From: a virus
Virus record (IMG/VR): IMGVR_UViG_3300037483_001116
Span: 94,019-158,018 of that record
Length of the DNA stretch: 64,000 nt
Direction: 5' to 3' (one strand)
In this document: positions 1 through 64,000 of the stretch, piece by piece
Layout: every line of letters begins with the position of its first letter
How positions within the stretch are numbered: the stretch's first letter is position 1
Translations under genes and position numbers: made by a program
The notes under the pieces: model-generated
What the model was told of the DNA's origin: nothing
Databases searched by the model: none
What the model saw: only the letters and a program-made list of their open reading frames with translations

Positions 1-3000
1 GGTGCAGCGGCCCTGGTCCGTCTCGGTCAGGAGCAGGGCATCCTCGGTGCTGGTGATTTGAGCCCGGAGGCTTTGCGTTCGGCGTTGGAGGCGAAGCGTC
101 GGGACCCGAACCTGGTGCCGATCTCAACGGAGCTGATCCCTGACGTCATCAAGTCCGCAGATACGAAGAAGCTGCGGGCCATCGCCAAGGTGGGGAACCT
201 CGGCGAGCTGGAAGGCGACACTCCTGACGCGTTACGTGAGGATCTGCTCCGGAAGGCCATCGTCAAGGCGGCGCGGGAACGGCTGGAAGGCCCCCCTGCG
301 AAGAAGGCTATCCGTAAGGCCACCAAGGCAGCTCCGGCTAAGGCGGCCAAGAAGACGGCAAAGGCCGCACCGGAAGCTCCGACTGAAACTGTCCGTAAGG
401 TCCGCGCCGCTGACTCCATGTCCGATGTGGACAAGGTCCTGGCCGACAAGGATCTGCAGCAGCTGCGGGCCATCGCCAAAGCTGACGACACCCCTGGGGT
501 CACCACTCGGGACAGTCGAGCCTCCATCCGGCAGAAGATTCGTCAGGCAGAGGAGGCTCGACGCAGCCACAAGGTGTTGCAGCGTCTCGGCCACCGCGGC
601 CTCGATGAGAAGGCCGTTGGTTCCACCTGGAGCCGCAACGTCGTCAAGGACGCCAACAAGGACCTAGCCCGCGGCGAAAGTAACGAAGACGTTGCCGCCA
701 GTTTACGCGGCAGGGCGGAAGAGCTTCGCTCTGAAGGCTTGAATGACGGCGACTTCCCGGACCGTGTGCACCGTGACGATGACGACCGGCGCGAAGTTGC
801 TGGTACGGAGGCGCGGCGGCTGGAAGAAATGGCCGACAGCCTCGATCCGCCGGAGCGTTCGGTTCGTAGGGGTGGCCCAACGCCGGAGCCCGCCGCGGCG
901 AAGAAGGCCGCCAAGAAAGTGGCTCCCACCAAGGCCGTGAAGGCGACCAAGGCCGCGCCGATCAAGAAGGTAGCTGCGAAGAAGGCCGCGGAGCCGGCCG
1001 AGAAGTTCCTGCCGGCGCTGGCCGACGGCACCCAGCGGAAGAGCCTGACCAATGTCAAGGTCGGTGACACTGTCCGCGTGGGCAACAACCTGGGCGACCT
1101 TGGTGTCCCCCAGCGCGTGACCAAGGTCGAGCGGGACGGCAACGGCGTCAAGCTCACCCGGGCTGACGGTTCCGTCATCAGCGGCAACAACAACACAGCC
1201 GTATGGCTGGGCGATAAGCTCCGCCCCGGAGAGCGGTCAGGATCCAGGGCCACTAAGGCGGCAGCGAAGGCCGTCCCCGCCAGGCCGACCATCACCCGGG
1301 CGGCGAAGAAGGCGGCGACAGCGCCTGAGGCCGAGGTCCCAGCGACTCCGGCGAAGCGCACCACCCGGCTGGCCAAGAAGGTGGCACCCGAGGCCCCGAA
1401 GTCGGACCTGACGGCACGGCAAAAGAGCGAGGCCTCCAACCTGACGCCGGCCCAGCGGCCGGGCTACGACAAGCTCACCGACGAGCAGAAAGACCTGTAC
1501 TGGCCTTACCGTGGAACCCGGAGCCACGCGGCTGCGGTCCGCGACGCGAAGGCTTACACCCGACTCAGCCAAGGCATCAAAGACCTTGATGAGGCCGAGT
1601 CCTATGACGCAGCTCGCGCTTCATTGAAGAAGTACAGCGACAACGACCTTGGCGACATGCTTCGTCGGGACCGCGGGCGCCCATTGGGTTCACGGTTCCC
1701 GTCGGACATGAACCGCGAGGAGCTGGAAACAGCCACCGTCAACACCTACATCGGCGAAAAGGCCCGCAAGCGCCTGACTGCCGAACGCGAGGGCCGTGAG
1801 GGTGCTGTTAATTCTGTTGTTGATGACCTGAACGCTAAGAAGATCGACAAGCGGGAAGCTGTTCGCCAGCTACGGGACCTGGACACAGCCGAGTCGCGTG
1901 AGCTGGCCGACGGCCTGGAGGAGTCGGGCGACCTGGAGGCGGCCAGCTTCCGTGACCTGAAGTCCGGCGACACGATCATTGACACTGACGGCGATTTAAG
2001 GAAAATCGCCAGCGTCGACAATGCCACCGTCCTCGATGGCGACGGTAACCGGATCAACCCAAGGTTCCTGGACCGCAGTCGGGTACTCCGGACCCACCGG
2101 GCGCCGGAAGCGCCGACCCCGGCAAAGAAGGTCACGGTCCGGAAGGCAGTTCCGCGGGCTACAACAGTCCAGAAGAACCTGCTCGACGCGGACGGCCCCG
2201 AAGGGCGCCGCCAGGTCATGGACGCGCTACACGACGACCTGTCTGTGGTGCAGTGGCGGAAGCTGGCCAAAGACCTGGGCGCCGGCACCCAGCGCGGGTC
2301 CAAGCAGGATTCCCGTGATGCGATCGAACGGCACATGGCCAGCGGCGAAGGCAGTGTCCCGAAGAAGAACCTCCGGGACCAGCTCCGTGACGCTGACGTC
2401 AATGTGGGTCACCGTGACAGCCAGGAGAGCGTGGAGGACCGTCGGTATATCGAACGGGCCTCGGCGGTGGCTAAAGACGATCCGGACAAGCTCCGCCGTG
2501 AAGCGGACGAGTTCGTCCGGACAGCGGGGGTCCGGCGGGGCCTGGCCAACGACATTGAGGCTGACGGCGACGACAACGCAGAACGGGTTCGGCTGCTACG
2601 GGAAGGGGCTGACAACTACGACAAGGCCGCGAAGGTGTTCCGGTCCAGGGCCGACACCATCGACAAGGGCCGGGTCGCGGCCGGCAAGAAGGTGGCAGCA
2701 AAGGCTGCGCCGGAGGCCCCAGCTAAGAAGGCTGTATCGCTGAAGAAGGCGGCAGCGCCAGCCAAGGCTGCGCCCGAAAAGCCGACCATCAAACGGGCGG
2801 CAAAGAAGGCGGCCCCCGAGTCGACGCCCGAAGCTCCGGCGAAGAAGGGCGCATCGGCCAAGGTCGCCGCCAAGGCTGCGCCAGAACGGCCGACCATCAA
2901 GCGGGCCGCGGCCAAGAAGATGGCTGGGACTCCGTCGGCAGAGGATGTGGCCCGGGAACGGGGCATTGACGCAGAGCGGAAGTACGGCCGGCGGCTGCTG

Positions 3001-6000
3001 TCGGGCCAGCGGGCCCAGGTCGACGCTATGACCCCGGCCACCCGGACCAAGTACTGGAACCGGGTCGCTGACGGCAAGGACCACGCTGACGCTATCGACG
3101 ATCTTCCGTACAGCCGCCGCACCGGTAATGCCATCACCGGCCCCATCGCCGAGGACAGCCCCCAGATCATCGGCAACGCCCGGGAGCAGCGGGCCCTCGA
3201 CGGCATGGAGCGGTATGAGGCTCGGTTGACGCCACGGCAGAAGCTGCAGCTGCGGGACCTGGACGACGAGCAGAAGCTGGATTACTGGAACCGGCGCGAG
3301 GGCCGGGAAAGTCACACCAACGCGTACAAGAGGGTGGCCAGCGGCGAAGAGTCCACGCCGACGGCGGCCAAGAAGACGACGCCGTTGAAGAAGGCAGCGC
3401 CCGAAAAGAAGGCAACGCCGGCCAAGGCGACCAAGGCTGAACCGGCCAAGAAGGCCCTGACCCGGGAGGAAGCCGACAGGCGCGAGCTGGAGGCCAGGAA
3501 GACCGCTGCAGAGGAACGGGCCGCGGAAGCCAAGGCAGAGGCCAAGGCAGCGCCGCCCGTCAAGAAGGCGGCAGTCCGTCGGGTCCGGCTGACACCGTCA
3601 CAGACAGCACTGTTGCGGCGGGTTGAGGCCGACGGCCACCTCGATAATGATGCCGAATTGACCACGCAGGAGAAGCGGGACCGGAACCGGCTGCGGCTGC
3701 ACGGCCTGTTGCGGATGGATTCGGTGAAGCGGGGCAACAAGAAGGTTCTGCGGGACTCGGTCACCGACGACGGCCGCGCGGAGCTGGCGAGGGCTGACGC
3801 GCCAACACCGGCCAAGAAGACGGTCGCCAAGGCTGCAAAGGTGGCGCCTGAGGCTCCCGCCAAGAAGACGGCCCCGGCCAAAAAGGCAGCCCCGGACCTT
3901 CCAGCCGCTACGAAGGCAACCCCTTCTACGCCTGTGAAGGCAGCTCCGTCGAAGGTGACCACGCCCAGCACCCCGGCCACCACGGCTCGGGACCGGTTGG
4001 ACAGCCGCCAGAAAGAGGCCCGGATTCGAAAGGCTTCCGGGGCTATCGACTTGGCCGACAATATGCTCAGCGCCGTTGAGGCGTTCCGCAATGGCGACAA
4101 CGCGGATGGTTTCCGGCGGGCCGTTGGGCAGGACCTGAAAGGACCGACACCTGGCGACGTGGGCAATCCACGAGACACCCGCGCCGCTGGCTGGGTTGCG
4201 TTGAAGAAGGCCATGGGCCCGGAGTCCGGTTGGGATACGCCGGACAAGCTGGACGCTAAGCTGCGCGATGCGTTGAAGGATATGGGTATCCGGGTTGATC
4301 ACAACCATGGAGACAGGTTGGCCTTCGACCCGGATTCGATGGACACGTTCGACGGCGCCCAGGTCAACCCTGGCGACGAGGTCACCGTCATCAAGCCTGG
4401 CCTCTCGTACCGGGACACGGACGGGTCGCTGCATGTACTGCGGCGGCCGACGGTGACTCGGAGAAGGGGGGGCGACACAGACACGGGCCCTTTAGCACCT
4501 GACGGAGGGCCTGCTGACGGCAACCCATTCGGCGATGTCAGCCTTCCAAGACGGTCAGAAATGACTGTGGCCGATGGCGGCGTTGACCTGCTTCGTGACC
4601 TCAAGGGAGAAAAGGCTTTCCGCAACGACTGGGGTATCGACCGAGCGGACCGGCTCATGCGGCGCATGCAGAAGCGTGAGCTTCAGTCCATGGCAAAATA
4701 TCTGGACGTCAGACTCGTGCCGGGCCAGCGACAGAACTCCATCCGTCACGACGTAATGAGGGACATTCGTCGCCGATTGGGTATGCCTGCGCCGCGAGCC
4801 AGGGAACGGGAAGAGCTGGAGCTTCTTTCCACCGACGAGCTGAGGAAGCGTTTGCCGGCCGGGGCAAAGCCGCCATCGGGAGCCACCAGGCGGGATCTCG
4901 TTGAAATTGCTCTCGGCGATGGCCCCGTGGTTGACCATCACGTGGGTCCGTTGCAGCCTGGCGCCCGACGGGTCCGGGAGGCAGTCCAGGGCGGTACGAA
5001 GGACCTCAAGTACTTCTCCAGTGGCTCCATGGGCCAGGTCGCCCACGTCGAAGGCGCCGACGGGAAGGAGGCCATTCGTAAGCAGATGAGCCGAACTGAC
5101 GGGGTTTCCGGCAAACAGCAGGCCGACTCGGAGCAGATCCTTTCCGAGTTGGGTGAACGCATCGACGCCCCCCAAGCCCCGGTCTACCGTCCCGCCGAAG
5201 ACGTGGTGTACATGGGCTTTCTGCCGGGAAGCTCGGCAAACAAGATGGGCGATGCCCGGGTCCGGGCCGCGGTGGCCACCCCGCAGGGACGTCGGGTGGC
5301 AATTCTGGATGCCATCACTGGCAACTCGGACCGACACCCCGGCAACTTCAAGATCATAGATGGTAAGCCGGTCGGCTTCGACAACAGCCTTGCCTTTGAT
5401 CGGGAGGGGGGCCGAGGTCGGGACTTTGGACCCGACGGAGAAATCCTGCCTGGCGGTACTCATTCCATGGACCCGTTCGAGCAGCACTACCCGTATCGCA
5501 CCAAGGAGCTATACCCGAACTCGGACATAGTCAAAGGCGGCCAGTGGCTGGACCAGCATCCGTTCCCCCGCGAGGAGCTGCTGGACGTCCGCCGGGAGCT
5601 GGAGGCGATGAAGCCGCAGTTCGACCGCCTTGGCCGCGAGGCCTGGTATGACCAGGCCCATCAGCGCCTGGAGGCGTTGATCAAGCGTGCACGGCCGGCG
5701 TCGGAGCTTGGCATCGCCCCTGAGGAACGGTCGGTGGCCCGGACTCGGGTACCGAGTGTGCCCCCGACCCCCGGCCGGCGCCCCGATCTCAGCGGAACCA
5801 GCGGTCCACCGATCCTGACCGGACGGCAGGGCGTGGACGCCAGCGACATGGGCCCTCCGGGTGATACGCCTCCTGGCGGCATGCCGGTCAAGGACTTCAC
5901 GCTGCGGTCCGGGTACAACATCCAACACGGCACCTTCTTCCGTCAGGACAGGATCCCGTACCTCATTGAGCATGAGGACACGCCTGAAGGTAAGGCTCAC

Positions 6001-7707
6001 GCCGAGGAAATCCAGAAGGCGCTGTGGGCGCACCGACAGTCGTTGCCGTTGTCGATGCGTGGCCTGCAGCGGTCCTACTCCTGGGTCCGCGGCCGGAACC
6101 CGAAGGATGGAGAAAGAGCCAGGCGACTTGGCCACGATCCGGACGACTTTATCAGCGGGGCCACGTCCGACAGCCTTGGCGGCGTCACTGTCTACAACCG
6201 TGATGAGTTCGGGTTTGACGGGGTAGACGGGGAGCTGGATCACGAGTTTGCCCACAGCCTTGACCACGTCGGCAAGGAGCTGGGCGGCATTGGGTCGGGG
6301 TCCGACGAATGGCTTGATGCTGTAATCGCTGATGGCATCCACCGTGAAGGTCTGTCTGATGTTACCTTCGACCAAGGGCCGGCGGACACACACAGCCCCA
6401 TTCGCCTACGCCCAGCCTCAGACAAGTACGAATTTCCGTACGGCGTCACTGACTACGGCACCGCTGATGCTCCCGAAGACTTTGCTGAATCGTTCCGTCT
6501 GTACCGCGCCGGCCCCATCGGCAAAGGCCGCCGCACCAAGGGCGGACCTATCGAACCCCTGTGGTTCCGGGACGTTTTCCCTGCCCGTGCTGCCATCTTT
6601 GACCAGATAGTGCCCGATTCCGCCGAGAAGCAGCTCCGCGAAATTGACCAGGCCCGCGGTACGGACGTGTCGGTGGCGCAGCGCCGGGAGCTGATCAAAC
6701 GACTGATCAAGGAACGTGACAACAGTGACCGGGCTGTGGCGTTCCGGCGGCTGGCTAAGACGGCACCGACGCGCAGCAGCATGCGGTCGACACTGTCACC
6801 TGAGGATCAAGCCTTTATTGATCGGCACGTTGCCGAGGAACGTGCCGGGGTCAGACCTATTTCGGGCACGATTCCAGAGGGTGGCAGTGTTGCTGAATTC
6901 TTCGGTGACAGCATCGGCCCCGAAGGCATGGACGTTAATGACTTGATCTTGGATCAGCATGACTACACCATTCCGCAGGGGCGGGTGTGGCGTGACGGCA
7001 ACGACGTCTTCGTCGTGGAAGGCACTGACCCTGCTCGTATGCGCCGAGAAATGGAGACAGTACGCGACGAGGTAAGGCGCCTTCCACGGGAGCTTAGCCA
7101 GTCGACTCGGGCCTTTGTTGTGGCCGATGGCAACAGCCCTCCAGCAGTTGCTCGTCTCCGGGCGGCGGGAATTAGCGACCAGTTCCTTCCCTTTGCCAGC
7201 GCCAACAGCGTGGGCAATGGAAGTGACATCACCTTCTGGGACCGAGGCAGGAGGGGCCCACTGGAGGGAGACAGCCAGTTCCAGCCAACATTACGACATG
7301 AGACATCGCACAATTCGGACGTCGCCTTAGGCAATGTCAGTGCATCTTCCGAATGGCGTCGGGCTGCCGAGAGAGGGACCAAAGGGACCAAGGTTCGTGG
7401 CTTTACTCAGCGAAAGATCAAAGGCCAGGGTGCGTTGCAGCCACCAGGGAAGGCAAAAGGTGCCAAGTTCCCGCTTGGCGTCACGCCATATGCCACGTCG
7501 AGCGTTCGTGAAGACTGGGCGGAGGCGGCCGAGTTCTACTTCGGCACCGAGAGGTATGGCGGCGTCGTCGGGACCGGGGTCGTTGGGGGCAAGCGAGTGC
7601 CGATCTGGTTCCGGGACCTGTTCCCGGCCCGCGCCGCGGTCCTGGACAAGTACTTCCCTGAGTTCGCGGCTCAGCAGTTGGCGGAGATCCGTCGGATCCG
7701 GGGCTAG
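1..7707 (+). CDS. Giant (>2560 aa, 5'-truncated) polyvalent head-associated protein: Ala/Lys-rich H1-like linkers, GrpE-like beta domain, PI3/4-kinase/HipA-like domain and two zincin metallopeptidase domains; probably a capsid maturation protease/MuF-type fusion
   Basis: Frame is open from base 1. Contains many PAKKA repeats; the kinase motifs DAITGNSDRHPGN and DNSLAF; and HEFAH...YG..EDFAESF and HETSH...YA..EDWAE. Lies just upstream of the major capsid gene. Confidence 0.8.
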   Translation, partial: GAAALVRLGQEQGILGAGDLSPEALRSALEAKRRDPNLVPISTELIPDVIKSADTKKLRAIAKVGNLGELEGDTPDALREDLLRKAIVKAARERLEGPPAKKAIRKATKAAPAKAAKKTAKAAPEAPTETVRKVRAADSMSDVDKVLADKDLQQLRAIAKADDTPGVTTRDSRASIRQKIRQAEEARRSHKVLQRLGHRGLDEKAVGSTWSRNVVKDANKDLARGESNEDVAASLRGRAEELRSEGLNDGDFPDRVHRDDDDRREVAGTEARRLEEMADSLDPPERSVRRGGPTPEPAAAKKAAKKVAPTKAVKATKAAPIKKVAAKKAAEPAEKFLPALADGTQRKSLTNVKVGDTVRVGNNLGDLGVPQRVTKVERDGNGVKLTRADGSVISGNNNTAVWLGDKLRPGERSGSRATKAAAKAVPARPTITRAAKKAATAPEAEVPATPAKRTTRLAKKVAPEAPKSDLTARQKSEASNLTPAQRPGYDKLTDEQKDLYWPYRGTRSHAAAVRDAKAYTRLSQGIKDLDEAESYDAARASLKKYSDNDLGDMLRRDRGRPLGSRFPSDMNREELETATVNTYIGEKARKRLTAEREGREGAVNSVVDDLNAKKIDKREAVRQLRDLDTAESRELADGLEESGDLEAASFRDLKSGDTIIDTDGDLRKIASVDNATVLDGDGNRINPRFLDRSRVLRTHRAPEAPTPAKKVTVRKAVPRATTVQKNLLDADGPEGRRQVMDALHDDLSVVQWRKLAKDLGAGTQRGSKQDSRDAIERHMASGEGSVPKKNLRDQLRDADVNVGHRDSQESVEDRRYIERASAVAKDDPDKLRREADEFVRTAGVRRGLANDIEADGDDNAERVRLLREGADNYDKAAKVFRSRADTIDKGRVAAGKKVAAKAAPEAPAKKAVSLKKAAAPAKAAPEKPTIKRAAKKAAPESTPEAPAKKGASAKVAAKAAPERPTIKRAAAKKMAGTPSAEDVARERGIDAERKYGRRLLSGQRAQVDAMTPATRTKYWNRVADGKDHADAIDDLPYSRRTGNAITGPIAEDSPQIIGNAREQRALDGMERYEARLTPRQKLQLRDLDDEQKLDYWNRREGRESHTNAYKRVASGEESTPTAAKKTTPLKKAAPEKKATPAKATKAEPAKKALTREEADRRELEARKTAAEERAAEAKAEAKAAPPVKKAAVRRVRLTPSQTALLRRVEADGHLDNDAELTTQEKRDRNRLRLHGLLRMDSVKRGNKKVLRDSVTDDGRAELARADAPTPAKKTVAKAAKVAPEAPAKKTAPAKKAAPDLPAATKATPSTPVKAAPSKVTTPSTPATTARDRLDSRQKEARIRKASGAIDLADNMLSAVEAFRNGDNADGFRRAVGQDLKGPTPGDVGNPRDTRAAGWVALKKAMGPESGWDTPDKLDAKLRDALKDMGIRVDHNHGDRLAFDPDSMDTFDGAQVNPGDEVTVIKPGLSYRDTDGSLHVLRRPTVTRRRGGDTDTGPLAPDGGPADGNPFGDVSLPRRSEMTVADGGVDLLRDLKGEKAFRNDWGIDRADRLMRRMQKRELQSMAKYLDVRLVPGQRQNSIRHDVMRDIRRRLGMPAPRAREREELELLSTDELRKRLPAGAKPPSGATRRDLVEIALGDGPVVDHHVGPLQPGARRVREAVQGGTKDLKYFSSGSMGQVAHVEGADGKEAIRKQMSRTDGVSGKQQADSEQILSELGERIDAPQAPVYRPAEDVVYMGFLPGSSANKMGDARVRAAVATPQGRRVAILDAITGNSDRHPGNFKIIDGKPVGFDNSLAFDREGGRGRDFGPDGEILPGGTHSMDPFEQHYPYRTKELYPNSDIVKGGQWLDQHPFPREELLDVRRELEAMKPQFDRLGREAWYDQAHQRLEALIKRARPASELGIAPEERSVARTRVPSVPPTPGRRPDLSGTSGPPILTGRQGVDASDMGPPGDTPPGGMPVKDFTLRSGYNIQHGTFFRQDRIPYLIEHEDTPEGKAHAEEIQKALWAHRQSLPLSMRGLQRSYSWVRGRNPKDGERARRLGHDPDDFISGATSDSLGGVTVYNRDEFGFDGVDGELDHEFAHSLDHVGKELGGIGSGSDEWLDAVIADGIHREGLSDVTFDQGPADTHSPIRLRPASDKYEFPYGVTDYGTADAPEDFAESFRLYRAGPIGKGRRTKGGPIEPLWFRDVFPARAAIFDQIVPDSAEKQLREIDQARGTDVSVAQRRELIKRLIKERDNSDRAVAFRRLAKTAPTRSSMRSTLSPEDQAFIDRHVAEERAGVRPISGTIPEGGSVAEFFGDSIGPEGMDVNDLILDQHDYTIPQGRVWRDGNDVFVVEGTDPARMRREMETVRDEVRRLPRELSQSTRAFVVADGNSPPAVARLRAAGISDQFLPFASANSVGNGSDITFWDRGRRGPLEGDSQFQPTLRHETSHNSDVALGNVSASSEWRRAAERGTKGTKVRGFTQRKIKGQGALQPPGKAKGAKFPLGVTPYATSSVREDWAEAAEFYFGTERYGGVVGTGVVGGKRVPIWFRDLFPARAAVLDKYFPEFAAQQLAEIRRIRG

Positions 7708-7886
7708 ATGTCGCCGGCTGGCTTGCCTTTGCGGCGCAGGATGGTGTGTTCGACGTTGCCGTCGTCGTATTCGGTGAAGACTTCGCCAGTGACGGCCTCG
7801 GTCTGGTCCGTGGTGGGGGTGCCGTCGGCCTTGTGCCAGGTGACGGTCTCGCTTTTGACGCCTTCGGGCAGTGCGGTCTTGGCCAT
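7704..7886 (-). CDS. Small acidic hypothetical protein (60 aa), antisense and convergent with the giant ORF
   Basis: Natural-looking sequence. ATG is preceded at 7 nt by a -10-like GATACT (leaderless pattern). Stop overlaps the giant ORF stop. Confidence 0.65.
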   Translation of the reverse strand: MAKTALPEGVKSETVTWHKADGTPTTDQTEAVTGEVFTEYDDGNVEHTILRRKGKPAGDI

Positions 7887-7931
7887 GGGGTCAAGTATCG
7901 CTCATGATGAACCCAGGAAGGGGGTGTCGGG

Positions 7932-8147
7932 GTGAGGGTTTTGGAGTTGGTGGACATCTCTGGTGACGAGCCGGTGGTCGAAGAAGATTCGGCGACACTT
8001 GATCGAAACGGGAAAGTGTCCTACAAAGGAATGAGAGTCAGGGCTATCATCGGCAGATTCTTTATTGATCATGAACCCGGGGACGTGTTCGATAGGATGG
8101 CCAACTGGTCCAACGGGTACGTCCAGCTTCAGGAGAGGGAGCGATAA
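7932..8147 (+). CDS. Small hypothetical protein (71 aa, C-terminal WSNGY), possible immunity/partner protein
   Basis: ORF with purine-rich upstream sequence, located directly after the toxin-like domains. Confidence 0.6.
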   Translation: MRVLELVDISGDEPVVEEDSATLDRNGKVSYKGMRVRAIIGRFFIDHEPGDVFDRMANWSNGYVQLQERER

Positions 8148-8149
8148 AG

Positions 8150-8302
8150 GTGGCATGTAATTGCGGGAAAAGTAGCGGCGAGCCCGCCGAGACTTACGTC
8201 GTTAGAAAAGCAAACGGCCAGACCGAGGAGGTTTCCTCAAAGGTTGCGGCCGATATTTTGGTGACCAAGCACGGCGGCTCCTACAGCGTCCGAAAGAAGT
8301 AA
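8150..8302 (+). CDS. Small MACNCG-type protein (50 aa), typical between protease and major capsid genes of actinophages
   Basis: Own translation: MACNCGKSSGEPAETYVVRKANGQTEEVSSKVAADILVTKHGGSYSVRKK. Not in the ORF track. Confidence 0.75.
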   Translation: MACNCGKSSGEPAETYVVRKANGQTEEVSSKVAADILVTKHGGSYSVRKK

Positions 8303-8433
8303 GGTGGCGATAGTGGACAAAGCTGGCGTGGCCGGTTTATCATCCACTTGATCACCTTTTACTCAGGGACGAGCTGCGGGCCTCCTGGGGATTGGGACTG
8401 TGTGTCCCTTCCTTCACCCAGAGAGGCTCTACC

Positions 8434-10134
8434 GTGGAATTCGAAATTCCCGAGGTGCAGGATTTGCCTCGGTTCACCCTCCAGGCGCTGCGCGACCTCG
8501 GCCTTGAAGCCGCCGCCGCGTATGACGCCCTCCGTGAGGCGCTGACCCCCGAATCCGTCACCAATGAGGACCTGGACGACCTTGAAGACCTCAAGTCGTT
8601 CATGATCTTGGTCGATGAGGAAATGGGCGATCGTCGGGACCGTCAGTCCCGGTTCAATGCCCTTCCGGCCGCGATGAAGGCCGAGGACATGATGGACGAC
8701 GAAGACGCCGAGGCTGAAGAGGGTGCCGCCGAAGAGGCCGCATCGTCGGACGCAAAGGTCAAGCCGCAGTCGAAGGGCGCCAAGGGCACCGACACGACCT
8801 ATGCGACTGGTACTCCGTCGCTGGCGGACATCGCCCGCAACTCGAACAGCAACGATGTGATCGAGGGCATGGTGGAAACCGGCCAGGACAACAAGCCCGT
8901 CTTCCGGATCCTCGCCGCGGCCGACACCGGTTTCTCCACCGGCCAGGTCCTCGACGGCTGGCTCGACGTCGCGAAGGCGTTCGTAGCCCGCAGCCGCACC
9001 CACGGTGGTGGCACCGCACAGCAGTCGACGGTTGCGTCGATCCGGCGTGAATTCGCCAACGACTTCGCGGTCAGTGACGGCGACGACGATGTGACCATCG
9101 CCCAGAAGATGGACTTCGTCCGGGACGAGAAGCGCCTGCCGGGTGGAAGCCTGCTGGCCGGCACCGGCTGGTGCGCCCCGTCGGAAACCATCTACACGAC
9201 CTGCAACGAGATCACGACTGATGGCCTGCTGTCGGTTCCCGAGATTGGCGCCCGTCGGGGCGGAATCCGGCACAACCAAGGCATCCAGTTCGATACCATC
9301 TTCGGAACTGGAACCGGCTTCAACATCCTGACTGAGGCTCAGGTTATTAGCGATACGACCAAGACTTGTGTCGCCATCCCGTGCCCCAGCTTCGTCGATG
9401 ACCGGCTCAAGGTCGCGGCGCTGTGCCTCACCGGTGACATCCTGCAGAACCGGGGCTACCCCGAGTTCGTCAGTACCTTCGTGCAGGGCGCTATCGCGGC
9501 CCAGGCGCACAATGTCAACCGTCAGATCATCGCCGACATTGTCAGCGACTCGACTGCGGTCGCTATGACCTGTGCGCCGTTCGCCACCGACCTGTCGGTC
9601 ATCTCTCAGGTCATGTCCGCCGTCGACAACGCCATTGTCGACATTCAGTACCGGCTGCGCCTGCAGCGCAACCAGACGGTGGAGATCATCTTCCCGTACT
9701 GGCTGAAGGCTCAGATGCGGTCCGACTGGATCCGCCGCAACGGTCCAATGGACCCATGCCTCACCGACGACATGATCGACTGCCTGTTGCGTACCCGCAA
9801 CGCCCGCGCGCAGTGGGTCTACGACTGGCAGGACTCGTTCACCTCGACCGGTGTTTCCGGTGGACCGTTCCCTGGTTCGGACACCCCGATCTGCGCACTC
9901 CCGACATCCCTCTCATTCCTGGCATATCCTGCCGGAACGTGGGTCGTCGCCCGGCAGGATGTTATCCGCCTCGACACGATCTACGACAGTGTCAACTTGG
10001 CCACTAACAAAGTGACGCAGTTGTTCTTGGAGGACGGTTTCCGGGCGATGCGTTTCTGCCCGATCAGCCGCGTCTACACCGTCGCCATCTGCCCGAGCGG
10101 TGCGACTACCGCCCTGCAGTCAGTCATCTGCTAA
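8434..10134 (+). CDS. Major capsid (hexamer) protein with N-terminal scaffold-like acidic/coiled region
   Basis: Motifs GWCAPSETIY, RGGI, GYPE and YPAGTW as in mycobacteriophage cluster-B-like capsids. GAGAGG RBS precedes GTG 8434. Confidence 0.88.
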   Translation: MEFEIPEVQDLPRFTLQALRDLGLEAAAAYDALREALTPESVTNEDLDDLEDLKSFMILVDEEMGDRRDRQSRFNALPAAMKAEDMMDDEDAEAEEGAAEEAASSDAKVKPQSKGAKGTDTTYATGTPSLADIARNSNSNDVIEGMVETGQDNKPVFRILAAADTGFSTGQVLDGWLDVAKAFVARSRTHGGGTAQQSTVASIRREFANDFAVSDGDDDVTIAQKMDFVRDEKRLPGGSLLAGTGWCAPSETIYTTCNEITTDGLLSVPEIGARRGGIRHNQGIQFDTIFGTGTGFNILTEAQVISDTTKTCVAIPCPSFVDDRLKVAALCLTGDILQNRGYPEFVSTFVQGAIAAQAHNVNRQIIADIVSDSTAVAMTCAPFATDLSVISQVMSAVDNAIVDIQYRLRLQRNQTVEIIFPYWLKAQMRSDWIRRNGPMDPCLTDDMIDCLLRTRNARAQWVYDWQDSFTSTGVSGGPFPGSDTPICALPTSLSFLAYPAGTWVVARQDVIRLDTIYDSVNLATNKVTQLFLEDGFRAMRFCPISRVYTVAICPSGATTALQSVIC

Positions 10135-10137
10135 CAA

Positions 10138-10179
10138 CAAGGTATGGAGCTGAGTCGAAAGATTCAGCTCCATACCTTG
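10138..10179 (+). terminator. Strong stem-loop after the capsid gene (terminator or stabiliser)
   Basis: CAAGGTATGGAGCTGAGTC-GAAA-GATTCAGCTCCATACCTTG: 19-bp stem (one G-U) with a GAAA tetraloop. Confidence 0.8.
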
Positions 10180-10208
10180 CTTAGCACCTCACAAAGGGGG
10201 CTGGACAG

Positions 10209-10421
10209 GTGGCATGTCAAATTGAGACTGTGGTCTACCCGTCGTGGTGGACTTCGGCGGCGACGGTCCAAGTCACCATAGATGGTCTTGGCACTTATAA
10301 CGTCTCAAAGGCGGACGTGGAACTTTTGCCTCAGGGAATTTCAATCATTGGACCCGATGGGGCCCATCCCACGACTATGGCTCCGTGGCACACGGTAGGC
10401 CCCATTAAGCAGACGAGCTAA
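10209..10421 (+). CDS. Small hypothetical virion-region protein
   Basis: RBS-like upstream sequence; TAATG coupling with the next gene. Confidence 0.65.
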   Translation: MACQIETVVYPSWWTSAATVQVTIDGLGTYNVSKADVELLPQGISIIGPDGAHPTTMAPWHTVGPIKQTS

Positions 10422-11260
10422 TGGCAAGCCTCACCGGCCCGTTTTACGTCCCACCACCGAACCCTGTCGTTCCGCGGTACGGCCTGTTCAACGTTGTCAC
10501 AGGTCCCCTGGACCTGCCGATCAACGCCCGAGTCGGTGGCCTGCAGTACCAGATTTCGACGTGCAACCTTCCCCTCGAATACGAGGTGGAATGCCAAGAG
10601 ACCCACAACACGAAGGTCATCACCTCCGGCGTCACCACCGTCACCGGCGCCCCGTTCATTGTCTATTCGGCAATCCAATGCGGCACCGTCGGCTTGGTGG
10701 ATTGGGGTCAGGACGAGGTTCAGCGGTACCTGTACCAGCAGCTCATCGCTGGTGAGCAGGCCACCGTTGAAAGCATCTTCTCGCAGGGCCTCGTGGCCCA
10801 GTTCCCGTCGCTGCAGTCCGGCGCCGTCTCCTTGGGCGCAGCCCAAGGGCCGGTGCAGGCAGTCAGCATGCTGGAGGACTGGCTGTACGCCCGGTTCGGC
10901 TCCCGTGGCGTCATCCATGCCCCCATGGAGGCGGCGGCGTACATCAAAGGTGCGCACCTGATCGAGCCTGACGGCAACGTCAATGCGGGTGGTGTCTGGC
11001 GAACGGAAGTCGGGACCGCGGTCAGTTTCGGCAACTACGCCGGAATCGGTCCCACCGGTCAGGCCGGAACTTGGATCTACGTGACGGGTCCTGTCGCTAT
11101 TTGGCGGACCCCGGACAACGAACTGTTCGTCCCGCCGGTGGGCCAGGTCATCAACCGTTCCACCAACGTCCTGACCATCGTCATGGAACGCGAATACGTC
11201 CTCACGTATGACTGCTATTCGGCAGCTGTACAGGTAACCCTCGACACAACGGACCAGTAA
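10421..11260 (+). CDS. Major capsid pentamer-type protein
   Basis: RYGLF..., PFIVY..C, GVIH, WIYVTGPVAIWR, NRSTN...ER pattern; synteny after the hexamer gene. Confidence 0.75.
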   Translation: MASLTGPFYVPPPNPVVPRYGLFNVVTGPLDLPINARVGGLQYQISTCNLPLEYEVECQETHNTKVITSGVTTVTGAPFIVYSAIQCGTVGLVDWGQDEVQRYLYQQLIAGEQATVESIFSQGLVAQFPSLQSGAVSLGAAQGPVQAVSMLEDWLYARFGSRGVIHAPMEAAAYIKGAHLIEPDGNVNAGGVWRTEVGTAVSFGNYAGIGPTGQAGTWIYVTGPVAIWRTPDNELFVPPVGQVINRSTNVLTIVMEREYVLTYDCYSAAVQVTLDTTDQ

Positions 11261-11685
11261 TGCCTCTGATGCGCCAGTGGGTTGAAATCACCGTGGGTGA
11301 GGACCTCCTCATCCCGGTGGTTCGCGAACTCCTGGATATGGCCGCCGACCCGAATCAGGTCGAAGTGGTTCATGGCGACGTCGGCCGCGTCATTTTGGCC
11401 GAAGTCCACCTGGCCGAGCACTGGTTCCAGGAGCGACTGAAGCAGGACACCGTCAACACTGTTCCACTGCCGGAAGAGGACTTCGTCGTTTCCGCTGCGA
11501 CCGAGGTCGAGCCCCCGGCTCTGGTGCTTGAGCCGACGCCAGAGCCGGTTACGGAGCCGGTCGTGGTGATGTCGCCGGCCCCATTGCTGGCCCCGCCGCC
11601 GCCGGCACTTGTGCCACCCAGGCCGCCCGTGCGGCGGACGACCAGCACCAAACCCTCCGCTTCCCTTAACGGCGAGGAACAATAA
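11260..11685 (+). CDS. Hypothetical protein, Pro-rich C-terminus
   Basis: TAATG coupling on both sides. Confidence 0.7.
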   Translation: MPLMRQWVEITVGEDLLIPVVRELLDMAADPNQVEVVHGDVGRVILAEVHLAEHWFQERLKQDTVNTVPLPEEDFVVSAATEVEPPALVLEPTPEPVTEPVVVMSPAPLLAPPPPALVPPRPPVRRTTSTKPSASLNGEEQ

Positions 11686-12380
11686 TGGCCACAGTATGTT
11701 TTACCCCCTTCAAGATTCCGCGGGTGCGGGTGACGCGGCTCAACTCCTGCGGCCAGGTCGTCACCGGCGACTGCTCCCAGGTCGTGTCCGACGGCATCAT
11801 CTCCGTCGAAATGACCAAAAATTATGAGGACCGCGAAGAGTTCTTCGTCAAAAACGGTGACGGGACGTTCTGCGTCCGGGCTACCAGCGCGCCGATTCTC
11901 AAGTGGATTGACCTGGTCCTGACGTTCTGCAACGTCGACCCCGACATCGTCAACATCGTCGCCAACGAGCCGCTATATGCATCCGACGACGCAGCTGCGA
12001 CAAAGATTGGCTACTCGGTCGACCAGGACTCCGCCTCTGGTGTGTTCTTCGCGCTGGAAGGCTGGACCCGGCTGACCGGCACCTCACAGCTGTGCACCGG
12101 CGGCCAGGAGTTCGGATACTTCTTATGGCCGTTTGTTGTTGAGGGAACCATCGGTGACATGACCCTCGAAAACGGCGTTGCCAACTTTGTTGTTAACGCA
12201 AGGACCACGAACAACTCGCTGTGGGGCGTCGGTCCGTACAACGTGGACTACAGCGACGCGGTGCCGGGCTCGACAACGCCGATTCCGATGCTGACGCCGA
12301 TCACATCGACCCAGCATCAGCGCATGTTCATTACCAGGTTGGCACCACCTGCGGCCAGCTGTGGCTGCGCCGCGGTGTAA
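11685..12380 (+). CDS. Major tail protein
   Basis: RVTRLNSCG...KNGDG..C...FCNVDP...FALEGW...G..T.EN pattern of cluster-B-like tail tube proteins; synteny. Confidence 0.82.
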   Translation: MATVCFTPFKIPRVRVTRLNSCGQVVTGDCSQVVSDGIISVEMTKNYEDREEFFVKNGDGTFCVRATSAPILKWIDLVLTFCNVDPDIVNIVANEPLYASDDAAATKIGYSVDQDSASGVFFALEGWTRLTGTSQLCTGGQEFGYFLWPFVVEGTIGDMTLENGVANFVVNARTTNNSLWGVGPYNVDYSDAVPGSTTPIPMLTPITSTQHQRMFITRLAPPAASCGCAAV

Positions 12381-12390
12381 CGGAAATACT

Positions 12391-12706
12391 TTGATGTCCA
12401 AAGGTCCCACCATCAGCTTCTGATAACTGCAACTAGTCCGAGGTGCAGGAGTCAATAGCGGGACCAGAAGTTCCTGCTGGTGCAACTAAAAATTCTGTGA
12501 CCCGCGAAAGGCCACGGGGCCCGACTTGCTACGACAAGTAAAAAAAGTAAGGGCGAACCGCTAGGATTCTGGAAAGGGAGGTGGGCTATGGGCGCACACA
12601 ACGTTGGTCCATCTCCTCTTTTAGTTCACACGAACAGATATTGAAGCTTCAAGCATCTGGCCCACGAAGACTCCGGTCATTGCCTGAGCGGAATCTTGAA
12701 CATCAA
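12391..12706 (+). ncRNA. Candidate large structured non-coding RNA (~320 nt); strand inferred from context
   Basis: No credible ORF, lower GC, and many nested complementary segments including a 5'/3' closing stem (see findings). Confidence 0.5.
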
Positions 12707-12770
12707 GAGAAAACCAGCAAGACGCAGGTAGTTGCCGCAGCAGACATAACCCGGGCGGAGGTGAGCCAGT

Positions 12771-14003
12771 ATGGCCAGGCTTCTTTATGCAGACCCGGGC
12801 TCGCAGCTGGTCTACAGGACTGTTGGTTCGCTACTGCGGTCAGCCGTCGGCAAGGTGGCCACCGTCTATGCTGACGCCGCCGCCACGACCCTTGCCGATA
12901 TCGCCACCTACAACCCGCTGACCCCGACTGTGCCTGGCGCGGTTATTGCTACGTCAACTTTGACCGTTGACAGCAACTCGCTGCTGCCCTGGTTCTGGGG
13001 GCCGCTCACGGCTGTCGATACTCTGTGGGTAGTGGTAGACGGTGGTCCAATTACGCAGATCAATGCCTACTACGATCCGCGCATCGACGCCTTGACGACG
13101 ACGGCGCTGGGCACCGGAGTGCTGACCGGCGGCGAGCTGAACGCAAGTCTTACCCCATCCTCGCTTGACATCAGCGCGACCGTTGGCTTCATCACGGATT
13201 ACACGACTACGCCCAGTACGCCCACTACCGAGCTGGTATCCATCCCAGCGCAGACGGTATTACTCAGCGACCTGGTTGGCATTGTCACCTGGTGGATGAT
13301 CGACTCTACTGGTGCGATTATCCAACAGGGCACAAGGCCGACGAATACCCAGCGTCGCACCCACATTCAACTGGGTGCCACCGCCCAGTCAGGCGGCGTG
13401 ATCTTTGTTGATCAGAGCTTGCCCGTTGTACTGCCCCAGGTCGCCAACCAGCTCTATGACCTGATGTATGCGCTGGGGGCATTCAACGCAGAGGGAAACA
13501 TAATTTCTGCGGGCGCCACCGACTTGACCGTGGCTCGATCATCCGGCTCAGTGTTTAGCGTGTCGTCTAATCACTTCGCTGGACCGGTATTGACCAACGA
13601 TCCACATGTCACGGCCACTTCAGCGCTGAATCCAATCTTCATGATCTACGCTACCCGCTCAACGACCACAGTCCCAGCGGCTGTCACCAGCGTTGATCCC
13701 GCCAACTACGATCTCGCTGGAGTTGTCACCGCCATTGGGGGAAGCCCCAACAACGCCACAATTCAGAGAGTCTTTTTTGCGGCGGTCAATACGCCCCAGA
13801 ACCAGGTCATCGTGCAGTACGGCCAACGGATCTATGTATCTCTGGCGGACGCGGTAGCTGCAGCTGGAAGTGATGTATTCGTCAAGAACCCGTTACTCGG
13901 CAACAGTGTCCTACTGGGGTATCTGTGCGTCTTGCGGGGTGCCACTAATCTGGCCGATACGGCGCAGGCCCAGTTTATCGTAGCGGGAAGGTTCATTCTC
14001 TGA
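12771..14003 (+). CDS. Putative virion structural/minor tail protein (410 aa)
   Basis: GGAGGTGA RBS; Thr/Val/Ala-rich beta-type composition; position in the structural operon. Confidence 0.65.
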   Translation: MARLLYADPGSQLVYRTVGSLLRSAVGKVATVYADAAATTLADIATYNPLTPTVPGAVIATSTLTVDSNSLLPWFWGPLTAVDTLWVVVDGGPITQINAYYDPRIDALTTTALGTGVLTGGELNASLTPSSLDISATVGFITDYTTTPSTPTTELVSIPAQTVLLSDLVGIVTWWMIDSTGAIIQQGTRPTNTQRRTHIQLGATAQSGGVIFVDQSLPVVLPQVANQLYDLMYALGAFNAEGNIISAGATDLTVARSSGSVFSVSSNHFAGPVLTNDPHVTATSALNPIFMIYATRSTTTVPAAVTSVDPANYDLAGVVTAIGGSPNNATIQRVFFAAVNTPQNQVIVQYGQRIYVSLADAVAAAGSDVFVKNPLLGNSVLLGYLCVLRGATNLADTAQAQFIVAGRFIL

Positions 14004-14080
14004 CATGCCCGCTCCTACAGCCTTGATTCCGGCCAGCCCGTTGGGTGCCACTGCCCCATTCGGGGGGAGGTGCTGCCCTG

Positions 14081-14923
14081 ATGCCGATTCCGGCCGGCAG
14101 TTCCACTAGTCCGTTCACACCGGGGCCCTGCACCTGGCCCGATATCGGTACACAACTCTGCTGCGAAGACTGGGATACCTATAGCGCAGCCCTGCGGGAG
14201 CAGGCCGCTACCTACGCCCGGATGGTCCTGTGGGCCGCGACCGGCCGCCAGTTCGGACTGTGTGAGCTGACCGTCAGGCCATGCGGAAAGTTCTGCGAAG
14301 ACTGCGGCTCCACCGGCTGGTACTACGACGGCATGGGCGCCTGGGCCCCATACATCTGGAATGGTGAATGGCACAACTGCTGGTGTGGCGGCAACGGTCC
14401 CGGCGGCTGCTGCACCTGCTCCCCAGACTGCCAGGTCTACTTGCCTGGGCCGGTCGCGGAGATCATCTCAGTCCGAGTCGGGGGCGAAAGTCTCAACGTC
14501 ACCGGCGGCGACATCTTCGTCCTCGACCAGCAATGGCTCGTCCGGACCGATACCACTGCCTGCTGGCCCCAGTGTGCTGACCAGAATCTGGCGCCGGGCG
14601 ACGTGGACGCGTTCGAGGTCACATACCTGCGTGGACTGGCGGTGCCGGACGCGTTAGCCCAGGCCTACGGGGTCTTGAGTTGTGAGTATGCGAAGGCATG
14701 CTTAGGTCTACCCTGTAGGCTGCCTGGACGAGTGTCGTCCCTTAGTCGCCAGGGGGTTTCAATCAGCATGGTCGATGTAAATGACCTATTGAAATACGGA
14801 CTAACGGGCATTCTTGAGGTCGACCAGATAGTCACGGCCATCAATCCATACTCCCTGAAGGGTCGAACGCGCTTTTTTTCAAGCGATATGCAAGACCCCC
14901 GACAGATAACATGGCCCGTATGA
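14081..14923 (+). CDS. Head-to-tail adaptor (Cys-rich)
   Basis: LWAATGRQFGLC..VRPC...WPQC...C.LP.RVSSLSRQGVS...GLTGI.EVD..V.A.NP motif; GGAGG RBS before ATG 14081. Confidence 0.8.
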   Translation: MPIPAGSSTSPFTPGPCTWPDIGTQLCCEDWDTYSAALREQAATYARMVLWAATGRQFGLCELTVRPCGKFCEDCGSTGWYYDGMGAWAPYIWNGEWHNCWCGGNGPGGCCTCSPDCQVYLPGPVAEIISVRVGGESLNVTGGDIFVLDQQWLVRTDTTACWPQCADQNLAPGDVDAFEVTYLRGLAVPDALAQAYGVLSCEYAKACLGLPCRLPGRVSSLSRQGVSISMVDVNDLLKYGLTGILEVDQIVTAINPYSLKGRTRFFSSDMQDPRQITWPV

Positions 14924-15501
14924 GGACCAAAGAATATCAAGCCCTCATCCGTCGCGGGTTTGACTATAGCGTCGGCGACCGAGACTGTATCCACCTCCAC
15001 GGAATCAGGGGTGGTAAACACGGCGGCTATGTCTCAGTTCGCTGGAAGGGCGTCAGTAGGCCGGCCCATCGCGTCTCATATACTGAATGGCATGGAGACA
15101 TTCCGCCGGGCAGCCACATTGACCACACTTGCCACAATGAGGCTGCCGCTAGAGGCGAATGTGCTGGTGGCCTGACGTGCCTCCATCGAGGCTGTATCAA
15201 CCCTATGCACTTAGAGGCTAAAACTCACCAAGAGAACATGCTTGCGTCGCCCCTGACGGCTCCCGGTCGTGGACCAGTGGGATGGGCCGAGTCGCAAACC
15301 CAGAAAACTCACTGTCCTCAGGGTCACGAATATTCTGAGGCGAATACATACATTTGGCATCGACCGGAGACCTCCTACATCGCCCGTATGTGCAGATCAT
15401 GTATTCGTGAACGCGCCAGGGAGCGTAGGGCAAACTCCTTAAAGGCGGGTCTGACCTCTAACGGAACCCCCTGGAAACGGAAGCCAAAGGAGCGCAAGTA
15501 A
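14920..15501 (+). CDS. HNH homing endonuclease
   Basis: AHRVSY...IDHTC...CINP.HLE..THQEN plus a KTHCPQGHEY zinc-finger tail; ATGA overlap. Confidence 0.88.
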   Translation: MRTKEYQALIRRGFDYSVGDRDCIHLHGIRGGKHGGYVSVRWKGVSRPAHRVSYTEWHGDIPPGSHIDHTCHNEAAARGECAGGLTCLHRGCINPMHLEAKTHQENMLASPLTAPGRGPVGWAESQTQKTHCPQGHEYSEANTYIWHRPETSYIARMCRSCIRERARERRANSLKAGLTSNGTPWKRKPKERK

Positions 15502-15866
15502 TGGCGACCTCGTGGTCAAGTACGGCGGCCAACGTAGCACTCGATGCCCTTTTAGCAACGTATTCATTCATTAAGCTCCATGTCGGCTCCCCCGGCGCCG
15601 CTGGCACCTCGAACCCGGCCGTAGAGACCACCAGAATGCAGGCCACTTGGAGCGCGGCGGCGGCCGGCGCCTCCGCGAACACGAACCTGTTGTCGTGGAC
15701 CGCCGTGGCTGCGTCCGAGGACTATACCCATTTCTCGGTGTGGACGTTGAATGCGGCTGGCGTCTTCGGTTTTTCTGGAATCATTACAGCAAATGCCGTG
15801 ACGGCTGGCGACACTTTCCAGATTGCCATCGGAGATTTGGACGTCGTCCTTACTCTCGCCTCCTAG
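15501..15866 (+). CDS. Small tail-associated structural protein
   Basis: IKLH.GSPG.AGTSN...THFSVW...GDTFQI motif common in phage tail regions. Confidence 0.7.
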   Translation: MATSWSSTAANVALDALLATYSFIKLHVGSPGAAGTSNPAVETTRMQATWSAAAAGASANTNLLSWTAVAASEDYTHFSVWTLNAAGVFGFSGIITANAVTAGDTFQIAIGDLDVVLTLAS

Positions 15867-15911
15867 TATGATCTTGAATCTTGTTCCAGGTCTACGGAAG
15901 CGGGGTGACCA

Positions 15912-17324
15912 GTGAGCCGCCTATTTAATGGATCGTCCGACTTTATCACCTTCGCCGCTGGTGGCGCCGCCAATCTGCCCACCGCTGCTTTGTCGACGGT
16001 CTTTTTATGGCGACCGAATGCCATTGACGCTGGCGGCCTTCTTGACGGACTAGACGGTGGTGCCGCCCGACGTATCGGCGCTAACACATTCGGCAATGAC
16101 GTTTTCTTTGCCGTTGGTGGCGGTTTTACCTCCACCCCCTATAACACGTACCTCAACCAGTGGGCCATTCTTGGGTTCACTAAGCCGGCGGGCAACGGCC
16201 AGACGGTCCGAACCCACCTCTACCGCTACGACACGCTTACCTGGACTCACACTGATCTTGGCGCACTCGACTCGAACTTGGCCATCGCGTCAATCCTCGT
16301 GGGCTCGTTCAACCCCGGCGAGTTCCTCAACGGCAACCTCGCCGCCATTGGCCTATGGACCGGCACCGCCCTGGCTGATGCCACATTTGAGGCTGGAACC
16401 GGTTTCCAAACGTCGCTGGCCAACTGGTTCAATGCGACGCCTTCGGTGCTGTGGCGCTTCAACCAAGCATCCACGGCGGACCCCGTCAACGACATCATGG
16501 CTTCTGGTGCTGATCAGACGGCCATCACTGGGACCACGGTCAGTGCGGAGGATCCGCCCGGCTTTAGTTACAACATTGCCGCTACGGTTGACGGTACCGG
16601 TGTGGCAGATCTTGGCTCTTTGTCGGCTGCCGCCACCGGCGGCGTCACCGTCGGTGGTGTTGCTACCGCGGACCTGGGGGTTCTGTCTGCTGGCGCTTCT
16701 GGCGGTGTCGTTGTTTCCGGTGTGGCGTTATCTGACCTCGGCCGCTTGGAGGCTACCGTGACCACGCCGGAACCGCCGGACCCGGACCGGTTTGTGTCTG
16801 TGCTGATGAATCAGCTGCTGGCGTGCTTGTGTGAGCAGGTGGCGTTGCAGGAGAACCCGCCACTGCACTGCTGCTTTCGGGTGGGTACTGAGATCGCCCA
16901 TGACGCCGGGATCTTGCAGGATCTGTGCTGTGAGGGCGTCGCCTACGTGGCCCTCGGTGATACGTATCCGTCGTCGGATTCGTTCCCGGAGGCGGACATT
17001 GTCCGGCAGGCCAGCGCCCACTGCGCGCCGCAGACGTGGGCCCAGCAGTTCAAGGTGGGGATCATCCGCTGCGTCCCGACCGGGGACGAGTTCCTGCCGC
17101 CGAGCTGCACGGACTGGAACGCCGCGTCCCGACAGAACGTCATTGACGCTCAGACTCTGCGGCGGGTGGCATGCTGCATGCGGGACTTTGTGGTGAATAG
17201 TGCCGGGGACTTCTTGGGCATGTCGTTTGTGATCGAGCGTCAGTCGCAAGGCAATCCGCAGGGTGGCTGTGTGGAACGGTCGATGACGTTGACGGCTCAG
17301 TTTATCAACGCAGATTGTTGTTGA
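15912..17324 (+). CDS. Fusion of an N-terminal LamG/concanavalin-like beta domain with a C-terminal Cys-rich tail terminator/connector domain
   Basis: N-terminal SRLFNGSSD...FLNGNLAAIG.W..AL...WRFNQ. C-terminal LLACLC...CC.G.AYV...GIIRC.P...PQGGC. Confidence 0.65.
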   Translation: MSRLFNGSSDFITFAAGGAANLPTAALSTVFLWRPNAIDAGGLLDGLDGGAARRIGANTFGNDVFFAVGGGFTSTPYNTYLNQWAILGFTKPAGNGQTVRTHLYRYDTLTWTHTDLGALDSNLAIASILVGSFNPGEFLNGNLAAIGLWTGTALADATFEAGTGFQTSLANWFNATPSVLWRFNQASTADPVNDIMASGADQTAITGTTVSAEDPPGFSYNIAATVDGTGVADLGSLSAAATGGVTVGGVATADLGVLSAGASGGVVVSGVALSDLGRLEATVTTPEPPDPDRFVSVLMNQLLACLCEQVALQENPPLHCCFRVGTEIAHDAGILQDLCCEGVAYVALGDTYPSSDSFPEADIVRQASAHCAPQTWAQQFKVGIIRCVPTGDEFLPPSCTDWNAASRQNVIDAQTLRRVACCMRDFVVNSAGDFLGMSFVIERQSQGNPQGGCVERSMTLTAQFINADCC

Positions 17325-17327
17325 TCG

Positions 17328-17810
17328 ATGTCTAACTACCAGGTCTACGAAGCCCAGCTACTGAAGCAGACGGCCAGGATCACCCGCCGGCAGGCAGACA
17401 AGGTCCTCAAGGCGGCGCAGGAAGAGGCCCGAGAAAACGCTCTTGTCGGCGAGTACAGCAAGGGCAACCTGGCCAAGACTATCTACCGGAGCGGGCCGTT
17501 TGTCCGCGGCTACAGTGCGTCGGGGACAGTCGGCTCCCGGGCCCCATACGCCAAGGCGGTGGAGAAGGGCGCTCGGGTGCATAACATCTTCCCCAAGGGC
17601 GCGCCGAAGCGTTACCGATTCGGCAGGGTTGAAGCGCCTGCACTCAAGTTTGTGTGGCGTGGCCGGACGGTGTACTTCAACCAAATCCCCGGCGCAAGAG
17701 GCACCGTGGGTCGCTCTCACCCCGGCCAAAAGGGGAAGCATTACCTGTCGCGGGCTCTGGTGAGCGTGGCGGCGCGGTACAACCTACGAGTCATCATCCG
17801 CGACGTCTAG
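17328..17810 (+). CDS. HK97 gp10-like neck/tail-completion protein
   Basis: GNLA.TI...VGS.APYA..VEKG.R.H.I.P...L.F...HPG.KG..YL.RAL. Confidence 0.75.
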   Translation: MSNYQVYEAQLLKQTARITRRQADKVLKAAQEEARENALVGEYSKGNLAKTIYRSGPFVRGYSASGTVGSRAPYAKAVEKGARVHNIFPKGAPKRYRFGRVEAPALKFVWRGRTVYFNQIPGARGTVGRSHPGQKGKHYLSRALVSVAARYNLRVIIRDV

Positions 17811-17820
17811 TATCGGGCCC

Positions 17821-18168
17821 ATGACCAATCCTGACCCTGGGCGCGAGACCCAGATTGTCGATATGCATGGACGTAACGTTGTCGTCCGGAAACTTGCCGA
17901 TACGCAGGTGATGCTACTGGCCCGCGAGTCTAAGATCTTGCAGCGTGATGACGTCGGCATGGACCGGAAGTTAGATGGCATCGACCGGATGTTTGCCATC
18001 CTGGAGTCGGTGGTTGTCCAGGCCGAGGACAAGAAGTATATGCAGGATTTGATGACGACTGGTGACCTGGACCTGCGGGAACTGGTCAGTTTCGTGACGG
18101 TTTTCGAAGCCTCCGAGGACGAGAAGCCGGTTCGGGTGCGTCGTGGCCGGACGCCGGCCAAGCGGTAG
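17821..18168 (+). CDS. Tail assembly chaperone (putative)
   Basis: Size and position upstream of the tape measure gene. Confidence 0.6.
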   Translation: MTNPDPGRETQIVDMHGRNVVVRKLADTQVMLLARESKILQRDDVGMDRKLDGIDRMFAILESVVVQAEDKKYMQDLMTTGDLDLRELVSFVTVFEASEDEKPVRVRRGRTPAKR

Positions 18169-18757
18169 TCGGTCCAGTTCCCGCGGCGGTCCGGACGAGT
18201 TGGCGCAGTCAGCCAAGGGTGTTGCGGTTCCCAGCCTGAATACGGATCCGGTGTGGTCACTGAAGCCGTGGCCAGCGGTGGTGCGGCTGGGGGGCCAGGA
18301 GTTTGAGTTGCCGGCGATGCCCGCGGCGGACTGGCTCGCGTATCTGATGCAGCCGGTCCCCGATGTTGAGGGTCTGGTCTTGGACTTTTTGGGCGCCGTC
18401 GACGACCTGATATATGCCGGGAAGGTCCAGGTCGAGGACCTTGATGAGGCGATGCTTGAGCTGATCTCAACGGTGTGTGCTCGGCCGTGGTGGGTGGCGT
18501 TGCGGCAGGTCAAGGTGGCCCGGGATGCGTGGCCTGTGCTGGGTCCGAAGCTGTTGGAGCGGATTGACCTGGAGCGGGTGTCCATTGCCGCTTTCCTGGA
18601 CGTTTTGCTGACGGTCACGCTGGAATCTATGGACCCGAGGGACGTAGCCATGTTCGTATTGAGACTGGAGGCCGTTCCGGTGGAGCTGGCCCGGGACCTG
18701 CCGGCGCCGATTGAGTCAATGGAAATGGACCGTGGGTCCTTCCTTTCTATGCAGTGA
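18143..18757 (+). CDS. Tail assembly chaperone 2 (putative; true start probably ~18220)
   Basis: P.MPAADWL...RPWW.A motif; immediately precedes the tape measure gene. Confidence 0.6.
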   Translation: MAGRRPSGSRSSSRGGPDELAQSAKGVAVPSLNTDPVWSLKPWPAVVRLGGQEFELPAMPAADWLAYLMQPVPDVEGLVLDFLGAVDDLIYAGKVQVEDLDEAMLELISTVCARPWWVALRQVKVARDAWPVLGPKLLERIDLERVSIAAFLDVLLTVTLESMDPRDVAMFVLRLEAVPVELARDLPAPIESMEMDRGSFLSMQ

Positions 18758-18830
18758 TCGTTAGACTGTCTTCTGAGTGCCGCTGCCTTGTCTGCGCACA
18801 CCACATTGAGTCTTGAGGGGTGGTGCTGTC

Positions 18831-20993
18831 GTGACTGGACCGGTTGGTGATGCCGTTGGTGTTGTCTACGCCGACGTCCGGTTCAGTGGCAAAAAGGCCC
18901 CCCAAGATGTTGCTGACATTCTCGATGATGCCGGCGACAGGGGTGACGCCGAGATGGCGGACATCGGCGACAAGTGGGGCGATACCCTTGACGGCCATCT
19001 GAAGAAGAGTACGAGAGACACGGGTCGTGATGTAGCTCGTGGCATTTCCGCCGGCATCGAGCGCGAAGGCCTGAGGGTCACCAGCGAGACCCTCAGGTTG
19101 GACCGGGAAGGGAATGTTATCAGCCGCTGGGTGCGCTCAGTGGCTGATGATGCCGTGAAGGTGATCAAAAAGGAAGAGGCTTCGGGCGTTTTCGGAAAGG
19201 TCGGTAGCGCATTCACTGACGCCATCGGTGCTGGGTTCAATGTCTCAGGTAAGTCTCCGCTCATTGTCGCGCTGATCCCCGTCTTCGGCGAAATCGCCGG
19301 TCTCATCGCTGGCGCCATCCAGGCCGCTGGCGCTCTGTCGGCGTTATTGTTCATCATCCCCAACCTGGTGTTTTCTATTGGCCTTGAGGTCGGCGTCCTG
19401 TTCCTGGCCTTCAAGGGTCTCGGCGAGGCAATCCAGGGGGCGTTTGCGGCGACCAATGCTGATGAGCTGAAGAAGGCATTGGAGGGTTTGACTCCAGCGG
19501 CTCAAGGCTTTGTTAAGCAGTTGCTGCCGATGAGGGATCTATTCAGCCAGCTTAGGGACATTGCACAGGAGGGGTTCTTCTCCCAGTTGGGAGACATTCT
19601 CGCCCGGGTGTTCAACTCAAAGAGCCCGTTCTTTACGACTTTGAGTGCCAGCATCGGGCCATTGGCCAAGTCTCTGGGTGGGTTGGCCGCGCAGCTTATA
19701 TCGTTCTTGGCCGACCCGGTGTTTCTTCGGTTCATCAATACGATCGTTCCCCAGATCACAAGCTGGCTGGACAAGTTCGGCCCCGCTATGACCACCTTTT
19801 TGGTTGGTTTGGCAAACATTGGAACAGTGGTTGGTCCTTTGTTTGAGTGGTTCGGCGACGTAGTCAATTCATCGCTGGCAGGCTTTGGGCAATGGTTATC
19901 AGACCTGTCGACGGACCAGGACTTTCTTGACTGGCTTGAAGAGGTAAAAGGCGACCTGGCCGCCGTTGGCGACTTCTTCAAAGAGGCCGGCATCTTCATC
20001 TTTGAGTTCGTCAAGCAGCTTGATGCGGCAGGCGGCGATAAAATCATCACCGACCTGACCGGCCAGCTTCAGCTGTTCACTGCCTATCTTGCCAGCGATG
20101 CGGGACAAAAGGCGATGGAGGGCCTTGTCCATGTGATCCAATCTTTGCTTGTCTCCTTTACCATACTTACCTTCAGCGTGTTTTTCTTCTTCACCGCCAT
20201 AGAGGTTGTCGCTGAATATATTAGGCACAGGCTAATCCCAGATATCACAGCATTCTTCGAGTGGGTTGGCGGGGGAATCATGGGATTCGTCCACGCCGCC
20301 GGAGAGGCCATCAGCAACTTCTTCACCGTCACAATCCCGGGCCTCTTCTCCGACCTTCGCGCCTGGGTCAATAGCTGGACCGGCAACTTCTTCAACGAGA
20401 TGGGCGCAAAGTTCTGGGAGCTTGTCGGGCTTATCGTTGGCGCATTTGGTTGGTTCATTGACCGGATAAGGCAGACCGCCGAAAACGTCAAACAGTGGGT
20501 CAGTGACCGTATCCAGGACGTAAGGGACCTTGTTGACCGCATCCGGGGCGCCGTCGGAGAGGCTGCACTCCAGTTCATAGGGATCTTGTACAACGCTGGT
20601 CAGAACATTATCAACAGCCTTATCAACGGCATCACCTCAAGATTTTCGGCGATTGGTGACGCCATGAGTCGGGCGGCCACGATGGTCCGGGGCTATCTCC
20701 CGTTCTCGCCGGCCAAGGAGGGGCCCCTGTCCGGCAGCGGTGACCCGCTCATTTCCGGACAGAAGATCATCCAGCGCCTCGCCAGTGGCATCGAGATGGA
20801 GACACCGGCACTGACTGGGGCCATGAGCAACGCCACGTCCAACGTGCTCATGGGAGCCGGGGCCGTACAGATGAACTTCTACGGCCAGACCCCCTCTCAG
20901 CAAGAAGCCGCCAGCGTCGGCTCGGCCGCGGGGAACAGCTTCGCCAGCGTCCTGGCGGCACGTAACACACGCCTAGCGGTAAGGACAGCCTGA
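18831..20993 (+). CDS. Tape measure protein (~720 aa)
   Basis: Amphipathic helical W/F periodicity; C-terminal LPFSPAKEGPLSG motif; AGQNII.GLI.GI motif. Confidence 0.88.
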   Translation: MTGPVGDAVGVVYADVRFSGKKAPQDVADILDDAGDRGDAEMADIGDKWGDTLDGHLKKSTRDTGRDVARGISAGIEREGLRVTSETLRLDREGNVISRWVRSVADDAVKVIKKEEASGVFGKVGSAFTDAIGAGFNVSGKSPLIVALIPVFGEIAGLIAGAIQAAGALSALLFIIPNLVFSIGLEVGVLFLAFKGLGEAIQGAFAATNADELKKALEGLTPAAQGFVKQLLPMRDLFSQLRDIAQEGFFSQLGDILARVFNSKSPFFTTLSASIGPLAKSLGGLAAQLISFLADPVFLRFINTIVPQITSWLDKFGPAMTTFLVGLANIGTVVGPLFEWFGDVVNSSLAGFGQWLSDLSTDQDFLDWLEEVKGDLAAVGDFFKEAGIFIFEFVKQLDAAGGDKIITDLTGQLQLFTAYLASDAGQKAMEGLVHVIQSLLVSFTILTFSVFFFFTAIEVVAEYIRHRLIPDITAFFEWVGGGIMGFVHAAGEAISNFFTVTIPGLFSDLRAWVNSWTGNFFNEMGAKFWELVGLIVGAFGWFIDRIRQTAENVKQWVSDRIQDVRDLVDRIRGAVGEAALQFIGILYNAGQNIINSLINGITSRFSAIGDAMSRAATMVRGYLPFSPAKEGPLSGSGDPLISGQKIIQRLASGIEMETPALTGAMSNATSNVLMGAGAVQMNFYGQTPSQQEAASVGSAAGNSFASVLAARNTRLAVRTA

Positions 20994-21011
20994 TGTGGGC
21001 TCGGTGAATTG

Positions 21012-21101
21012 ATGGTTCATGTAGCGGAGAGATTTTGGTCAAAGGTGGATGCTGCATATCGTGCAGCAAAGCGCGGAGGTGATTCCCATCGGGTCATATA
21101 A
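21012..21101 (+). pseudogene. 29-codon remnant of an HNH endonuclease (internal deletion)
   Basis: Translates to MVHVAERFWSKVDAAYRAAKRGGDSHRVI; ERFWSKVD is the hallmark N-terminus of phage HNH proteins. Confidence 0.55.
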
Positions 21102-24100
21102 TCCTCATCTCCCTCAGATCCTTGGCCAGGAGTGGGTGCCGATCCGGGATGTGGGGCTCGTATACTCGCCTGGCGTTAACGCCGTAGAGCAGGGTGTCGC
21201 TTACACGCAAACGACCACCGAGCGCATACGCGACGCTCGCTTCTACGTCAACGAGATGCCCCAAAACATCAACGGGGCGCTGTACCAGGTCGGCCTTGTC
21301 AACATTTACCCAAATGGTAACGAGGCCCTTATCGGCCCGATTCGAGAAGTCATCATTCCCTGTAACAGTGGGTCGGTCACCGGCACAACGGTTTCAATTA
21401 ACGGCCTCGGTACAGTCGCTGACGCGGTGGGGCAGCCGGGTGACGGGAAACGGATCCTCATACGAGGTCCGGCGGCTGGAGAGAAAAGTATTGACTTCTA
21501 CTTTGCCACCAGCCAGTATGCGCAGCTCCTTCAGGGCAAGAGAATACTCAATGTCTCGCTGCTGTATGGCGGGGTTATACAAGACGTTCTTGACTGCTCT
21601 ACGTGCTTTACGGAGTTCGTTAACCCACTGTTGGGCCAGTTTCCTTCCGTCACCTCTATTTCGCAGTACAACGACGCAGGGCAGGGTGTCACATTCAGTC
21701 CCGAGGTTGTCCTCAACAATACGGGAACACTTAACCTTGCGGCCTCAGTCGACAACCCGGCCCATGATTCCAGCTCATCGCAAACGATAAATGCGCTGGA
21801 TCTGGGCGATGTAAATAACTTCTGGGACCCGGCCTCGCCCCCATTCCTGACGAATATCGGCGAACGTATCATGCCGTGGACATATGCGGCATTGGCCCGA
21901 CTCGAAGCATCGGCGACAAATCGTCAGAGAATACTCCTGAGAATAAACCTGCCCACAACGGCAGGGACCGCCCTCGACTCAGGAATACCGCAGATAAGGC
22001 TGGACTACATAGCCTTGAGGGTTATCTTCTGCGAAGAGACTCGGGTTGCCTACGGCGGCCAGGCATTCCGGTACAGGCTCGGTGGAAACACGGTCCGACT
22101 GCGGGATGCAGCTAGCACAACCGACGATCCTGTCATTGTTCCTGGCCCATACCTCCCGACCCTGTCCTTCGTCAGTCCCGGAAAGCTCGACTTTGGTCGC
22201 TCCATCAGCGGAAGCTTCCCGACACTGAACGCAGTACGACAGCTGTATGAAATTCCGTCACACCCAGCAGTCCAGCTCAATATCCCGTTCCCGTTGGAAG
22301 ACAGAATCGGCGAAACATTTACCGAACAGTCAACGGCCATCCTGCCGCAGCTGTCGCTTCACGCGTCCGGAGGTACCCTCCTCAACCCCCACGTCTACGG
22401 ACGTCAAGATGTTGCGCAGGTTTTTGGATCCGTCACAGCGACCCAGGACATTCTCGATGGCCCGGTAGGCGGAGCAACGACCTTCCCGTGGGTTCGTTTC
22501 TACTGTCGTCGATGGGGGAGCACCACGATCCCGCTAATGCTCGACTCCCCGACGATTGCCGGATCCAGCGTCAGCATCACACCAAGCGAATTCGATGCCC
22601 TGGACGAGGTCCTCGACGGCTGGAAAGCGGTCTCTCTGAGATTCACCACGCCCCCCACCATGGGCGCCGGCACCAATCCGATTTGGCGGTGGTCGGCAAC
22701 GGGCGAACTGGCCGGAAATCGATGGGAAATTCTCGGCTGCCAGGCATTTGCCATCTCCGGCGACATCCCGGGAAGCTATACCACTCCCATCCCCAGTCCT
22801 AACAAGCTGACCGTTGCCACGTACGGGCAGCCAGTGTCGGGCGCTGGCATCAACCTAGCCTGGGTCTCGTGGAACGGACCGTATGTCTCAGGGTCTACGG
22901 ACGACGAGACGTCCGACGCCACCTTGATCTTCGCCCAGGACATGCCAGCGGTCACCGGCTTCTCGGTCAGCATCCAGAGTCAGGCGCTCACCGGCATCGG
23001 TCAGGAGTGTGGGATTGATCCGTGTGGGATTCCAACACGCATTCTGTACCCACTCCCGACCTGGGGCGCCTACGCGAACTCGGCGGTCGTGTCGGACTCT
23101 TTCAGTCGGGCCGCAACTGGTTGGGCAAGCGCAGACTCAGGGCAGGTGTACACCGACAGTGGTGGAACTGTCGAAGGTGACTACATTACGACGGGCACTA
23201 GAGGTACACATACACTGACGACCGTCAATGTAGTTCGACATTCGACCTTGGACAGCACGTTCGCCACCAACTCGCACCATCGAGTGAAGATCTCCACCAA
23301 CGGCATCTCGACTGGAGCATCGGTGCGCGGTGCCGTGCAGTTCAATACTGCCGACACCAGCAATTACGACTTCGTCGACCTGCAGTTCGCTACGTCGCAG
23401 ACCGCAGAAATAGTTATCGCCAGAATGGTCGCGGGCGTCAGCACTGATATCACCAGCGTCTCGGCCGGCTTCTACGGCGCCGATCAAGAGTGGTGGCTTG
23501 ACGTCGACGTGGCCGTAGACGGCACTATCCGCGCCAAGGCGTGGCCAGTCGGGAACCAGGAGCCCTCGTCCTATCAGGCCACTACGACAGCAACGTTCAC
23601 CAGTGGCGCCGTCGGGCTACGTTCCATTCGATCAACCGGTAATACAAATCCAACCACCCCGGTCATCAGCTTCGGGGACTACTCCGTCAGCGCCTCGACC
23701 TGGAACTTTGGCTACCTTGAACTCCAGCGCAGTGACGAGCTAACGGACTGGGCCACGATCATGAAGGCGACCAGTCCGGCCATCACCAGCTTCAGGGACT
23801 ACGAGGCCCGGGTCGGCATGTCCAGTAGCTACCGCATCCGCGGCGTGGACGTATACGATTTCGCCGGCCCATGGTCAAGCACCGTCAGCATTAGCACCAT
23901 GGCTCCGGGCGTCAGCGGCTCCTGCCTGGACCAGGCACACGTCATGATCTTCACGACCAACGAACACCAAAGCGGCTACTCAAACCTGGCCTATTCCAAC
24001 GCCTGGGAGGACACCGTCAGCGAAGACTTCGGGTTTGCCGAAGCCGGCTTCACGCAGCTGCAGCCGATGTACAACCGGGACTTCTTCACCGCCTTCCGGC

Positions 24101-24375
24101 CGACGGAGCGAGGCGGTGAACAGTTCACCAGATCGCTCCTCGTCCAGGCCGCGGCAATTGCGCCGGAGACCCTGGGAGATTTCCAGTCGCTGCGCGACAT
24201 GGCCTGGACGCAGGTCCCGTATATCTGCGTCCGGGACGAGGACGGGAACCGGTGGCTGGCCAACGTCACCGTACCTAACGGCGTGGTCCAGAACCGGCGC
24301 CGGCTGTACCTGGCCTCAGTCGGGATTGTCGAGGTCACCGATACCCCATCGCCCGTGGACCCGTCGTGGCCCTAA
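21049..24375 (+). CDS. Large minor tail protein (start uncertain, ~21079-21088)
   Basis: Directly follows the tape measure gene; ~1100 aa beta-rich, with DSFSR...W lectin-like insert and F.DYEAR motif. Confidence 0.8.
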   Translation: MLHIVQQSAEVIPIGSYNPHLPQILGQEWVPIRDVGLVYSPGVNAVEQGVAYTQTTTERIRDARFYVNEMPQNINGALYQVGLVNIYPNGNEALIGPIREVIIPCNSGSVTGTTVSINGLGTVADAVGQPGDGKRILIRGPAAGEKSIDFYFATSQYAQLLQGKRILNVSLLYGGVIQDVLDCSTCFTEFVNPLLGQFPSVTSISQYNDAGQGVTFSPEVVLNNTGTLNLAASVDNPAHDSSSSQTINALDLGDVNNFWDPASPPFLTNIGERIMPWTYAALARLEASATNRQRILLRINLPTTAGTALDSGIPQIRLDYIALRVIFCEETRVAYGGQAFRYRLGGNTVRLRDAASTTDDPVIVPGPYLPTLSFVSPGKLDFGRSISGSFPTLNAVRQLYEIPSHPAVQLNIPFPLEDRIGETFTEQSTAILPQLSLHASGGTLLNPHVYGRQDVAQVFGSVTATQDILDGPVGGATTFPWVRFYCRRWGSTTIPLMLDSPTIAGSSVSITPSEFDALDEVLDGWKAVSLRFTTPPTMGAGTNPIWRWSATGELAGNRWEILGCQAFAISGDIPGSYTTPIPSPNKLTVATYGQPVSGAGINLAWVSWNGPYVSGSTDDETSDATLIFAQDMPAVTGFSVSIQSQALTGIGQECGIDPCGIPTRILYPLPTWGAYANSAVVSDSFSRAATGWASADSGQVYTDSGGTVEGDYITTGTRGTHTLTTVNVVRHSTLDSTFATNSHHRVKISTNGISTGASVRGAVQFNTADTSNYDFVDLQFATSQTAEIVIARMVAGVSTDITSVSAGFYGADQEWWLDVDVAVDGTIRAKAWPVGNQEPSSYQATTTATFTSGAVGLRSIRSTGNTNPTTPVISFGDYSVSASTWNFGYLELQRSDELTDWATIMKATSPAITSFRDYEARVGMSSSYRIRGVDVYDFAGPWSSTVSISTMAPGVSGSCLDQAHVMIFTTNEHQSGYSNLAYSNAWEDTVSEDFGFAEAGFTQLQPMYNRDFFTAFRPTERGGEQFTRSLLVQAAAIAPETLGDFQSLRDMAWTQVPYICVRDEDGNRWLANVTVPNGVVQNRRRLYLASVGIVEVTDTPSPVDPSWP

Positions 24376-25421
24376 CCACCATTCCTTTTGATCCGGTCCT
24401 GGATCTGGCGCCCTGGGTCGGCCAGCGCAGTAGCACCTTCCGGTTTCGGCTCGTAAACGCCGTCACCGGCGAGAGGCTAGGTGACATCCATCCGATACGT
24501 GGAGGAAGTCTCACCCACGACACGTCGCGCATTATCAAGCGCCAGTTAAATATCTCCCTCGGGACGCAAGACACGGCAGCTGTAAACCCAATCACGGACC
24601 GGATAGAACTGTCCATGGTCGTGAACGACGTCGAGTGGCCCCTTGGCCGCTACATGTTCACGGACCAGACCAAGCAGGTTTTCACATCCGGTAACCTGTC
24701 GAACGTGGTGCTGAACGATGAGATGTTCTTGGTGGACCAGGAGGTCACTAACGGCATCAATTCGGTTGGCTTCAGCATCGCCGTGACCCTCAATGTGCTC
24801 CTGGGGGAATTACCCATCGAGTACACGCTCGAACCGAGTCCGTATATTTCGGCTGGGGCGTGGAGTAGGGGGCAGACAAGGGGCTCGATTCTGGAGTCCC
24901 TTGCCGTAGCCGGGGACCTGTTCTCGCCATGGTTCGGCAACGACAGCGCGATGCACTTCATCCGAACCTTCAACCCAGCTAACCAGATACCGGCGTTCGA
25001 TTTCGACTCCGGATACAAGGTGCTCCGGGAGGGGATTTCTGAAACCTCCGACCTGCTTACTGCGCCCAACAGGTTCGTGGTCATATCTAACTCGCCGAAT
25101 AATCCTGACGTTCAGGTTGTCGCAGTAGCTGATGTTCCACAGAACGCGCCGAACTCGTTCATCAATAGGGGGTTCATCATCGCGAAGACGGAAGATCTTC
25201 AGCTGACAGACGTCGGCCAGGCACTTGCGGTTGCGCAGGGATTGGTCAACCGCCAGACAATCTTCGAACGAGTCACCCTGACCACAGCCCCCGATCCACG
25301 CCACGACTCTTATAACGTAATCCTGTGGCAGGGAGAACTCTGGTTGGAGTTAGCCTGGAGCCTGGACCTGGCCGAGGGCGGAACTATGACTCACGTGATC
25401 CGTAGGGGGTACCCAACCTAA
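24366..25421 (+). CDS. Minor tail (hub/baseplate-like) protein
   Basis: Synteny; EWPLG.Y, PNRFVV, T.PDPRHD motifs. Confidence 0.75.
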   Translation: MALTTIPFDPVLDLAPWVGQRSSTFRFRLVNAVTGERLGDIHPIRGGSLTHDTSRIIKRQLNISLGTQDTAAVNPITDRIELSMVVNDVEWPLGRYMFTDQTKQVFTSGNLSNVVLNDEMFLVDQEVTNGINSVGFSIAVTLNVLLGELPIEYTLEPSPYISAGAWSRGQTRGSILESLAVAGDLFSPWFGNDSAMHFIRTFNPANQIPAFDFDSGYKVLREGISETSDLLTAPNRFVVISNSPNNPDVQVVAVADVPQNAPNSFINRGFIIAKTEDLQLTDVGQALAVAQGLVNRQTIFERVTLTTAPDPRHDSYNVILWQGELWLELAWSLDLAEGGTMTHVIRRGYPT

Positions 25422-26158
25422 TGGATATGGATCGGTTCACACAGCAGATCCCCAACCTCGTTGGGGCTGGCGTTCAAGCGGTCGTGGAAAATGCAAATCG
25501 GCTTGGGTTGACATGGATTCTCCGTCTAGCGACGGTTGGAAGTTCCACTGACGGACCATCAACTATGGCCACCTATGACGGAGATACTGTCCCCATCGCC
25601 GTAACGAATATGACCGGGTTTTTCCTGCCCCCGGGGGAGCGAGTATATATTCTGATCATTCCACCGTCGGGGAATTTCATTGTCGGCTTTGCCGGAGAAA
25701 TGCAACAGCTGAGTCGTGGCCAGGTCGACTGGGTCGCGACTACCGCCAACTCGGCCTTCGTCGCCGCAGAGACAGTCGTGCTCACCGGCGCCAGCGTCAT
25801 CTTCCGAGCCGGCCGCGCCTACGAGGTAATTTCCCAGTGTGTGACGGACGGAAGTATCGCCAGCAACTCGGCCGGTTACCGGGTTCGCCGCACCAACCTG
25901 GCCGGGACCCTGCTGATTGGGCCCGTGGACTATCTCATGAACACGACCCTGGGAATCTCACAGGAAAGCGGCCTGAGGTGGGTAGTGGTGAACGCCACCA
26001 GTGCGGATATCACCGACAACTTGGTGCTCACGCTGGCGGCAAGTAGCGGCGGCCCAGACACCGTCTCCAGTCGGGCCGGGGGAGCCGCTCGGCCCCGATT
26101 CATGGAGATCTACGACATCGGCGCCGCCGCCGATTACCCCGGCGCCAACCAGATCTAG
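25421..26158 (+). CDS. Minor tail protein
   Basis: Coupled start; G.RV...P N-terminal OB-like region; C-terminal EIYDIG. Confidence 0.7.
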   Translation: MDMDRFTQQIPNLVGAGVQAVVENANRLGLTWILRLATVGSSTDGPSTMATYDGDTVPIAVTNMTGFFLPPGERVYILIIPPSGNFIVGFAGEMQQLSRGQVDWVATTANSAFVAAETVVLTGASVIFRAGRAYEVISQCVTDGSIASNSAGYRVRRTNLAGTLLIGPVDYLMNTTLGISQESGLRWVVVNATSADITDNLVLTLAASSGGPDTVSSRAGGAARPRFMEIYDIGAAADYPGANQI

Positions 26159-26160
26159 GA

Positions 26161-26382
26161 GTGTCCACAGTGGCCCAACCCAAACCGATCCCTGCCACTG
26201 ACCCGGTCGCCCAGGCGGGGCCCTACGAGGCCGTCGTGAACGGCACCTGTGCCCAGGGTCACCCCGTCAACGGCATGGGCCGCTGTCAACCCCTCAACGA
26301 CGGCGCCGAGCGGCAGTTCACCCCGGTATCGGCGCACTCACCATCGATGGCTGTATTCGAGGGTCTTGGATTTACAAACTAG
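26161..26382 (+). CDS. Small hypothetical protein
   Basis: ORF between tail and glycosyltransferase genes. Confidence 0.5.
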   Translation: MSTVAQPKPIPATDPVAQAGPYEAVVNGTCAQGHPVNGMGRCQPLNDGAERQFTPVSAHSPSMAVFEGLGFTN

Positions 26383-26416
26383 GCAAGGAGTCCGTGATGA
26401 GCATGGGTGGAAGCCA

Positions 26417-27515
26417 GTGAAGGTGTGCGTGATGCCAGCAGATACCGCTGGCTGCGGGTTTCTATCGACTTATCTGGGCGGCTGAGCACTTACAGAGCCT
26501 CGGGTACAACATCGAGATCCAGTACCCGAAGAGCAAGGGGTCGGGCGACGGCAGGGACACCGGCCTGGAGGTGCACTTCCGCGGCAATGTCGCCAACGAC
26601 CCAAACGCCGAAATCGTCGACGTCAAAATCCCCAACGACGCCGATGTGCTCGTGATGCAGCGGCTGAGCCACAACTGGCACGGCCGAGTCGTCGAGATCC
26701 TGCGGTCCAAGGGCGTCGCCATGGTTATTGACATGGACGACGACCTAAGCTGCATCCATCCGGACAACAAGGCGTTCATCAACTACCATCCCCGGAACCC
26801 AAAGACGCCGTACTCGTGGAAGAACGTCGAGCAGGCCTGCAAGGCGGCCACAATGGTCACAGTGTCCACGAAGCAGCTGATGGGCGTGTATGCCAGGCAC
26901 GGCCGCGGGCACGTAATCGACAACTACGTGCCGGAACGGTACCTACGAATCAAGGCCGACCAGGACAAGGTGTTCGGCTGGCCTGGAACTACAGACAGCC
27001 ACCCAAACGATCTGCAGGTGACGGGCGGTGCGGTACGGGAGCTGATCGACGCCGGCTACGAGTTCCGGGTCATCGGACCTATTACTCAGGCGAAGGGCGC
27101 CCTTCGGTTGAAGGAGCAGCCGCCGCATACGGGCGTGGTACAGCTGGCCGACTGGGCCAGTGAAATCGCCAAGTTGCAGGTCATGCTGGCCCCCTTGGCG
27201 ACGACTCCCTTTAACAGCTCGAAATCGCGACTAAAAGCTTTGGAGGCAGCCGCGGTCGGCGTTCCCTGGGTCGGTTCCCCCCGGGCCGAGTATCGTCGCT
27301 TCCACAAAGAGTCCGGCGGCTCGGGTCTTCTTGTCGAAAACCGTAAAGAATGGTTCAAGGCCGTCAAGCAACTGATGGACGACGCGTCGATGCGGCAGGA
27401 CCTGGGGGAGAAGGGCCGCGCCTTCGTGCAGGATCAGACGGTGGAGAATAACTCGTGGCGTCTCTGGGAGGCCTGGACCCGGGCTTTTGAGATTCAGCGA
27501 AAGGGTGGCAAATGA
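26417..27515 (+). CDS. GT-B (GT4-like) glycosyltransferase interrupted by a +1 frameshift at ~26460
   Basis: VKVCVMPADTAGCGF continues in the +1 frame as YRLIWAAEHL...; motifs DMDDD, FNSSKSRLKALE. Confidence 0.8.
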
Positions 27516-27685
27516 CATCAGTGTGGCAGCGTCCCCAGTGCGATACCAGCAACTGCGCCGAGGTGAAGGTCGAAAACGACAAGGTTTACCTACGCAGCTC
27601 CTCGAATCACCAGCTGGTCACCTTCAGCCTTGATGAGTGGAACATACTCAAGGCCGCAATCAAGGCGGGGGAATTCGACCAGTGA
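27512..27685 (+). CDS. DUF397/BldB-like protein (57 aa)
   Basis: MTSVWQRPQCDTSNCAEVK...VYLRSS...VTFSLDEW..L...IKAGEFD; ATGA overlap; not in the ORF track. Confidence 0.8.
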   Translation: MTSVWQRPQCDTSNCAEVKVENDKVYLRSSSNHQLVTFSLDEWNILKAAIKAGEFDQ

Positions 27686-27703
27686 AGCTGACCCGGGACC
27701 AAG

Positions 27704-28396
27704 GTGCAGTGGCGGATGAGTATGGAGACTAATCTCCCTCGCGGTCGAGGGGCCCTGATTCTTGCCCATGGCCGGCAGGAGCTGCTGAACCAAACCATCG
27801 AGGCCATTCGGCCCCAAGTCGATACCGTAATGGTCATAGACAATGCCTCGGACCCGCCACTAAAGATCCCGGAAGGCGTCGGGTCCATTTTTGTCCCCGA
27901 TCAACCTCCCGTTTTGTCTCGTTTCTGGAATATAGGCCTCGACTGGTTTGTCCAGTGGTACGACAGTCAGGGCCGTGGTCTTAACTACGACGTGGCGGTG
28001 TTGTGCGATGACGCCCCACCCCCGAACGGCTGGTTTGCCGCCGTCACCGAAGCGATGCGGGAGACGGGCGCCGTGGCTGGATCGTCGAGCCCGTGGAGTC
28101 AGCCGCGAGTCATGAAATACGAGATGGACAGCGACATCAGGAACCGCATGTGTTCCTGGGCGTTCATCATGGATGGCGCATCAGGGGTTCGCGCAGACGA
28201 GTCTATGCACTGGTGGTATTTTGACACATCTATGGATATAGATTTACGAAGGACTGGGGGAACAGTCTTGATTGGAACGCACCCGGTACAAAATATCCAG
28301 CCCAACTTTTTCACTGTCACAAAGCCGAATCTAAATGAGCAAGCGGGCCGAGATGGGGCACGATTCGCTGAACTTTATGGCAGGCTGCCTTGGTAG
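27704..28396 (+). CDS. GT2-like glycosyltransferase
   Basis: VIDNAS, WNIGL, VLCDD, DE...WW..D motifs. Confidence 0.7.
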   Translation: MQWRMSMETNLPRGRGALILAHGRQELLNQTIEAIRPQVDTVMVIDNASDPPLKIPEGVGSIFVPDQPPVLSRFWNIGLDWFVQWYDSQGRGLNYDVAVLCDDAPPPNGWFAAVTEAMRETGAVAGSSSPWSQPRVMKYEMDSDIRNRMCSWAFIMDGASGVRADESMHWWYFDTSMDIDLRRTGGTVLIGTHPVQNIQPNFFTVTKPNLNEQAGRDGARFAELYGRLPW

Positions 28397-28959
28397 CCAT
28401 AGAGTGCATTGAATGTCCTACGCCAGTCTATGGGCGAGGCTTATGTAAGAGACATTACGAATGGAAGCGTATACACGGACTTCTGGATGGGTTCGCTACC
28501 AAGAAACGTCCAGACATGGATCGCTACATGGAAAAGGTTGATAAAAACTGCGGGAGCGATGACTGCCATCCTTGGACGGGGTCCCTGGACGGATGCGGCT
28601 ACGGATTTTTTCGAGTTGATCGCCGCATGGTAAGGGCTCATCGTTGGGCGTATGGAATGATGATCGAGCCACTGACTCCCGGCGAGGTGGTTCGTCATAC
28701 CTGCGACAATCCACCATGCCAGAATCCGCGACATTGGATCAAGGGTTCGGTAAAAGACAACGTCCACGACATGATCCGTCGTGGACGCTCACCGGATCGG
28801 TCAGGTGGACGAAACGGAAGGGCAAAATTACTGGATCAGAACGTCCTTGAAATACGCGCCTCGGTTCTTGATCCAAAACAGTTAGCTATACGGTATGACG
28901 TGACCGTGACGAACATTCACGCGATCCAGAAACGACTCACCTGGAAGCATCTGCCATGA
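28390..28959 (+). CDS. HNH homing endonuclease
   Basis: GLC..HY; C.PWTG...GYG; AHRWAY; VVRHTCDNP.C.NP.H...G...DN..D. Confidence 0.9.
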   Translation: MVAIECIECPTPVYGRGLCKRHYEWKRIHGLLDGFATKKRPDMDRYMEKVDKNCGSDDCHPWTGSLDGCGYGFFRVDRRMVRAHRWAYGMMIEPLTPGEVVRHTCDNPPCQNPRHWIKGSVKDNVHDMIRRGRSPDRSGGRNGRAKLLDQNVLEIRASVLDPKQLAIRYDVTVTNIHAIQKRLTWKHLP

Positions 28960-29156
28960 TCTCTACTATGGATCATCTCCCGTTCCCGGGAATCAGTGAC
29001 GACCAGCGTCAGGTCCTAGTCCAGTGGCTGTACGCCGCAGCCGATCGTGAGTTCCATCGTCAGCGACAGGCGGCCAGGGCCCAGGATCGAGCCCGGCACG
29101 GCATCAGGGCCGGCGCACTTCGTGAATTCATTGATGAACTGACGAAGGGGTCGTAG
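28956..29156 (+). CDS. Hypothetical protein
   Basis: ATGA overlap. Confidence 0.55.
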   Translation: MISTMDHLPFPGISDDQRQVLVQWLYAAADREFHRQRQAARAQDRARHGIRAGALREFIDELTKGS

Positions 29157-29205
29157 TGGTGGTCAAGAACCAACGGGCCTTTGTGCAGAAACATGGCCGC
29201 GCGCC

Positions 29206-29826
29206 ATGGTGAACATCGCCTACGGCGTGTGTGTTGGCTCCCAGGAGAAGTTAGATCGCAATGTCGGTCCCCGGGTCAGCGACCGGACGCTGTTCGCCAT
29301 ACCTGGAGAAGATTCCATTGCGTCCGTCTACAACGAAATTCTCGACACATGCCAAGAGCGGGGGGTCGACGCACTGGTTCTGCTACATGATGATCTGGAG
29401 ATCCTAGATCCTGATGCCGAGGAAAAGTTCCTGAATGTGATCAATGAAGGCTCGGAAGTAATGCTTGTCGGTGTGGCTGGTGGTTCTGCTCGTCAGGGCC
29501 TGGCCTGGTGGAACGCTGACCCTGTTGGCCATCAACGTACCGACGTCATGGACATCGACTTTGGTCCGCGCGTCGGTGACGTCGATCTCCTTGAGGGCAG
29601 CATCTTGGTTTTCTCGTCCGAGGCAATCAGGAGGCTACGGTTCGACACCCGGTTTCCGGGCTTTCATGGGTACGACGAGATCGGGATGCAGGCAAATATG
29701 CTGGGCCGGGTCACCGTAACGGATGTGGATACGCACCACCACAGCCATATGGGCTTTAAGTCAGGGCAAAGTTATGCTGACTGGCTCTCCGCCGATCAGC
29801 TTTTCCGGGAAAAGTGGCAACTATGA
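29206..29826 (+). CDS. Glycosyltransferase-like protein (GT-A)
   Basis: SIA..YN, LLHDD, VGVAG, FDT.F.GFHGYD. Confidence 0.75.
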   Translation: MVNIAYGVCVGSQEKLDRNVGPRVSDRTLFAIPGEDSIASVYNEILDTCQERGVDALVLLHDDLEILDPDAEEKFLNVINEGSEVMLVGVAGGSARQGLAWWNADPVGHQRTDVMDIDFGPRVGDVDLLEGSILVFSSEAIRRLRFDTRFPGFHGYDEIGMQANMLGRVTVTDVDTHHHSHMGFKSGQSYADWLSADQLFREKWQL

Positions 29827-31001
29827 AGCGGACGACATGCAGCGCCTGTGGCTGCGAGGATCTCGATCAGTTCCTTGATCTAGGTCTGTCTCCAGTCGCT
29901 GACGCGTACACAACGATCCCGGGGGAACCTTCGCCGGAGCTGCCCCTTCAGGTCGCCGTCTGCGCCAAGTGCAAGCTGGTGCAACTGCTTGAAGTGGTCG
30001 ACGGTGGCACACTGTTCGGCACTGGGTACAGCTTCTACTCCTCGGCATCAGCCCCCCTGTCCGTCTACCACGAGAAGTATGCGTCCTCCGTCCTGGCCAA
30101 GCACCGCGGGCTCGCAGTTCATGGGGTCACTGAGATCGGCTGCAATGACGGTGATTTACTCCAGCACTTCGCCGCCGCGGGTTGTCCAACGTTCGGTATC
30201 GATCCGGCTTCTGGCCCCGTGGGTGTGGCCCGTGATCGGGGTCTGCGAGTACTCAATGTGGCCTTCAATGCGGATACTGCCGCCAACATGGAGGGCGGCG
30301 GTCAGGCCGGTGTCGTCATTGCCAACCACGTCCTGGCGCACGTAGAAGATGTATCCAGCGTTCTGAGCGGCATCTCGGTGCTGCTTCATAAAGACGGCAT
30401 CGCAATAATCGAGGTGCAGTATTTACCTGACCTGCTGGTTAATAACGCATTCGATCTCGTTTACCACGAGCATAGGAACTTTTTCTCATTGACGTCCCTG
30501 GAGCAGGCGGCACTGCGGCACGGGCTGCATGTAGCTGAAGCCGAACTAACGGACCGGCAGGGCGGGTCACTACGGGTAACCCTGCGGCTGCAGGCAACGC
30601 CGAATCCAGCCGTTGATGCACTGCGCGCCTCAGAGCACTGGCTGAACAACTTCTCGGCATACGACGGGATGCAGGGACGAGCCGAACGAATCCGGACGCG
30701 GCTGCTCGACCTGCTGGCCGCACAAAAAGGTCCAGTGGCGGCATATGGGGCGCCGGCCAAGCTAACGACATTGATCTCGTTTTGCGGCCTAACGTCGTCC
30801 ACCATCCAATGGTGCGTCGATACCACGCGAGCCAAGCAGAACCGGTACATCCCCGGGACTATTATCGAGATCGTCGCACCCGGAACGCGTCCAGATCCAG
30901 AGGCATATTTACTGGCCGCATGGAATTATGCGTCGTCCATCATGGCCGCCAATCCAGGTAACCGCTGGATTTTAGCCATACCGGCCCCGACATTGTTGTA
31001 A
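29823..31001 (+). CDS. SAM-dependent NDP-sugar C-methyltransferase-like protein
   Basis: CxxC..LDLG..P.AD...CxxCxLVQ zinc domain; EIGCNDG; FD..YHEH..FFS; YGA.AK; LLAAWNY. Confidence 0.88.
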   Translation: MKRTTCSACGCEDLDQFLDLGLSPVADAYTTIPGEPSPELPLQVAVCAKCKLVQLLEVVDGGTLFGTGYSFYSSASAPLSVYHEKYASSVLAKHRGLAVHGVTEIGCNDGDLLQHFAAAGCPTFGIDPASGPVGVARDRGLRVLNVAFNADTAANMEGGGQAGVVIANHVLAHVEDVSSVLSGISVLLHKDGIAIIEVQYLPDLLVNNAFDLVYHEHRNFFSLTSLEQAALRHGLHVAEAELTDRQGGSLRVTLRLQATPNPAVDALRASEHWLNNFSAYDGMQGRAERIRTRLLDLLAAQKGPVAAYGAPAKLTTLISFCGLTSSTIQWCVDTTRAKQNRYIPGTIIEIVAPGTRPDPEAYLLAAWNYASSIMAANPGNRWILAIPAPTLL

Positions 31002-31510
31002 TGGAGTATTGCGTGAAGCTGAATCTGGGTTGCGGCGATAGATACGCACCCGACTGGCATAATGTAGATTTTGCCGGATCGCCGCACCGAAAAGATGAGC
31101 AGGTGGACCTGCGGACGTCATCACTGCCATGGTCCGAGATCCAGCTTGCCTATGCAGGCCACCTCCTGGAGCACCTGTTTGTAGACGAGGTTATTACCCT
31201 GCTACAGGCGCTGCGCGGCTGCATGGCCGAAGATGGCGAGCTGATGGTAGTGGGTCCTGATGTCGTCCTGGCCCAGGGCATGGCTACCGCCGGCACATTG
31301 GACGTGACCATGGAGTCACTGACCAACGGCGGACACCGTTGGCACGGCGACGAACACCGCTGGCACTGTACGACCTGGGCCGTCGAGGCGCTGCTGCGAG
31401 TAAGCGGCTGGTCTGAGGTGACGCGTGTGGGAATCGCTAACGTGCCCGAGGTCTGGCCCGTGGCTGATCGACGACCACAGTGGCAATGCGCCGTGAGCGC
31501 TCGACCGTAG
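31001..31510 (+). CDS. Class I SAM-dependent methyltransferase
   Basis: KLNLGCG...W.NVD...HLLEH. Confidence 0.8.
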   Translation: MEYCVKLNLGCGDRYAPDWHNVDFAGSPHRKDEQVDLRTSSLPWSEIQLAYAGHLLEHLFVDEVITLLQALRGCMAEDGELMVVGPDVVLAQGMATAGTLDVTMESLTNGGHRWHGDEHRWHCTTWAVEALLRVSGWSEVTRVGIANVPEVWPVADRRPQWQCAVSARP

Positions 31511-31531
31511 ACAGGACCCCTGGAGCCCAGC

Positions 31532-32149
31532 ATGACGCAGCCGAAGATCGGCGTGATCGTTCCAAGTATTCCTCCGCGGCGTCCGCTGCTGCTACGCGCG
31601 CTGACCAGCGTTGGACGGCAGGCGTTACCGGCCAGCGATCTGAGCGTGGCTGTCGACACCGAGCAACAAGGTGCCCCGGTGACACGACAGCGCGCCCTGG
31701 ACGGCGTAAGTCCAGGCATCGACTGGATCGCCCCACTCGACGACGACGACGAGTTCATGCCGTTTCACCTGGAGGCGCTGTACGCCCACGCCATGGAAAC
31801 CGGGGCGGATTACGTGTACTCCTGGTACGAACTCGTGTCGCCGAGCGGGATGTCCTATGGCGACCACGATCCGGTGTTTCCCGAGACGCACTTCACCAAC
31901 CCGTTCAACCCCACTGAGCCGGTCGAAACCACAGTCACGATCCTGATTCGTCGCGAGCTGCTGGAAGCGGTCGGCTACCACGCGATTGACCGCCCCGAGG
32001 CATACGCGCTTGGCGCCAGCACCGGCGAGGACCGTAACTTGACCATGCGCTGCATCGATATGGGCGCCACAATCAGCCACCTGGTGCGCCGCACCTGGCG
32101 CTGGCACCACCACGGACGCAACACCTCAGGAAGGCCGGATCGATGGTAG
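31532..32149 (+). CDS. GT2 glycosyltransferase
   Basis: VIVPS.P.R, LDDDD, GED, HHG.NTSG. Confidence 0.85.
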   Translation: MTQPKIGVIVPSIPPRRPLLLRALTSVGRQALPASDLSVAVDTEQQGAPVTRQRALDGVSPGIDWIAPLDDDDEFMPFHLEALYAHAMETGADYVYSWYELVSPSGMSYGDHDPVFPETHFTNPFNPTEPVETTVTILIRRELLEAVGYHAIDRPEAYALGASTGEDRNLTMRCIDMGATISHLVRRTWRWHHHGRNTSGRPDRW

Positions 32150-32751
32150 ATGACGTCACGATGGTCATGCCGACCCATCCAGCGCGTTGGAAAACCACAA
32201 TGCGCCGTGCGCTGCGGTCCGTCCTGAGCCAGTCCATGCCAGTTGCCGCTATGAGTATCGTGACCGATCTGCGTGGCGAAGGCGCCGGGCCAACGCGTGA
32301 CCAGGCGCTGGCCGGTGCGCGCACGAAGTGGGTTGCCTTCCTGGATTCGGATGACGAATGGCACCCCGATCACGTGCTGGCGCTTGTGACGCAGGCACGC
32401 GACACCAGCGCCGACGTGATCTATCCAGCCTGCCGCGTTATTCACACGCAGCTTGGCGAAATCCCGTCGAGCCATCCAGCGTGGGAGGAATGGGGACGGC
32501 CGGGGCGGCCATTCGACGCGGACCTTCTCCGCAAACGGTCGTACCTGCCGGTCACCAGTCTGGTGCGCACCGAGTTGGCCCAAAAGGCCAGTTTCGTCCC
32601 GCCTGATGGCAGCCATTACGACGATTGGGGCTTTTACCTGGGTCTACTTGACCTGGGTGCCACATTCGTTCACCTGCCCCACGTGACGTGGACCTGGCAT
32701 CACGGACCGCACAACAGTGGCGGCACCGCCGGCCGCGGGGATAGTGGGTAG
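32143..32751 (+). CDS. GT2 glycosyltransferase
   Basis: FLDSDDEW.P.H, DDW.FYL. Confidence 0.85.
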   Translation: MVDDVTMVMPTHPARWKTTMRRALRSVLSQSMPVAAMSIVTDLRGEGAGPTRDQALAGARTKWVAFLDSDDEWHPDHVLALVTQARDTSADVIYPACRVIHTQLGEIPSSHPAWEEWGRPGRPFDADLLRKRSYLPVTSLVRTELAQKASFVPPDGSHYDDWGFYLGLLDLGATFVHLPHVTWTWHHGPHNSGGTAGRGDSG

Positions 32752-32850
32752 TGCGCAAAACCCTGACTGGGCGACCTGGCTCACGGAAGAAAAGGTGTCG
32801 CCCCATCCCGGCTGAGCCGAAAAACTATCCCAAGGGTCCATACTGATCCC

Positions 32851-33696
32851 ATGCCCACATACCAAGAACTTGCATCTGAACCTGAGTGGGGTGCCCAGTT
32901 CATCCCACCGGTGATGAATGCCGGCCTCTTAGGTCCGTTACGCGTGTTCTACGGCCTGGGTCCGAGCGCTGTCGGTTCGGCTGGAGACAATAACCATTTG
33001 CACGGCCGGCATCGGTCCTATTCGTGGGATCGGCTCTCCCGTTACTGCACGGACCGCGGGTATGGAACTACGGATCCTTTGGATCAGGCCGGTAATCACA
33101 ACTGGTACCGGGCTGTTGACGTGGGAATTCGGGGTCCTGACCTGTTTGCGGCGAGCCGTCGTATGGACGATTTAGTTCGTTCTGGGACTTGCCCCGGTCT
33201 AGCGGAGTGGTTTGGGACCTTCAATGGGATCAACGTTGTTGGTTGGTTTGAGGGCCGGCCGTCGACTTCTGATTCGTCCCACCTGTTCCATCTGCACGTG
33301 GGGGTCTGGAACAGTTTCGCCAACGATGCCCAAACGATGCAGATTCTTTACGGTGCCATCACCGGCACCGCGGTTAAGGAGGAAGACGTGCCGAAAATGT
33401 TCCGTGTCACTAACGGTGACCTTACCGGCCTGATTGGTATCAGCAACGGCCCGACGTGGTATCACCTCCCAGCGGGGCCGGCCGTAGATCCCGGTCTGTA
33501 TGTCAGGGCTGCGACGGGCCTGTGGGGTATCTCCGACGCCGACATTGTGGCCGTTAATGAGGAGTGGTTACCGGGGTTCGGGGTGCAAGTTCCCTGGCCT
33601 AGCAGTGGTGGCGGCAGTGGTGGGGGTTCGGGGCCCAGCGCCAGTCAAATCGCCGAGAGTGTAGCCAACGAGCTGTCCGAACGGTTGGAGAACTAA
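32851..33696 (+). CDS. Endolysin (Zn-peptidase-like)
   Basis: GD..H..G.H...AVDV...SH.FHLHV metal-binding pattern; position before a holin-like gene. Confidence 0.65.
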   Translation: MPTYQELASEPEWGAQFIPPVMNAGLLGPLRVFYGLGPSAVGSAGDNNHLHGRHRSYSWDRLSRYCTDRGYGTTDPLDQAGNHNWYRAVDVGIRGPDLFAASRRMDDLVRSGTCPGLAEWFGTFNGINVVGWFEGRPSTSDSSHLFHLHVGVWNSFANDAQTMQILYGAITGTAVKEEDVPKMFRVTNGDLTGLIGISNGPTWYHLPAGPAVDPGLYVRAATGLWGISDADIVAVNEEWLPGFGVQVPWPSSGGGSGGGSGPSASQIAESVANELSERLEN

Positions 33697-33697
33697 G

Positions 33698-34153
33698 GTG
33701 CCCATTACCCGTAACCGGGTCCTGGTCCGGGCTCGATACGGCTGGCCGCAGAAGACCGTGCCGTTCCACAAGACCGGGTTCCATCAGCCGGACGGTTACC
33801 GTACAGATGCTGCTGGCTACCTGAGTATGTGCTGGGACATTCCGTTGGGTGTGAAGAACTCGTGGGGTGGCCTGTCGACGGTGTCTATGGATACAGACGG
33901 TTGGTGCCATGAGATTGACCCAATGGACCTGAAATCAGGTGACGCCCTTGGTCTACTGGGGCATGGCTCGGTCGGTCCGGACGGGGGCACGATCGTGTTG
34001 TTCGAGTCGTGGCTGAATGGGGATTACACGACCAACTATGCGATTACGTGGGAGATGCTGCCGGATGCGTCACCGGGTCCAGTGCGCCGGCAGCGGCCGT
34101 ACGAAGGGCACCGGTGGCACAGTTATCGGTTCCGTGACATCGTCGACGATTGA
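33698..34153 (+). CDS. NlpC/P60-like protein, catalytic residues apparently lost
   Basis: YRTDAAGYLSMCW (canonical YRTDCSG..SM.W); LKSGDAL; GTIVLF in place of GH..LF. Confidence 0.65.
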   Translation: MPITRNRVLVRARYGWPQKTVPFHKTGFHQPDGYRTDAAGYLSMCWDIPLGVKNSWGGLSTVSMDTDGWCHEIDPMDLKSGDALGLLGHGSVGPDGGTIVLFESWLNGDYTTNYAITWEMLPDASPGPVRRQRPYEGHRWHSYRFRDIVDD

Positions 34154-34219
34154 TGTCTACGATTAGTTGTCCGTTTGGCGAATTCGTGGAACGTCCAAAA
34201 ATGATCTAGCATCGGGCGT

Positions 34220-34624
34220 ATGGAGATGAAGAACCCTCATGTGATCTGGGCCGCCGTCATCATTGTCTTCATCTTGGTCACCGGCGCTGTTACCCTCGTT
34301 GCCCTGGACAAAGACGTGACTGTCATCCTGAGCCTCGCCGGCTTGGTTGCAGTACCCGTGCTATCCGCCTTCGGTATTGCTGTCTATCAGAAACTTGACC
34401 AGGTGAAAGAAGCCAGCAACGGAAACCTTACGAAGGTCATGGACATGCAGCAGAAAACGCAGGCGCAGCTGATGCAGCTGGCGCTGTTGCTGCCAGCACA
34501 GCAAATGCCTCCCCTGGAAGGCGCCGAGGTAACCAAAGAAGATATTTACCTGTACGCGAATCCCGACGGAAGTGGATACAGGGAAGGTCACCCGCCGCCT
34601 GTGTCTGGACCGCCAGGTCACTGA
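34220..34624 (+). CDS. Holin-like membrane protein
   Basis: Two hydrophobic segments, then NGNL; in the lysis region. Confidence 0.6.
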   Translation: MEMKNPHVIWAAVIIVFILVTGAVTLVALDKDVTVILSLAGLVAVPVLSAFGIAVYQKLDQVKEASNGNLTKVMDMQQKTQAQLMQLALLLPAQQMPPLEGAEVTKEDIYLYANPDGSGYREGHPPPVSGPPGH

Positions 34625-34995
34625 TGCCCGGTTCGAGGCGCACATTCGAGTACGTCCTGACTCCAGGCGAGGAGCAGGTTGAGCAGGTGTTTCGGCGCGC
34701 CCAACGAATCCTCGCCTGGGCCTGCGACGGCGATGATCGAATCGAATGTCATGGCATCACGGGCGAAGGCCTCGGTGTAGTGACGTTGAACCTAACGATC
34801 GTTAACCGAGATCAGTGGGCGTGTCGACAACTGGCCCAGGACATACTGAATCTGGTCACCTGGGGCCTCAAGAATGAGGCCACCAGGGCGGAGCTGCAGT
34901 CAAGGCGCCAAAAACCGCACCAAAGAAGAGGTTATGGAGCGGGGGGCCGCACTAAGACGTGGCGGGAGTCGAAGAGTCCAGCTACAGACCAGTAG
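34624..34995 (+). CDS. Hypothetical protein (last gene of the + arm)
   Basis: TGATG coupling. Confidence 0.6.
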   Translation: MPGSRRTFEYVLTPGEEQVEQVFRRAQRILAWACDGDDRIECHGITGEGLGVVTLNLTIVNRDQWACRQLAQDILNLVTWGLKNEATRAELQSRRQKPHQRRGYGAGGRTKTWRESKSPATDQ

Positions 34996-35308
34996 GCGGC
35001 GCGTCTGTATCGACAAGCCCGTATGTGGCGCCATTGCTGTTGACCTGGACGTATGCGGCCGGGTCGGGGGCCACAAAATCAACCTCGTCTTCGTCGTCCT
35101 CGTCGTCATCATCCGGTTCCACTTGGCCCGTTTCGACGAGATATTCCTCGTCGGTAATCGGCAGAGCATAGACCCAGCCACGGAACACGGCAATGACCGA
35201 GTCTTCTTCGTCTAAGACTTCCAGCACATCTTCGGCATAGGACACTGTGACGCCGTCTTCGACATAGAAGACGCTCTCGCCGGCTCGCTCGACTTTGACC
35301 TTAATCAT
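34982..35308 (-). CDS. Acidic hypothetical protein
   Basis: Leaderless-type -10 (CATGAT) 6 nt upstream of ATG. Confidence 0.6.
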   Translation of the reverse strand: MIKVKVERAGESVFYVEDGVTVSYAEDVLEVLDEEDSVIAVFRGWVYALPITDEEYLVETGQVEPDDDDEDDEDEVDFVAPDPAAYVQVNSNGATYGLVDTDAPPTGL

Positions 35309-35332
35309 GGGGCCATCATGTCACGGGTACCC

Positions 35333-36172
35333 CTACTTGGGGAGCACCCCTCCCGGGTCAACCCAGATCAATTCCACTCCGGAGGCGCGGAGGACGTTGT
35401 CGCCGTCGAGCACCGCGTACGGCCCGGCGAAGAAGCAGCGCCGGAAGCCCGCCTCGGCGACTAACCGTGCGCAGCCGGGGCACGGGAACGTCGACACGTA
35501 CAGGTCCGCCCCCCGCAGCGGGACTCCCCGGCGGGCCGCCCGGCCGACGAGGAGCGCCTCGGCGTGGATCGCGGTGGACAGGTCCAGGCGGACGCCCCGG
35601 CTGAAGTCGTTGCGGGGATCCCCGTTGAGATAGGGGGAGTACTCGGTCGGCCGGTGCTCGTTGTGGGCCACGTCGAGGACGACCCCGTCCCGCACGGCCA
35701 GCGCGCCGACCTGGCGCCACCAGTCCGAGCTGAGCCCGGCCGCGTCCAGCGCCGTCCGGGTGAAGGTCTGGTCCACTGTGGACGCCGACACCGTACCGTC
35801 GTAGTCGGGTGGGCGTCCGGCCAGGCTCCACGAGCGGTCCCAGCGCAGGAACGTGCGCTCCCACTGGATGGTTGGGCCATCTTCCACAACGGACCGCATG
35901 AGTTCCTCGTCGGGCACCACGGTCGTCGCGCCGGCCAGCGCGCCCGGCAGGTCGGCCGGTTCGATGACCCGTACCCGCGCGAAGCGACCGGCCGCGACCA
36001 GATAACCGGCCGCGACGTGCGGGTCGAGGGCTCGGATCTCTTTGCGGAGCACCGGATGCGTCTCGGCGAACGACGGCCCCAGCAGCAGCACCTCGTCGGC
36101 GTCGGCGTGGCGGTCGAACAGCGCCTCGTACCCGGCGTGCAGGACGGGCAGGTAGAGCAGCAGCTGCTTCAG
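35333..36172 (-). CDS. dCMP deaminase-family protein with N-terminal extension (probable CTG start)
   Basis: RQVGA...HAE...LYVSTFPCPGCA. Frame extends upstream of the track start as LKQLLLYLPVLHAGY, overlapping the upstream TGA. Confidence 0.85.
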   Translation of the reverse strand: MKQLLLYLPVLHAGYEALFDRHADADEVLLLGPSFAETHPVLRKEIRALDPHVAAGYLVAAGRFARVRVIEPADLPGALAGATTVVPDEELMRSVVEDGPTIQWERTFLRWDRSWSLAGRPPDYDGTVSASTVDQTFTRTALDAAGLSSDWWRQVGALAVRDGVVLDVAHNEHRPTEYSPYLNGDPRNDFSRGVRLDLSTAIHAEALLVGRAARRGVPLRGADLYVSTFPCPGCARLVAEAGFRRCFFAGPYAVLDGDNVLRASGVELIWVDPGGVLPK

Positions 36173-36693
36173 TGTTGACCCAGCTGCATGAGCCGTAGGC
36201 GGGCGGTGGTGGAGACAATGCCCATCCGTCCGAGGACTTCAACCCGGCCGCAGTATGTTGCTTCCAGTTCCCTGATTTCTCCGTTGGTGTAAGTGTCTTC
36301 TGTGGCGACAAGAACGTCGGGGCATACGGCCTGGATCAGGGACCAGCGCGGCGCGCCGGCTGGCTTCAATGTGACAAGGCCTACTCCACGTTGGTGGGTG
36401 ACCATTCGTAGGCGTTCCAGCTCGGGCACGACTGGCCGCGTTGGCCCCTTACGTTTCCGAACCTTGTCGTCGCTGTCGATGCCGACGATGAGGAAATCGC
36501 CAAAGCTGCGGGCGGCTTCGAGGTAGCGGGAGTGGCCTTCGTGGAGGATGTCGAAGGTGCCGGCCGTGAGAACGACTTTGAGGTTGAGTACCCGTAGAGC
36601 TGCCACAGTCTCGGCGATGTGTCCGTAGTCGGGGACGAAGCGCAGCTCAAAATGGGAGGCGTCGGCGAAGAGGCCTTTCGATGGGCCAATCAT
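36169..36693 (-). CDS. Cytidylyl/adenylyltransferase (RfaE/HldE domain II-like)
   Basis: GTFDILHEGH, LIVGIDSD..V...KG..RP, STT. Confidence 0.88.
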   Translation of the reverse strand: MIGPSKGLFADASHFELRFVPDYGHIAETVAALRVLNLKVVLTAGTFDILHEGHSRYLEAARSFGDFLIVGIDSDDKVRKRKGPTRPVVPELERLRMVTHQRGVGLVTLKPAGAPRWSLIQAVCPDVLVATEDTYTNGEIRELEATYCGRVEVLGRMGIVSTTARLRLMQLGQH

Positions 36694-36724
36694 TCGCGCC
36701 AGCCCTGGTCGTGCGGGTTGGCGC

Positions 36725-36937
36725 TCATGCGACCGGCTCCTCGCCGACCAGTTCGCCGTAGCCCTGACTGGCCAGCGCGAACTTGATGTAGCCGGGGTTG
36801 CCGAAGACGCGCACCCGGCAGGTGTCGCCGTTGTAGGACCCTTCGACCACCACGGCGGTGCCGAGCTGCTGGACCGTCGTGTCGAGCAGAGTCGGGTTGG
36901 CGGTGCGGACGATCAGGTCGGTCGCTTCGGTGTTCAT
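36725..36937 (-). CDS. Hypothetical protein
   Basis: Coupled ORF. Confidence 0.6.
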   Translation of the reverse strand: MNTEATDLIVRTANPTLLDTTVQQLGTAVVVEGSYNGDTCRVRVFGNPGYIKFALASQGYGELVGEEPVA

Positions 36938-37611
36938 GCGTTGGCCTCAGGGTTGGTACGAAGAGGGGCATGGCCAAGGACGTCAACGGGGTGGTGCCGT
37001 GTTTCTTTGCCGGGCGTGTCCCAAAGCCACGTTTCTGGATTCCAGACCCGGCCGCTGGATGTCTCCAGCTCCAGGCCTGCCTTGACCTCGTCGGCGAAGA
37101 AACGCCAGTGCGGCCCGGTGATACCTTGTTCGCTGGCCAGTTCGGCAAAGCACAATGGGCAAATGATTTCGCCGTACTGCCAGGTTCCGTTGATGGAGCC
37201 GCCGCGCATCACCTGGTTCCACAGCGGACTGGGGGCCGACCAGGAGATGTTGGGGCCGTCACAACGTTGGCAGTGCTGTTCCAGGTCAGCGGCGCCTCGT
37301 TTGTCGACGTAGAACCAGCTCTGACCGCCGTCTGTGCTCATGGCCGCCGGGTCGCGTCGGTTCTGCCACAGTGGTGTGCCGGAGATTTTGGAACGGTTTT
37401 CCCATTCGGCTGGGTCGGAGGTCAACGGCGACAAGGTCCGGTGCTGGAGCAGGATATGCAGCTGCTCGATCGCGACCGTGGCCGAGCCGCCGGAGTGGCC
37501 GTAAGAAGCAAAGGCTTCGACGGCGGCGACGATCGAGGCGGCGTAACCCGGGGCTTCTTCGGTCTGACCGCACAGTTCGAGTTCGCGGCGGGCGTGGTCG
37601 ACGAGGCTCAT
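36934..37611 (-). CDS. Hypothetical phage protein (two-domain; CxxC..CxxC C-terminus)
   Basis: HARRELEL...GHSGGSA...LSPLT...WQN.R, a common phage motif. Confidence 0.7.
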   Translation of the reverse strand: MSLVDHARRELELCGQTEEAPGYAASIVAAVEAFASYGHSGGSATVAIEQLHILLQHRTLSPLTSDPAEWENRSKISGTPLWQNRRDPAAMSTDGGQSWFYVDKRGAADLEQHCQRCDGPNISWSAPSPLWNQVMRGGSINGTWQYGEIICPLCFAELASEQGITGPHWRFFADEVKAGLELETSSGRVWNPETWLWDTPGKETRHHPVDVLGHAPLRTNPEANA

Positions 37612-37853
37612 TTGACGTATCCACTTTCGGTCCAGCGGGCCGGATTTCTGCGTTCACCCATGAGGATGGGCACGATGATGGGTTCGCCGCCGAGGTTGGT
37701 GCCAATGCGCTGGCCTGGCTGTAGGAACAGGTTGCCGGTGGACTGGCCGCCGCAGCCGATGCACTGGTCTTGGGCGTGACGGCCGTGTTCGCATCGGTCG
37801 AGGGCGCTGAGGGTTGGGTTGTACTCGTCGGCGTACCGCGGGGATTCGGTCAT
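37608..37853 (-). CDS. Hypothetical Cys/His protein
   Basis: ATGA overlaps on both sides; DRCEHGRH..D.C..C. Confidence 0.6.
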   Translation of the reverse strand: MTESPRYADEYNPTLSALDRCEHGRHAQDQCIGCGGQSTGNLFLQPGQRIGTNLGGEPIIVPILMGERRNPARWTESGYVK

Positions 37854-38443
37854 GCGATGACCTCTTCCGCGTCGATGATTTCGACTTCTTCTGTGGTGGC
37901 GCCAAGGGCCAGCGGCTGGTCCTCGCCGGTGACTGCATTGTATGCGTCGCGGGTCCAGCGGGCGTCGTCCATGGCGTGGTGAATCTTCCATGGTTCTGCG
38001 GGCAGCTTGACGTTGGGTCGGGTTTCGATGAGCTGCTGTACGTCGTGGGTGAACATGGGTATCCCGGCCGGCAGCTCGGCCATGGATCCGAACAGTTGGC
38101 ACAGGACGACGTGGTCGTAGGCGCCGTAGTAGGCCCACAGTTCCAGGTTAGGTATGGCCTGTAAGAAGGTTCTGACGTCGTCGATGAGGTTGTCAAGGCT
38201 CATGGACACGTATTGGTATTCGTCGTGGGCCTCGTCCCATTCGAGGACGCCGGGGCTTGCTTTGATGGGCAGATAGGGGCCCACGTTCACGGATAACCAG
38301 GGATGCTTGGCTACGTTGGATAGGGATTCGGGGTTGATGCGGTATAACTCAGTGCCGTCTTCGCGGATCAGGCCGATGGAGACCAGCTGAATGGGCAGGT
38401 CACGGCCTCGTTCCACGAATTCACAGTCATAGAATGTCTTCAA
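37850..38443 (-). CDS. DEDDh 3'-5' exoribonuclease (RNase AS/Rv2179c-like)
   Basis: FYDCEF, LVSIG, WAYYGAYDHV.L.QLFG.M..LP, HHAMDDARW. Confidence 0.88.
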   Translation of the reverse strand: MKTFYDCEFVERGRDLPIQLVSIGLIREDGTELYRINPESLSNVAKHPWLSVNVGPYLPIKASPGVLEWDEAHDEYQYVSMSLDNLIDDVRTFLQAIPNLELWAYYGAYDHVVLCQLFGSMAELPAGIPMFTHDVQQLIETRPNVKLPAEPWKIHHAMDDARWTRDAYNAVTGEDQPLALGATTEEVEIIDAEEVIA

Positions 38444-38517
38444 TTTCTACTCCTAAGAAAGGCCAATCCCCGCTGACCGTGGCCAACGGGGACCTGCATC
38501 CTGGCATTGTGCCTTGA

Positions 38518-39177
38518 TTACGCCGAAGCGTCACCTTCTTCGGGCCCATCAATGGTGTCCTGGATCTGGACGGAGACGTTGGCGCTCGTGAACGTTGAGC
38601 GCGTCGCCTGGTCTGATCCCAGGTAGCTGATGACAGTATCGCCGCGGCCAGCGTAGGACCGGAGGATGCCCTTACTGTCGGCGGCGTTCATGGTGCTGGC
38701 GTGGGCCAGGCCGACGGACTCACGGTCGGCCCAGCCGTCAGGGCCGGTGCCGGAGAACGTGAAGGCGCAGCCTTGGGCTTCCTGTTCAGCAATGACGGCG
38801 GCGACGGCGGCCTTGCTGAATTCCTTGGATGAATTTTCTTTACCGTCGGTCTGGATGAAGGCGAACATTTTGTCGCCCGGCCTGAGGGTGACGCTGGCCC
38901 GGAAGGTGGCCAGGGTGTTGCCGATGGCGTCGAGGAGGGCTGTCATACCGCTGGGCACATAGTTGTGTCGGTCGAGGCGGGTGGCCAGGGCAACGGGTGC
39001 AGCATTATCAATGATGGTGACCTGGGTGTTGAACACGGCCAAGGTGATGTAGACGGGTTCGTCGCTGTCGCTGGCGGCGAGTTTGTCGAGGTAGGCGTTG
39101 TGGCCGCCGCGAACGTCCTCGGCCAGCTCAGCCATGGATCCGGACGCGTCGGCGATGAGGAGGGTGTATACGGCCAT
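38518..39177 (-). CDS. vWA domain protein
   Basis: MIDAS motif DASGSM; TALLDAIG; TDG.ENSS.E. Confidence 0.85.
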   Translation of the reverse strand: MAVYTLLIADASGSMAELAEDVRGGHNAYLDKLAASDSDEPVYITLAVFNTQVTIIDNAAPVALATRLDRHNYVPSGMTALLDAIGNTLATFRASVTLRPGDKMFAFIQTDGKENSSKEFSKAAVAAVIAEQEAQGCAFTFSGTGPDGWADRESVGLAHASTMNAADSKGILRSYAGRGDTVISYLGSDQATRSTFTSANVSVQIQDTIDGPEEGDASA

Positions 39178-39180
39178 GGT

Positions 39181-41429
39181 CTAGTTCTCCTGACTGTCGC
39201 AGTAGCATTGGACTTTACCTGGGCGGACTATTTCCAGGCCACAATCGGGCATGCAGCGGGCCCACACGTTGCCGTGGCCGTCGTCGACAGTGCCGAAGTT
39301 CCCGGGGGCGCTGAGCCCATCAACGGGCTCGGGCGGCATGCTAGGTCGCGAAATGTCGTTCCAGGGATCAGGTTCTTCCTGTTTTTCCTGGAGTCGCTCA
39401 TTGTGAAGGGCGGCCACATAGCGGGCTACGGGTTCGTGGGTGAAGCCGGCGATTTCAATGACGCCAGAGCTGGGCGGAAACGGCAGTGGGACGAGGGCCC
39501 AGCCGCCGATGAGGTCGTCGGCCTCCACGAACCAGGGATTGTTCATGATGAAATCTTCGGTACCCCGGGGGCCCAGCTTCCAGAGCGCGGCTACGGCCGG
39601 CGGCGTCCGGTCAAGGCCAGCCGGCGGGTTGAGCCAGCCGTAGGTTTCGTCCGTCACGACTGCCTCCGAAGCTTTGATGCCAGCCACGGGCCGATGCTTC
39701 TGAGTCCTTCGCCGATGGCGTCCCACAGGCCCAGGAATTCACCAGCGGCGCGTATGTAGATGATGCCCCAGCCGAGAAGCCAAAGGGTCACGGCGGCACA
39801 GATCAGGCCACCGACCCAGGCGAAAATAGCGGTGAAGTCGAGGGTGATGGTCACGTGGTTTCCTGTCCGTGGATCCAGTTCCAGTATTTCCACCGCTGCC
39901 ACCAGTTGGCGCGGCGCCAGCGCCACCAGCGCATGTAGTCGTGGAGGATCCACAGGGTTTCGCATTCGGGGCACACCCAGTGGGCGTCAGGTTCCGGATC
40001 GCGTGGAGCTGGGCACCGGGCAATGATGGCTTCTGGGTCGCCGTGCAGGTGCGGTGCGGGGCTTGGTCGGTGGACCCATCCCACAACAGCCATGACGTAC
40101 CCCCTCCTTCGGGTATGAGCCTAGACGGGCAGCGGGGCATCCGCCACCCCCTCACTAGTGGCAGATGCCCCGCTGGTCTCAGTCGCTGGTAATCAACCCA
40201 GCGATGGCCTCATTCATGATGGCCAGAACTTCGGTCAGGCTCACGTACTCCGGGTTGTTGACCTGCAGTGCCGCACTCGGGGGCATGCCCAGGAATCCAC
40301 GGATGCCGGTCTGCGGCTGGGCCCACTGAATCCGCCGCAGCCGAGTGACTCGGGTGGCGATCTCGTTGATTCGGGCCTGGGTGATCTGCCGGTTCCGTTC
40401 CAGGACCTTCGGCAACGCCGCCAAAGTCGTGGCCAGGTTCGACTCCTGCAGATCGTCCAACAGGCCGGTGATCTGCGCCCGAGTCATACCCGAAGCGGCG
40501 GCCAAGGCCCCCAGGTCGAGCATGTTCCCAGCCTGCAGCGCCCCCCGAGTGCCGCGGGCTGAGGCGGGCATGCCCCGGACCGCGGGCGCTGCCGGCTCGT
40601 ACTGCGGCCGATAGTAGGTCGTACCGCCTTCGGGTAGCGGCTGAATGTCGCCGGTCATCGGATGTCACCGAACGAGGGAGGGGTGACCCCGTCGCCCTTG
40701 GGCCGCTGGTGGGCCGCCGGGTCCGTGGCCTCGTCGGCGTCGTCGCTGGTGGCCGGGTCGGTGGCCTGGTCCAGGCCGGCCAGGACCTTCTCGGCCAGCT
40801 CGTCGGCCTTGGCGGTGAGCCACTCGGCTCCGGCGGCGGCCTTCTCGACACCCTGTTCGGCGAGGGCCTTGCCCTTGTTGAGCAGGTCGAACTTGCGGAC
40901 GGCGGCCACGGCGCCGACGGCGATGACAGTGACGGCGGCCAGCTTGCTGATGCTTTTCACGGGGTTCTCCAGGGTTTGTGTTTTTGGTGGTTGGTGAGGG
41001 AAGGGGTCAGTCTTTCGAGTCGGGCCAGAGGGCTGCGACGAGAACCCCGGCCGCGACGACAGCGAAGGCCACGTACAGCCACTTCATCGTCTCAACTTCC
41101 TTTCTGCGAACCATCGTTCGAGGCGGGAACGGCCCCACTCTACGAGGACCATCAAGGCCGTTCCCGCTGCAACGAATAGTGCATTGGGCCAGGTCATGTC
41201 AGCTGCGGAAAAATGCGATGGCCACTGCTGCAAGGGCCACGACAATGACCATGCAGAGCAACGCCCCGGGCCAGCCGATACTGCTGACATCACACGAGTC
41301 ACCTTGGATGTCGCAGCCGGTTGCCATCAGGCCGCTCACGGCTTGCTCTTCTTCTTGCCGCGTCGGCCGGTCAGATAGCCCACCAGAAAGATGGTGAGGC
41401 TGGCAACGGTAGCAATGGCGTAGGCCCAC
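39181..41429 (-). CDS. Run of small hypothetical/membrane genes (39181-39657, 39654-39854, 39851-40093, 40179-40658, 40655-40960, 41084-41429 region)
   Basis: Tightly coupled ORFs, several hydrophobic; starts approximate. Confidence 0.5.
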
Positions 41430-41506
41430 TGGGCTGGCCAGGTGCTCATTGGGAAAGGGTCCTTTACCGGTCGAGGAGGATGTTGTCGTACGGGCCGCGG
41501 TTGTCG

Positions 41507-42181
41507 CTATCCGAGGAGAGCAGTGTCGAGCACCGTGTACGAGCCCCTGGAAATCCAGACGTACCCGTCCGGTTTGTTGCCCGGCTGGTCCAGCTTGAAC
41601 ATGGTCGACTTGGCCACGTCAGTGGCGTAGCCAGTCACACCCTCGGCGCCGAACGCCATGATCGGGTTGTTGTTCTGGTCGCAGAGCTGTGCCACCCGTG
41701 CGGTCCCGACGAAGACGTTTTTCACGTCCCGCCAGAGGAAATTAATGATCGGGATGCTCCGGTTGTTGTTCTTGATCCGGAGGTCCGCGAACTGCTGCGA
41801 GTTGGCCATGAGGCTGGCCTGTGCCCCGTCTGACATGTAGACCGAGGTGAAGCCCACTGTCGAGAACTGTTGGTTGCCGCAGTTCACCTTGACGACCGAC
41901 GACGGCTCGATGAGCTTCTTGCTGCCGTCGTCGTTGCGGCTGTACACGTCGTACGTGGTGTCCCGTTCGAACGCCATGCTTGCGCACTTGGCCTCGAACA
42001 CGACCTGCCCATCCGCGCCGTAGTTGTAGAAGGTGCCGGGCGTGGCTCCCAGGATGCGGAAGATGTCGTCGACCTTCTTCTCGAACAGGGCGCAGCCGCC
42101 GAGAGTGAGGACGGCCGTGACGACCAGGACGCCGGCCAGGATCCGCTTACGCCACCGAACGATGGCCGCAGGGGCGGTCAC
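41507..42181 (-). CDS. Putative lipoprotein
   Basis: Signal peptide with lipobox LGGC; GTGA overlap. Confidence 0.65.
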   Translation of the reverse strand: MTAPAAIVRWRKRILAGVLVVTAVLTLGGCALFEKKVDDIFRILGATPGTFYNYGADGQVVFEAKCASMAFERDTTYDVYSRNDDGSKKLIEPSSVVKVNCGNQQFSTVGFTSVYMSDGAQASLMANSQQFADLRIKNNNRSIPIINFLWRDVKNVFVGTARVAQLCDQNNNPIMAFGAEGVTGYATDVAKSTMFKLDQPGNKPDGYVWISRGSYTVLDTALLG

Positions 42182-43188
42182 TTGGTGTTCACATTCACGG
42201 CCGCGCCGGGCATGACCACGGTGCAGTTGGGGTTGGCCGCACAGGCCTGGACTGCCTGTAGCTGCAGGAGCGCCTTCTGGTACTCCAGCCATGCCGGGTT
42301 GTTGAGCAGCGACCCGAGCTTGTCGGCTGCCGCGACCTTGCCTTCGGCTTCGATCACAGCCGCCGCCGCACGCTCCACGGCTGCCTGCTTCTCGCCCTGG
42401 GCCACCAGGAGATCGGCGCTGGCGTATTCGGCCTGGGTGGTGACCTCCACCGACGGGCAGTCAGGGCTGACCCTGGTGAAGGTGGGGCCGCAGAAGTAGT
42501 CGCCGCCGGTGAGTCGACGCAGTTCCTTGGCCAGGGCCGCACCGATTTCGGTTCGGAGGCCTTCGCGCTGTACGCCGTCCACCATGATCGGTCCGTTGGC
42601 CATGCCTGACACCAAGGCGCTGGCCGGATAGTTCTTCGCCGAGTCCTTGATGGCAGTGTTCAGTGCGGGCGCCAGGACCTGCTTCAGCATCGCGACCCAG
42701 CCCGGGTCCTTGCGCTGCTCTTCGGCGCTCAGCTCCGGGTCGACGTCGGCGCCATACCCACGTCCGAACTTCTCCCACCATTGGATCAGTGGGCTGGCCC
42801 CGTCCTTGCCGTCGACGCCGCAGTGGCTGTTGAGGGCAAAGCTGGTCTGACTGCCGATCTTCACCGCGACGCCGGTGGTCTGGCCCGGTTCGGGCTTGGC
42901 TGTGACGACGGTCAGTTCCTTGGAGTCGCCGTCGGCCTCGTTGATGTACCAGGTCCGGCCGTCGATCGGAATGTAGTAGATCTTGTCGTTGATCGGGTAC
43001 ATGCTGTCCGTCTTCGACGGGATGGTGCAGTGGTCGAAGTGGTTGCCTTCCTGTGGGCCGATGTAGTAGTACAGGCCGACGTGGCTGGGGCTGGTGGTGG
43101 TGGTGGTGCAGGCGGTGGCCGTGACAACCAGCGCTATGGCAGCCAGGGCACCCACGAGGATGCGCTTGGCCTGGCCGTGAGGGTTCAC
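42178..43188 (-). CDS. SPFH/band-7-like lipoprotein/membrane protein
   Basis: Signal peptide ATAC; VGLYY..G; FCGP; coiled-coil C-terminus. Confidence 0.6.
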   Translation of the reverse strand: MNPHGQAKRILVGALAAIALVVTATACTTTTTSPSHVGLYYYIGPQEGNHFDHCTIPSKTDSMYPINDKIYYIPIDGRTWYINEADGDSKELTVVTAKPEPGQTTGVAVKIGSQTSFALNSHCGVDGKDGASPLIQWWEKFGRGYGADVDPELSAEEQRKDPGWVAMLKQVLAPALNTAIKDSAKNYPASALVSGMANGPIMVDGVQREGLRTEIGAALAKELRRLTGGDYFCGPTFTRVSPDCPSVEVTTQAEYASADLLVAQGEKQAAVERAAAAVIEAEGKVAAADKLGSLLNNPAWLEYQKALLQLQAVQACAANPNCTVVMPGAAVNVNTK

Positions 43189-44069
43189 TTCGGGTCTCTT
43201 TTCTTGTCGTTGTAGGTGCGAAGCCATGCTTCGACTTCGGCGCGGTGTCCTGGGGTGAGGAGCGATGTTTCGTCGTGCAGGTTGGTGACAGGGGTGACGA
43301 TGTGGAGCATGATCGCGGCGGCGGCATCCAGGGGTGTCTTCAGCTGCTGTTCCTGGCCTTTGGTCAGATCGCCTTTGATGGCCCAGCCTTTTTCGGCGGC
43401 TCGTTCTTTGGCGACCTGCCGGCGCCACCAGGCGATGAGGAAGTAGCCGGCGATGATGACGATGACGATGGTGCCGCTGACGATCAGTGCTTTACCCATG
43501 GCGGCTTACTCCTCGTCGCAGTCGTTGCGGTAGATGCCGGCGTCGACCAGCACCTTGGCCTTAGTCCGCTTCCGTGGCGGGGCTGGGTGAATCCACGGCT
43601 GGCCGGCGTTGTCCCGAAGGATTTTCTCGGCGGCATCGAGGGCATCTGCCGCATGGTGCCAGCCGAGTGCAACCTGCTCCGGTTCGGGGCAGAGGAACTC
43701 ACCTGGGCTCCAGACCGCAACGAGGGCATGGGCCTCTTGGAGTTGGGCCTCAAGTTCTTCCTGCCTGTCCCGTTCGGCCCGGTGTAGGGCCTCGGCCTGA
43801 GCTTTGGCCTTCTGTTCCCGGGCGAACCTGGACTTGATGCCGCGGGGAAACAGGAGGAATTTGGCGGCGGCATAGGCGGTCAGGACCGGTGACGCCAGGA
43901 CCCGGATGAAGATGTAGAAGGCCCCTTCGCAATCCTTCCATTCGATGACGTCGGTGGGTTCTTTGTCGCCGGCCGCTACCCGGTCCACGCCGTCCTGGAC
44001 TTGAAGGACCGCGATCCGGAGGTGTACGAGGGCGTTGGCGGCGAGGCCTGCCCACAGAAGTGTCTGCAT
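43185..44069 (-). CDS. Two membrane-associated hypothetical genes (43185-43499, 43506-44069)
   Basis: N-terminal hydrophobic segments. Confidence 0.55.
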
Positions 44070-44114
44070 GTGCGTGTCTTCTTCTCCAGAACGGCGTGGA
44101 TGTGGGGGATTGGG

Positions 44115-45128
44115 TCAGCCGACGGCGATGGGGATGTTGGCCTCGTCCTCATCGTCAATGAGGTCGTCAAAGACTGACCTTGAACCCTCCTCGTCGAGGA
44201 GCATGATCCGGGCCGGCTCAGTGGAAGTGACCGAGGTGACGGGAACCGGCTCGGCGGCCTCGTCTTCGGTGGTGACGACGGGGGGCTGCCCGGCGCCCTT
44301 GGTATTGGTGGTGTCAGCGGCAGTGGCAGCGTCAGCCTCGGCGGCCTTGGTGGCGGCTTCGGCATCGACCTTGGCCTGACGTTCGACCAGCTTGGCATTG
44401 ACGACGGCCAAATGTTCCTTGGTCCAGCCGCCGACGAGCTTGGCGACGGCCTCGGCGCGGGTATTGCCGTGCTGGTCGAGGCCGGCGACGTTGAAACCGT
44501 CGCGGTCGAAGCTGTAGCGGTTGTAGCCGGCCTTGTTGTAGCCCTCCTGGTCGTAGCCGCGCGTGTTGTAGCCTTCGCGGTCGAGGCCGGTCAGGCGGTT
44601 GAAACCTTCGCGGTTGTAGCCTTCCCGGTCGTAGCCTTGGCAGTCGAACCCGGCGGCGTTGAAGAACCGTCCGTCGCCGGTGTAGCGGCCGGCGGCGACG
44701 ATGTGGCCGAGGGCCTCGTTGACGGTGCTGCAGTGGCCGTTCACCGTGGCCCAGGTGACGATCTGGTCGGTGAGCCACGGCAGGACGGTGGCGAGCTGCT
44801 CATCGGTGGGCTTGGTGACCTCATACTTGCCGTCGGGGGCTTCGAGCATGAAGTTGAGGAGCTTCTTGGCTCTGGTGTTCATGGGGCTGCTCCGTGTCTG
44901 GTCCCTGGGGGTTGGGGTTGGTGGTGCGGTGGCTACCGGCCGCTGGCTGTACAGCGAGGCGGCGGCCCCGGATGAGGGCACAGCAGCAGCGTAGGCATCT
45001 CGCAGCTCCTGTACTTGTTGCATGGTTGGCCCTTGGATACGGCCGTAGTCGAGGCGCGGCACGGCATGGTACGGCGGGGCAGGCACGCCATAGTCGCGGT
45101 AGTCGCCGCCAAAAGCGAAGGACGCCAT
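44115..45128 (-). CDS. G(F/Y)(D/N)xxG repeat protein (possible internal start at ~44882)
   Basis: GYDREGYNREGFNR... repeats. Confidence 0.7.
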   Translation of the reverse strand: MASFAFGGDYRDYGVPAPPYHAVPRLDYGRIQGPTMQQVQELRDAYAAAVPSSGAAASLYSQRPVATAPPTPTPRDQTRSSPMNTRAKKLLNFMLEAPDGKYEVTKPTDEQLATVLPWLTDQIVTWATVNGHCSTVNEALGHIVAAGRYTGDGRFFNAAGFDCQGYDREGYNREGFNRLTGLDREGYNTRGYDQEGYNKAGYNRYSFDRDGFNVAGLDQHGNTRAEAVAKLVGGWTKEHLAVVNAKLVERQAKVDAEAATKAAEADAATAADTTNTKGAGQPPVVTTEDEAAEPVPVTSVTSTEPARIMLLDEEGSRSVFDDLIDDEDEANIPIAVG

Positions 45129-45131
45129 GAG

Positions 45132-45791
45132 CTAGGCCGCCAAAAGATCTGCCACGAGATTTTCCCCAACAGCCGGGGCGGCGGCCCTGACTACCACCTT
45201 CCGCGGGACCGCCTTGCGAGCTGCCGCCTTCTTCGGAGTCTTGGCGGTGTCCTTCTTCGTGGCTGCCTTCTTGGTCGCCTTCTTCGGGGCCTCAACAACA
45301 GGTTCCGGGGTGTACAGCTGGGCGACGTGGGCCGCGACGAGGGCCGCGTATGCGTCGGACCACTTGGCCATCTCGGCGGTGACCTTCTGCTCCCGAGTCT
45401 GGCCGTAGTAGTCACGGCCTTGTCGGTTGAAGCCGGTCCGGTCGTAGCCGTCCCGGTTGTAGCCTTCGCGGTCGAAGCCATCGTAGTGCCAGCCATTCCG
45501 GTCGAAGCCGGTCCAGTCGTGGCCGCTGCGGCTCCAGCCCTCGGAGGTGGGGAAGCCTTGGCGGGGGACGTTGATGCCGAAGACGTGGGCGAAGTTCAAT
45601 TCCGCTTCGCCACAGTTTCCTCGCACCGCACAGAACCGCATGGACCGGTTCATGATGTAGAGAAAAACCGCATTGAGTTCTTCGGGGGCGGGGACCCGGG
45701 GCTCGTAGGGGCCAACCGGGATGATGAGCTGCTTTCCCAGCTCTCGGGCGACTTCCCAGGTGCCCGGGTCCCCGACGACTGCTTCTGCCAT
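45132..45791 (-). CDS. G(F/Y)DRxG repeat protein with Lys/Ala-rich tail
   Basis: GFDRNG..YDGFDREGYNRDGYDRTGFNRQG. Confidence 0.7.
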   Translation of the reverse strand: MAEAVVGDPGTWEVARELGKQLIIPVGPYEPRVPAPEELNAVFLYIMNRSMRFCAVRGNCGEAELNFAHVFGINVPRQGFPTSEGWSRSGHDWTGFDRNGWHYDGFDREGYNRDGYDRTGFNRQGRDYYGQTREQKVTAEMAKWSDAYAALVAAHVAQLYTPEPVVEAPKKATKKAATKKDTAKTPKKAAARKAVPRKVVVRAAAPAVGENLVADLLAA

Positions 45792-45831
45792 GCCATGCCT
45801 CCCTGGGGGTTAGGTCGCGTCGGCGACTAGA

Positions 45832-46260
45832 TCAGGCGACACGGTCCGCGAGGACCCGCAGGACGGCGGCGGCCTTCTCCACGCTCCAGCCCCCGACCAT
45901 GTCCTCGACGGCGTCTTCACGGCTGTCGCCGTCGGCGTTGAACCCGTCGGCGTTGAATCCGTCGGCGTCGTAGCCGTCCCGGTTGTAGCCGTCGGCGTCG
46001 AAGCCGTCGGCGTCATAGGCATTGGCGCCGACGAGGGTGCCGCGGGCGTTGCGGCCGTCCGAGTCGGCAAAGCCGCCGGCCGGGGCGCTGACGCCGAACT
46101 CACGCAGGACCAGCTCGATGGCGACGTCGCAGATCTGGCCGTAGCCGTTGTCGCGGGCGGTACGGACGACCCGGTCGGTGAACCAGGGCATGTACTGCTG
46201 GAGGTTGTAGGCCGACGGCGGGGTGACCCGGTACGGGGCGGTGGGGGCAGTGACGGTCAC
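45832..46260 (-). CDS. G(F/Y)(D/N)ADG repeat protein
   Basis: YDADGFDADGYNRDGYDADGFNADG; GGAG RBS. Confidence 0.7.
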   Translation of the reverse strand: MTVTAPTAPYRVTPPSAYNLQQYMPWFTDRVVRTARDNGYGQICDVAIELVLREFGVSAPAGGFADSDGRNARGTLVGANAYDADGFDADGYNRDGYDADGFNADGFNADGDSREDAVEDMVGGWSVEKAAAVLRVLADRVA

Positions 46261-46281
46261 TGGGTTCTCCTTCTAGTCCGT

Positions 46282-46337
46282 TACCCCTACGTGGGGGTAC
46301 GTCGACCAGTCTGCGGAACCTGGGACCTCAGTGTCAA
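46282..46337 (-). promoter_or_regulatory. Sigma70/HrdB-like promoter with downstream palindromic operator
   Basis: TTGACA-18nt-CAGACT on the minus strand; palindrome TACCCCTACGTGGGGGTA at 46282-46299. Confidence 0.65.
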
Positions 46338-46366
46338 GCCCTGGGGGATAGGGGTTTCCCCTGCCC

Positions 46367-46861
46367 TCATTTGTTACCAACGGGTTGGGTCAACGTCGGG
46401 TCCCAGCCCTCGTCCCACGGGTACCGATGTTGCGGATCGGGCCACACGTACTGGGCCATCGATACATCCTGGCCGTAGTAGGCGCGGGCGACGCCGACAT
46501 GGAGGCTGCCACCAACCCGTGGAATGAAGATCCTCGACTTGAGCTTGAACCCGTCGGCCATGGGCCACTCGTCGGCTGGGATGTACTGGCTGCGGTTGAC
46601 CATGTTCATGGCGATCTGGTTGATGATCTTGGCGCCGTGCTGGTAGGGCAGGCCGGCGATCATCAGCTCCGCGGTGCAGTTCCGCTCGATCAGGCCGATG
46701 GTGTAGACGTAGTCGAATCGTTCGAGGCTGTGCTCAGTGGCGAAGACGGCCTGCATGGCCCAGCCGTTGTCCCGAATGGTGGCTTTGACCTGGTCCAGGT
46801 ATGCCTGGGTCTTGGATTCCTGATCGGGGGCCCCGATGTCGTCATGCAGCGGCTTCGACAT
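46367..46861 (-). CDS. DUF4262-like protein
   Basis: I...GWA.Q.V...YTIGL...EL...GL...Q.VWPD...RYPWD. Confidence 0.75.
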   Translation of the reverse strand: MSKPLHDDIGAPDQESKTQAYLDQVKATIRDNGWAMQAVFATEHSLERFDYVYTIGLIERNCTAELMIAGLPYQHGAKIINQIAMNMVNRSQYIPADEWPMADGFKLKSRIFIPRVGGSLHVGVARAYYGQDVSMAQYVWPDPQHRYPWDEGWDPTLTQPVGNK

Positions 46862-47438
46862 GTTCTGGATCTCCATATCCGGCGGCCCGCAGCAGCCGTG
46901 TCATGTGGTTCAACGTCATCACCCGGTACCAACGTTCGGGGGCGTCTTTTGTGCCGGGAGGCTTGAGGGCCAGGGCGAACACTTCCCGGGAGGCCAGGTC
47001 GAGGGTCCGCAGCGAGCCGGAAAATTCCAGGGCCAACGTGCGGGCGCTGTACGGGTACGGCTGGCCGTTGACCACAAACATGGGCCACTCGGCGCTGGCT
47101 GCCTTGGCCACCAGATTGTCGAAGTCGTGGGCCACCATGATGGCGTAGAAGGATCCGACGCTCTTTTCGCCCATGCCGAACGGTTTCACGACCAGAATCC
47201 CGTGATCGGCGTTGGCATTAAGGCGCTCGATGCCGGTCTCAGTGAGCCACGGGCCGATCTTCAGGGCATTGTTGCCGTACTTGATCTCGATGGCCAGGCC
47301 TGGGCAGCCGGCAACATCACCGCGGTCAAGGATTCCGGACAAGGCCCGACGTTCTGCGAATCTCCACCCGTTTTCTTGGAGGTAGTTGACGACCAGCGTC
47401 TCGGTGCTGGTGCCTTTCTGCTTAGACTTGTTGACCAT
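46842..47438 (-). CDS. Holliday junction resolvase (PD-(D/E)xK, Hjc-like)
   Basis: NKSKQKGTSTE..V..YL..NGW..AERR...G..D.GD......IEIK. Confidence 0.82.
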   Translation of the reverse strand: MVNKSKQKGTSTETLVVNYLQENGWRFAERRALSGILDRGDVAGCPGLAIEIKYGNNALKIGPWLTETGIERLNANADHGILVVKPFGMGEKSVGSFYAIMVAHDFDNLVAKAASAEWPMFVVNGQPYPYSARTLALEFSGSLRTLDLASREVFALALKPPGTKDAPERWYRVMTLNHMTRLLRAAGYGDPEHVEAAA

Positions 47439-47826
47439 CCCCAGATCCTGCCCCACCGAGCAGCCCGGAGCGTTGCAACACTGCGCGGATCCGGCGCATT
47501 TGTTCGGCGGCGTAGGCACGATGGGTGCCGAGGCCGTAGCAGTCGACGCATTTGTGGGTGGCCTCGCACTGACAGTCAAGGCCGGGTTCTGGGATCGAGC
47601 CACTGTGACAGATGGTGCAGGTGCCGGACCCGTCGCAGGTGGGGCACGACTCTCGTACAAGCGCGAGGGGTAGTCCCTCGGCTGCACATTCGCGGCAGTC
47701 TTGGACGCAGACCTCGACGAAATGTGTCTTGCGGTAGCAGTGGTGGCAGAGCTGTTTGTTGTGCGAAGAACAGCAGGCGCCAACTGCAGTTCCAGGGCAA
47801 AGCTGACACGCCTGAGTCATTCGCAC
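47422..47826 (-). CDS. Cys-rich zinc-binding protein
   Basis: Multiple CxxC and CxxCxGxG motifs. Confidence 0.55.
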   Translation of the reverse strand: MRMTQACQLCPGTAVGACCSSHNKQLCHHCYRKTHFVEVCVQDCRECAAEGLPLALVRESCPTCDGSGTCTICHSGSIPEPGLDCQCEATHKCVDCYGLGTHRAYAAEQMRRIRAVLQRSGLLGGAGSGDGQQV

Positions 47827-48050
47827 ACGATCCCGTCGTGGTTGCGGTCCTCGTACCAGCCGTACTCAGGGTCCTGGCCGGCGCGGTAGGGGCCATAGTT
47901 GTGGGCTTGGGCTTCGGCGCAGGTGTCGAACCGGGGGTCAAGGTCCTGGTTGCCGGCGCCGCTGGTCATACGGATGGCAACGAAGGCGCCAGCAACCCCC
48001 AGAATGAGGGCAACGAAGAAGATGCTAAGGAATGGGCTCTCCCTCTCCAT
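47817..48050 (-). CDS. Membrane-anchored Excalibur calcium-binding domain protein
   Basis: TM helix plus F.TCAEA.A...GPY..G.DPEY..Y.DR..DG.VCE. Confidence 0.85.
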   Translation of the reverse strand: MERESPFLSIFFVALILGVAGAFVAIRMTSGAGNQDLDPRFDTCAEAQAHNYGPYRAGQDPEYGWYEDRNHDGIVCE

Positions 48051-50567
48051 CAGATAGAGAAGGTGCTTTTCATTGACCGTACTCTATATTCTTCGTACAG
48101 GTCCGGCCGCGAAGCCTTGAAGAGATCCAGGTTGAACTTCTTCTCAACCACTTCGGTTACGAAGGTACGGTACGTGTCCGGGTACGTTTTCTTGAAGTCG
48201 GTGCCGCGGAACCGGTCTTCGTACCGGTAGGTGAGGACTTTGATGCCGTCGATGGTGCCGAGGGTCGCGTCGCCCATGACCTCAGTTAAAGCCTCTTGGG
48301 CTTTGGCGTATTCTTTCTGCCAGAATTTGATGTTGTCCGAGCATTCGGCCAGCTTCTTCAGCTTGGCGACGTGTGCGTCGAGGGCAACGGTTTCTTCTTC
48401 TGGCTGTGGTAATTCGTCGATCATTATTCTTCCTCCCGCGGTTGAAATTCGGTGCATTCGTAGTCGTGGCGAACGAGCCGCGTCCGAACCCATTCGGTGG
48501 GCGTAAATCCCATGAAGCCGGCCAGGATGAGGGGGCAGTCTTGGTTGGTGTCTTTGATGCAACGTTCGCACCAGTCAGTGGACCAGATGTCCCAGGAGGT
48601 GTTGTTGGAAAACGCCGGCCGCTCGGGGGCATCTTCGAGGATTTCTTCCAGGCTGCGCATCTGGCTCCTAGAACAGGGCTACGTCTTCGTCAAGCGGGAC
48701 AGCCTTCGACTTGATGACCGAGCGGTTGGTGCCCATGCAGGTCGGGCACACGTGGGTGTCTATCGGCTTGCCGGTGAGGCTTTCGCCTTGAAAAACGTGC
48801 CACCCTTTGGCCCTGGCCGCGTTGAGGACAATGACGCGTGGCCCCGGATACTCCAGGGCCACGGGGCACGAATCGCAGGACAGGTTGCCGGTGGGGAGCC
48901 ACATCAGCTCAGGTGCCAGGTCTGCATGAAATTGTGGGACGGTTTGACGTTGCCGTGCCGCGGCCGGTACTGATGCACCTTCTGGAGTCTGGGGATCCAG
49001 GTCCGGAGGGTGGTGGCGGGAACCGAGAACCACAGTCGACGGCATAAGTCGCCGGGTTGGGCGGCTAGCTCCTGGATAGTCACTTGATCTCCTCGAAGGT
49101 GAAGGCGACCGTTTCTATCATCCGCATGGGCTTGAGTTCCACTTCAGGGCCTTCGTCATCGATGCTGCGCCAGTCGCGGTCGCCGGAGGCCCGTTGATGG
49201 GTGTAGCCGTACAGTCCGCTGGTGGCCAGTTCTTCGATGACAAGGTTATGGATGGTGCCCCAGCGCCAGGTATCGACGATTTCGTTGCTACGAACGCGCC
49301 AGCCGTCGAGTTCTCCGCCCTCCGTCTCCCAGACCAGTTCTTTGAGTAAGTCTTTCTCGATGGTCTTCATTACGCCTGCCCTCGCATCCGTCGGAACCTA
49401 CGTCGGTCGAAGTCACCCATGCGTACCGCGGTGGGCAGGTGACCAAAGTGGTAGAAATCTTCGTCCGCTGGGCAGCGGTAGACTCGACATTTCCGGTCGA
49501 CTGTGGCAGCTGCCTTCTTGGCGTCACGTCTGGTCCGAAAGCACAGCTTGCCGCAGTTTTCACATGTCCAGATGCTGGCGTTCCGCATAGGGACCACGCA
49601 ACTCCCCTGCCAGCTGGAGCATGGTGTTGGCGACGCGGCCCTGGGTCTGCCCGATGGAGTCGTTCCAAGAGGCAACGGCGTCGCCAACATGGTCACTCAG
49701 CTTCCGATAGGCAAGGCCCCAGAGTTCGCGCTGAGAATCTGTGGTTTCACCGTTCCAGTTTTCCGCGGATAGGCCGAGGGCCAGCCACAGGGCCCCGTTG
49801 GCACAGCAGTAGGTGCGGCCGTCCACGATTTCAAATGGTTGACCTTGGGTCCAGCCGGCTTTGATGTGCTCAGCGGCGGCCTCCAGGATGTCGGCGGCGG
49901 CCTCGTCGGCGGGAACTTGAACCTTCATAGGTCCTCCAAAGTTTTGTTGGCGTAGTTCCTCACCACCGCCTCAAACCACTGCTGCAGGGCCACGAACATT
50001 TCCGCGGGGGTGCCGTCTACGCGGCCATGGTAGTGGGCCATGAGCTTGTTCGGGGACTGCCGGTCCAGGCGGCGGGTGACGTCTTCGATGGCTTGGACTT
50101 GCAGGTAGTGCCGGCGCTCGACGGTGAGGAGGAGTTGGGCTCGGTCGAGAACCTCCATGAGGGACAGGCCTAGTTCTTTGGCCCGTTTTTCGGCCAGAAG
50201 GAACCGGTCGTAGGTGGCCTGATCAACAGGCACTGGCAGCTCTAGTTTGGTCATTCAGGTATGCGACCAGCTGGGCGACGTCCCTGGCGTTGCCGTCGAA
50301 GATTACGAGGGCCTCTTCCTCGACGTCGCTGTAGACCGTGGCAACGTCGACGCAGAAGACGTGGGCACTACGGGCCAGGAGAGTCAGTTCCCCCTGGACG
50401 ACATCCTCGGGGCCGCTGATGACCATGTTGGTGGTGGTCCGCTGGTCCGGGGCATAGCTATGGAGCACCTGCTCCAGCTGCTCCAGCGTGTCCGACTTCT
50501 GTGGCACCATGCCTGGTCTCCTTGTCTTAGAAATAACCCTGGCGCCGGCCGCGACCTTGGATGTCAT
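48050..50567 (-). CDS. Run of small hypothetical genes (48050-48424, 48424-48660, 48668-49045, 49080-49370, 49370-~49590, 49560-49928, 49925-50254, 50223-50567)
   Basis: Coupled ORFs with phage-like composition; 49560-49928 has L..AA..I..GW.QG...C..GA...WND. Confidence 0.55.
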
Positions 50568-50583
50568 ACGGCCGGCGCCGTCC

Positions 50584-50621
50584 TACCCCCTCAGTATCAG
50601 GGGAAGGTGGGGGTGCGTCAA
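50584..50621 (-). promoter_or_regulatory. Sigma70-like promoter
   Basis: TTGACG-17nt-GATACT, followed by an AGGGGGTA box. Confidence 0.6.
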
Positions 50622-50652
50622 GGGTTGATCATGAAGAACCTTGGAACTAGCC

Positions 50653-51321
50653 TCAGTCCCTTGGCGCTGCGGGGAGTTCATGGGGCAGTTCCCCTGTCCA
50701 GCCGTCTGGCACGTACAGGTAGTCGCATGTGGCCGTGATCTGACGCCTCCCGGTCTCCAGATCGGGGGTCTTGACTAGGTCCAGTAGTTCAAGCTGACGC
50801 TCCACCCGGATGCCGTCTGGGGTATTCGGGTTCACGTACTCATCATCGATCACGCACTCGATGCTGTCGTACGTGGTCATCATTGGGTCTGGACCGTCGT
50901 CGAGGGTGTACGTGGCGGATACCCGGATGCGGCTTGGTTCGGCCCGGGGATAGCAGATGACGGCCAACTCCCACGGCGTCGTGTGAGTTGCCTCGTGCGG
51001 CTCGTTGTCGCGACCCGTCCACCAGGAACGATAGCCGATGCGGGTGTGCGTGTTCGTTTCGTCGGGGTTGATGAAGTCGTCGAGGAGGGTCACGCCAGGG
51101 AAGTCGGCCAAGCCTTCGGCTGACACCCGGAGTGTGAATGGAACACCGCTGAATCCCTCGGTGCCCGGGTGCAGGCTGTACACCGAAATGTCGGTGCGTA
51201 TCTCCCTGTCGGCACATGGACGGTCAGGCAGTCTCGTGGGCATCCAGCCACCGCAGCCGGTGACCAGTGCCCCCGCGAGCAGGGTGAGGAGAGCTGCTAT
51301 TGCAGCGGTCAAGGATTTCAT
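50653..51321 (-). CDS. Putative lipoprotein
   Basis: Lipobox VTGC; leaderless promoter upstream. Confidence 0.7.
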   Translation of the reverse strand: MKSLTAAIAALLTLLAGALVTGCGGWMPTRLPDRPCADREIRTDISVYSLHPGTEGFSGVPFTLRVSAEGLADFPGVTLLDDFINPDETNTHTRIGYRSWWTGRDNEPHEATHTTPWELAVICYPRAEPSRIRVSATYTLDDGPDPMMTTYDSIECVIDDEYVNPNTPDGIRVERQLELLDLVKTPDLETGRRQITATCDYLYVPDGWTGELPHELPAAPRD

Positions 51322-51328
51322 ATCGTGA

Positions 51329-51365
51329 ATGTTAGGGGGACGTAGGGGTACGGGTCAAGTACACT
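51329..51365. promoter_or_regulatory. Divergent overlapping leaderless promoters
   Basis: Minus strand: TTGACC-18nt-TAACAT-7nt-ATG. Plus strand: TACACT-7nt-ATG. Spacer contains TACCCCTACGT. Confidence 0.65.
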
Positions 51366-51372
51366 GACTGCC

Positions 51373-52140
51373 ATGAAGCCTTTGACCCGAGCATTGATCA
51401 CGCTCACAGCGGTTGGCGCTGCGGCGTTGACCTCAGCCACAGTGGCCAGCGCCGGCGCCAGCGCCAGCGGAGAGCCGATTCCGGTCGAGTCAGCCCGCCT
51501 ACAGGACTGGTATGTCAACCCCAACGAAGAGGCACTGCTGCCGGAGCAGCTGGAAGATGGCCTCCTGTTCGACGGCCCGTCGCTGGTCCACCACTCAACC
51601 AACCACACCTTGGCCACTGTGCCGACCGACGGGACTTTCGACGCCACGGTGGAGACCGGCGTGGCCCCCCCGTTCAAGATGGAGACCTGGGACCCGTACT
51701 CGACCTTGAACAAGACCGCAGACGGTAAGTGGTGGACCACGAAGATTGCCACCGGTGACGGCAGTTCCTCGGCCCCCGTGGACTCACCCGCGGACCTCAT
51801 CGGCAAAAGCTGGACCGACGACAGCGACGGGACCATGCAGACCTACACCGACGCCACGACGGTGTTTTCGTTCGGGGTCGGTTACGCCAACGACACCGGC
51901 AACAAGGCCCTCGTCTCGTCGATCACCTACGACGGCGAGAAGTACGACCTGACTTGCTGGCCGCCGGAGCCCACGACCACCGCCTCGGCCACCGCAGCTC
52001 CCGTGTCCGAGGCGGTGGCAATCCTGCCGGTCACCGGCGGCAACTCGACCAGCCTGATCCTGATTCTGATCGGGTTCCTGTTGACGGTTCTTGGCGGTGT
52101 GGCCCTGATCGCGACACGTCGACGCCGAACTGACGTCTAG
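51373..52140 (+). CDS. Secreted, sortase-anchored (LPXTG) cell-wall protein
   Basis: N-terminal signal peptide; LPVTG, hydrophobic TM and RRRR tail. Confidence 0.85.
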   Translation: MKPLTRALITLTAVGAAALTSATVASAGASASGEPIPVESARLQDWYVNPNEEALLPEQLEDGLLFDGPSLVHHSTNHTLATVPTDGTFDATVETGVAPPFKMETWDPYSTLNKTADGKWWTTKIATGDGSSSAPVDSPADLIGKSWTDDSDGTMQTYTDATTVFSFGVGYANDTGNKALVSSITYDGEKYDLTCWPPEPTTTASATAAPVSEAVAILPVTGGNSTSLILILIGFLLTVLGGVALIATRRRRTDV

Positions 52141-52152
52141 CCCCCAAACCCC

Positions 52153-52186
52153 AGAAGCCCGACTCCTCGTCGAGGGTCGGGCTTCT
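52153..52186. terminator. Bidirectional terminator between convergent genes
   Basis: AGAAGCCCGAC(T)CCTC-GTC-GAGGGTCGGGCTTCT hairpin. Confidence 0.75.
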
Positions 52187-52190
52187 TCCT

Positions 52191-52628
52191 TTACGCGGAC
52201 CAGGGTAGTTCTTCAACCTCAATACCCGCAGCTCTGGCCTTTCGTGCACAGTCGATGGTTCCACGGCTGCCAGGCCCCGGGAATGCGAGGCATATTCTGG
52301 CGCCGAGGTTGACCATGTGGGCGTTGCGTTCTGGGCCCAGGAGCCGGCCGCCGATGCGTTCGGCTTCGTGTGGCTCCCAGCGCTGGCGTCGGTTAATGGC
52401 CCAGTGCTGGGCCCACTGGTCGACGCCGCCGTAGGGGCATTTTCCGTGGACGATGATGAGCTTGTGTTTTTCCCGGGGGATGCCGAACTTGTCCCAGAGA
52501 GAGTCGAGCTTGTTCCAGATGATGCTTCGGTGACTGGAAGGCCAGCCGCGCCAACCCGTGACCAGTACTCTAATCGGATCCTCTGGAAAGACTTCCCTCA
52601 AATCGGATCCAGCAACCCCTTGGCTCAT
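52191..52628 (-). CDS. SLOG/YspA-like (DUF2493-like) protein
   Basis: RVLVTG.R.W...IVHG.C..GVD...GP.RN..MV..GA..CLAFP...SRGT..C...A..AGI. Confidence 0.82.
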   Translation of the reverse strand: MSQGVAGSDLREVFPEDPIRVLVTGWRGWPSSHRSIIWNKLDSLWDKFGIPREKHKLIIVHGKCPYGGVDQWAQHWAINRRQRWEPHEAERIGGRLLGPERNAHMVNLGARICLAFPGPGSRGTIDCARKARAAGIEVEELPWSA

Positions 52629-52939
52629 GCGTATGGACGGCTTTCGGTCAATAATCTGGCCACGGTGGCCGCAGTCTGGCCGGTGTCTTTGGCGATGTCT
52701 TGGGATGTCATGCCATTTTCGCGGGCGGCTCGGGCGGCCGAGCGGCGGACGATTGCGGTGCCGCTCATCAAGTGGTCCCGCATCACGGCGATGACTTCCC
52801 CGGCGATGATGATGGTGTCAATTTCGTTGTGGCCGGTGAGGATGTTGGTCAAACACTCCCTGAGTTGACTCTGGGCTTCGGTGTCGACCCACTCGTCCGG
52901 TGGCCGTAATGCGTGTTCGACGAGTTGGTCTTCGGTCAT
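52625..52939 (-). CDS. HTH-like DNA-binding protein
   Basis: C-terminal GMTSQDIAKDTGQTAATVARLL. Confidence 0.6.
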   Translation of the reverse strand: MTEDQLVEHALRPPDEWVDTEAQSQLRECLTNILTGHNEIDTIIIAGEVIAVMRDHLMSGTAIVRRSAARAARENGMTSQDIAKDTGQTAATVARLLTESRPYA

Positions 52940-53003
52940 GTGGCGACCTCCTGGCTACGGTCTTGGCGGGATGCGAAGATCGTAGCGCAGGGGGACGTCC
53001 GGG

Positions 53004-56000
53004 TCACGATCCTGAGCTGGGGTTTTCCTCGCCAGGATCGTCCGAGTCCCACCACCATGGGGCGTTGTCGTACAACACGTCGAAGTCCGTGTCCCCGGGC
53101 TTCAGGTAGGCGGAACAGCCGAAGCAGGAAAGTCCTCGGGGGTCAGGAAGGTGGCACTGGCCGCAGTCGCATTGTCCCTGCCGGTTTTCGCGTTCCCATC
53201 GGTGCGTGTGCGGCATTTACGACTCTTGCTCTTGGGATCTGCGGTCACATTCGTCGGCGAAGGCGTCGACGATGCCTGTCTTGCACAGCAGTCGCAGGCC
53301 CCAGTCGGCGTGCCAGCGCCATTCCCAGTGCTTGTCCATGTCCGGAAACCGCGGCACCCAGGCCGGTGGCGCAAGTCTGGGCCTCCTAACGGTGTAGAAG
53401 CGACAGTAACCGGGGATCCAGTCGAGGGCCCACATGGTGAATCTGCACAGCTGGAACAGGGCTCGGTTCATGGGCGGCGGCGTCGTCACTCATGGGCCTC
53501 CATCTGCCGCAGGTACATTTCGACCATGTCCTTGAGGAGTACCACCAGCATCCAGCGTAGGTCGTCTTCGTCCATGACCTGCAGGAAGTAGTCCATTTGG
53601 CTAGGGACACAGTAGGGCGGACAGTCGTGGCCGTCTTCGCGGTGCTCTCTGACAATGAACAGGAAGACGTTGATGGCGTCCCGGATGGCCATGACGTTGG
53701 TGGCGGCGACAACGTGTTCCTCTAGGCCAAATCCTTGACTCTGGAGGAAAGGCTCAGGGGCAAGCTGTTCGGGGGTGGGCTGCTCAGGGGCAACGCCCTC
53801 CGGTTCTTTACTCCGATGTCTCGTCCATGGCCACTTCATCGTCATCCCTCATCGAGTGAAACAGTTCTTTAATTTCTGCTGGCGTCAAAGTGCCATGGAC
53901 TTTGCAGAATCGACATTCTTTACCTCGATTGGAGCCTACGGCGTAAAGGATGTCGGTGTGCTTCTTGAGCCAACGACAGCGCAAAGATCCAATCCACCAT
54001 CGGATCTTATTGATCATGGGCTGACGTCTTGGATCATGGCTTCCAGTCGGCGGATGGTCTCGATCATGGCGTCGTGTTGCTCCGCAGGGGTCAGTGGTTC
54101 CCACGGATCCTGCCGGCAACGGGCACAGTCATATACCGGATGGTGGTAGACGGTGACCAGGTGGTAGCAGTCGGGCCGATCGTCTGCGTCTGGATGGCAC
54201 AGCGGCAGGTCGCCGATCCCGCCATAACCACCCTCACTGTCTCTCGTTCTGCGCCCACAGTGGACACAAACATCTGGCCTGAGCACTTCGACTACCACTG
54301 CCCCTCCCTCAGGTTCTGGGTGCTACTCAGAGGTTTTCTTGGATGATCTTCTTGGCCTCATTGATCATGGAGCACACGTCGTACACCGCGTTCCGCAAAG
54401 TGCGGTTCGGGTTGGCCGGCATCTCCAGCTCCAAAACCATCGCCTCGATGGATTCGCGAATCTCCTGCTCCAAGCCAATGATCTTGGCCATGTTCAGGTC
54501 GATCTGGTCCCGCTGGCCAGCCATGGTCCGGACCTGCTCGGCGCTGGCGGCCTGCATGGCCAGCAGCGACTCCTCCACCACCACCCGCAAGGTCATGTTC
54601 GGGTCCCGTTCCAAACCGAAAGAATCCTGGGCCTGCTGAACAGCGTTGCGGATGGTGCGGCCCTGCTCCTCGACTTTCGACTCGAGGACCCGGACCCGGT
54701 CTTTGAGGGCGATCTCATTGCGGGCCCACTGGGATAAGGCGGCCTGGATGTCTTCCAGGCGCACTTCAGTCGCCACAGTCACACTCCGGTTTCTTTCCAA
54801 GGTTCAGCACCGCTATGAAGATCAATACTGCGGCACCGAGGGTCATCATGGCCATACCTAGCACTCTAAAGGCCTCGGTGTGTCCGGTCGGGTTGATGCT
54901 GTTGAGAAAAGTCAACATGTTTAGCTGTCTGGCCAATTCTGGACGAGTTCGGTAGCTTCTTCGGGCGTCAAGGGAATGTCGGAGACGATAACGGCAAACC
55001 AGTCGCCGTCGGTCTCGCCGTAGGTAACGTGGACGTCTTTGCCAACCACCCTGGAAATCGCAGCGGCTAGCCTAGTGAGGTCAACCGTTTCCTTCCAGTC
55101 CCAGCCGAGCATTTCGAGCCGAGGTTCAGCGGCGGCGACGGGGTTCGACACGTCCCTCCTTGAAGGCTTTGATCAATTCAATGGTGGTCGGTTCGGTGCG
55201 TTCATCTTTGCTGATGACCCCGAGCTGGGCCAACTCGTCATAGGCGCCCTGAATAGCGGTGTAGCAGATGCCCAGCTCGGCGGCCTTCTGGCCGCGGAAA
55301 GTGGCTCGTTCCACGCCGCCGAAGGGCCGTTCGTTGAGCACGGTCCAGGCCAGGTCCATGCGTTCATGGAGTTCGTCGAGGACGGCGCCGAGGGCCCTGG
55401 CCATGCCGGCCTGTCGGCTGCGGCCAGACTTGAGTGGGTCAACGGCCTTTTGGGCCTGTTCAACGCGCCGGACCATGGATTCATGGTTTACCTGTCGGTC
55501 GATCATTCCTGCTTCAGTTCCCTGGCCTCCTGGATCATGGCAACAACGGCCTCGTGCTTTCTCAGTTCGGGCCAGTCGATCTGCTGGCGTACCGTCTCGG
55601 CCAGTTCTAGGAGAAGGATCGGGGCTGCATCGTACTCGGTTCGTTGTTCGGCAAGGTCGGTCAACCAGTTGATAACAACGCCAAGTATGCGGTTGATGCG
55701 CCTCTCCTGTAGCCGACGCACGCCAGGGCTCAAGTGGGTGGAGTCGGGTACGGCAGAGTTCCAAGGTTCTGAGGCGTGGAGCATTTCCTGGAGAGTCTTC
55801 GGCCCGCCGGCTTTGACCTCCGCCTCCAGGGTCAATTCGGCGACAGCGACACCAGAAACAATTGCTGGTTCCTCGCTGGCCCGCGGGGTCAAGGTCAGCG
55901 GCGAATCGCCGGGCTCATCTTTCTTGAACATTGCTTCCTCTCTCCAGAATTGCTAAGCACTGCTTGCATTTTCCGCGTTCGGCTAAGCCTTCGGGGTCTG

Positions 56001-56307
56001 CCTGCCATCTAGCTGGGGCCGGAAGCAGGGTCAGGACTCCTTTGCCGCAGACTGCGTGCTGCATCGGGATTTTGGCCAGGTCGGCGTGACGGATGATGTG
56101 TTGTTTCTGGCCGGTAGCCAGGTAGAGCCAGGAGTAGTGGCCTTCGATGGTCATGACTTGGGCCTCCGGAGTGGGGTCCCATCTCGCGGCGAGGTGGTGG
56201 GTAGATCTTCCCTCGCCGAGGGCCCTGAGCGCTAGGGGATGGTGTGGGTGTCCATTTTCTGAAAATTCTGGGAGGTCACCCTGAACCCCAGGCATCGATA
56301 TTGACAA
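53004..56307 (-). CDS. Run of small hypothetical genes (e.g. 53004-53216, 53217-53489, 53486-53845, 54014-54298, 54327-54800, 54921-55151, 55126-~55500, 55503-55931, 55915-56307)
   Basis: Coupled ORFs; no recognisable domains. Confidence 0.5.
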
Positions 56308-56322
56308 AATGGTTCTATGTCC

Positions 56323-56825
56323 GCCTCGCCTGCCAGGCCACGCCCTACCCCACCCTACCTAGCCGTGCCTACCTAGCCGTGCCTACCTAGCCGTGCCTAC
56401 CTAGCCGTGCCTGCCTAGCCGTGCCTGCCTAGCCGTGCCTGCCTAGCCGTGCCTGCCTAGCCGTGCCTGCCTAGCCGTGCCTGCCTAGCCGTGCCTACCT
56501 AGCCGTGCCTGCCTAGCCGCGCCTCGCCATGCCTCGCCAGGCCTCGCCATGCCTCGCCAGGCCTCGCCAGGCCTGCCGCACCCTACCTACCCCCGCCCTG
56601 ACACACCTAGCCGGACCTGCCACACCCTGCCACACCATGCCGCGCCGGACGTTGCCTTACCGCACCCAGCCACACCTGCCGCACCAGACCCGACCGCACC
56701 CTGCCCCTGTGGTACCGCGCCCCACCTGCCGTGCCATGCCCCGCCGAGCCTTTCCGCAACACGCCGTGCCTGCCGTGCCATGCCACGCCGTACCGCAACA
56801 CGCCGCGCCGTACCATGCCTGCCGC
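56323..56825 (-). repeat. Pentamer array B: (GGY-NN)n on the minus strand with 4-nt punctuation; includes a 14-bp tandem expansion
   Basis: Plus strand parses as RCC-NN units broken by RCCT; 11 copies of RCCTAGCCGTGCCT at 56357-56510. Confidence 0.9.
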
Positions 56826-56830
56826 GAATC

Positions 56831-57253
56831 TCAGGCTTCAATACGCAGGTCGCCTTCAACGAGGTCCCAAAATTCCTCCAATTCCTCGTAACGGCGGCGC
56901 AAGGACTGCCAATCGCGTTGCATCTCGGCCAGCAGCAGCCGCCGCACCATCGGGTCCTGCATCACCACCGCGGTCGGTTCGTAGGCGTATTTCCTGGTCT
57001 CCGGGTCCTGGATGGCGTGGAAGGCCCGGATAGAAACGGGCTCTCCGCCCTTGGGGCTGGTGTAGCAGATCCGTACCGACCGGATCAGGTTGTGAGCCTG
57101 ATGCCTGCGGTATTTTTCAGCCGCCGCGGTGTCGTTCCACTCGAACCGGAGGTGGAGGGGGTGCTGTTCGTCGCGGGCCACGTCTACAACGAGCGCGGGG
57201 GTCAGCTGCCCGCGCTCGTTGTAGATGGCCTGCAGGTGTTCCCGCAGACTCAT
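56831..57253 (-). CDS. Conserved partner protein of the Cas7/RAMP-like gene (140 aa)
   Basis: LTP..VV..AR....PLH..FEW.D..AAE.YR..QA..LIRSV; located between the RAMP-like gene and array B. Confidence 0.8.
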   Translation of the reverse strand: MSLREHLQAIYNERGQLTPALVVDVARDEQHPLHLRFEWNDTAAAEKYRRHQAHNLIRSVRICYTSPKGGEPVSIRAFHAIQDPETRKYAYEPTAVVMQDPMVRRLLLAEMQRDWQSLRRRYEELEEFWDLVEGDLRIEA

Positions 57254-57262
57254 GGTGTCCTT

Positions 57263-57895
57263 CTACTTGTTGGTGAGGGCCTCGACGTCACGGTCCGGGT
57301 CGATCATGTAGGTGCCCATGTCGCCCTTCTTCTCTGGGCGCCATTCGCCGACGCCGACGCCCATGCCGCCAGCGTCGATGAGGGACAGCACCGACGCCTG
57401 GGTCAGCTGCGAGGTGACATAAGTGACCCGCAGTTCGGTTTTCCACTCCGAAAACTCGGGCCGGTACCGCAGGTCAGTGCCGCCGTTGCCGACCCGGACA
57501 ACATCTTCGCGCATCCTCGGCTCCCCCTCGATAACGGCAAGCTGCTGGCCGTCAACGCCGACTTCGCCGCGGAAGAACAGCACCTGCCGGAGCAGGGTCA
57601 TGGTGACCCCGGCGAAGAACCTGGCCCCACCGATGGTCGCGGCTTTGAACGCAATGACCGGCAGGCCGTAGCCGTCGCCGTTGGTGCGGTAGAACGCCGC
57701 CTCGTACTCAGCCTCCGGGTCCTTGGCCTGTTTGGGGGTTTTGCGGCCCTGCATGGCGTCCAGCATCTGCTTCTTCGCCTTTTCGGAGAAGCGGTGGATG
57801 ATCAACGGCGACGTGCCGACGATGGGAACGATGAGGGTCTCAGCGTCGATGCGGGGAATTTCGATGATGTTGGTGCCCGTTTTTGCTGCTGGCAT
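57263..57895 (-). CDS. Stand-alone Cas7/RAMP-like RNA-binding protein (210 aa; Vipr-like)
   Basis: GGAGAG RBS before ATG 57895. RAMP-like motifs IVGTSPLIIH, LP..AFKAA and RYRPEF..W; C-terminal Gly-rich loop GVGEWRPEKKGDMGTY. Confidence 0.75.
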   Translation of the reverse strand: MPAAKTGTNIIEIPRIDAETLIVPIVGTSPLIIHRFSEKAKKQMLDAMQGRKTPKQAKDPEAEYEAAFYRTNGDGYGLPVIAFKAATIGGARFFAGVTMTLLRQVLFFRGEVGVDGQQLAVIEGEPRMREDVVRVGNGGTDLRYRPEFSEWKTELRVTYVTSQLTQASVLSLIDAGGMGVGVGEWRPEKKGDMGTYMIDPDRDVEALTNK

Positions 57896-57986
57896 TGGTG
57901 AGTTCTCTCCAGATATTCCACTGTGGACAGTTCCCATGCCATACCGCGCCTTCCCCTCCAGCGAGGGGCCGTACTTTGGGGCCTTC

Positions 57987-58492
57987 GCCTGCCGTACCAG
58001 GCCATGCCTAACCTGACCAATCCGGGCCACGCCTTGCCCTGCCTGCCGTACCGGGCCCAGCCATGCCATGCCTCGCCTGCCGGACCTAGCCGAGCCTCGC
58101 CAAACCCTGCCGGGCCAGACCTTGCCTGCCTTACCGAGCCAAACCCGACCACGCCCTTGCACGCCGTGCCAGGCCTTACCTGCCACGCCCAACCGAGCCA
58201 TGCCTTGCGGTACCCCGCCTGCCCAGCCGGACCCTGCCCTGCCGTGCCATACCAAACCCCGCCTCCCCGAACCTGGCCACGCCACACCCCGCGATGCCTG
58301 CCGTACCGGGCCATGCCCTGCCATGCCTTCCCCACCGAACCTGCCTGGCCGGGCCGAGCCTTGCCAAACCCCGACTGGCCCCACCGCGCCTGCCACGCCA
58401 TACCTGGCCCTAACGGACCCCGACTAACCACACCCTGCCTGCCCTGCCCTGCCCTACCCGACCTTGCCCCGCCAAACCATGCCTGCCGTACC
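57987..58492 (-). repeat. Pentamer array A: (GGY-NN)n on the minus strand, ~10 segments delimited by 4-nt units
   Basis: Plus strand: gcct|gccgt accag gccat gccta acctg accaa tccgg gccac gcctt gccct|gcct|gccgt accgg ... Confidence 0.9.
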
Positions 58493-61028
58493 TAGTCAGA
58501 CAGTCCCTTGAGGACAGTTTCAGCGTCTTCGGCCGTCGCGGTGGCCAGCGTGACCAGACCGCTGGGGCCTAGCCGCTTCCCACCAACGGTGAGGGCCTGC
58601 AACTTTTCCTCGTTTTCTGGGGTCACCGCGACGCTGAGGGCCAGCGCCGCGTCGTGTTGGGCAATAGCCCATGGGGCCTGTTCGCCTGACTTCCAGGTCA
58701 GGTGGGCCGGGACCTGGTGGGCGCCGTGGACGGCTGGGTTGTGGAAGCCGCCGGGCAGGAGGCAGACGGGGCATGGGGTTGGTCCAGTGGTCATGTTCGT
58801 TCCCCTGGGTCTCCGACGAGGTCAATCAGGTCGTTGGTGATTTTGTCGACGCGGCTCATCTTGGCTCGTAGACAGGCAACCTCGACGCTCAGTTCCTGGT
58901 TGCGGCGTCTGAGGGCGATGGCCGCGAGATCGTCGTTTTCTGGTTGCTGGCCGCGGGCATTTTCGAGCTGCTGCCGCAGTGCCCCGACCTCAACTTCAAG
59001 GTCGTCGCATTGTTCTTCGAGCTGGCCCCGTTCGTAGCGAAGCGTTTCCAGCTGTTGCCGCAACGGTTCCAGCATCTTGGTCAGTTTGGCTTCAGTTTCG
59101 ACGACGAGGGCCCGGAGTAGTGACTTCAGGGCCTCCTCTGAGCTGCCGGCCCAGGAGCCCCGGACAACGATGCTGGCAAGGACCGAGTGGGGGTCGTTAA
59201 TGGTGGCACAGGCCCGGACCGTGGGGCCACTGCCGCCTTCGTAGCTCAGCGCATAGGCGTCGGTCATGGCTGTTCCCCCTTGAGGGCTCGCAGTGCATCG
59301 ACTTCGGCGACGGCGGCGCGGGCCAGGCCCCACGCAAGGGGCTTGTCGCGTTCATAGTCGGCGTCGCGGGGGCCGTCTTTCAGGTTCACCAGAACCCGCA
59401 GGGCATAGTCCAGTGTGGACACCAGTTGGCGCATAGCGTCCAGTTCTGCAACGAGGTCAGGTTCATCAGCACCGTGGAGGTCGTCGAGTAGGACCTGGCG
59501 GCTTCCGTCTTCGACCACTTCGGTAGCCCCGGGTTCGGATGTCGGGGCGGCCCGCATGGGCCTGGGGGTTGGTTCCCTGTCCATGGGGGCTCCGATGACG
59601 GGTGCGCTGGCCATAACGGCGGTGAGCCATGCACTGGGTTTGTTGGCGTCGATGTGCCGGTTGATGCGGGCCAGCTGCTTGAAGCTGTAGACGGCGACGG
59701 CGGTGAAAACCAGAGCCGGGGTCAGCCACCAGGTGTGGTGCTCGATGAGCTGAACGGCGCTGAAGAACAGAACAAAAAGGCCAGCCGCGAGGGGAAGGAC
59801 CTGGGCCCACTTCTTCATGTCAGCGTGGATTAGCATCTCGTGGACCAACCACAGGGCCCCAGCGCCCACCAAGGTGCTGAGGATGATCAGGGCGAGTCGC
59901 ATGGGGTTTCCTTTAGGTGGGTTTCATGGTGACGACGATGATGAGGGTGAGGGCGACGAGGGCGGCGCAGGCAAAGCCGGTCGCCACCCAGGCGTTGAGG
60001 TTGTCACGGGTTCTGACGGTGAAGATCGCCACGTAGGCGCCAACGACGCTGGCAGCCATGGACACCAGAAGCCAGGCGACGGCGGTCAACATCCGCTCCA
60101 GGGGGACTCGGTGACGAGGAGGCCTTCTGCGGCCAGGTGGTCAAGGGCGACGCGGGCCTGCCGAATGTGGTCCATGCAGACACCGGGTCCGTCGTGGGCC
60201 ATGCGACACAGCACTGTAGCCAGACGGTTTTCTGTTTGCCCGGTCCAGGCCGGCGTGGTCACGAGTCCCGGTCCTCGGCCGGCGGGTGCCACAGGCCGGA
60301 CAGAACCGGATCGGGGCCTATGTACAGGATGCAGGCGCAGGTGCTTACCACCCTGCCTGGGGTGAACTCATCAACCTGGCATTTGCGGCCATCTTTGTGG
60401 CAGTTGTAGCCATGTTTGCACATACAAACCGGCTGCGATGGTCCTGATTTGACTTTGCGGCTGTACATGCGGCCCAGGAGATAGCCGCTAAACACCGTGG
60501 CGACGGAGCCCATGGTTTGGGCGATGACGATGCCGATGGTCATGATTCTAGGTCCTTTGCCTCTAGGTACTCGGCCTGGAGATTGCGCTGAGATTGGGAC
60601 ACCTGGGCCCGTCGTGACAAGTCGCCGGTGGCGACGACGTCTTCAGCAAGGCGGGCGCTGGCTTCGCCCCAGAAGCAGATGGCATGGGTCCGGCCAGCGC
60701 GGTTGCTGCCAGCATCGAGGTCGAAGATGTCGCAGCAGACCAGTTCGGCGCGGATACGTTCGGCGATGTCGGCGCCGGCTCGCCGGTAGCCGCGTTCTTC
60801 CGCGGCGGCGACGCGGTCCAACGGCTCGGCGCTTATTCCCTGCTCCTTGCCGGCGGGCTCGGGGGCCAGTTTCTTGAGGCAGTTTTTGCACCGGTCGCAG
60901 TTGCTCTCACGCCAGTCGGTGCTGAACTGGCCGCAGAGGGAAACCCTGGTCCCAATGACATGGACAGCCCGGACCGCGTGCTGGGCCGTGCCTCGTGGCC
61001 GTGTCAGCCAGAACACTTCGACGGTCAC
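58492..61028 (-). CDS. Run of hypothetical/membrane genes (58492-58794, 58791-~59267, 59264-59902, 60259-60543, 60540-61028 and others)
   Basis: Coupled ORFs; several TM segments and Cys motifs. Confidence 0.5.
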
Positions 61029-61396
61029 GGCTGCGTTGCCTCACGATCCTGTTGGAGGATTTCGGCCCAGGCGTCACGGAGCTGTTCCCATGCGCCGCTG
61101 GTGTCTTCGACCTCGCTTTTAAGGTCGAATCCGTGTTGCTGAAGCCAGAAGTCGATGTTTCGGCGGGGGTTTTCGTCTTCGATCTTGCCGGCAACAACTC
61201 CGAATCGGCTTTCACCAATCCGATCGAACTGCCCATGGAAAGCCTGGCCAAGAACGCAGGCATGTTGACTGTTCATGACCAGCCGGTCGATGACGACCCG
61301 GTCAACGTCCAGGTCGTATTCAGCGCCGTGTTCCTTGATCCAGGCCAGTCCGCGGGCGGCACGGATGCGCAGATTCGTCCGAGTGATCATTTCCAA
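61025..61396 (-). CDS. Hypothetical protein (paralog of 63046-63465)
   Basis: RA.RG..W..E.G..Y.LDV.R...C.L...GF...W..L.DAW. Confidence 0.65.
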   Translation of the reverse strand: MEMITRTNLRIRAARGLAWIKEHGAEYDLDVDRVVIDRLVMNSQHACVLGQAFHGQFDRIGESRFGVVAGKIEDENPRRNIDFWLQQHGFDLKSEVEDTSGAWEQLRDAWAEILQQDREATQP

Positions 61397-61399
61397 CTC

Positions 61400-61891
61400 C
61401 TATGCGAAGTATTTGCAGTCGACGGGGGCCCCGGCGTAGCTTTCGCCTTCGCCGCCGCTGGAATCACGGCTCAACCGGATGCCGGCCGGTGTCTGCGCCC
61501 CCCAGGTGCATTTCAACACGACGTCGGGGTTGGGCTCAACGATTTGGGCAACGACCTTGACCTCGAACTCAGCCGGCGGGTAGTCGCGACTGGAGACGGT
61601 GAACTTGTATGGCGCCGGCACCCGGACGCCCGCGTCCCAGGGCATGAATCCGTCGATGAAGACGGTGGCGTCGATCAGCGGCGTGACCGAACCGCCAGTC
61701 TTCTGATGAAACGCCTCGATGGTGAACGTGACGTCAGTGCTGCTGTTGCTGTTGCTGGGCAACTCGCAGGCCCCCAGCAGTATGGCCAGGGCGCCAAGGA
61801 TGACGACAACGGTGGTGACGAACAGGATCTTGCGCATTGCTTCCTCCAAAAAGGGGTTGGGGGGGCTAGCCGTGGACGCCGCGGATGGCAC
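61400..61891 (-). CDS. Putative lipoprotein (true start probably MRKILF ~61837)
   Basis: Signal peptide with lipobox LGAC. Confidence 0.65.
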   Translation of the reverse strand: MPSAASTASPPNPFLEEAMRKILFVTTVVVILGALAILLGACELPSNSNSSTDVTFTIEAFHQKTGGSVTPLIDATVFIDGFMPWDAGVRVPAPYKFTVSSRDYPPAEFEVKVVAQIVEPNPDVVLKCTWGAQTPAGIRLSRDSSGGEGESYAGAPVDCKYFA

Positions 61892-62112
61892 CGAGACGGT
61901 CGGTGAGCCGGTCGTGAAGGCTGGTCATGGCGTCACCTCCGGCTCCTGATTTTGTAGGTGCATGGCGTACTGCATGAGAGCCGCGGTGGGGGCGAAGAAC
62001 AAATGGCCCAAGTGACCGTCCCGGGCGAACTCCCAGAAGGTGAAGGCGCCGAAGGTGCCGTAGAGCAAAGCAACGAGGGCAAAGCGCCAATCGCCGTTGC
62101 CGTTCTGTGGGG

Positions 62113-62292
62113 TCATAGCTCCTGGCTCCTGACGACGAGGGGTACGACAACGGCGGGGGTGAGGACGATGGTGCCGTCGGCCTCGACGTGGGCCAGGTAC
62201 CGGGTGTCTTCGGGGCGGGCGATTTTGCCGAGGTTAATGCGGCGCCGGCCGTCGAGGGTGAGCAGCGGCCGGGGGTCGTCGGTGGGGGTCAT
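62113..62292 (-). CDS. AbrB/MazE-like small DNA-binding protein
   Basis: TLD.R.RI.LGK......Y......DGTI.LTP. Confidence 0.6.
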   Translation of the reverse strand: MTPTDDPRPLLTLDGRRRINLGKIARPEDTRYLAHVEADGTIVLTPAVVVPLVVRSQEL

Positions 62293-62942
62293 TTCTTTTC
62301 CTCGGGGAAGTCGGCGGCCTTGACTTTCACCATCAGTCGCTGGCCGCTGCGGTCCACCAACCCAACCGGCGTCGTACCGACCAGACCTTCGGCCCGGACT
62401 GCGGGGTTCCACGTTGATGTCAGGCCGCCGCGGACCAGCTCAATCGCGGTGCGGATCGGGGCCTCCAGAATCATCGGCGCGGTCCGCAGACCCATTCCCT
62501 GCGCAACCTCCAGCATTTGCGGCCGGCGCAGCCACCAGTCTCCGACGCGCACGTCGAACAGGACGAAGTTCATGTCCGGCCGGTAGTTGCCGCCGTTCTG
62601 GATGCCGGCGCCGTAGCCTTCGCCGTACAGCGTCGCGGCGTTGCCGGTGAACTGCTGCTCGAACAGTTCTTCGGGGACGAGGGCGTCGAGCACGGGCAGC
62701 AGCTTGGCTGGGAGTTGGGCGTTGTCGGTCCGGCCGCCGTAGGTGACTTTGTGGCCGTCCCAGTGGATGCGGATGTTCGTGCCGTCGACTTTTTCGGTCC
62801 AGACCCAGTTCAGTTCGGCCAGGTATTCCAGCTCCGGCGAGGACCATGCCCCGTCGATGACCCGGTTCCGGTTCGGGCCTTGCGTCTCCCGGCGGAACGG
62901 TCCTGGGATTTTCTGGTACTCCTGCATCACGTCAACTTCCAA
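62289..62942 (-). CDS. RNA ligase (Rnl2-like nucleotidyltransferase)
   Basis: Motif I TEKVDGTN; LYGEGYG; FVLFDV; EGLV; VKVK. Confidence 0.85.
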   Translation of the reverse strand: MEVDVMQEYQKIPGPFRRETQGPNRNRVIDGAWSSPELEYLAELNWVWTEKVDGTNIRIHWDGHKVTYGGRTDNAQLPAKLLPVLDALVPEELFEQQFTGNAATLYGEGYGAGIQNGGNYRPDMNFVLFDVRVGDWWLRRPQMLEVAQGMGLRTAPMILEAPIRTAIELVRGGLTSTWNPAVRAEGLVGTTPVGLVDRSGQRLMVKVKAADFPEEKK

Positions 62943-63045
62943 ACGCCGACGGCGACCAGGGCAAACATCATGGCAACCTGGAGGCCAGCCATGACGTAGC
63001 AGGCGATACGGAACTTGCGTTCCTCTCTGGCGAAGTTGTACATGG

Positions 63046-63962
63046 TCAGTCGTCCATGGCCGAGGAGACGGGGGCCGGGTTGGCGGCGATGACTTTCCGC
63101 CACGCGTCGGTGAGGTTGTCCCAGTCGCGCTGGCTGCCGGCCCGGAAGAGGAGGAACGCTGGGTAGCTGGGCCAGATGTTGAAGCCGTGGCTGGTGAGGA
63201 ACCTGTTCAGCTCGGGGCCGGCGAAGGCGGAGCTGCTGAGGCTCAGGCGCGAGAGGGCCTGGCTGTAGCGGCTGTTGACCTGGTTGTCGTTGGTGAAGCA
63301 GAGGGCCAGCGGGCAGGTGCCGCCGCTTTGGGCGTTGAGGTCCCACGCGGCTCGGCCACTGGGGTGGTGCAGGCGGCTGACGTCAAGACCGTATTTGGGG
63401 CCGCATTCCTGTAGCCAGCGGTAGCCGCGGTTGGCGCGGGCCTGCAGGATCGATTTGAGGATCATGACTTTCTCCTGGGGGCGGAGGGGTGGCAGTGCTG
63501 GGTTTTTAATTGACCTTGGCCTGAGGTCTGTCGGAGCTGTCCCAGGTCAGGACCTCGTCGTTGGTCAGGGCGTTGCCGAGGGCGATGAGAGCCTGGGCTA
63601 CGGCTGCCGCTGCCTGGGCTTCGGCGGCGGAGTGGAACCCGTCCAGGCTTTGGAGGGTGTCGGCGGCGGCGGAGAGGGCGCTGGCCCGCGTCAAGGTCTT
63701 CTTCATGTTGTTTTGTCCATAACTACATGCTCACCGAGTTGAAGCGGGGGTCGTTGAGGTCGGCGTCGCCGTGCTCGTAGTCGTTGTGGGCTTGGGCTTC
63801 CTGGAGGGCCAAGTGCAGGGTGCGGGCAAGCATCGTCATGGCGGTGAGGGGATCGGGGTCCTGGGCCTCGTAGTTGGCGCTGAGGCCGTCCTTGGCCACC
63901 CAGCCGGTGGCGGCAGCGGTCCAGCTCCCCGAACTACCCAGTGCCAACGAGATCCGACTCAA
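63046..63962 (-). CDS. Hypothetical genes 63046-63465, 63506-63706 and 63723-63962
   Basis: ORFs with RBS-like upstream sequence; 63046-63465 is paralogous to 61025-61396. Confidence 0.55.
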
Positions 63963-64000
63963 CTCCCAACTTTCCCCACCGTCCCCACTACCGTCCCCAC

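What the first reader, a model, noticed from the sequence alone, without database searches (positions are those of the whole stretch)
56323..58492. Candidate RNA-guided system: stand-alone Cas7/RAMP-like gene plus partner, flanked by two GGY-NN pentamer arrays (VIPR-like)
Seen in sequence: two ~500-nt non-coding tracts (57987-58492 and 56323-56825) keep a strict 5-nt phase, with a near-constant GGY triplet and a variable dinucleotide on the minus (transcribed) strand. They bracket exactly two genes. The 210-aa protein has RAMP/Cas7-like motifs (IVGTSPLIIH beta-1, P..AFK helix, C-terminal GxG..R...G.G.Y loop). No cas1/cas2/cas3/cas5 and no normal CRISPR repeat-spacer array is present. Established: Cas7 oligomerises along a guide RNA with a fixed per-subunit step and flips out periodic bases. 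Inference: each subunit grips one GGY and displays NN, so the NN series encodes a gapped target, and the phage uses this to silence competing phages/MGEs or host genes. From memory this matches the recently reported viral VIPR systems; that recollection needs verifying. This instance and its guides would be new either way.
Basis: partly seen in the sequence, partly recalled or inferred. Interest (0 to 1): 0.95.

Follow-up and report, generated by a model that had tools for sequence, protein, structure and literature searches.

The report
Phage VIPR system with staggered guides
An uncultured 158-kb phage of high-GC bacteria carries a VIPR system, the CRISPR-related RNA-guided DNA silencer first described in 2026 preprints, so it is a new example of a known kind; two of its guides spell the 3' halves of tRNA genes, a target class those papers do not mention.

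Summary
Two non-coding tracts of about 500 nt (58492-57979 and 56825-56323, minus strand) are built of GGY-NN pentamers. They bracket a 210-aa gene and a 140-aa gene.

- **The protein is a Vipr.** A profile of its family matches the solved SUSP1 Vipr protein (E 1e-12). The GGY-gripping residues are kept. The predicted fold is Cas7/Csm3-like (Z 12).
- **The arrays go with the gene.** 67 of 75 homologous loci in bacterial genomes carry GGY arrays on the gene strand and none on the opposite strand. The 140-aa partner is next to the gene in about 65 of them.
- **One correction.** The 5-nt phase is not strict. Each guide-sized run of 7-16 units ends in GGCAG, whose last G starts the next run. This is the "staggered array" named in the VIPR paper, and the runs lack the 3' tails of the studied SUSP1 type.
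- **Targets.** Most guides have no match above controls. Two guides shared with related phages spell tRNA 3' halves under the read-2-skip-1 rule: tRNA-Ala/Thr of Actinomycetota (17/18; 18/18 for a relative's variant) and tRNA-Gly(UCC) (18/20). The phage's own tRNAs escape.

This scan has already found staggered VIPR arrays on other DNA. Verdict: new member of a known kind, with a new target lead.

The parts
57979..58492 (-). Upstream vrRNA array A. It has about 10 guide-sized runs (35-80 nt, 7-16 GGYNN units). Each run ends in GGCAG and overlaps the next by 1 nt.
   Evidence: Phase parse and junction parse. GGY-5-nt pairs: 74 against 6.7+-2.6 in shuffles.
58341..58390 (-). Guide A3 (NN: GC GG CA GG TT AA TC CC CA). 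Under the 1-nt-skip rule it spells positions ~41-66 of actinobacterial tRNA-Ala(CGC), tRNA-Thr(CGT) and the tRNA-like end of tmRNA.
   Evidence: 17 matches with <=1 mismatch in 16 of 401 Actinomycetota genomes; the reversed-pattern control gave 0. ARAGORN names the genes. The guide is shared with relative L007, whose variant matches tRNA-Thr(CGT) 18/18. The phage's own tRNA-Ala(CGC) scores only 13/18.
58126..58180 (-). Guide A7 (NN: AA CT AC GT AG GT CG TT TC AA). It spells tRNA-Gly(UCC) from the anticodon loop through the T arm.
   Evidence: A seed scan of IMG/VR gave 55 hits, and 26 of them are one tRNA-Gly(TCC) sequence family: 18/20 for this guide, 17/18 for the L009 variant. The best match in a related phage is again tRNA-Gly(tcc), at 15/20.
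57896..57978 (-). Leader between array A and vipr. It holds a 6-bp hairpin (57968-57953, CCCCTC / GAGGGG), a conserved block, and GGAGAG before the ATG.
   Evidence: RNAalifold on 4 relatives: four of the six hairpin pairs are kept through changes on both sides in at least one sequence.
57263..57895 (-). vipr: the 210-aa Vipr (RAMP) protein
   Evidence: - phmmer against PDB 36pp 'SUSP1 Vipr protein': E 3.6e-5.
- Family profile: E 9.7e-13.
- hhalign: probability 97.8%.
- AlphaFold2 model: pLDDT 95.
- Foldseek top hits are Csm3/Cas7, E 3e-6.
- VIA Z 12.0 to Cmr4 and 11.8 to Csm3.
- PHROG 4652.
56831..57253 (-). vap-like accessory gene, 140 aa. Its start lies 9 nt after the vipr stop.
   Evidence: - A homologue lies beside vipr in about 65 of 75 genome loci and in phage loci.
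- PHROG 15946, no Pfam family.
- Model pLDDT 88.7: residues 1-99 are weakly winged-helix-like (Z 5-6) and a long helix spans 100-139.
56323..56825 (-). Downstream vrRNA array B. It has 5 clean guide-sized runs (40-65 nt), 2 runs with an internal phase slip, and a 14-nt tandem repeat (56354-56524) of mini-units GGCAC GGCTA GGYAG.
   Evidence: GGY-5-nt pairs: 71 against 6.5+-2.5 in shuffles.

Best explanation
This is a VIPR (Viral Interference Programmable Repeat) locus of the 'staggered array' kind, carried by an uncultured 158-kb phage of high-GC (probably actinobacterial) hosts.

**Shown here**
- The 210-aa protein is a homologue of the characterised SUSP1 Vipr.
- It has a Cas7-type RAMP fold and keeps the residues that grip GGY.
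- It travels with a conserved 140-aa partner and with GGY-NN arrays on its own strand.

**Inferred from the published SUSP1 work**
- Both arrays are transcribed with the genes and cut into guides of about 40-55 nt at the GGCAG junctions.
- Vipr subunits polymerise one per pentamer, sequester GGY and display NN.
- The filament binds double-stranded DNA that reads NN-x-NN-x..., forming a gapped R-loop that blocks transcription.
- The partner, perhaps a winged-helix DNA binder, assists.

**Inferred from the matches found here**
- At least two guides, both kept in related phages, are aimed at the 3' halves of tRNA genes (tRNA-Ala/Thr of the host phylum; tRNA-Gly(UCC)).
- The phage's own 44 tRNA genes differ enough to escape.
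- Targets of the other guides are unknown.
For: **Homology**
- PDB 36pp SUSP1 Vipr: E 3.6e-5 with the single sequence, 9.7e-13 with the profile, hhalign probability 97.8%.
- SUSP1 residues H17, R138, D177, W178 and R179, which bind G1, G2 and Y3 (paper 720927), align to H34, R145, E184, W185 and R186. These are H in 57 of 66 aligned relatives, R in 66, E or D in 65, W in 57 and R in 66.

**Fold**
- Model pLDDT 95. All top Foldseek and VIA rows are CRISPR RAMPs.

**Arrays**
- Periodicity is about 26 sd above shuffles.
- Same-strand arrays occur in 67 of 75 homologue loci, opposite-strand arrays in 0 of 75, and in all 5 phage loci checked.
- The GGCAG|GY junction ends 16 of 19 runs here, 39 of 53, 14 of 22 and 21 of 35 in close relatives, and 0 of 4 in SUSP1.
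- This fits the paper's fig. [quoted passage not shown]
- Close relatives (Vipr 90-94% identical) keep the layout but carry mostly different NN.

**Other**
- No self-target stands above shuffled controls, as the paper reports for its systems.
- No cas1 or cas2.
- tRNA matches.
Against: - There are no RNA data, so transcription, the processing sites and binding by the protein are all inferred.
- 12 of 14 clean guides have no match better than shuffled or wrong-skip controls. This holds in the phage's own genome, in 527 kb of VIPR loci, and in exact IMG/VR and metagenome scans.
- The window's own A3 guide has no exact match among 401 sampled Actinomycetota genomes; every hit has one mismatch.
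- A7 gave only 2 matches at <=2 mismatches in 121 Actinomycetota genomes, about as many as chance predicts; their gene context was not examined. Its tRNA-Gly matches come from low-GC phage contigs.
- The partner shows no detectable similarity to SUSP1 vap1, and its winged-helix likeness is below the noise level of the aligner.
- The 14-nt mini-units cannot be guides.
Confidence: 0.88

Rival explanations
1. The tRNA-like guides are not aimed at tRNA genes as such. They are aimed at attachment sites of integrating rivals (prophages, satellites, ICEs), which commonly carry a copy of a tRNA 3' half. Or their tRNA likeness is a trace of how guides are made, copied from abundant RNAs, and has no targeting role.
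For: - The matched span (variable loop, T arm, start of the acceptor 3' strand) is the part of tRNA genes classically used as attB/attP. This rests on my own knowledge.
- tmRNA, another classic integration site, is also hit.
- Both guides have the same sense as the tRNA, as expected if copied from RNA.
- An earlier scan note, unchecked by me, reports a guide spelling an initiator tRNA in another VIPR type.
Against: - No integrating element with such a site was identified here.
- No guide-acquisition machinery is known for VIPR or seen in this locus.
- Sense identity fits DNA targeting of either strand equally well (paper 720920).
Confidence: 0.2
2. The arrays, or at least the 14-nt mini-unit block and the 10/20-nt repeat block of array B, are not guides. 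They are protein sponges or decoys that titrate Vipr, either this phage's own or a rival's, or they are slippage debris.
For: - There are 11 mini-units with only two variable dinucleotides each.
- TRF gives 97% identity between copies, which points to recent expansion.
- The published work shows standalone vrRNAs used to redirect a rival's Vipr.
Against: The remaining runs have guide-like lengths and unique NN content. The same layout with different NN occurs in relatives. The mini-unit block is a minority of the arrays.
Confidence: 0.1
3. A decayed or minimal CRISPR-Cas remnant: an orphan Cas7 with a degenerate array that works on RNA like type III systems.
For: The closest solved folds are type III Csm3/Cmr4.
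Against: - There are no repeat-spacer units and no cas1 or cas2.
- Direct sequence homology is to SUSP1 Vipr, not to any Cas7.
- The family is large (3,551 cluster representatives) and has a constant two-gene layout.
- Guides with the tRNA's own sense cannot pair with tRNA transcripts.
Confidence: 0.02

Closest known systems
VIPR systems with 'staggered' vrRNA arrays (bioRxiv 10.64898/2026.04.26.720920, fig. S18 legend; which of types I-VII they belong to is not stated in the text held)
   Same: - A Vipr RAMP protein with one accessory gene.
- GGY/NN pentamer arrays on the gene strand.
- Consecutive guides overlap by one nucleotide, so the end of one marks the start of the next.
- Phage-borne.
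- No self-targeting.
   Different: - Only a figure legend is available to compare with; the paper's locus tables are not held.
- This locus has two long arrays, one on each side of the genes.
- A covarying hairpin caps the upstream array.
- Array B contains a 14-nt mini-unit expansion.
- Some guides spell tRNA genes, a target class that none of the three papers mentions: 'tRNA' occurs 0 times in two of them.
Type II VIPR of Escherichia phage SUSP1 (Vipr, vap1, four vrRNAs; PDB 36pp)
   Same: - Gene order is array - vipr - accessory gene - array, on one strand.
- The Vipr proteins are homologous and share the GGY-binding residues.
- The accessory proteins are of similar size (146 and 140 aa).
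   Different: - SUSP1 vrRNAs are separate units, each with a conserved 3' tail or pseudoknot (sequence). Here there are no tails, and runs are joined by GGCAG overlaps (0 of 4 against 16 of 19).
- The accessory proteins show no detectable similarity.
- Known SUSP1 targets are a satellite's genes, not tRNA genes.
Class 1 CRISPR-Cas backbone proteins (Csm3, Cmr4, Cas7)
   Same: An RRM/RAMP fold with a G-loop and a thumb. The protein polymerises along a guide with a fixed step and flipped bases (fold; mechanism: paper 720927).
   Different: - The step is 5 nt with 3 bases sequestered, not 6 nt with 1.
- There are no CRISPR repeats, no adaptation genes and no other Cas subunits.
- Sequence identity to these proteins is 6-15%.

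Membership tests
VIPR system | A Vipr protein homologous to the characterised Vipr family | tested here: met
   phmmer E 3.6e-5 and profile E 9.7e-13 against PDB 36pp 'SUSP1 Vipr protein'. hhalign probability 97.8% against the SUSP1 gene product.
VIPR system | A single-RRM RAMP fold with a glycine-rich loop and a thumb | tested here: met
   AlphaFold2 pLDDT 95. Foldseek top hits are Csm3 and Cas7, E 3e-6 to 1e-4. VIA Z 12.0 (rmsd 3.6, 155 aligned) to Cmr4 6s6b_I and Z 11.8 to Csm3 9g9a_D. The G-loop GVGVGEWRP sits at residues 179-187.
VIPR system | The residues that recognise GGY (SUSP1 H17, R138, D177, W178, R179) | tested here: met
   They align to H34, R145, E184, W185 and R186. Among 66 aligned relatives these are H in 57, R in 66, E or D in 65, W in 57 and R in 66.
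VIPR system | Arrays of alternating GGY / NN pentamers next to vipr, on its strand | tested here: met
   Two arrays here. 67 of 75 homologue loci have same-strand arrays and 0 of 75 have opposite-strand arrays.
VIPR system | A vipr-accessory (vap) gene in a minimal two-gene locus | tested here: met
   A conserved 140-aa partner lies beside vipr in about 65 of 75 loci. Which of vap1-6 it is cannot be told. It has no similarity to SUSP1 vap1, and its winged-helix likeness is weak.
VIPR system | No CRISPR array and no cas adaptation genes | tested here: met
   No Cas1 or Cas2 in the 158-kb genome, with positive controls ringing. No repeat-spacer array.
VIPR system | vrRNAs are expressed and bound by Vipr | not testable with these tools
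   No RNA data exist for this uncultured phage.
VIPR system | Natural targets follow the 1-nt-skip rule | tested here: inconclusive
   Two of 14 guides match tRNA genes at 90-94% under skip 1. The other 12 have no match above controls.
Type II (SUSP1-like) VIPR | Each vrRNA carries a conserved structured 3' tail (pseudoknot) | tested here: not met
   Runs abut through GGCAG overlaps with no tails. No Rfam family matches the locus. Only one hairpin exists, after the last run of array A.
Staggered-array VIPR | Consecutive vrRNAs overlap by 1 nt, the end of one marking the start of the next | tested here: met
   16 of 19 runs end in GGCAG followed by G[C/T], a -1 phase step. Processing at these points is inferred.
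CRISPR-Cas class 1 | A repeat-spacer array together with several cas genes | tested here: not met

The most novel reading that the evidence does not exclude
In this staggered-array VIPR lineage, a conserved subset of guides is directed at tRNA genes: host-type tRNA-Ala/Thr and tRNA-Gly(UCC). A phage that brings 44 tRNA genes of its own would then use RNA-guided DNA binding to shut down, or to occupy, tRNA loci. These could be host tRNA genes or the tRNA-derived attachment sites of rival integrating elements. Its own tRNA copies have diverged just enough to escape. tRNA genes would be near escape-proof targets, a non-coding counterpart of the codon-matched targeting published for SUSP1.
Probability: 0.3. 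Interest if true: 0.7.

Novelty: new member of a known kind. Interest (0 to 1): 0.42.

Why it matters
VIPR is a months-old discovery, studied so far in one E. coli phage and one Pseudomonas prophage of the tailed-vrRNA type.

- **A test locus for the staggered kind.** This locus is a clean, complete example of the staggered, tail-less kind in a large actinobacterial-type phage. Close relatives allow guide turnover to be followed. It suits tests of how tail-less guides are cut and measured.
- **A wider view of targets.** If the tRNA-gene reading holds, VIPR targets would extend beyond rival elements' protein genes to conserved non-coding host or att sequences. That would also link the large tRNA sets of such phages to their interference system.
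- **Annotation.** The family-wide counts (67 of 75 loci with arrays; the partner in about 65 of 75) give independent support for the published locus definition. Isolated Gordonia and Mycobacterium phages (Pipp, ODay, Saal and others) carry this gene pair and GGY runs, and their records name both genes only 'hypothetical protein'. In Pipp the GGY runs lie under a CDS annotated as hypothetical protein.

Tried and rejected
- **Self-targeting.** Each of 14 guides was searched against the phage's 158 kb under skips 0-3. Skip 3 only finds the array itself. Skip 1 is no better than shuffled guides.
- **Targeting of other VIPR loci.** A search of 527 kb from about 100 fetched loci, mostly VIPR loci, found nothing above controls.
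- **Relatives' guides against this genome.** Of 272 guides, the best scores 18/20, inside the giant 19.9-kb ORF. Its skip bases are not at wobble positions, and the wrong-skip controls do as well.
- **Exact scans.** Full-length scans for guides A8 and A10 in IMG/VR, and for A7 in metagenomes, gave 0 hits.
- **Seeds for A8 and A5.** These guides have a T-loop-like signature, but their seeds gave 9 and 8 hits. Only one is tRNA-like and extensions look random, so their T-loop signature is probably chance.
- **A7 in Actinomycetota.** At <=2 mismatches, 121 genomes gave 2 hits, about as many as chance predicts; I did not check what lies at them.
- **A 19/20 match of A7** occurs in two low-GC IMG/VR contigs outside any tRNA. 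It is not significant after the seed requirement.
- **Window guides against a close relative's tRNAs.** Against the 51 tRNAs of G406, none reaches 80%.
- **The partner protein.** No Pfam family, no PDB sequence match, no Foldseek match below E 0.1, and VIA Z at most 6.
- **Known RNA families and signals.** Rfam, including hammerhead ribozymes, finds nothing in the locus. The sigma-70 promoter and terminator scans are uninformative.
- **Megablast** of the locus and of 25 kb of the window against isolated phages found no close relative.
- **The family HMM** finds no second Vipr in this genome.
Full report
**What is there.** Read on the minus strand, the locus runs as follows:
- a 100-aa ORF ending at 58492
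- array A (58492-57979)
- an 83-nt leader
- a 210-aa gene (57895-57263)
- a 140-aa gene starting 9 nt later (57253-56831)
- array B (56825-56323)
- about 170 nt of conserved non-coding sequence before the next gene

The window is the last 64 kb of an IMG/VR virus record of 158,018 bp, which CheckV rates 97% complete. Its G+C content is about 62%. It has no close relative among isolated phages.

**The arrays.** Pairs of GGY triplets spaced 5 nt apart number 74 in A and 71 in B. Dinucleotide-preserving shuffles give 6.7+-2.6 and 6.5+-2.5, and never more than 15. Elsewhere in the 158-kb genome only two much weaker spots exist, both outside the window.

The phase is not strict. A phase-tracking parse and a junction parse show runs of 7-16 pentamers. 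Each run ends in GGCAG (rarely GGTAG), and the last G of that unit is also the first G of the next run. The register therefore steps back one base at every run end.

Array A holds about ten such runs of 35-80 nt. Array B holds five clean runs, two with an internal slip, and a block of twelve 14-nt repeats: GGCAC GGCTA GGYAG, overlapped. TRF reports that block at 97% identity. It looks like a recent slippage expansion of a unit too short to guide anything.

**The protein.**
- No Pfam family fits it; PHROG 4652, of unknown function, does.
- A sequence search of the PDB finds one significant chain, 36pp 'SUSP1 Vipr protein', at E 3.6e-5.
- A 66-sequence family profile raises this to 9.7e-13 over profile positions 69-199.
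- hhalign against the gene product read from the SUSP1 genome gives probability 97.8%.
- The cryo-EM paper names H17, R138, D177, W178 and R179 as the residues that hold G1, G2 and Y3 (10.64898/2026.04.26.720927). They align to H34, R145, E184, W185 and R186. Across the 66 aligned relatives these are H in 57, R in 66, E or D in 65, W in 57 and R in 66.
- The AlphaFold2 model is confident (pLDDT 95, pTM 0.88).
- Every leading structural match is a CRISPR RAMP. Foldseek gives E 3e-6 to Csm3 of Lactococcus. VIA gives Z 12.0 (rmsd 3.6 A, 155 residues) to Cmr4 6s6b_I and Z 11.8 to Csm3 9g9a_D.
- The family is large: 3,551 cluster representatives at E <= 0.001.

**Co-occurrence.** Homologues in Gordonia phages Pipp and ODay, Mycobacterium phage Saal, a cyanophage and Pseudomonas phage LESphi2 all have GGYNN runs beside the gene. 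In 75 loci from bacterial and archaeal genomes, 67 carry GGY arrays on the gene strand and none on the other strand. Several of the 8 exceptions are short contigs. The closest of these loci lie in Actinomycetota.

The 140-aa protein has a homologue next to vipr in about 65 of the 75 loci and in the phage loci. It is therefore this clade's accessory (vap) gene. Its model (pLDDT 88.7) has an N-terminal alpha/beta domain that resembles winged-helix DNA binders only weakly: Z 5-6, below the aligner's noise level. A 40-residue helix follows. It shows no similarity to SUSP1 vap1.

**Comparison with the published systems.** The preprints define VIPR as Vipr plus a vap gene plus vrRNAs of alternating GGY/NN. 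The vrRNAs recognise double-stranded DNA by pairing NN and skipping one target base, which represses transcription.

SUSP1 has the same gene order as this locus. Its vrRNAs, however, are separate units with a structured 3' tail. Here there are no tails, and no Rfam family, hammerhead included, matches.

The GGCAG overlap junction ends 16 of 19 runs here. In three close relatives it ends 39 of 53, 14 of 22 and 21 of 35 runs. It also occurs in many distant loci, and in 0 of 4 runs in SUSP1. [quoted passage not shown] S18 legend). I could not assign a VIPR type because the paper's tables are not held.

**Relatives.** Three uncultured phages have Vipr 90-94% identical to this one: L007, L009, and G406 (via L173). 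They keep the layout array - vipr - partner - array, the junction, and a hairpin just after the upstream array. Four of the hairpin's six pairs are kept through compensatory changes. Their NN content is largely different, and one downstream array is 1.75 kb long with about 40 runs. Three guides are shared in part with relatives: A3 with L007, and A5 and A7 with L009.

**Targets.** I used the published scoring: NN joined by one wildcard, both strands, with shuffled-guide and wrong-skip controls. None of the 14 clean guides matches the phage's own genome or 527 kb of fetched loci, mostly VIPR loci, better than controls. Relatives' guides do not match this genome significantly either. Exact scans for A8, A10 and A7 found nothing.

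*Guide A3.* A 16-base seed of the conserved guide A3 gave 13 IMG/VR hits. Four look like tRNA T arms, though ARAGORN called no tRNA in the one of these I checked (L089); five are copies of a single phage sequence.
- Searched with at most 1 mismatch in 401 Actinomycetota genomes, the full 18-base pattern hit 17 times in 16 genomes. The reversed-pattern control hit 0 times.
- ARAGORN shows that 10 of the 11 fetched hits are tRNA genes (8 Ala, 2 Thr) and one is a tmRNA. All are in the tRNA's sense and cover about positions 41-66.
- L007's variant of the guide differs in the last unit and matches a tRNA-Thr(CGT) 18/18.
- The phage's own tRNA-Ala(CGC) matches only 13/18.

*Guide A7.* Its seed gave 55 IMG/VR hits. 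Of these, 26 are one tRNA-Gly(TCC) family: 18/20 for this guide, and 17/18 for L009's variant against the tRNA variant with the matching T loop.

*Strength of the lead.* Two of the five seeds tried landed on tRNA genes, and both belong to guides conserved between phages. I take this as a real lead. It is limited in four ways:
- There is no exact match for the window's own A3.
- The A7 matches come from low-GC phages.
- Seeds for A8 and A5 did not confirm a tRNA link.
- The T-loop signature count over all guides (22 of 303 against 8.3+-3.0 in shuffles) includes duplicate loci.

Two of the VIPR papers do not contain the word tRNA.

**Mechanism and verdict.** The homology, the fold, the conserved GGY-binding residues, the arrays, the partner and the absence of cas genes are shown. 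Transcription, cutting at the junctions, filament assembly, gapped DNA binding and silencing are inferred from SUSP1. The tRNA-gene targeting is a lead with moderate statistical support and unknown biology. It could mean host tRNA shut-off with replacement by the phage's 44 tRNAs, occlusion of tRNA-derived att sites of rivals, or a trace of how guides arise.

This is a new member of a known kind. The scan has met staggered VIPR arrays repeatedly on other DNA, so the interest lies in the target lead and in the clean comparative set.

Noticed in passing
own genome G000:C1 ~35,800-38,000 (58 kb before the window): An earlier scan note reports a second, very divergent VIPR-like system here: a RAMP gene after a 1.3-kb pentamer array. 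My GGY scan sees only a weak periodic patch at 35762-35907 (+), and the family HMM of this Vipr does not detect a second copy at E < 10. If it is real, the phage carries two unrelated VIPR systems.
   Followed up: partly
own genome G000:C1 ~75,050-75,110 (+), outside the window: A solitary GGYNN run of about 9 units ends in GGCAG|GC and is followed by a strong GC-rich hairpin. It sits in a stretch spanned only by short stop-to-stop frames (104-112 aa), next to the tRNA region. It is a possible solo vrRNA, like those described in 10.64898/2026.10.15.759431.
   Followed up: partly
window 45053-45082 (+): Six consecutive GGYNN units end in GGCAG|GC, on the strand opposite to the VIPR locus and inside overlapping open frames of a region with 15-nt coding repeats. 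About 0.002 such runs are expected by chance in the window. It may be a solo guide embedded in a gene.
   Followed up: partly
own genome, ~39-71 kb: ARAGORN finds 44 tRNA genes plus a tmRNA-like call. They include tRNA-Ala(CGC/TGC/GGC) and tRNA-Gly(TCC), none of which matches a window guide at 80% or more.
   Followed up: yes
window 56200-56322 (-), and L007:5868-5950, L009:4782-4860: The non-coding stretch after array B holds blocks conserved among relatives (CATAGAAC, ATATCGATG, ACCTCCCAGAA). Their role is unknown; they could be a promoter or regulatory site of the next gene, or an end signal of the array transcript.
   Followed up: partly
L001 (Gordonia phage Pipp MN234179, record 33093-33362) and L007:4024-4992: Public annotation and gene callers place 'hypothetical protein' genes on top of vrRNA arrays. 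In Gordonia and Mycobacterium phages the vipr and vap genes themselves are annotated only as hypothetical proteins.
   Followed up: partly
L123 and L153 (IMG/VR contigs 3300021962_000073, 3300021961_000070): Guide A7 matches a non-tRNA site in two low-GC phage contigs at 19/20. This is not significant after the seed requirement, and it was not examined further.
   Followed up: no

What the first reader, a model, noticed from the sequence alone, without database searches (positions are those of the whole stretch)
57987..58492. Array grammar: 4-nt punctuators divide the pentamer tract into guide-sized segments
Seen in sequence: the 5-nt phase is broken regularly by a 4-nt unit (plus strand RCCT, giving GGCAGGY on the minus strand). 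This yields segments of about 10, 6, 9, 10, 7, 15, 7-8, 9, 9 and 8 pentamers, each with a different NN string. Array B shows the same pattern (8-11 pentamers per segment in 56571-56825). Inference: the punctuator is a processing site or filament boundary, making the tract a multi-guide array analogous to CRISPR. A 2+1 read-out could skip codon wobble positions and so tolerate synonymous escape.
Basis: partly seen in the sequence, partly recalled or inferred. Interest (0 to 1): 0.75.

Follow-up and report, generated by a model that had tools for sequence, protein, structure and literature searches.

The report
VIPR guide array punctuated by GGCA
The five-base repeat tract is the guide-RNA array of a phage VIPR system, a CRISPR-related DNA silencer described in 2026 preprints; the four-base GGCA "punctuators" are real and mark the borders between guides, an architecture those preprints already drew as "staggered arrays".

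Summary
On the gene (minus) strand both tracts are GGYNN pentamers. In 28 of 29 places the 5-nt phase breaks by exactly -1, through a 4-nt unit: GGCA 23 times, GGTA 4, GGAA 1.

The 210-aa gene between the tracts folds as a Cas7-type RAMP, so this is a VIPR locus: Vipr, a small accessory gene and vrRNA arrays. It has the "staggered", tail-less architecture of fig. S18 in bioRxiv 10.64898/2026.04.26.720920.

Across about 75 related viral loci, 833 of 910 phase breaks are 4-nt steps, and the punctuator logo is G.98 G.98 C.98 A.91. Segments peak at 9-10 pentamers plus GGCA.

In relatives, whole punctuator-to-punctuator segments match genes of rival phages under the published rule of two bases read and one skipped, with the skipped base on the codon wobble position.

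For this window's own guides I found no convincing target. No RNA data exist, so cleavage site versus filament boundary stays open.

This scan has met the same kind of array on at least five other genomes. Verdict: a real feature and a new member of a known kind.

The parts
57989..58492 (-). vrRNA array A (upstream of vipr): 103 GGYNN units in 12 segments, starting right after the stop codon of the upstream gene with GTAC-GGCA
   Evidence: All 11 internal breaks are 4-nt. No Rfam family. No excess RNA structure, z = -0.54.
58220..58298 (-). Guide A7, the longest (15 pentamers + GGCA). Its first 9 NN pairs are shared with a guide of the closest relative G001, although the GGY scaffold letters differ.
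58342..58390 (-). Guide A4 (9 pentamers + GGCA). Seven NN pairs are shared with a G001 guide, but the borders are shifted.
58127..58180 (-). Guide A9 (10 pentamers + GGCA).
   Evidence: No exact target in IMG/VR.
57990..58043 (-). Guide A12 (10 pentamers + closing GGCA at 57990-57993), the last guide before vipr.
   Evidence: No target found.
57263..57895 (-). vipr: a 210-aa Cas7-like RAMP with a glycine-rich loop (invariant G..G.G.GEWRPE).
   Evidence: 3420 homologues. Invariant columns listed. AF2 model pLDDT 74. All top Foldseek PDB hits are Csm3, type VII Cas7, Cmr4 or Cas7-11. phrog_4652.
56831..57253 (-). Candidate vap (accessory gene), 140 aa, 10 nt downstream of vipr.
   Evidence: phrog_15946. 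137 homologues, including Streptomyces and Naumannella proteins. AF2 pLDDT 85. No significant PDB fold match, only weak winged-helix-like rows with E >= 0.4.
56321..56823 (-). vrRNA array B (downstream of vap). It opens with GGCA at 56820-56823 and has 103 units.
56771..56819 (-). Guide B1 (9 pentamers + GGCA), the first guide of array B.
   Evidence: It has exact 18/18 gapped matches to codons 1-9 of a small promoter-proximal gene in three related 47%-GC viral contigs. I judge this probably chance.
56618..56676 (-). Guide B5 (11 pentamers + GGCA).
   Evidence: No exact target in IMG/VR or GTDB genomes.
56370..56573 (-). Slippage-expanded zone. Ten 14-nt copies (two pentamers + GGCA/GGTA) at 56370-56509, then 10/20-nt tandem copies at 56510-56573. 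These are too short or too repetitive to be specific guides.
   Evidence: TRF and parse. A contig of a related strain in run X2 joins 56370 to 56595 (low-confidence joint).

Best explanation
This is a VIPR locus of an uncultivated 158-kb phage, probably of an actinobacterium. Two arrays on the gene strand flank vipr (a Cas7-like protein) and a small accessory gene.

Each array has the form GGCA-(GGYNN)n-GGCA-(GGYNN)m-GGCA and so on. Each run of pentamers is one guide. In the published mechanism (SUSP1 system) one Vipr protomer binds one pentamer and the GGY bases are flipped away. The NN pairs then read double-stranded DNA as NNxNNx, so the skipped base usually falls on codon position 3.

The 4-nt GGCA unit shifts the GGY register by -1. 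A Vipr filament growing in phase along one guide therefore cannot continue into the next one. This inferred register break, not an RNA hairpin, a ribozyme or a long repeat, defines where a guide ends.

Shown here: the grammar, its conservation, the Cas7 fold, and the codon-phased, whole-segment targets in relatives. Taken from the literature: protomer-per-pentamer binding and DNA silencing. Inferred: that the register shift itself terminates the filament. Whether an RNase also cuts at GGCA|GG, or trims to the protected segment, is open.
For: - Grammar in the window.
- Cas7 fold of the neighbouring gene.
- Family-wide conservation: 833 of 910 breaks are 4-nt and 639 are GGCA. The punctuator logo is G.98 G.98 C.98 A.91. 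The next unit is GGC in 88% of cases. NN positions are near-uniform. Segment length peaks at 10-11 units including the punctuator.
- Arrays are co-oriented with vipr in nearly all loci.
- Every array examined begins with GGCA or GGTA.
- Targets in relatives. A G001 guide matches 16/16 to codons 7-14 (IEWTDATW) of a gene in phage G003, with the skip on the GC3 phase. Four of 56 first-in-array guides hit vipr genes of other loci under the 1-nt skip. There were no such hits under skips of 0, 2 or 3, none in 560 shuffles and none among 510 other guides.
- These matches run from the first to the last pentamer of a segment, and the constant A(G) of the punctuator is not matched.
- Among guides shared between loci, NN differs less (0.097 per site) than the scaffold (0.21 per site), and 16 of 27 share the 5' border.
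- Literature: the VIPR rule, the wobble alignment and the staggered arrays; one protomer per repeat and a GGY pocket spanning two protomers.
Against: - No RNA data exist for this phage or its relatives, so transcription, strand and RNA ends are inferred from orientation and from the published family.
- None of the window's guides has a convincing natural target.
- About 29% of segments family-wide, and several here (2, 3, 5, 6 units and the 14-nt repeats), are shorter than the published 9-16 repeats, so not every segment can be a specific guide.
- At loose thresholds, all-against-all target hits in 2.9 Mb were no more numerous than for shuffled guides (14 vs 13). Only the near-perfect hits carry weight.
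Confidence: 0.85

Rival explanations
1. The 4-nt units are neutral scars of how the array grows (slippage or recombination at GGCAGG microhomology). They do not define guide borders; guides would be set by something else, or the whole tract would be read continuously.
For: Array B contains obvious slippage products that carry the punctuator along. A related strain differs by 5- and 10-nt indels and by block skips. Borders of two guides shared with G001 are not identical.
Against: Scars would be expected as +1 and -1 in similar numbers, yet 833 of 910 are -1 and the sequence is fixed as GGCA. Arrays start with GGCA. Near-perfect target matches span whole segments and stop at the punctuator. A -1 shift necessarily breaks the GGY register on which protomer binding depends.
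Confidence: 0.06
2. Part or all of the tract acts as a decoy or sponge: many short in-phase GGY runs soak up Vipr protein of rivals (or the phage's own), without carrying target information.
For: The ten 14-nt copies (two pentamers each) and other 2-6-unit segments cannot specify a target. Decoy strategies around VIPR are published for satellites (abstract).
Against: Most segments have unique, near-uniform NN content, with a length mode equal to published guide lengths. Relatives' segments have codon-phased targets. The slippage zone seems absent in a related strain, which suggests a recent, dispensable expansion.
Confidence: 0.05
3. The tract works at the DNA level (protein-binding iteron or centromere array, G-quadruplex region or recombination hotspot) or is protein-coding. 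Long ORFs cross it, e.g. 57263-58396 minus and 57923-58495 plus.
For: Long open frames overlap the tract. GG every 5 nt could form two-tier G4s (inference only).
Against: A 5-nt period with -1 shifts is incompatible with coding. The tract is strictly co-oriented with a Cas7-like gene in about 75 loci. NN is hypervariable while GGY is fixed. The published family has the RNA shown bound to the protein.
Confidence: 0.02

Closest known systems
VIPR systems with 'staggered' vrRNA arrays (bioRxiv 10.64898/2026.04.26.720920, fig. S18 legend)
   Same: A lone Cas7-like Vipr gene with a small accessory gene. GGYNN tracts without tails, in which the end of one guide is the start of the next by a 1-nt overlap. 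That overlap is the same thing as the GGCA(G) 4-nt unit seen here.
   Different: The preprint states that only the ribozyme and single-vrRNA architectures were confirmed by small-RNA sequencing, not the staggered one. In the held text it gives no consensus for the junction. Here the junction is quantified (GGCA, then GGC-R) in an actinophage clade, and whole-segment targets are shown computationally.
Type II VIPR of Escherichia phage SUSP1 and a Pseudomonas fulva prophage
   Same: GGY/NN code, 1-nt-skip reading of dsDNA, wobble alignment, targets in rival mobile elements and in rival vipr genes, and a Vipr filament with one protomer per repeat.
   Different: In SUSP1 each vrRNA has 9-16 repeats followed by an invariant 3' tail with a pseudoknot. 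Here there is no tail, no excess structure, and guides abut through a 4-nt unit.
Hammerhead-ribozyme-interspersed VIPR arrays (same preprint, fig. S19)
   Same: Multi-guide arrays of GGYNN tracts.
   Different: No ribozyme or any other Rfam family occurs between segments here. Only 4 nt separate the guides.
Class 1 CRISPR arrays and Cas7 backbones (type III Csm3/Cmr4)
   Same: A Cas7-fold protein that polymerises on a guide with a fixed nucleotide period and flips bases out of the duplex. Many guides are encoded in one array. In type III the protein filament acts as a ruler for the mature 3' end.
   Different: No 25-40-nt direct repeats, no Cas6, no cas1/cas2 and no spacer acquisition. The period is 5 rather than 6 nt, and the guide is gapped, with 2 of 5 bases informative.

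Membership tests
VIPR system | Stand-alone RAMP (Cas7-like) Vipr protein of about 20 kDa next to the repeats | tested here: met
   The 210-aa ORF 57263-57895 has an AF2 model of pLDDT 74. All leading Foldseek PDB hits are Csm3, type VII Cas7, Cmr4 or Cas7-11, with best E 8e-5 and probability 1.00. A glycine-rich loop is invariant in the alignment.
VIPR system | Tandem GGYNN (YNNGG) pentamers with conserved GGY and hypervariable NN, on the strand of vipr | tested here: met
   In middle units GGY is G .91, G .80, Y .96, while NN is near-uniform. Arrays are co-oriented with vipr in about 75 loci.
VIPR system | Small accessory gene (vap) in the operon | tested here: inconclusive
   A conserved 140-aa gene follows vipr. 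Its fold has no significant PDB match. Sequences of vap1-6 were not available for comparison.
VIPR system | Guides recognise DNA as NNx (1-nt skip), with the skip usually on codon position 3 | tested here: met
   Met for relatives of the same Vipr clade. One match is 16/16 and three are 18-25 of 20-28, in frame, and found only under skip 1. For the window's own guides the test is inconclusive: no convincing target.
VIPR system | vrRNAs are expressed and co-purify with Vipr | not testable with these tools
   No RNA run holds the stretch.
VIPR, staggered-array architecture | Adjacent guides overlap by 1 nt (a -1 register shift), with no tail between them | tested here: met
   28 of 29 breaks in the window are 4-nt and 833 of 910 family-wide. 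Parser bias is excluded.
VIPR, type II (SUSP1-like) architecture | Invariant structured 3' tail (pseudoknot) after each 9-16-repeat tract | tested here: not met
   Segments abut through GGCA only. Fold z-score is -0.54. No Rfam hit.
CRISPR array | Identical direct repeats of about 25-40 nt alternating with unique spacers, with cas1/cas2 nearby | tested here: not met
   TRF and the parse show only 5-nt units and 4-nt punctuators. Neighbouring genes have no Cas1/Cas2 Pfam or NCBIfam hits.

The most novel reading that the evidence does not exclude
The 4-nt GGCA is the complete boundary signal of tail-less VIPR arrays. In this reading a one-base register shift, rather than an RNA structure, ribozyme or Cas6-type cut, ends each Vipr filament. 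Because neighbours share a G, adjacent guides would compete for the same transcript. A positional rule may be added: in this clade the first guide after the operon is preferentially aimed at the vipr gene of rival phages while sparing the phage's own allele.
Probability: 0.3. Interest if true: 0.55.

Novelty: new member of a known kind. Interest (0 to 1): 0.3.

Why it matters
VIPR is a newly described, minimal RNA-guided DNA-recognition system. How multi-guide arrays without tails or ribozymes are divided into guides has not been shown experimentally.

This locus and its roughly 75 relatives give a precise, testable junction rule: GGCA followed by GGC-R, with guides of 9-10 pentamers. They also show that cultured, genetically tractable actinophages (Mycobacterium phage Saal and relatives, Gordonia phage Pipp) carry the same grammar. 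The maturation question can therefore be settled at the bench.

For genome annotation, such tracts are easily mis-called as genes. One is annotated as a CDS in phage Pipp.

Tried and rejected
**RNA evidence.** No RNA holder is listed for the stretch, so RNA ends could not be examined.

**Known RNA families and signals.** There are no Rfam matches at E <= 1. There are no sigma-70-like promoters, and the single terminator-like site is below the shuffle expectation. That scan is poorly suited to actinophages.

**Self-targets.** None above chance in the 158-kb genome.

**Exact gapped-pattern scans for the window's guides.**
- A7 core (9 units): 0 hits in IMG/VR. 4 hits in JGI metagenomes and 7 in GTDB genomes, none extending beyond the seed and spread over unrelated phyla, so chance.
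- A4: 1 hit, in an AT-rich tRNA-like non-coding site, so chance.
- A9, A12 and B5: 0 hits in IMG/VR.
- B5: 0 hits in GTDB genomes.
- A12, with up to 3 mismatches, in 50 VIPR-bearing viral records: 0 hits.
- B1: 18/18 hits at the start codon of a small gene in three related 47%-GC contigs, plus one unrelated hit. About 1-3 chance hits are expected for 18 bases, and the contigs look like phages of Proteobacteria. This is kept only as a lead.

**Other target tests.** No window guide matches any vipr gene of 78 loci at 80% or better beyond shuffle level. An all-against-all scan of 499 guides on 2.9 Mb at loose thresholds gave 14 hits against 13 for shuffles, so there is no bulk enrichment.

**vap.** The fold has no significant PDB match, and there are no Pfam or NCBIfam hits for vipr or vap.

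**Limits reached.** Searches at 80% NN identity against whole collections, as in the preprint, were not possible with the exact-pattern tool.

Full report
**1. The observation**

Reading 56200-59000 shows two C-rich tracts on the plus strand built of NNRCC pentamers, which are GGYNN on the minus strand. All neighbouring genes lie on the minus strand.

A count of RCC positions modulo 5 shows long in-phase runs. At every break the phase falls by exactly one.

I then parsed the minus strand with a dynamic-programming chain that rewards GGY and penalises steps of 3, 4, 6 and 7 nt equally.
- Array A (57989-58492) has 103 units and 11 breaks, all 4-nt: GGCA ten times and GGAA once. A closing GGCA lies at 57990-57993.
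- Array B (56321-56823) has 103 units and 18 breaks. Seventeen are 4-nt (GGCA 13, GGTA 4) and one is 6-nt.

The parser is not biased. On simulated arrays with equal numbers of planted 4- and 6-nt breaks it recovered 1001 and 981. The probability that at least 28 of 29 breaks are -1 by chance is 5.6e-8. The probability that at least 23 of 28 end in CA is 1e-11.

For array B the '8-11' statement holds for four segments, but two shorter ones (3 and 5 units) also lie in that range. The distal part of array B (56370-56573) is tandem slippage: ten 14-nt copies of two pentamers plus a punctuator, then 10/20-nt copies.

**2. What it is**

Between the arrays lie a 210-aa ORF (57263-57895) and a 140-aa ORF (56831-57253). 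Neither has Pfam or NCBIfam matches; they match PHROGs of unknown function.

The 210-aa protein has 3420 homologues in the large protein collection. It carries an invariant glycine-rich loop ending in GEWRPE. An AlphaFold2 model (pLDDT 74) finds only Cas7-family RAMPs at the top of a Foldseek search of the PDB: Csm3, type VII Cas7, Cmr4 and Cas7-11. The best E-value is 8e-5 with probability 1.00.

[quoted passage not shown] It describes VIPR systems:
- a lone RAMP protein (Vipr) and an accessory gene (vap);
- vrRNAs made of 9-16 GGY/NN pentamers, whose NN pairs read double-stranded DNA with one skipped base per unit, usually the codon wobble base;
- several array architectures, among them 'staggered arrays with overlapping vrRNAs'. 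The legend of fig. [quoted passage not shown]

Written as GGCAG|GYNN with a shared G, that is exactly the 4-nt punctuator of this finding. The text says that only the ribozyme-interspersed and single-vrRNA architectures were confirmed by small-RNA sequencing.

A companion structural preprint (10.64898/2026.04.26.720927) reports that each protomer binds one repeat. It also reports that the GGY bases are held by pockets formed by two adjacent protomers.

**3. Is the grammar conserved?**

The window belongs to a 158-kb IMG/VR virus record. I fetched about 80 viral loci encoding relatives of the Vipr protein, at 42-94% identity, and parsed every GGY-dense tract.
- Arrays lie almost always on the vipr strand.
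- Of 910 phase breaks, 833 are 4-nt steps, against 35 of 6 nt, 27 of 7 nt and 15 of 3 nt. The 4-nt unit is GGCA in 639 cases.
- In 477 cleanly delimited segments of at least 8 units, the punctuator logo is G .98, G .98, C .98, A .91. The following unit begins GGC in 88% of cases, with a purine next in 80%. NN positions elsewhere are near-uniform.
- Segment length, counting the punctuator, peaks at 10-11 units. There is a second, broad population of short segments of 1-6 units, about 29% of the total.
- Every array whose start I inspected opens with GGCA or GGTA just before the first guide, as do both arrays of the window.

The same grammar is present in cultured phages. In Gordonia phage Pipp the array is annotated as protein-coding 'gene 43'. 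Mycobacterium phage Saal also carries it.

**4. Are segments guides?**

No RNA run holds this stretch, so I tested the idea through targets.

I assembled 48 whole viral contigs (2.9 Mb) that carry this Vipr clade. I scanned all guides against them under skip rules 0-3, with shuffled-order controls. At loose thresholds there is no bulk enrichment: 14 hits against 13 for shuffles. The near-perfect hits, however, are informative.

- **A guide of the closest relative.** G001 has a Vipr 94% identical to the window's. One of its guides matches 16/16 to codons 7-14 (IEWTDATW) of a gene in phage G003, in frame, with the skip on the GC3 phase.
- **Anti-vipr guides.** Against the vipr genes of 78 loci, at no more than 11% mismatches, 4 of 56 first-in-array guides hit under the 1-nt-skip rule. 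None hit under skips of 0, 2 or 3. None of 560 shuffles hit, and none of 510 non-first guides hit.
- **Frame and extent.** All these hits are in codon frame. They run from the first to the last pentamer of the segment and do not include the constant A(G) of the punctuator.
- **Self-avoidance.** Each guide matches its own phage's vipr worse than foreign alleles: 15/20, 20/28, 12/20 and 13/16 for self against 19/20, 25/28, 18/20 and 16/16 for foreign. This echoes the self-avoidance reported for the SUSP1 family.
- **The window as a target.** The window's own vipr is matched 18/20 by one such foreign guide.

Guide content is hypervariable. Among 636 segments, only 27 inter-locus pairs share at least 7 NN pairs. 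In those pairs the NN letters differ less (0.097 per site) than the 'conserved' scaffold (0.21 per site), and 16 of 27 share the same 5' border.

The closest relative has much longer arrays (178 and 242 units) and shares only two guide cores with the window. Contigs of a related strain in another sediment sample differ in the arrays by 5- and 10-nt indels and by block skips. The flanking genes differ mainly by substitutions (the joints are low-confidence).

The NN strings are neither invariant nor purely slippage-derived, although part of array B is.

**5. The window's own guides**

I found no convincing target. There are no self-targets.

Exact gapped scans for A7 (core), A4, A9, A12, B5 and B1 gave nothing or only chance-level hits. 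These covered IMG/VR, the A7 core in JGI metagenomes, and B5 and the A7 core in GTDB genomes.

The one striking hit is B1. It matches 18/18 to codons 1-9 (MTAVATVIT) of a small gene lying about 30 nt behind a near-consensus sigma-70 promoter, in three related 47%-GC contigs. However, one to three chance hits are expected for 18 specified bases. The contigs weakly resemble phages of Ralstonia and Acidovorax. The window's clade belongs to phages of Actinomycetota: Gordonia and Mycobacterium phages, plus Streptomyces and Naumannella homologues. I therefore treat B1 as a lead only.

**6. Mechanism**

The best-supported reading is a tail-less multi-guide VIPR array. GGCA shifts the GGY register by -1, so a protomer-per-pentamer filament cannot run on into the next guide.

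The arrays have no excess RNA structure (z = -0.54). There is no ribozyme or other Rfam family. No Cas6-like gene lies nearby. The 4-nt unit is therefore the only constant element available as a boundary.

Whether a host RNase cuts at the junction or trims to the protected segment cannot be decided here. The same is true of whether neighbouring guides, which share a G, exclude each other on one transcript. Short segments and the 14-nt repeat zone are unexplained; they may be decaying or newly expanded material, or decoys.

**7. Novelty and verdict**

The kind of system, the gapped code, the wobble logic and the staggered architecture are already in the 2026 preprints.

This locus is a new member of a known kind.
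- a quantitative junction rule for one large actinophage clade;
- computational support that punctuator-delimited segments are the functional guides;
- a positional bias, in which first guides are aimed at rival vipr genes;
- pointers to cultured phages in which maturation can be tested.

Noticed in passing
L023:3601-3660, L036, L045 and L075 (first segments of their arrays); window 57263-57895: In this clade the first guide of an array is preferentially aimed at the vipr gene of other phages. Four of 56 first guides hit, against 0 of 510 other guides, and only under the 1-nt-skip rule. Each matches its own vipr worse than foreign alleles. The window's vipr is matched 18/20 by the L023 guide, at window coordinate about 57306.
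   Followed up: yes
L253:3114-3383 (Gordonia phage Pipp, MN234179.1 33093-33362): The annotated 'gene 43 hypothetical protein' is a GGYNN/GGCA vrRNA array directly after the Vipr homologue (gene 42), so the CDS call is probably spurious. Mycobacterium phage Saal has a similar array at L254:2101-2347, next to its immunity region.
   Followed up: partly
G001:61343-61640 (+), G001:129518-129833 (-), G002:55497-55887 (+), G002:71615-75628 (-): Relatives carry extra arrays far from vipr, some on the opposite strand ('solo' arrays). One relative has a 4-kb array of about 815 units with unusually short segments. The window's genome has only the two arrays.
   Followed up: no
L002:5443-5486 (guide) and G003:105553-105575 (target): A guide of the closest relative matches 16/16 to codons 7-14 (IEWTDATW) at the start of a gene in another VIPR-bearing phage. 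From memory, the N-terminal motif looks like the phage Gp37/Gp68 (DUF5131) family; this was not tested.
   Followed up: partly
window 56771-56819 (guide B1); L251:10777-10802, L249:1759-1784, L250:911-936: B1 spells, with one base skipped per codon, the first nine codons of a 117-aa gene that sits behind a near-consensus TTGACA-17-TATACT promoter in three related 47%-GC viral contigs. Third-codon positions differ among the three. The GC and host mismatch with the window's phage argues for chance, but the start-codon placement is unusual.
   Followed up: partly
window 56370-56573: The slippage zone of array B breaks Logan's assembly of the source sample. It appears to be skipped (56370 joined to 56595) in a related strain from another sediment run, which suggests a recent, strain-specific expansion.
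   Followed up: partly
window 57263-58396 (-) and 57923-58495 (+): Long open reading frames of 377 aa and 190 aa run through array A. Gene callers could extend vipr upstream or call a false gene on the opposite strand.
   Followed up: no
all loci: In the few guides shared between different phages, the NN letters are better conserved than the GGY scaffold (0.097 vs 0.21 differences per site). Shared guides sit at different ranks in their arrays. This fits selection on guide content, or exchange or convergence of guides.
   Followed up: partly
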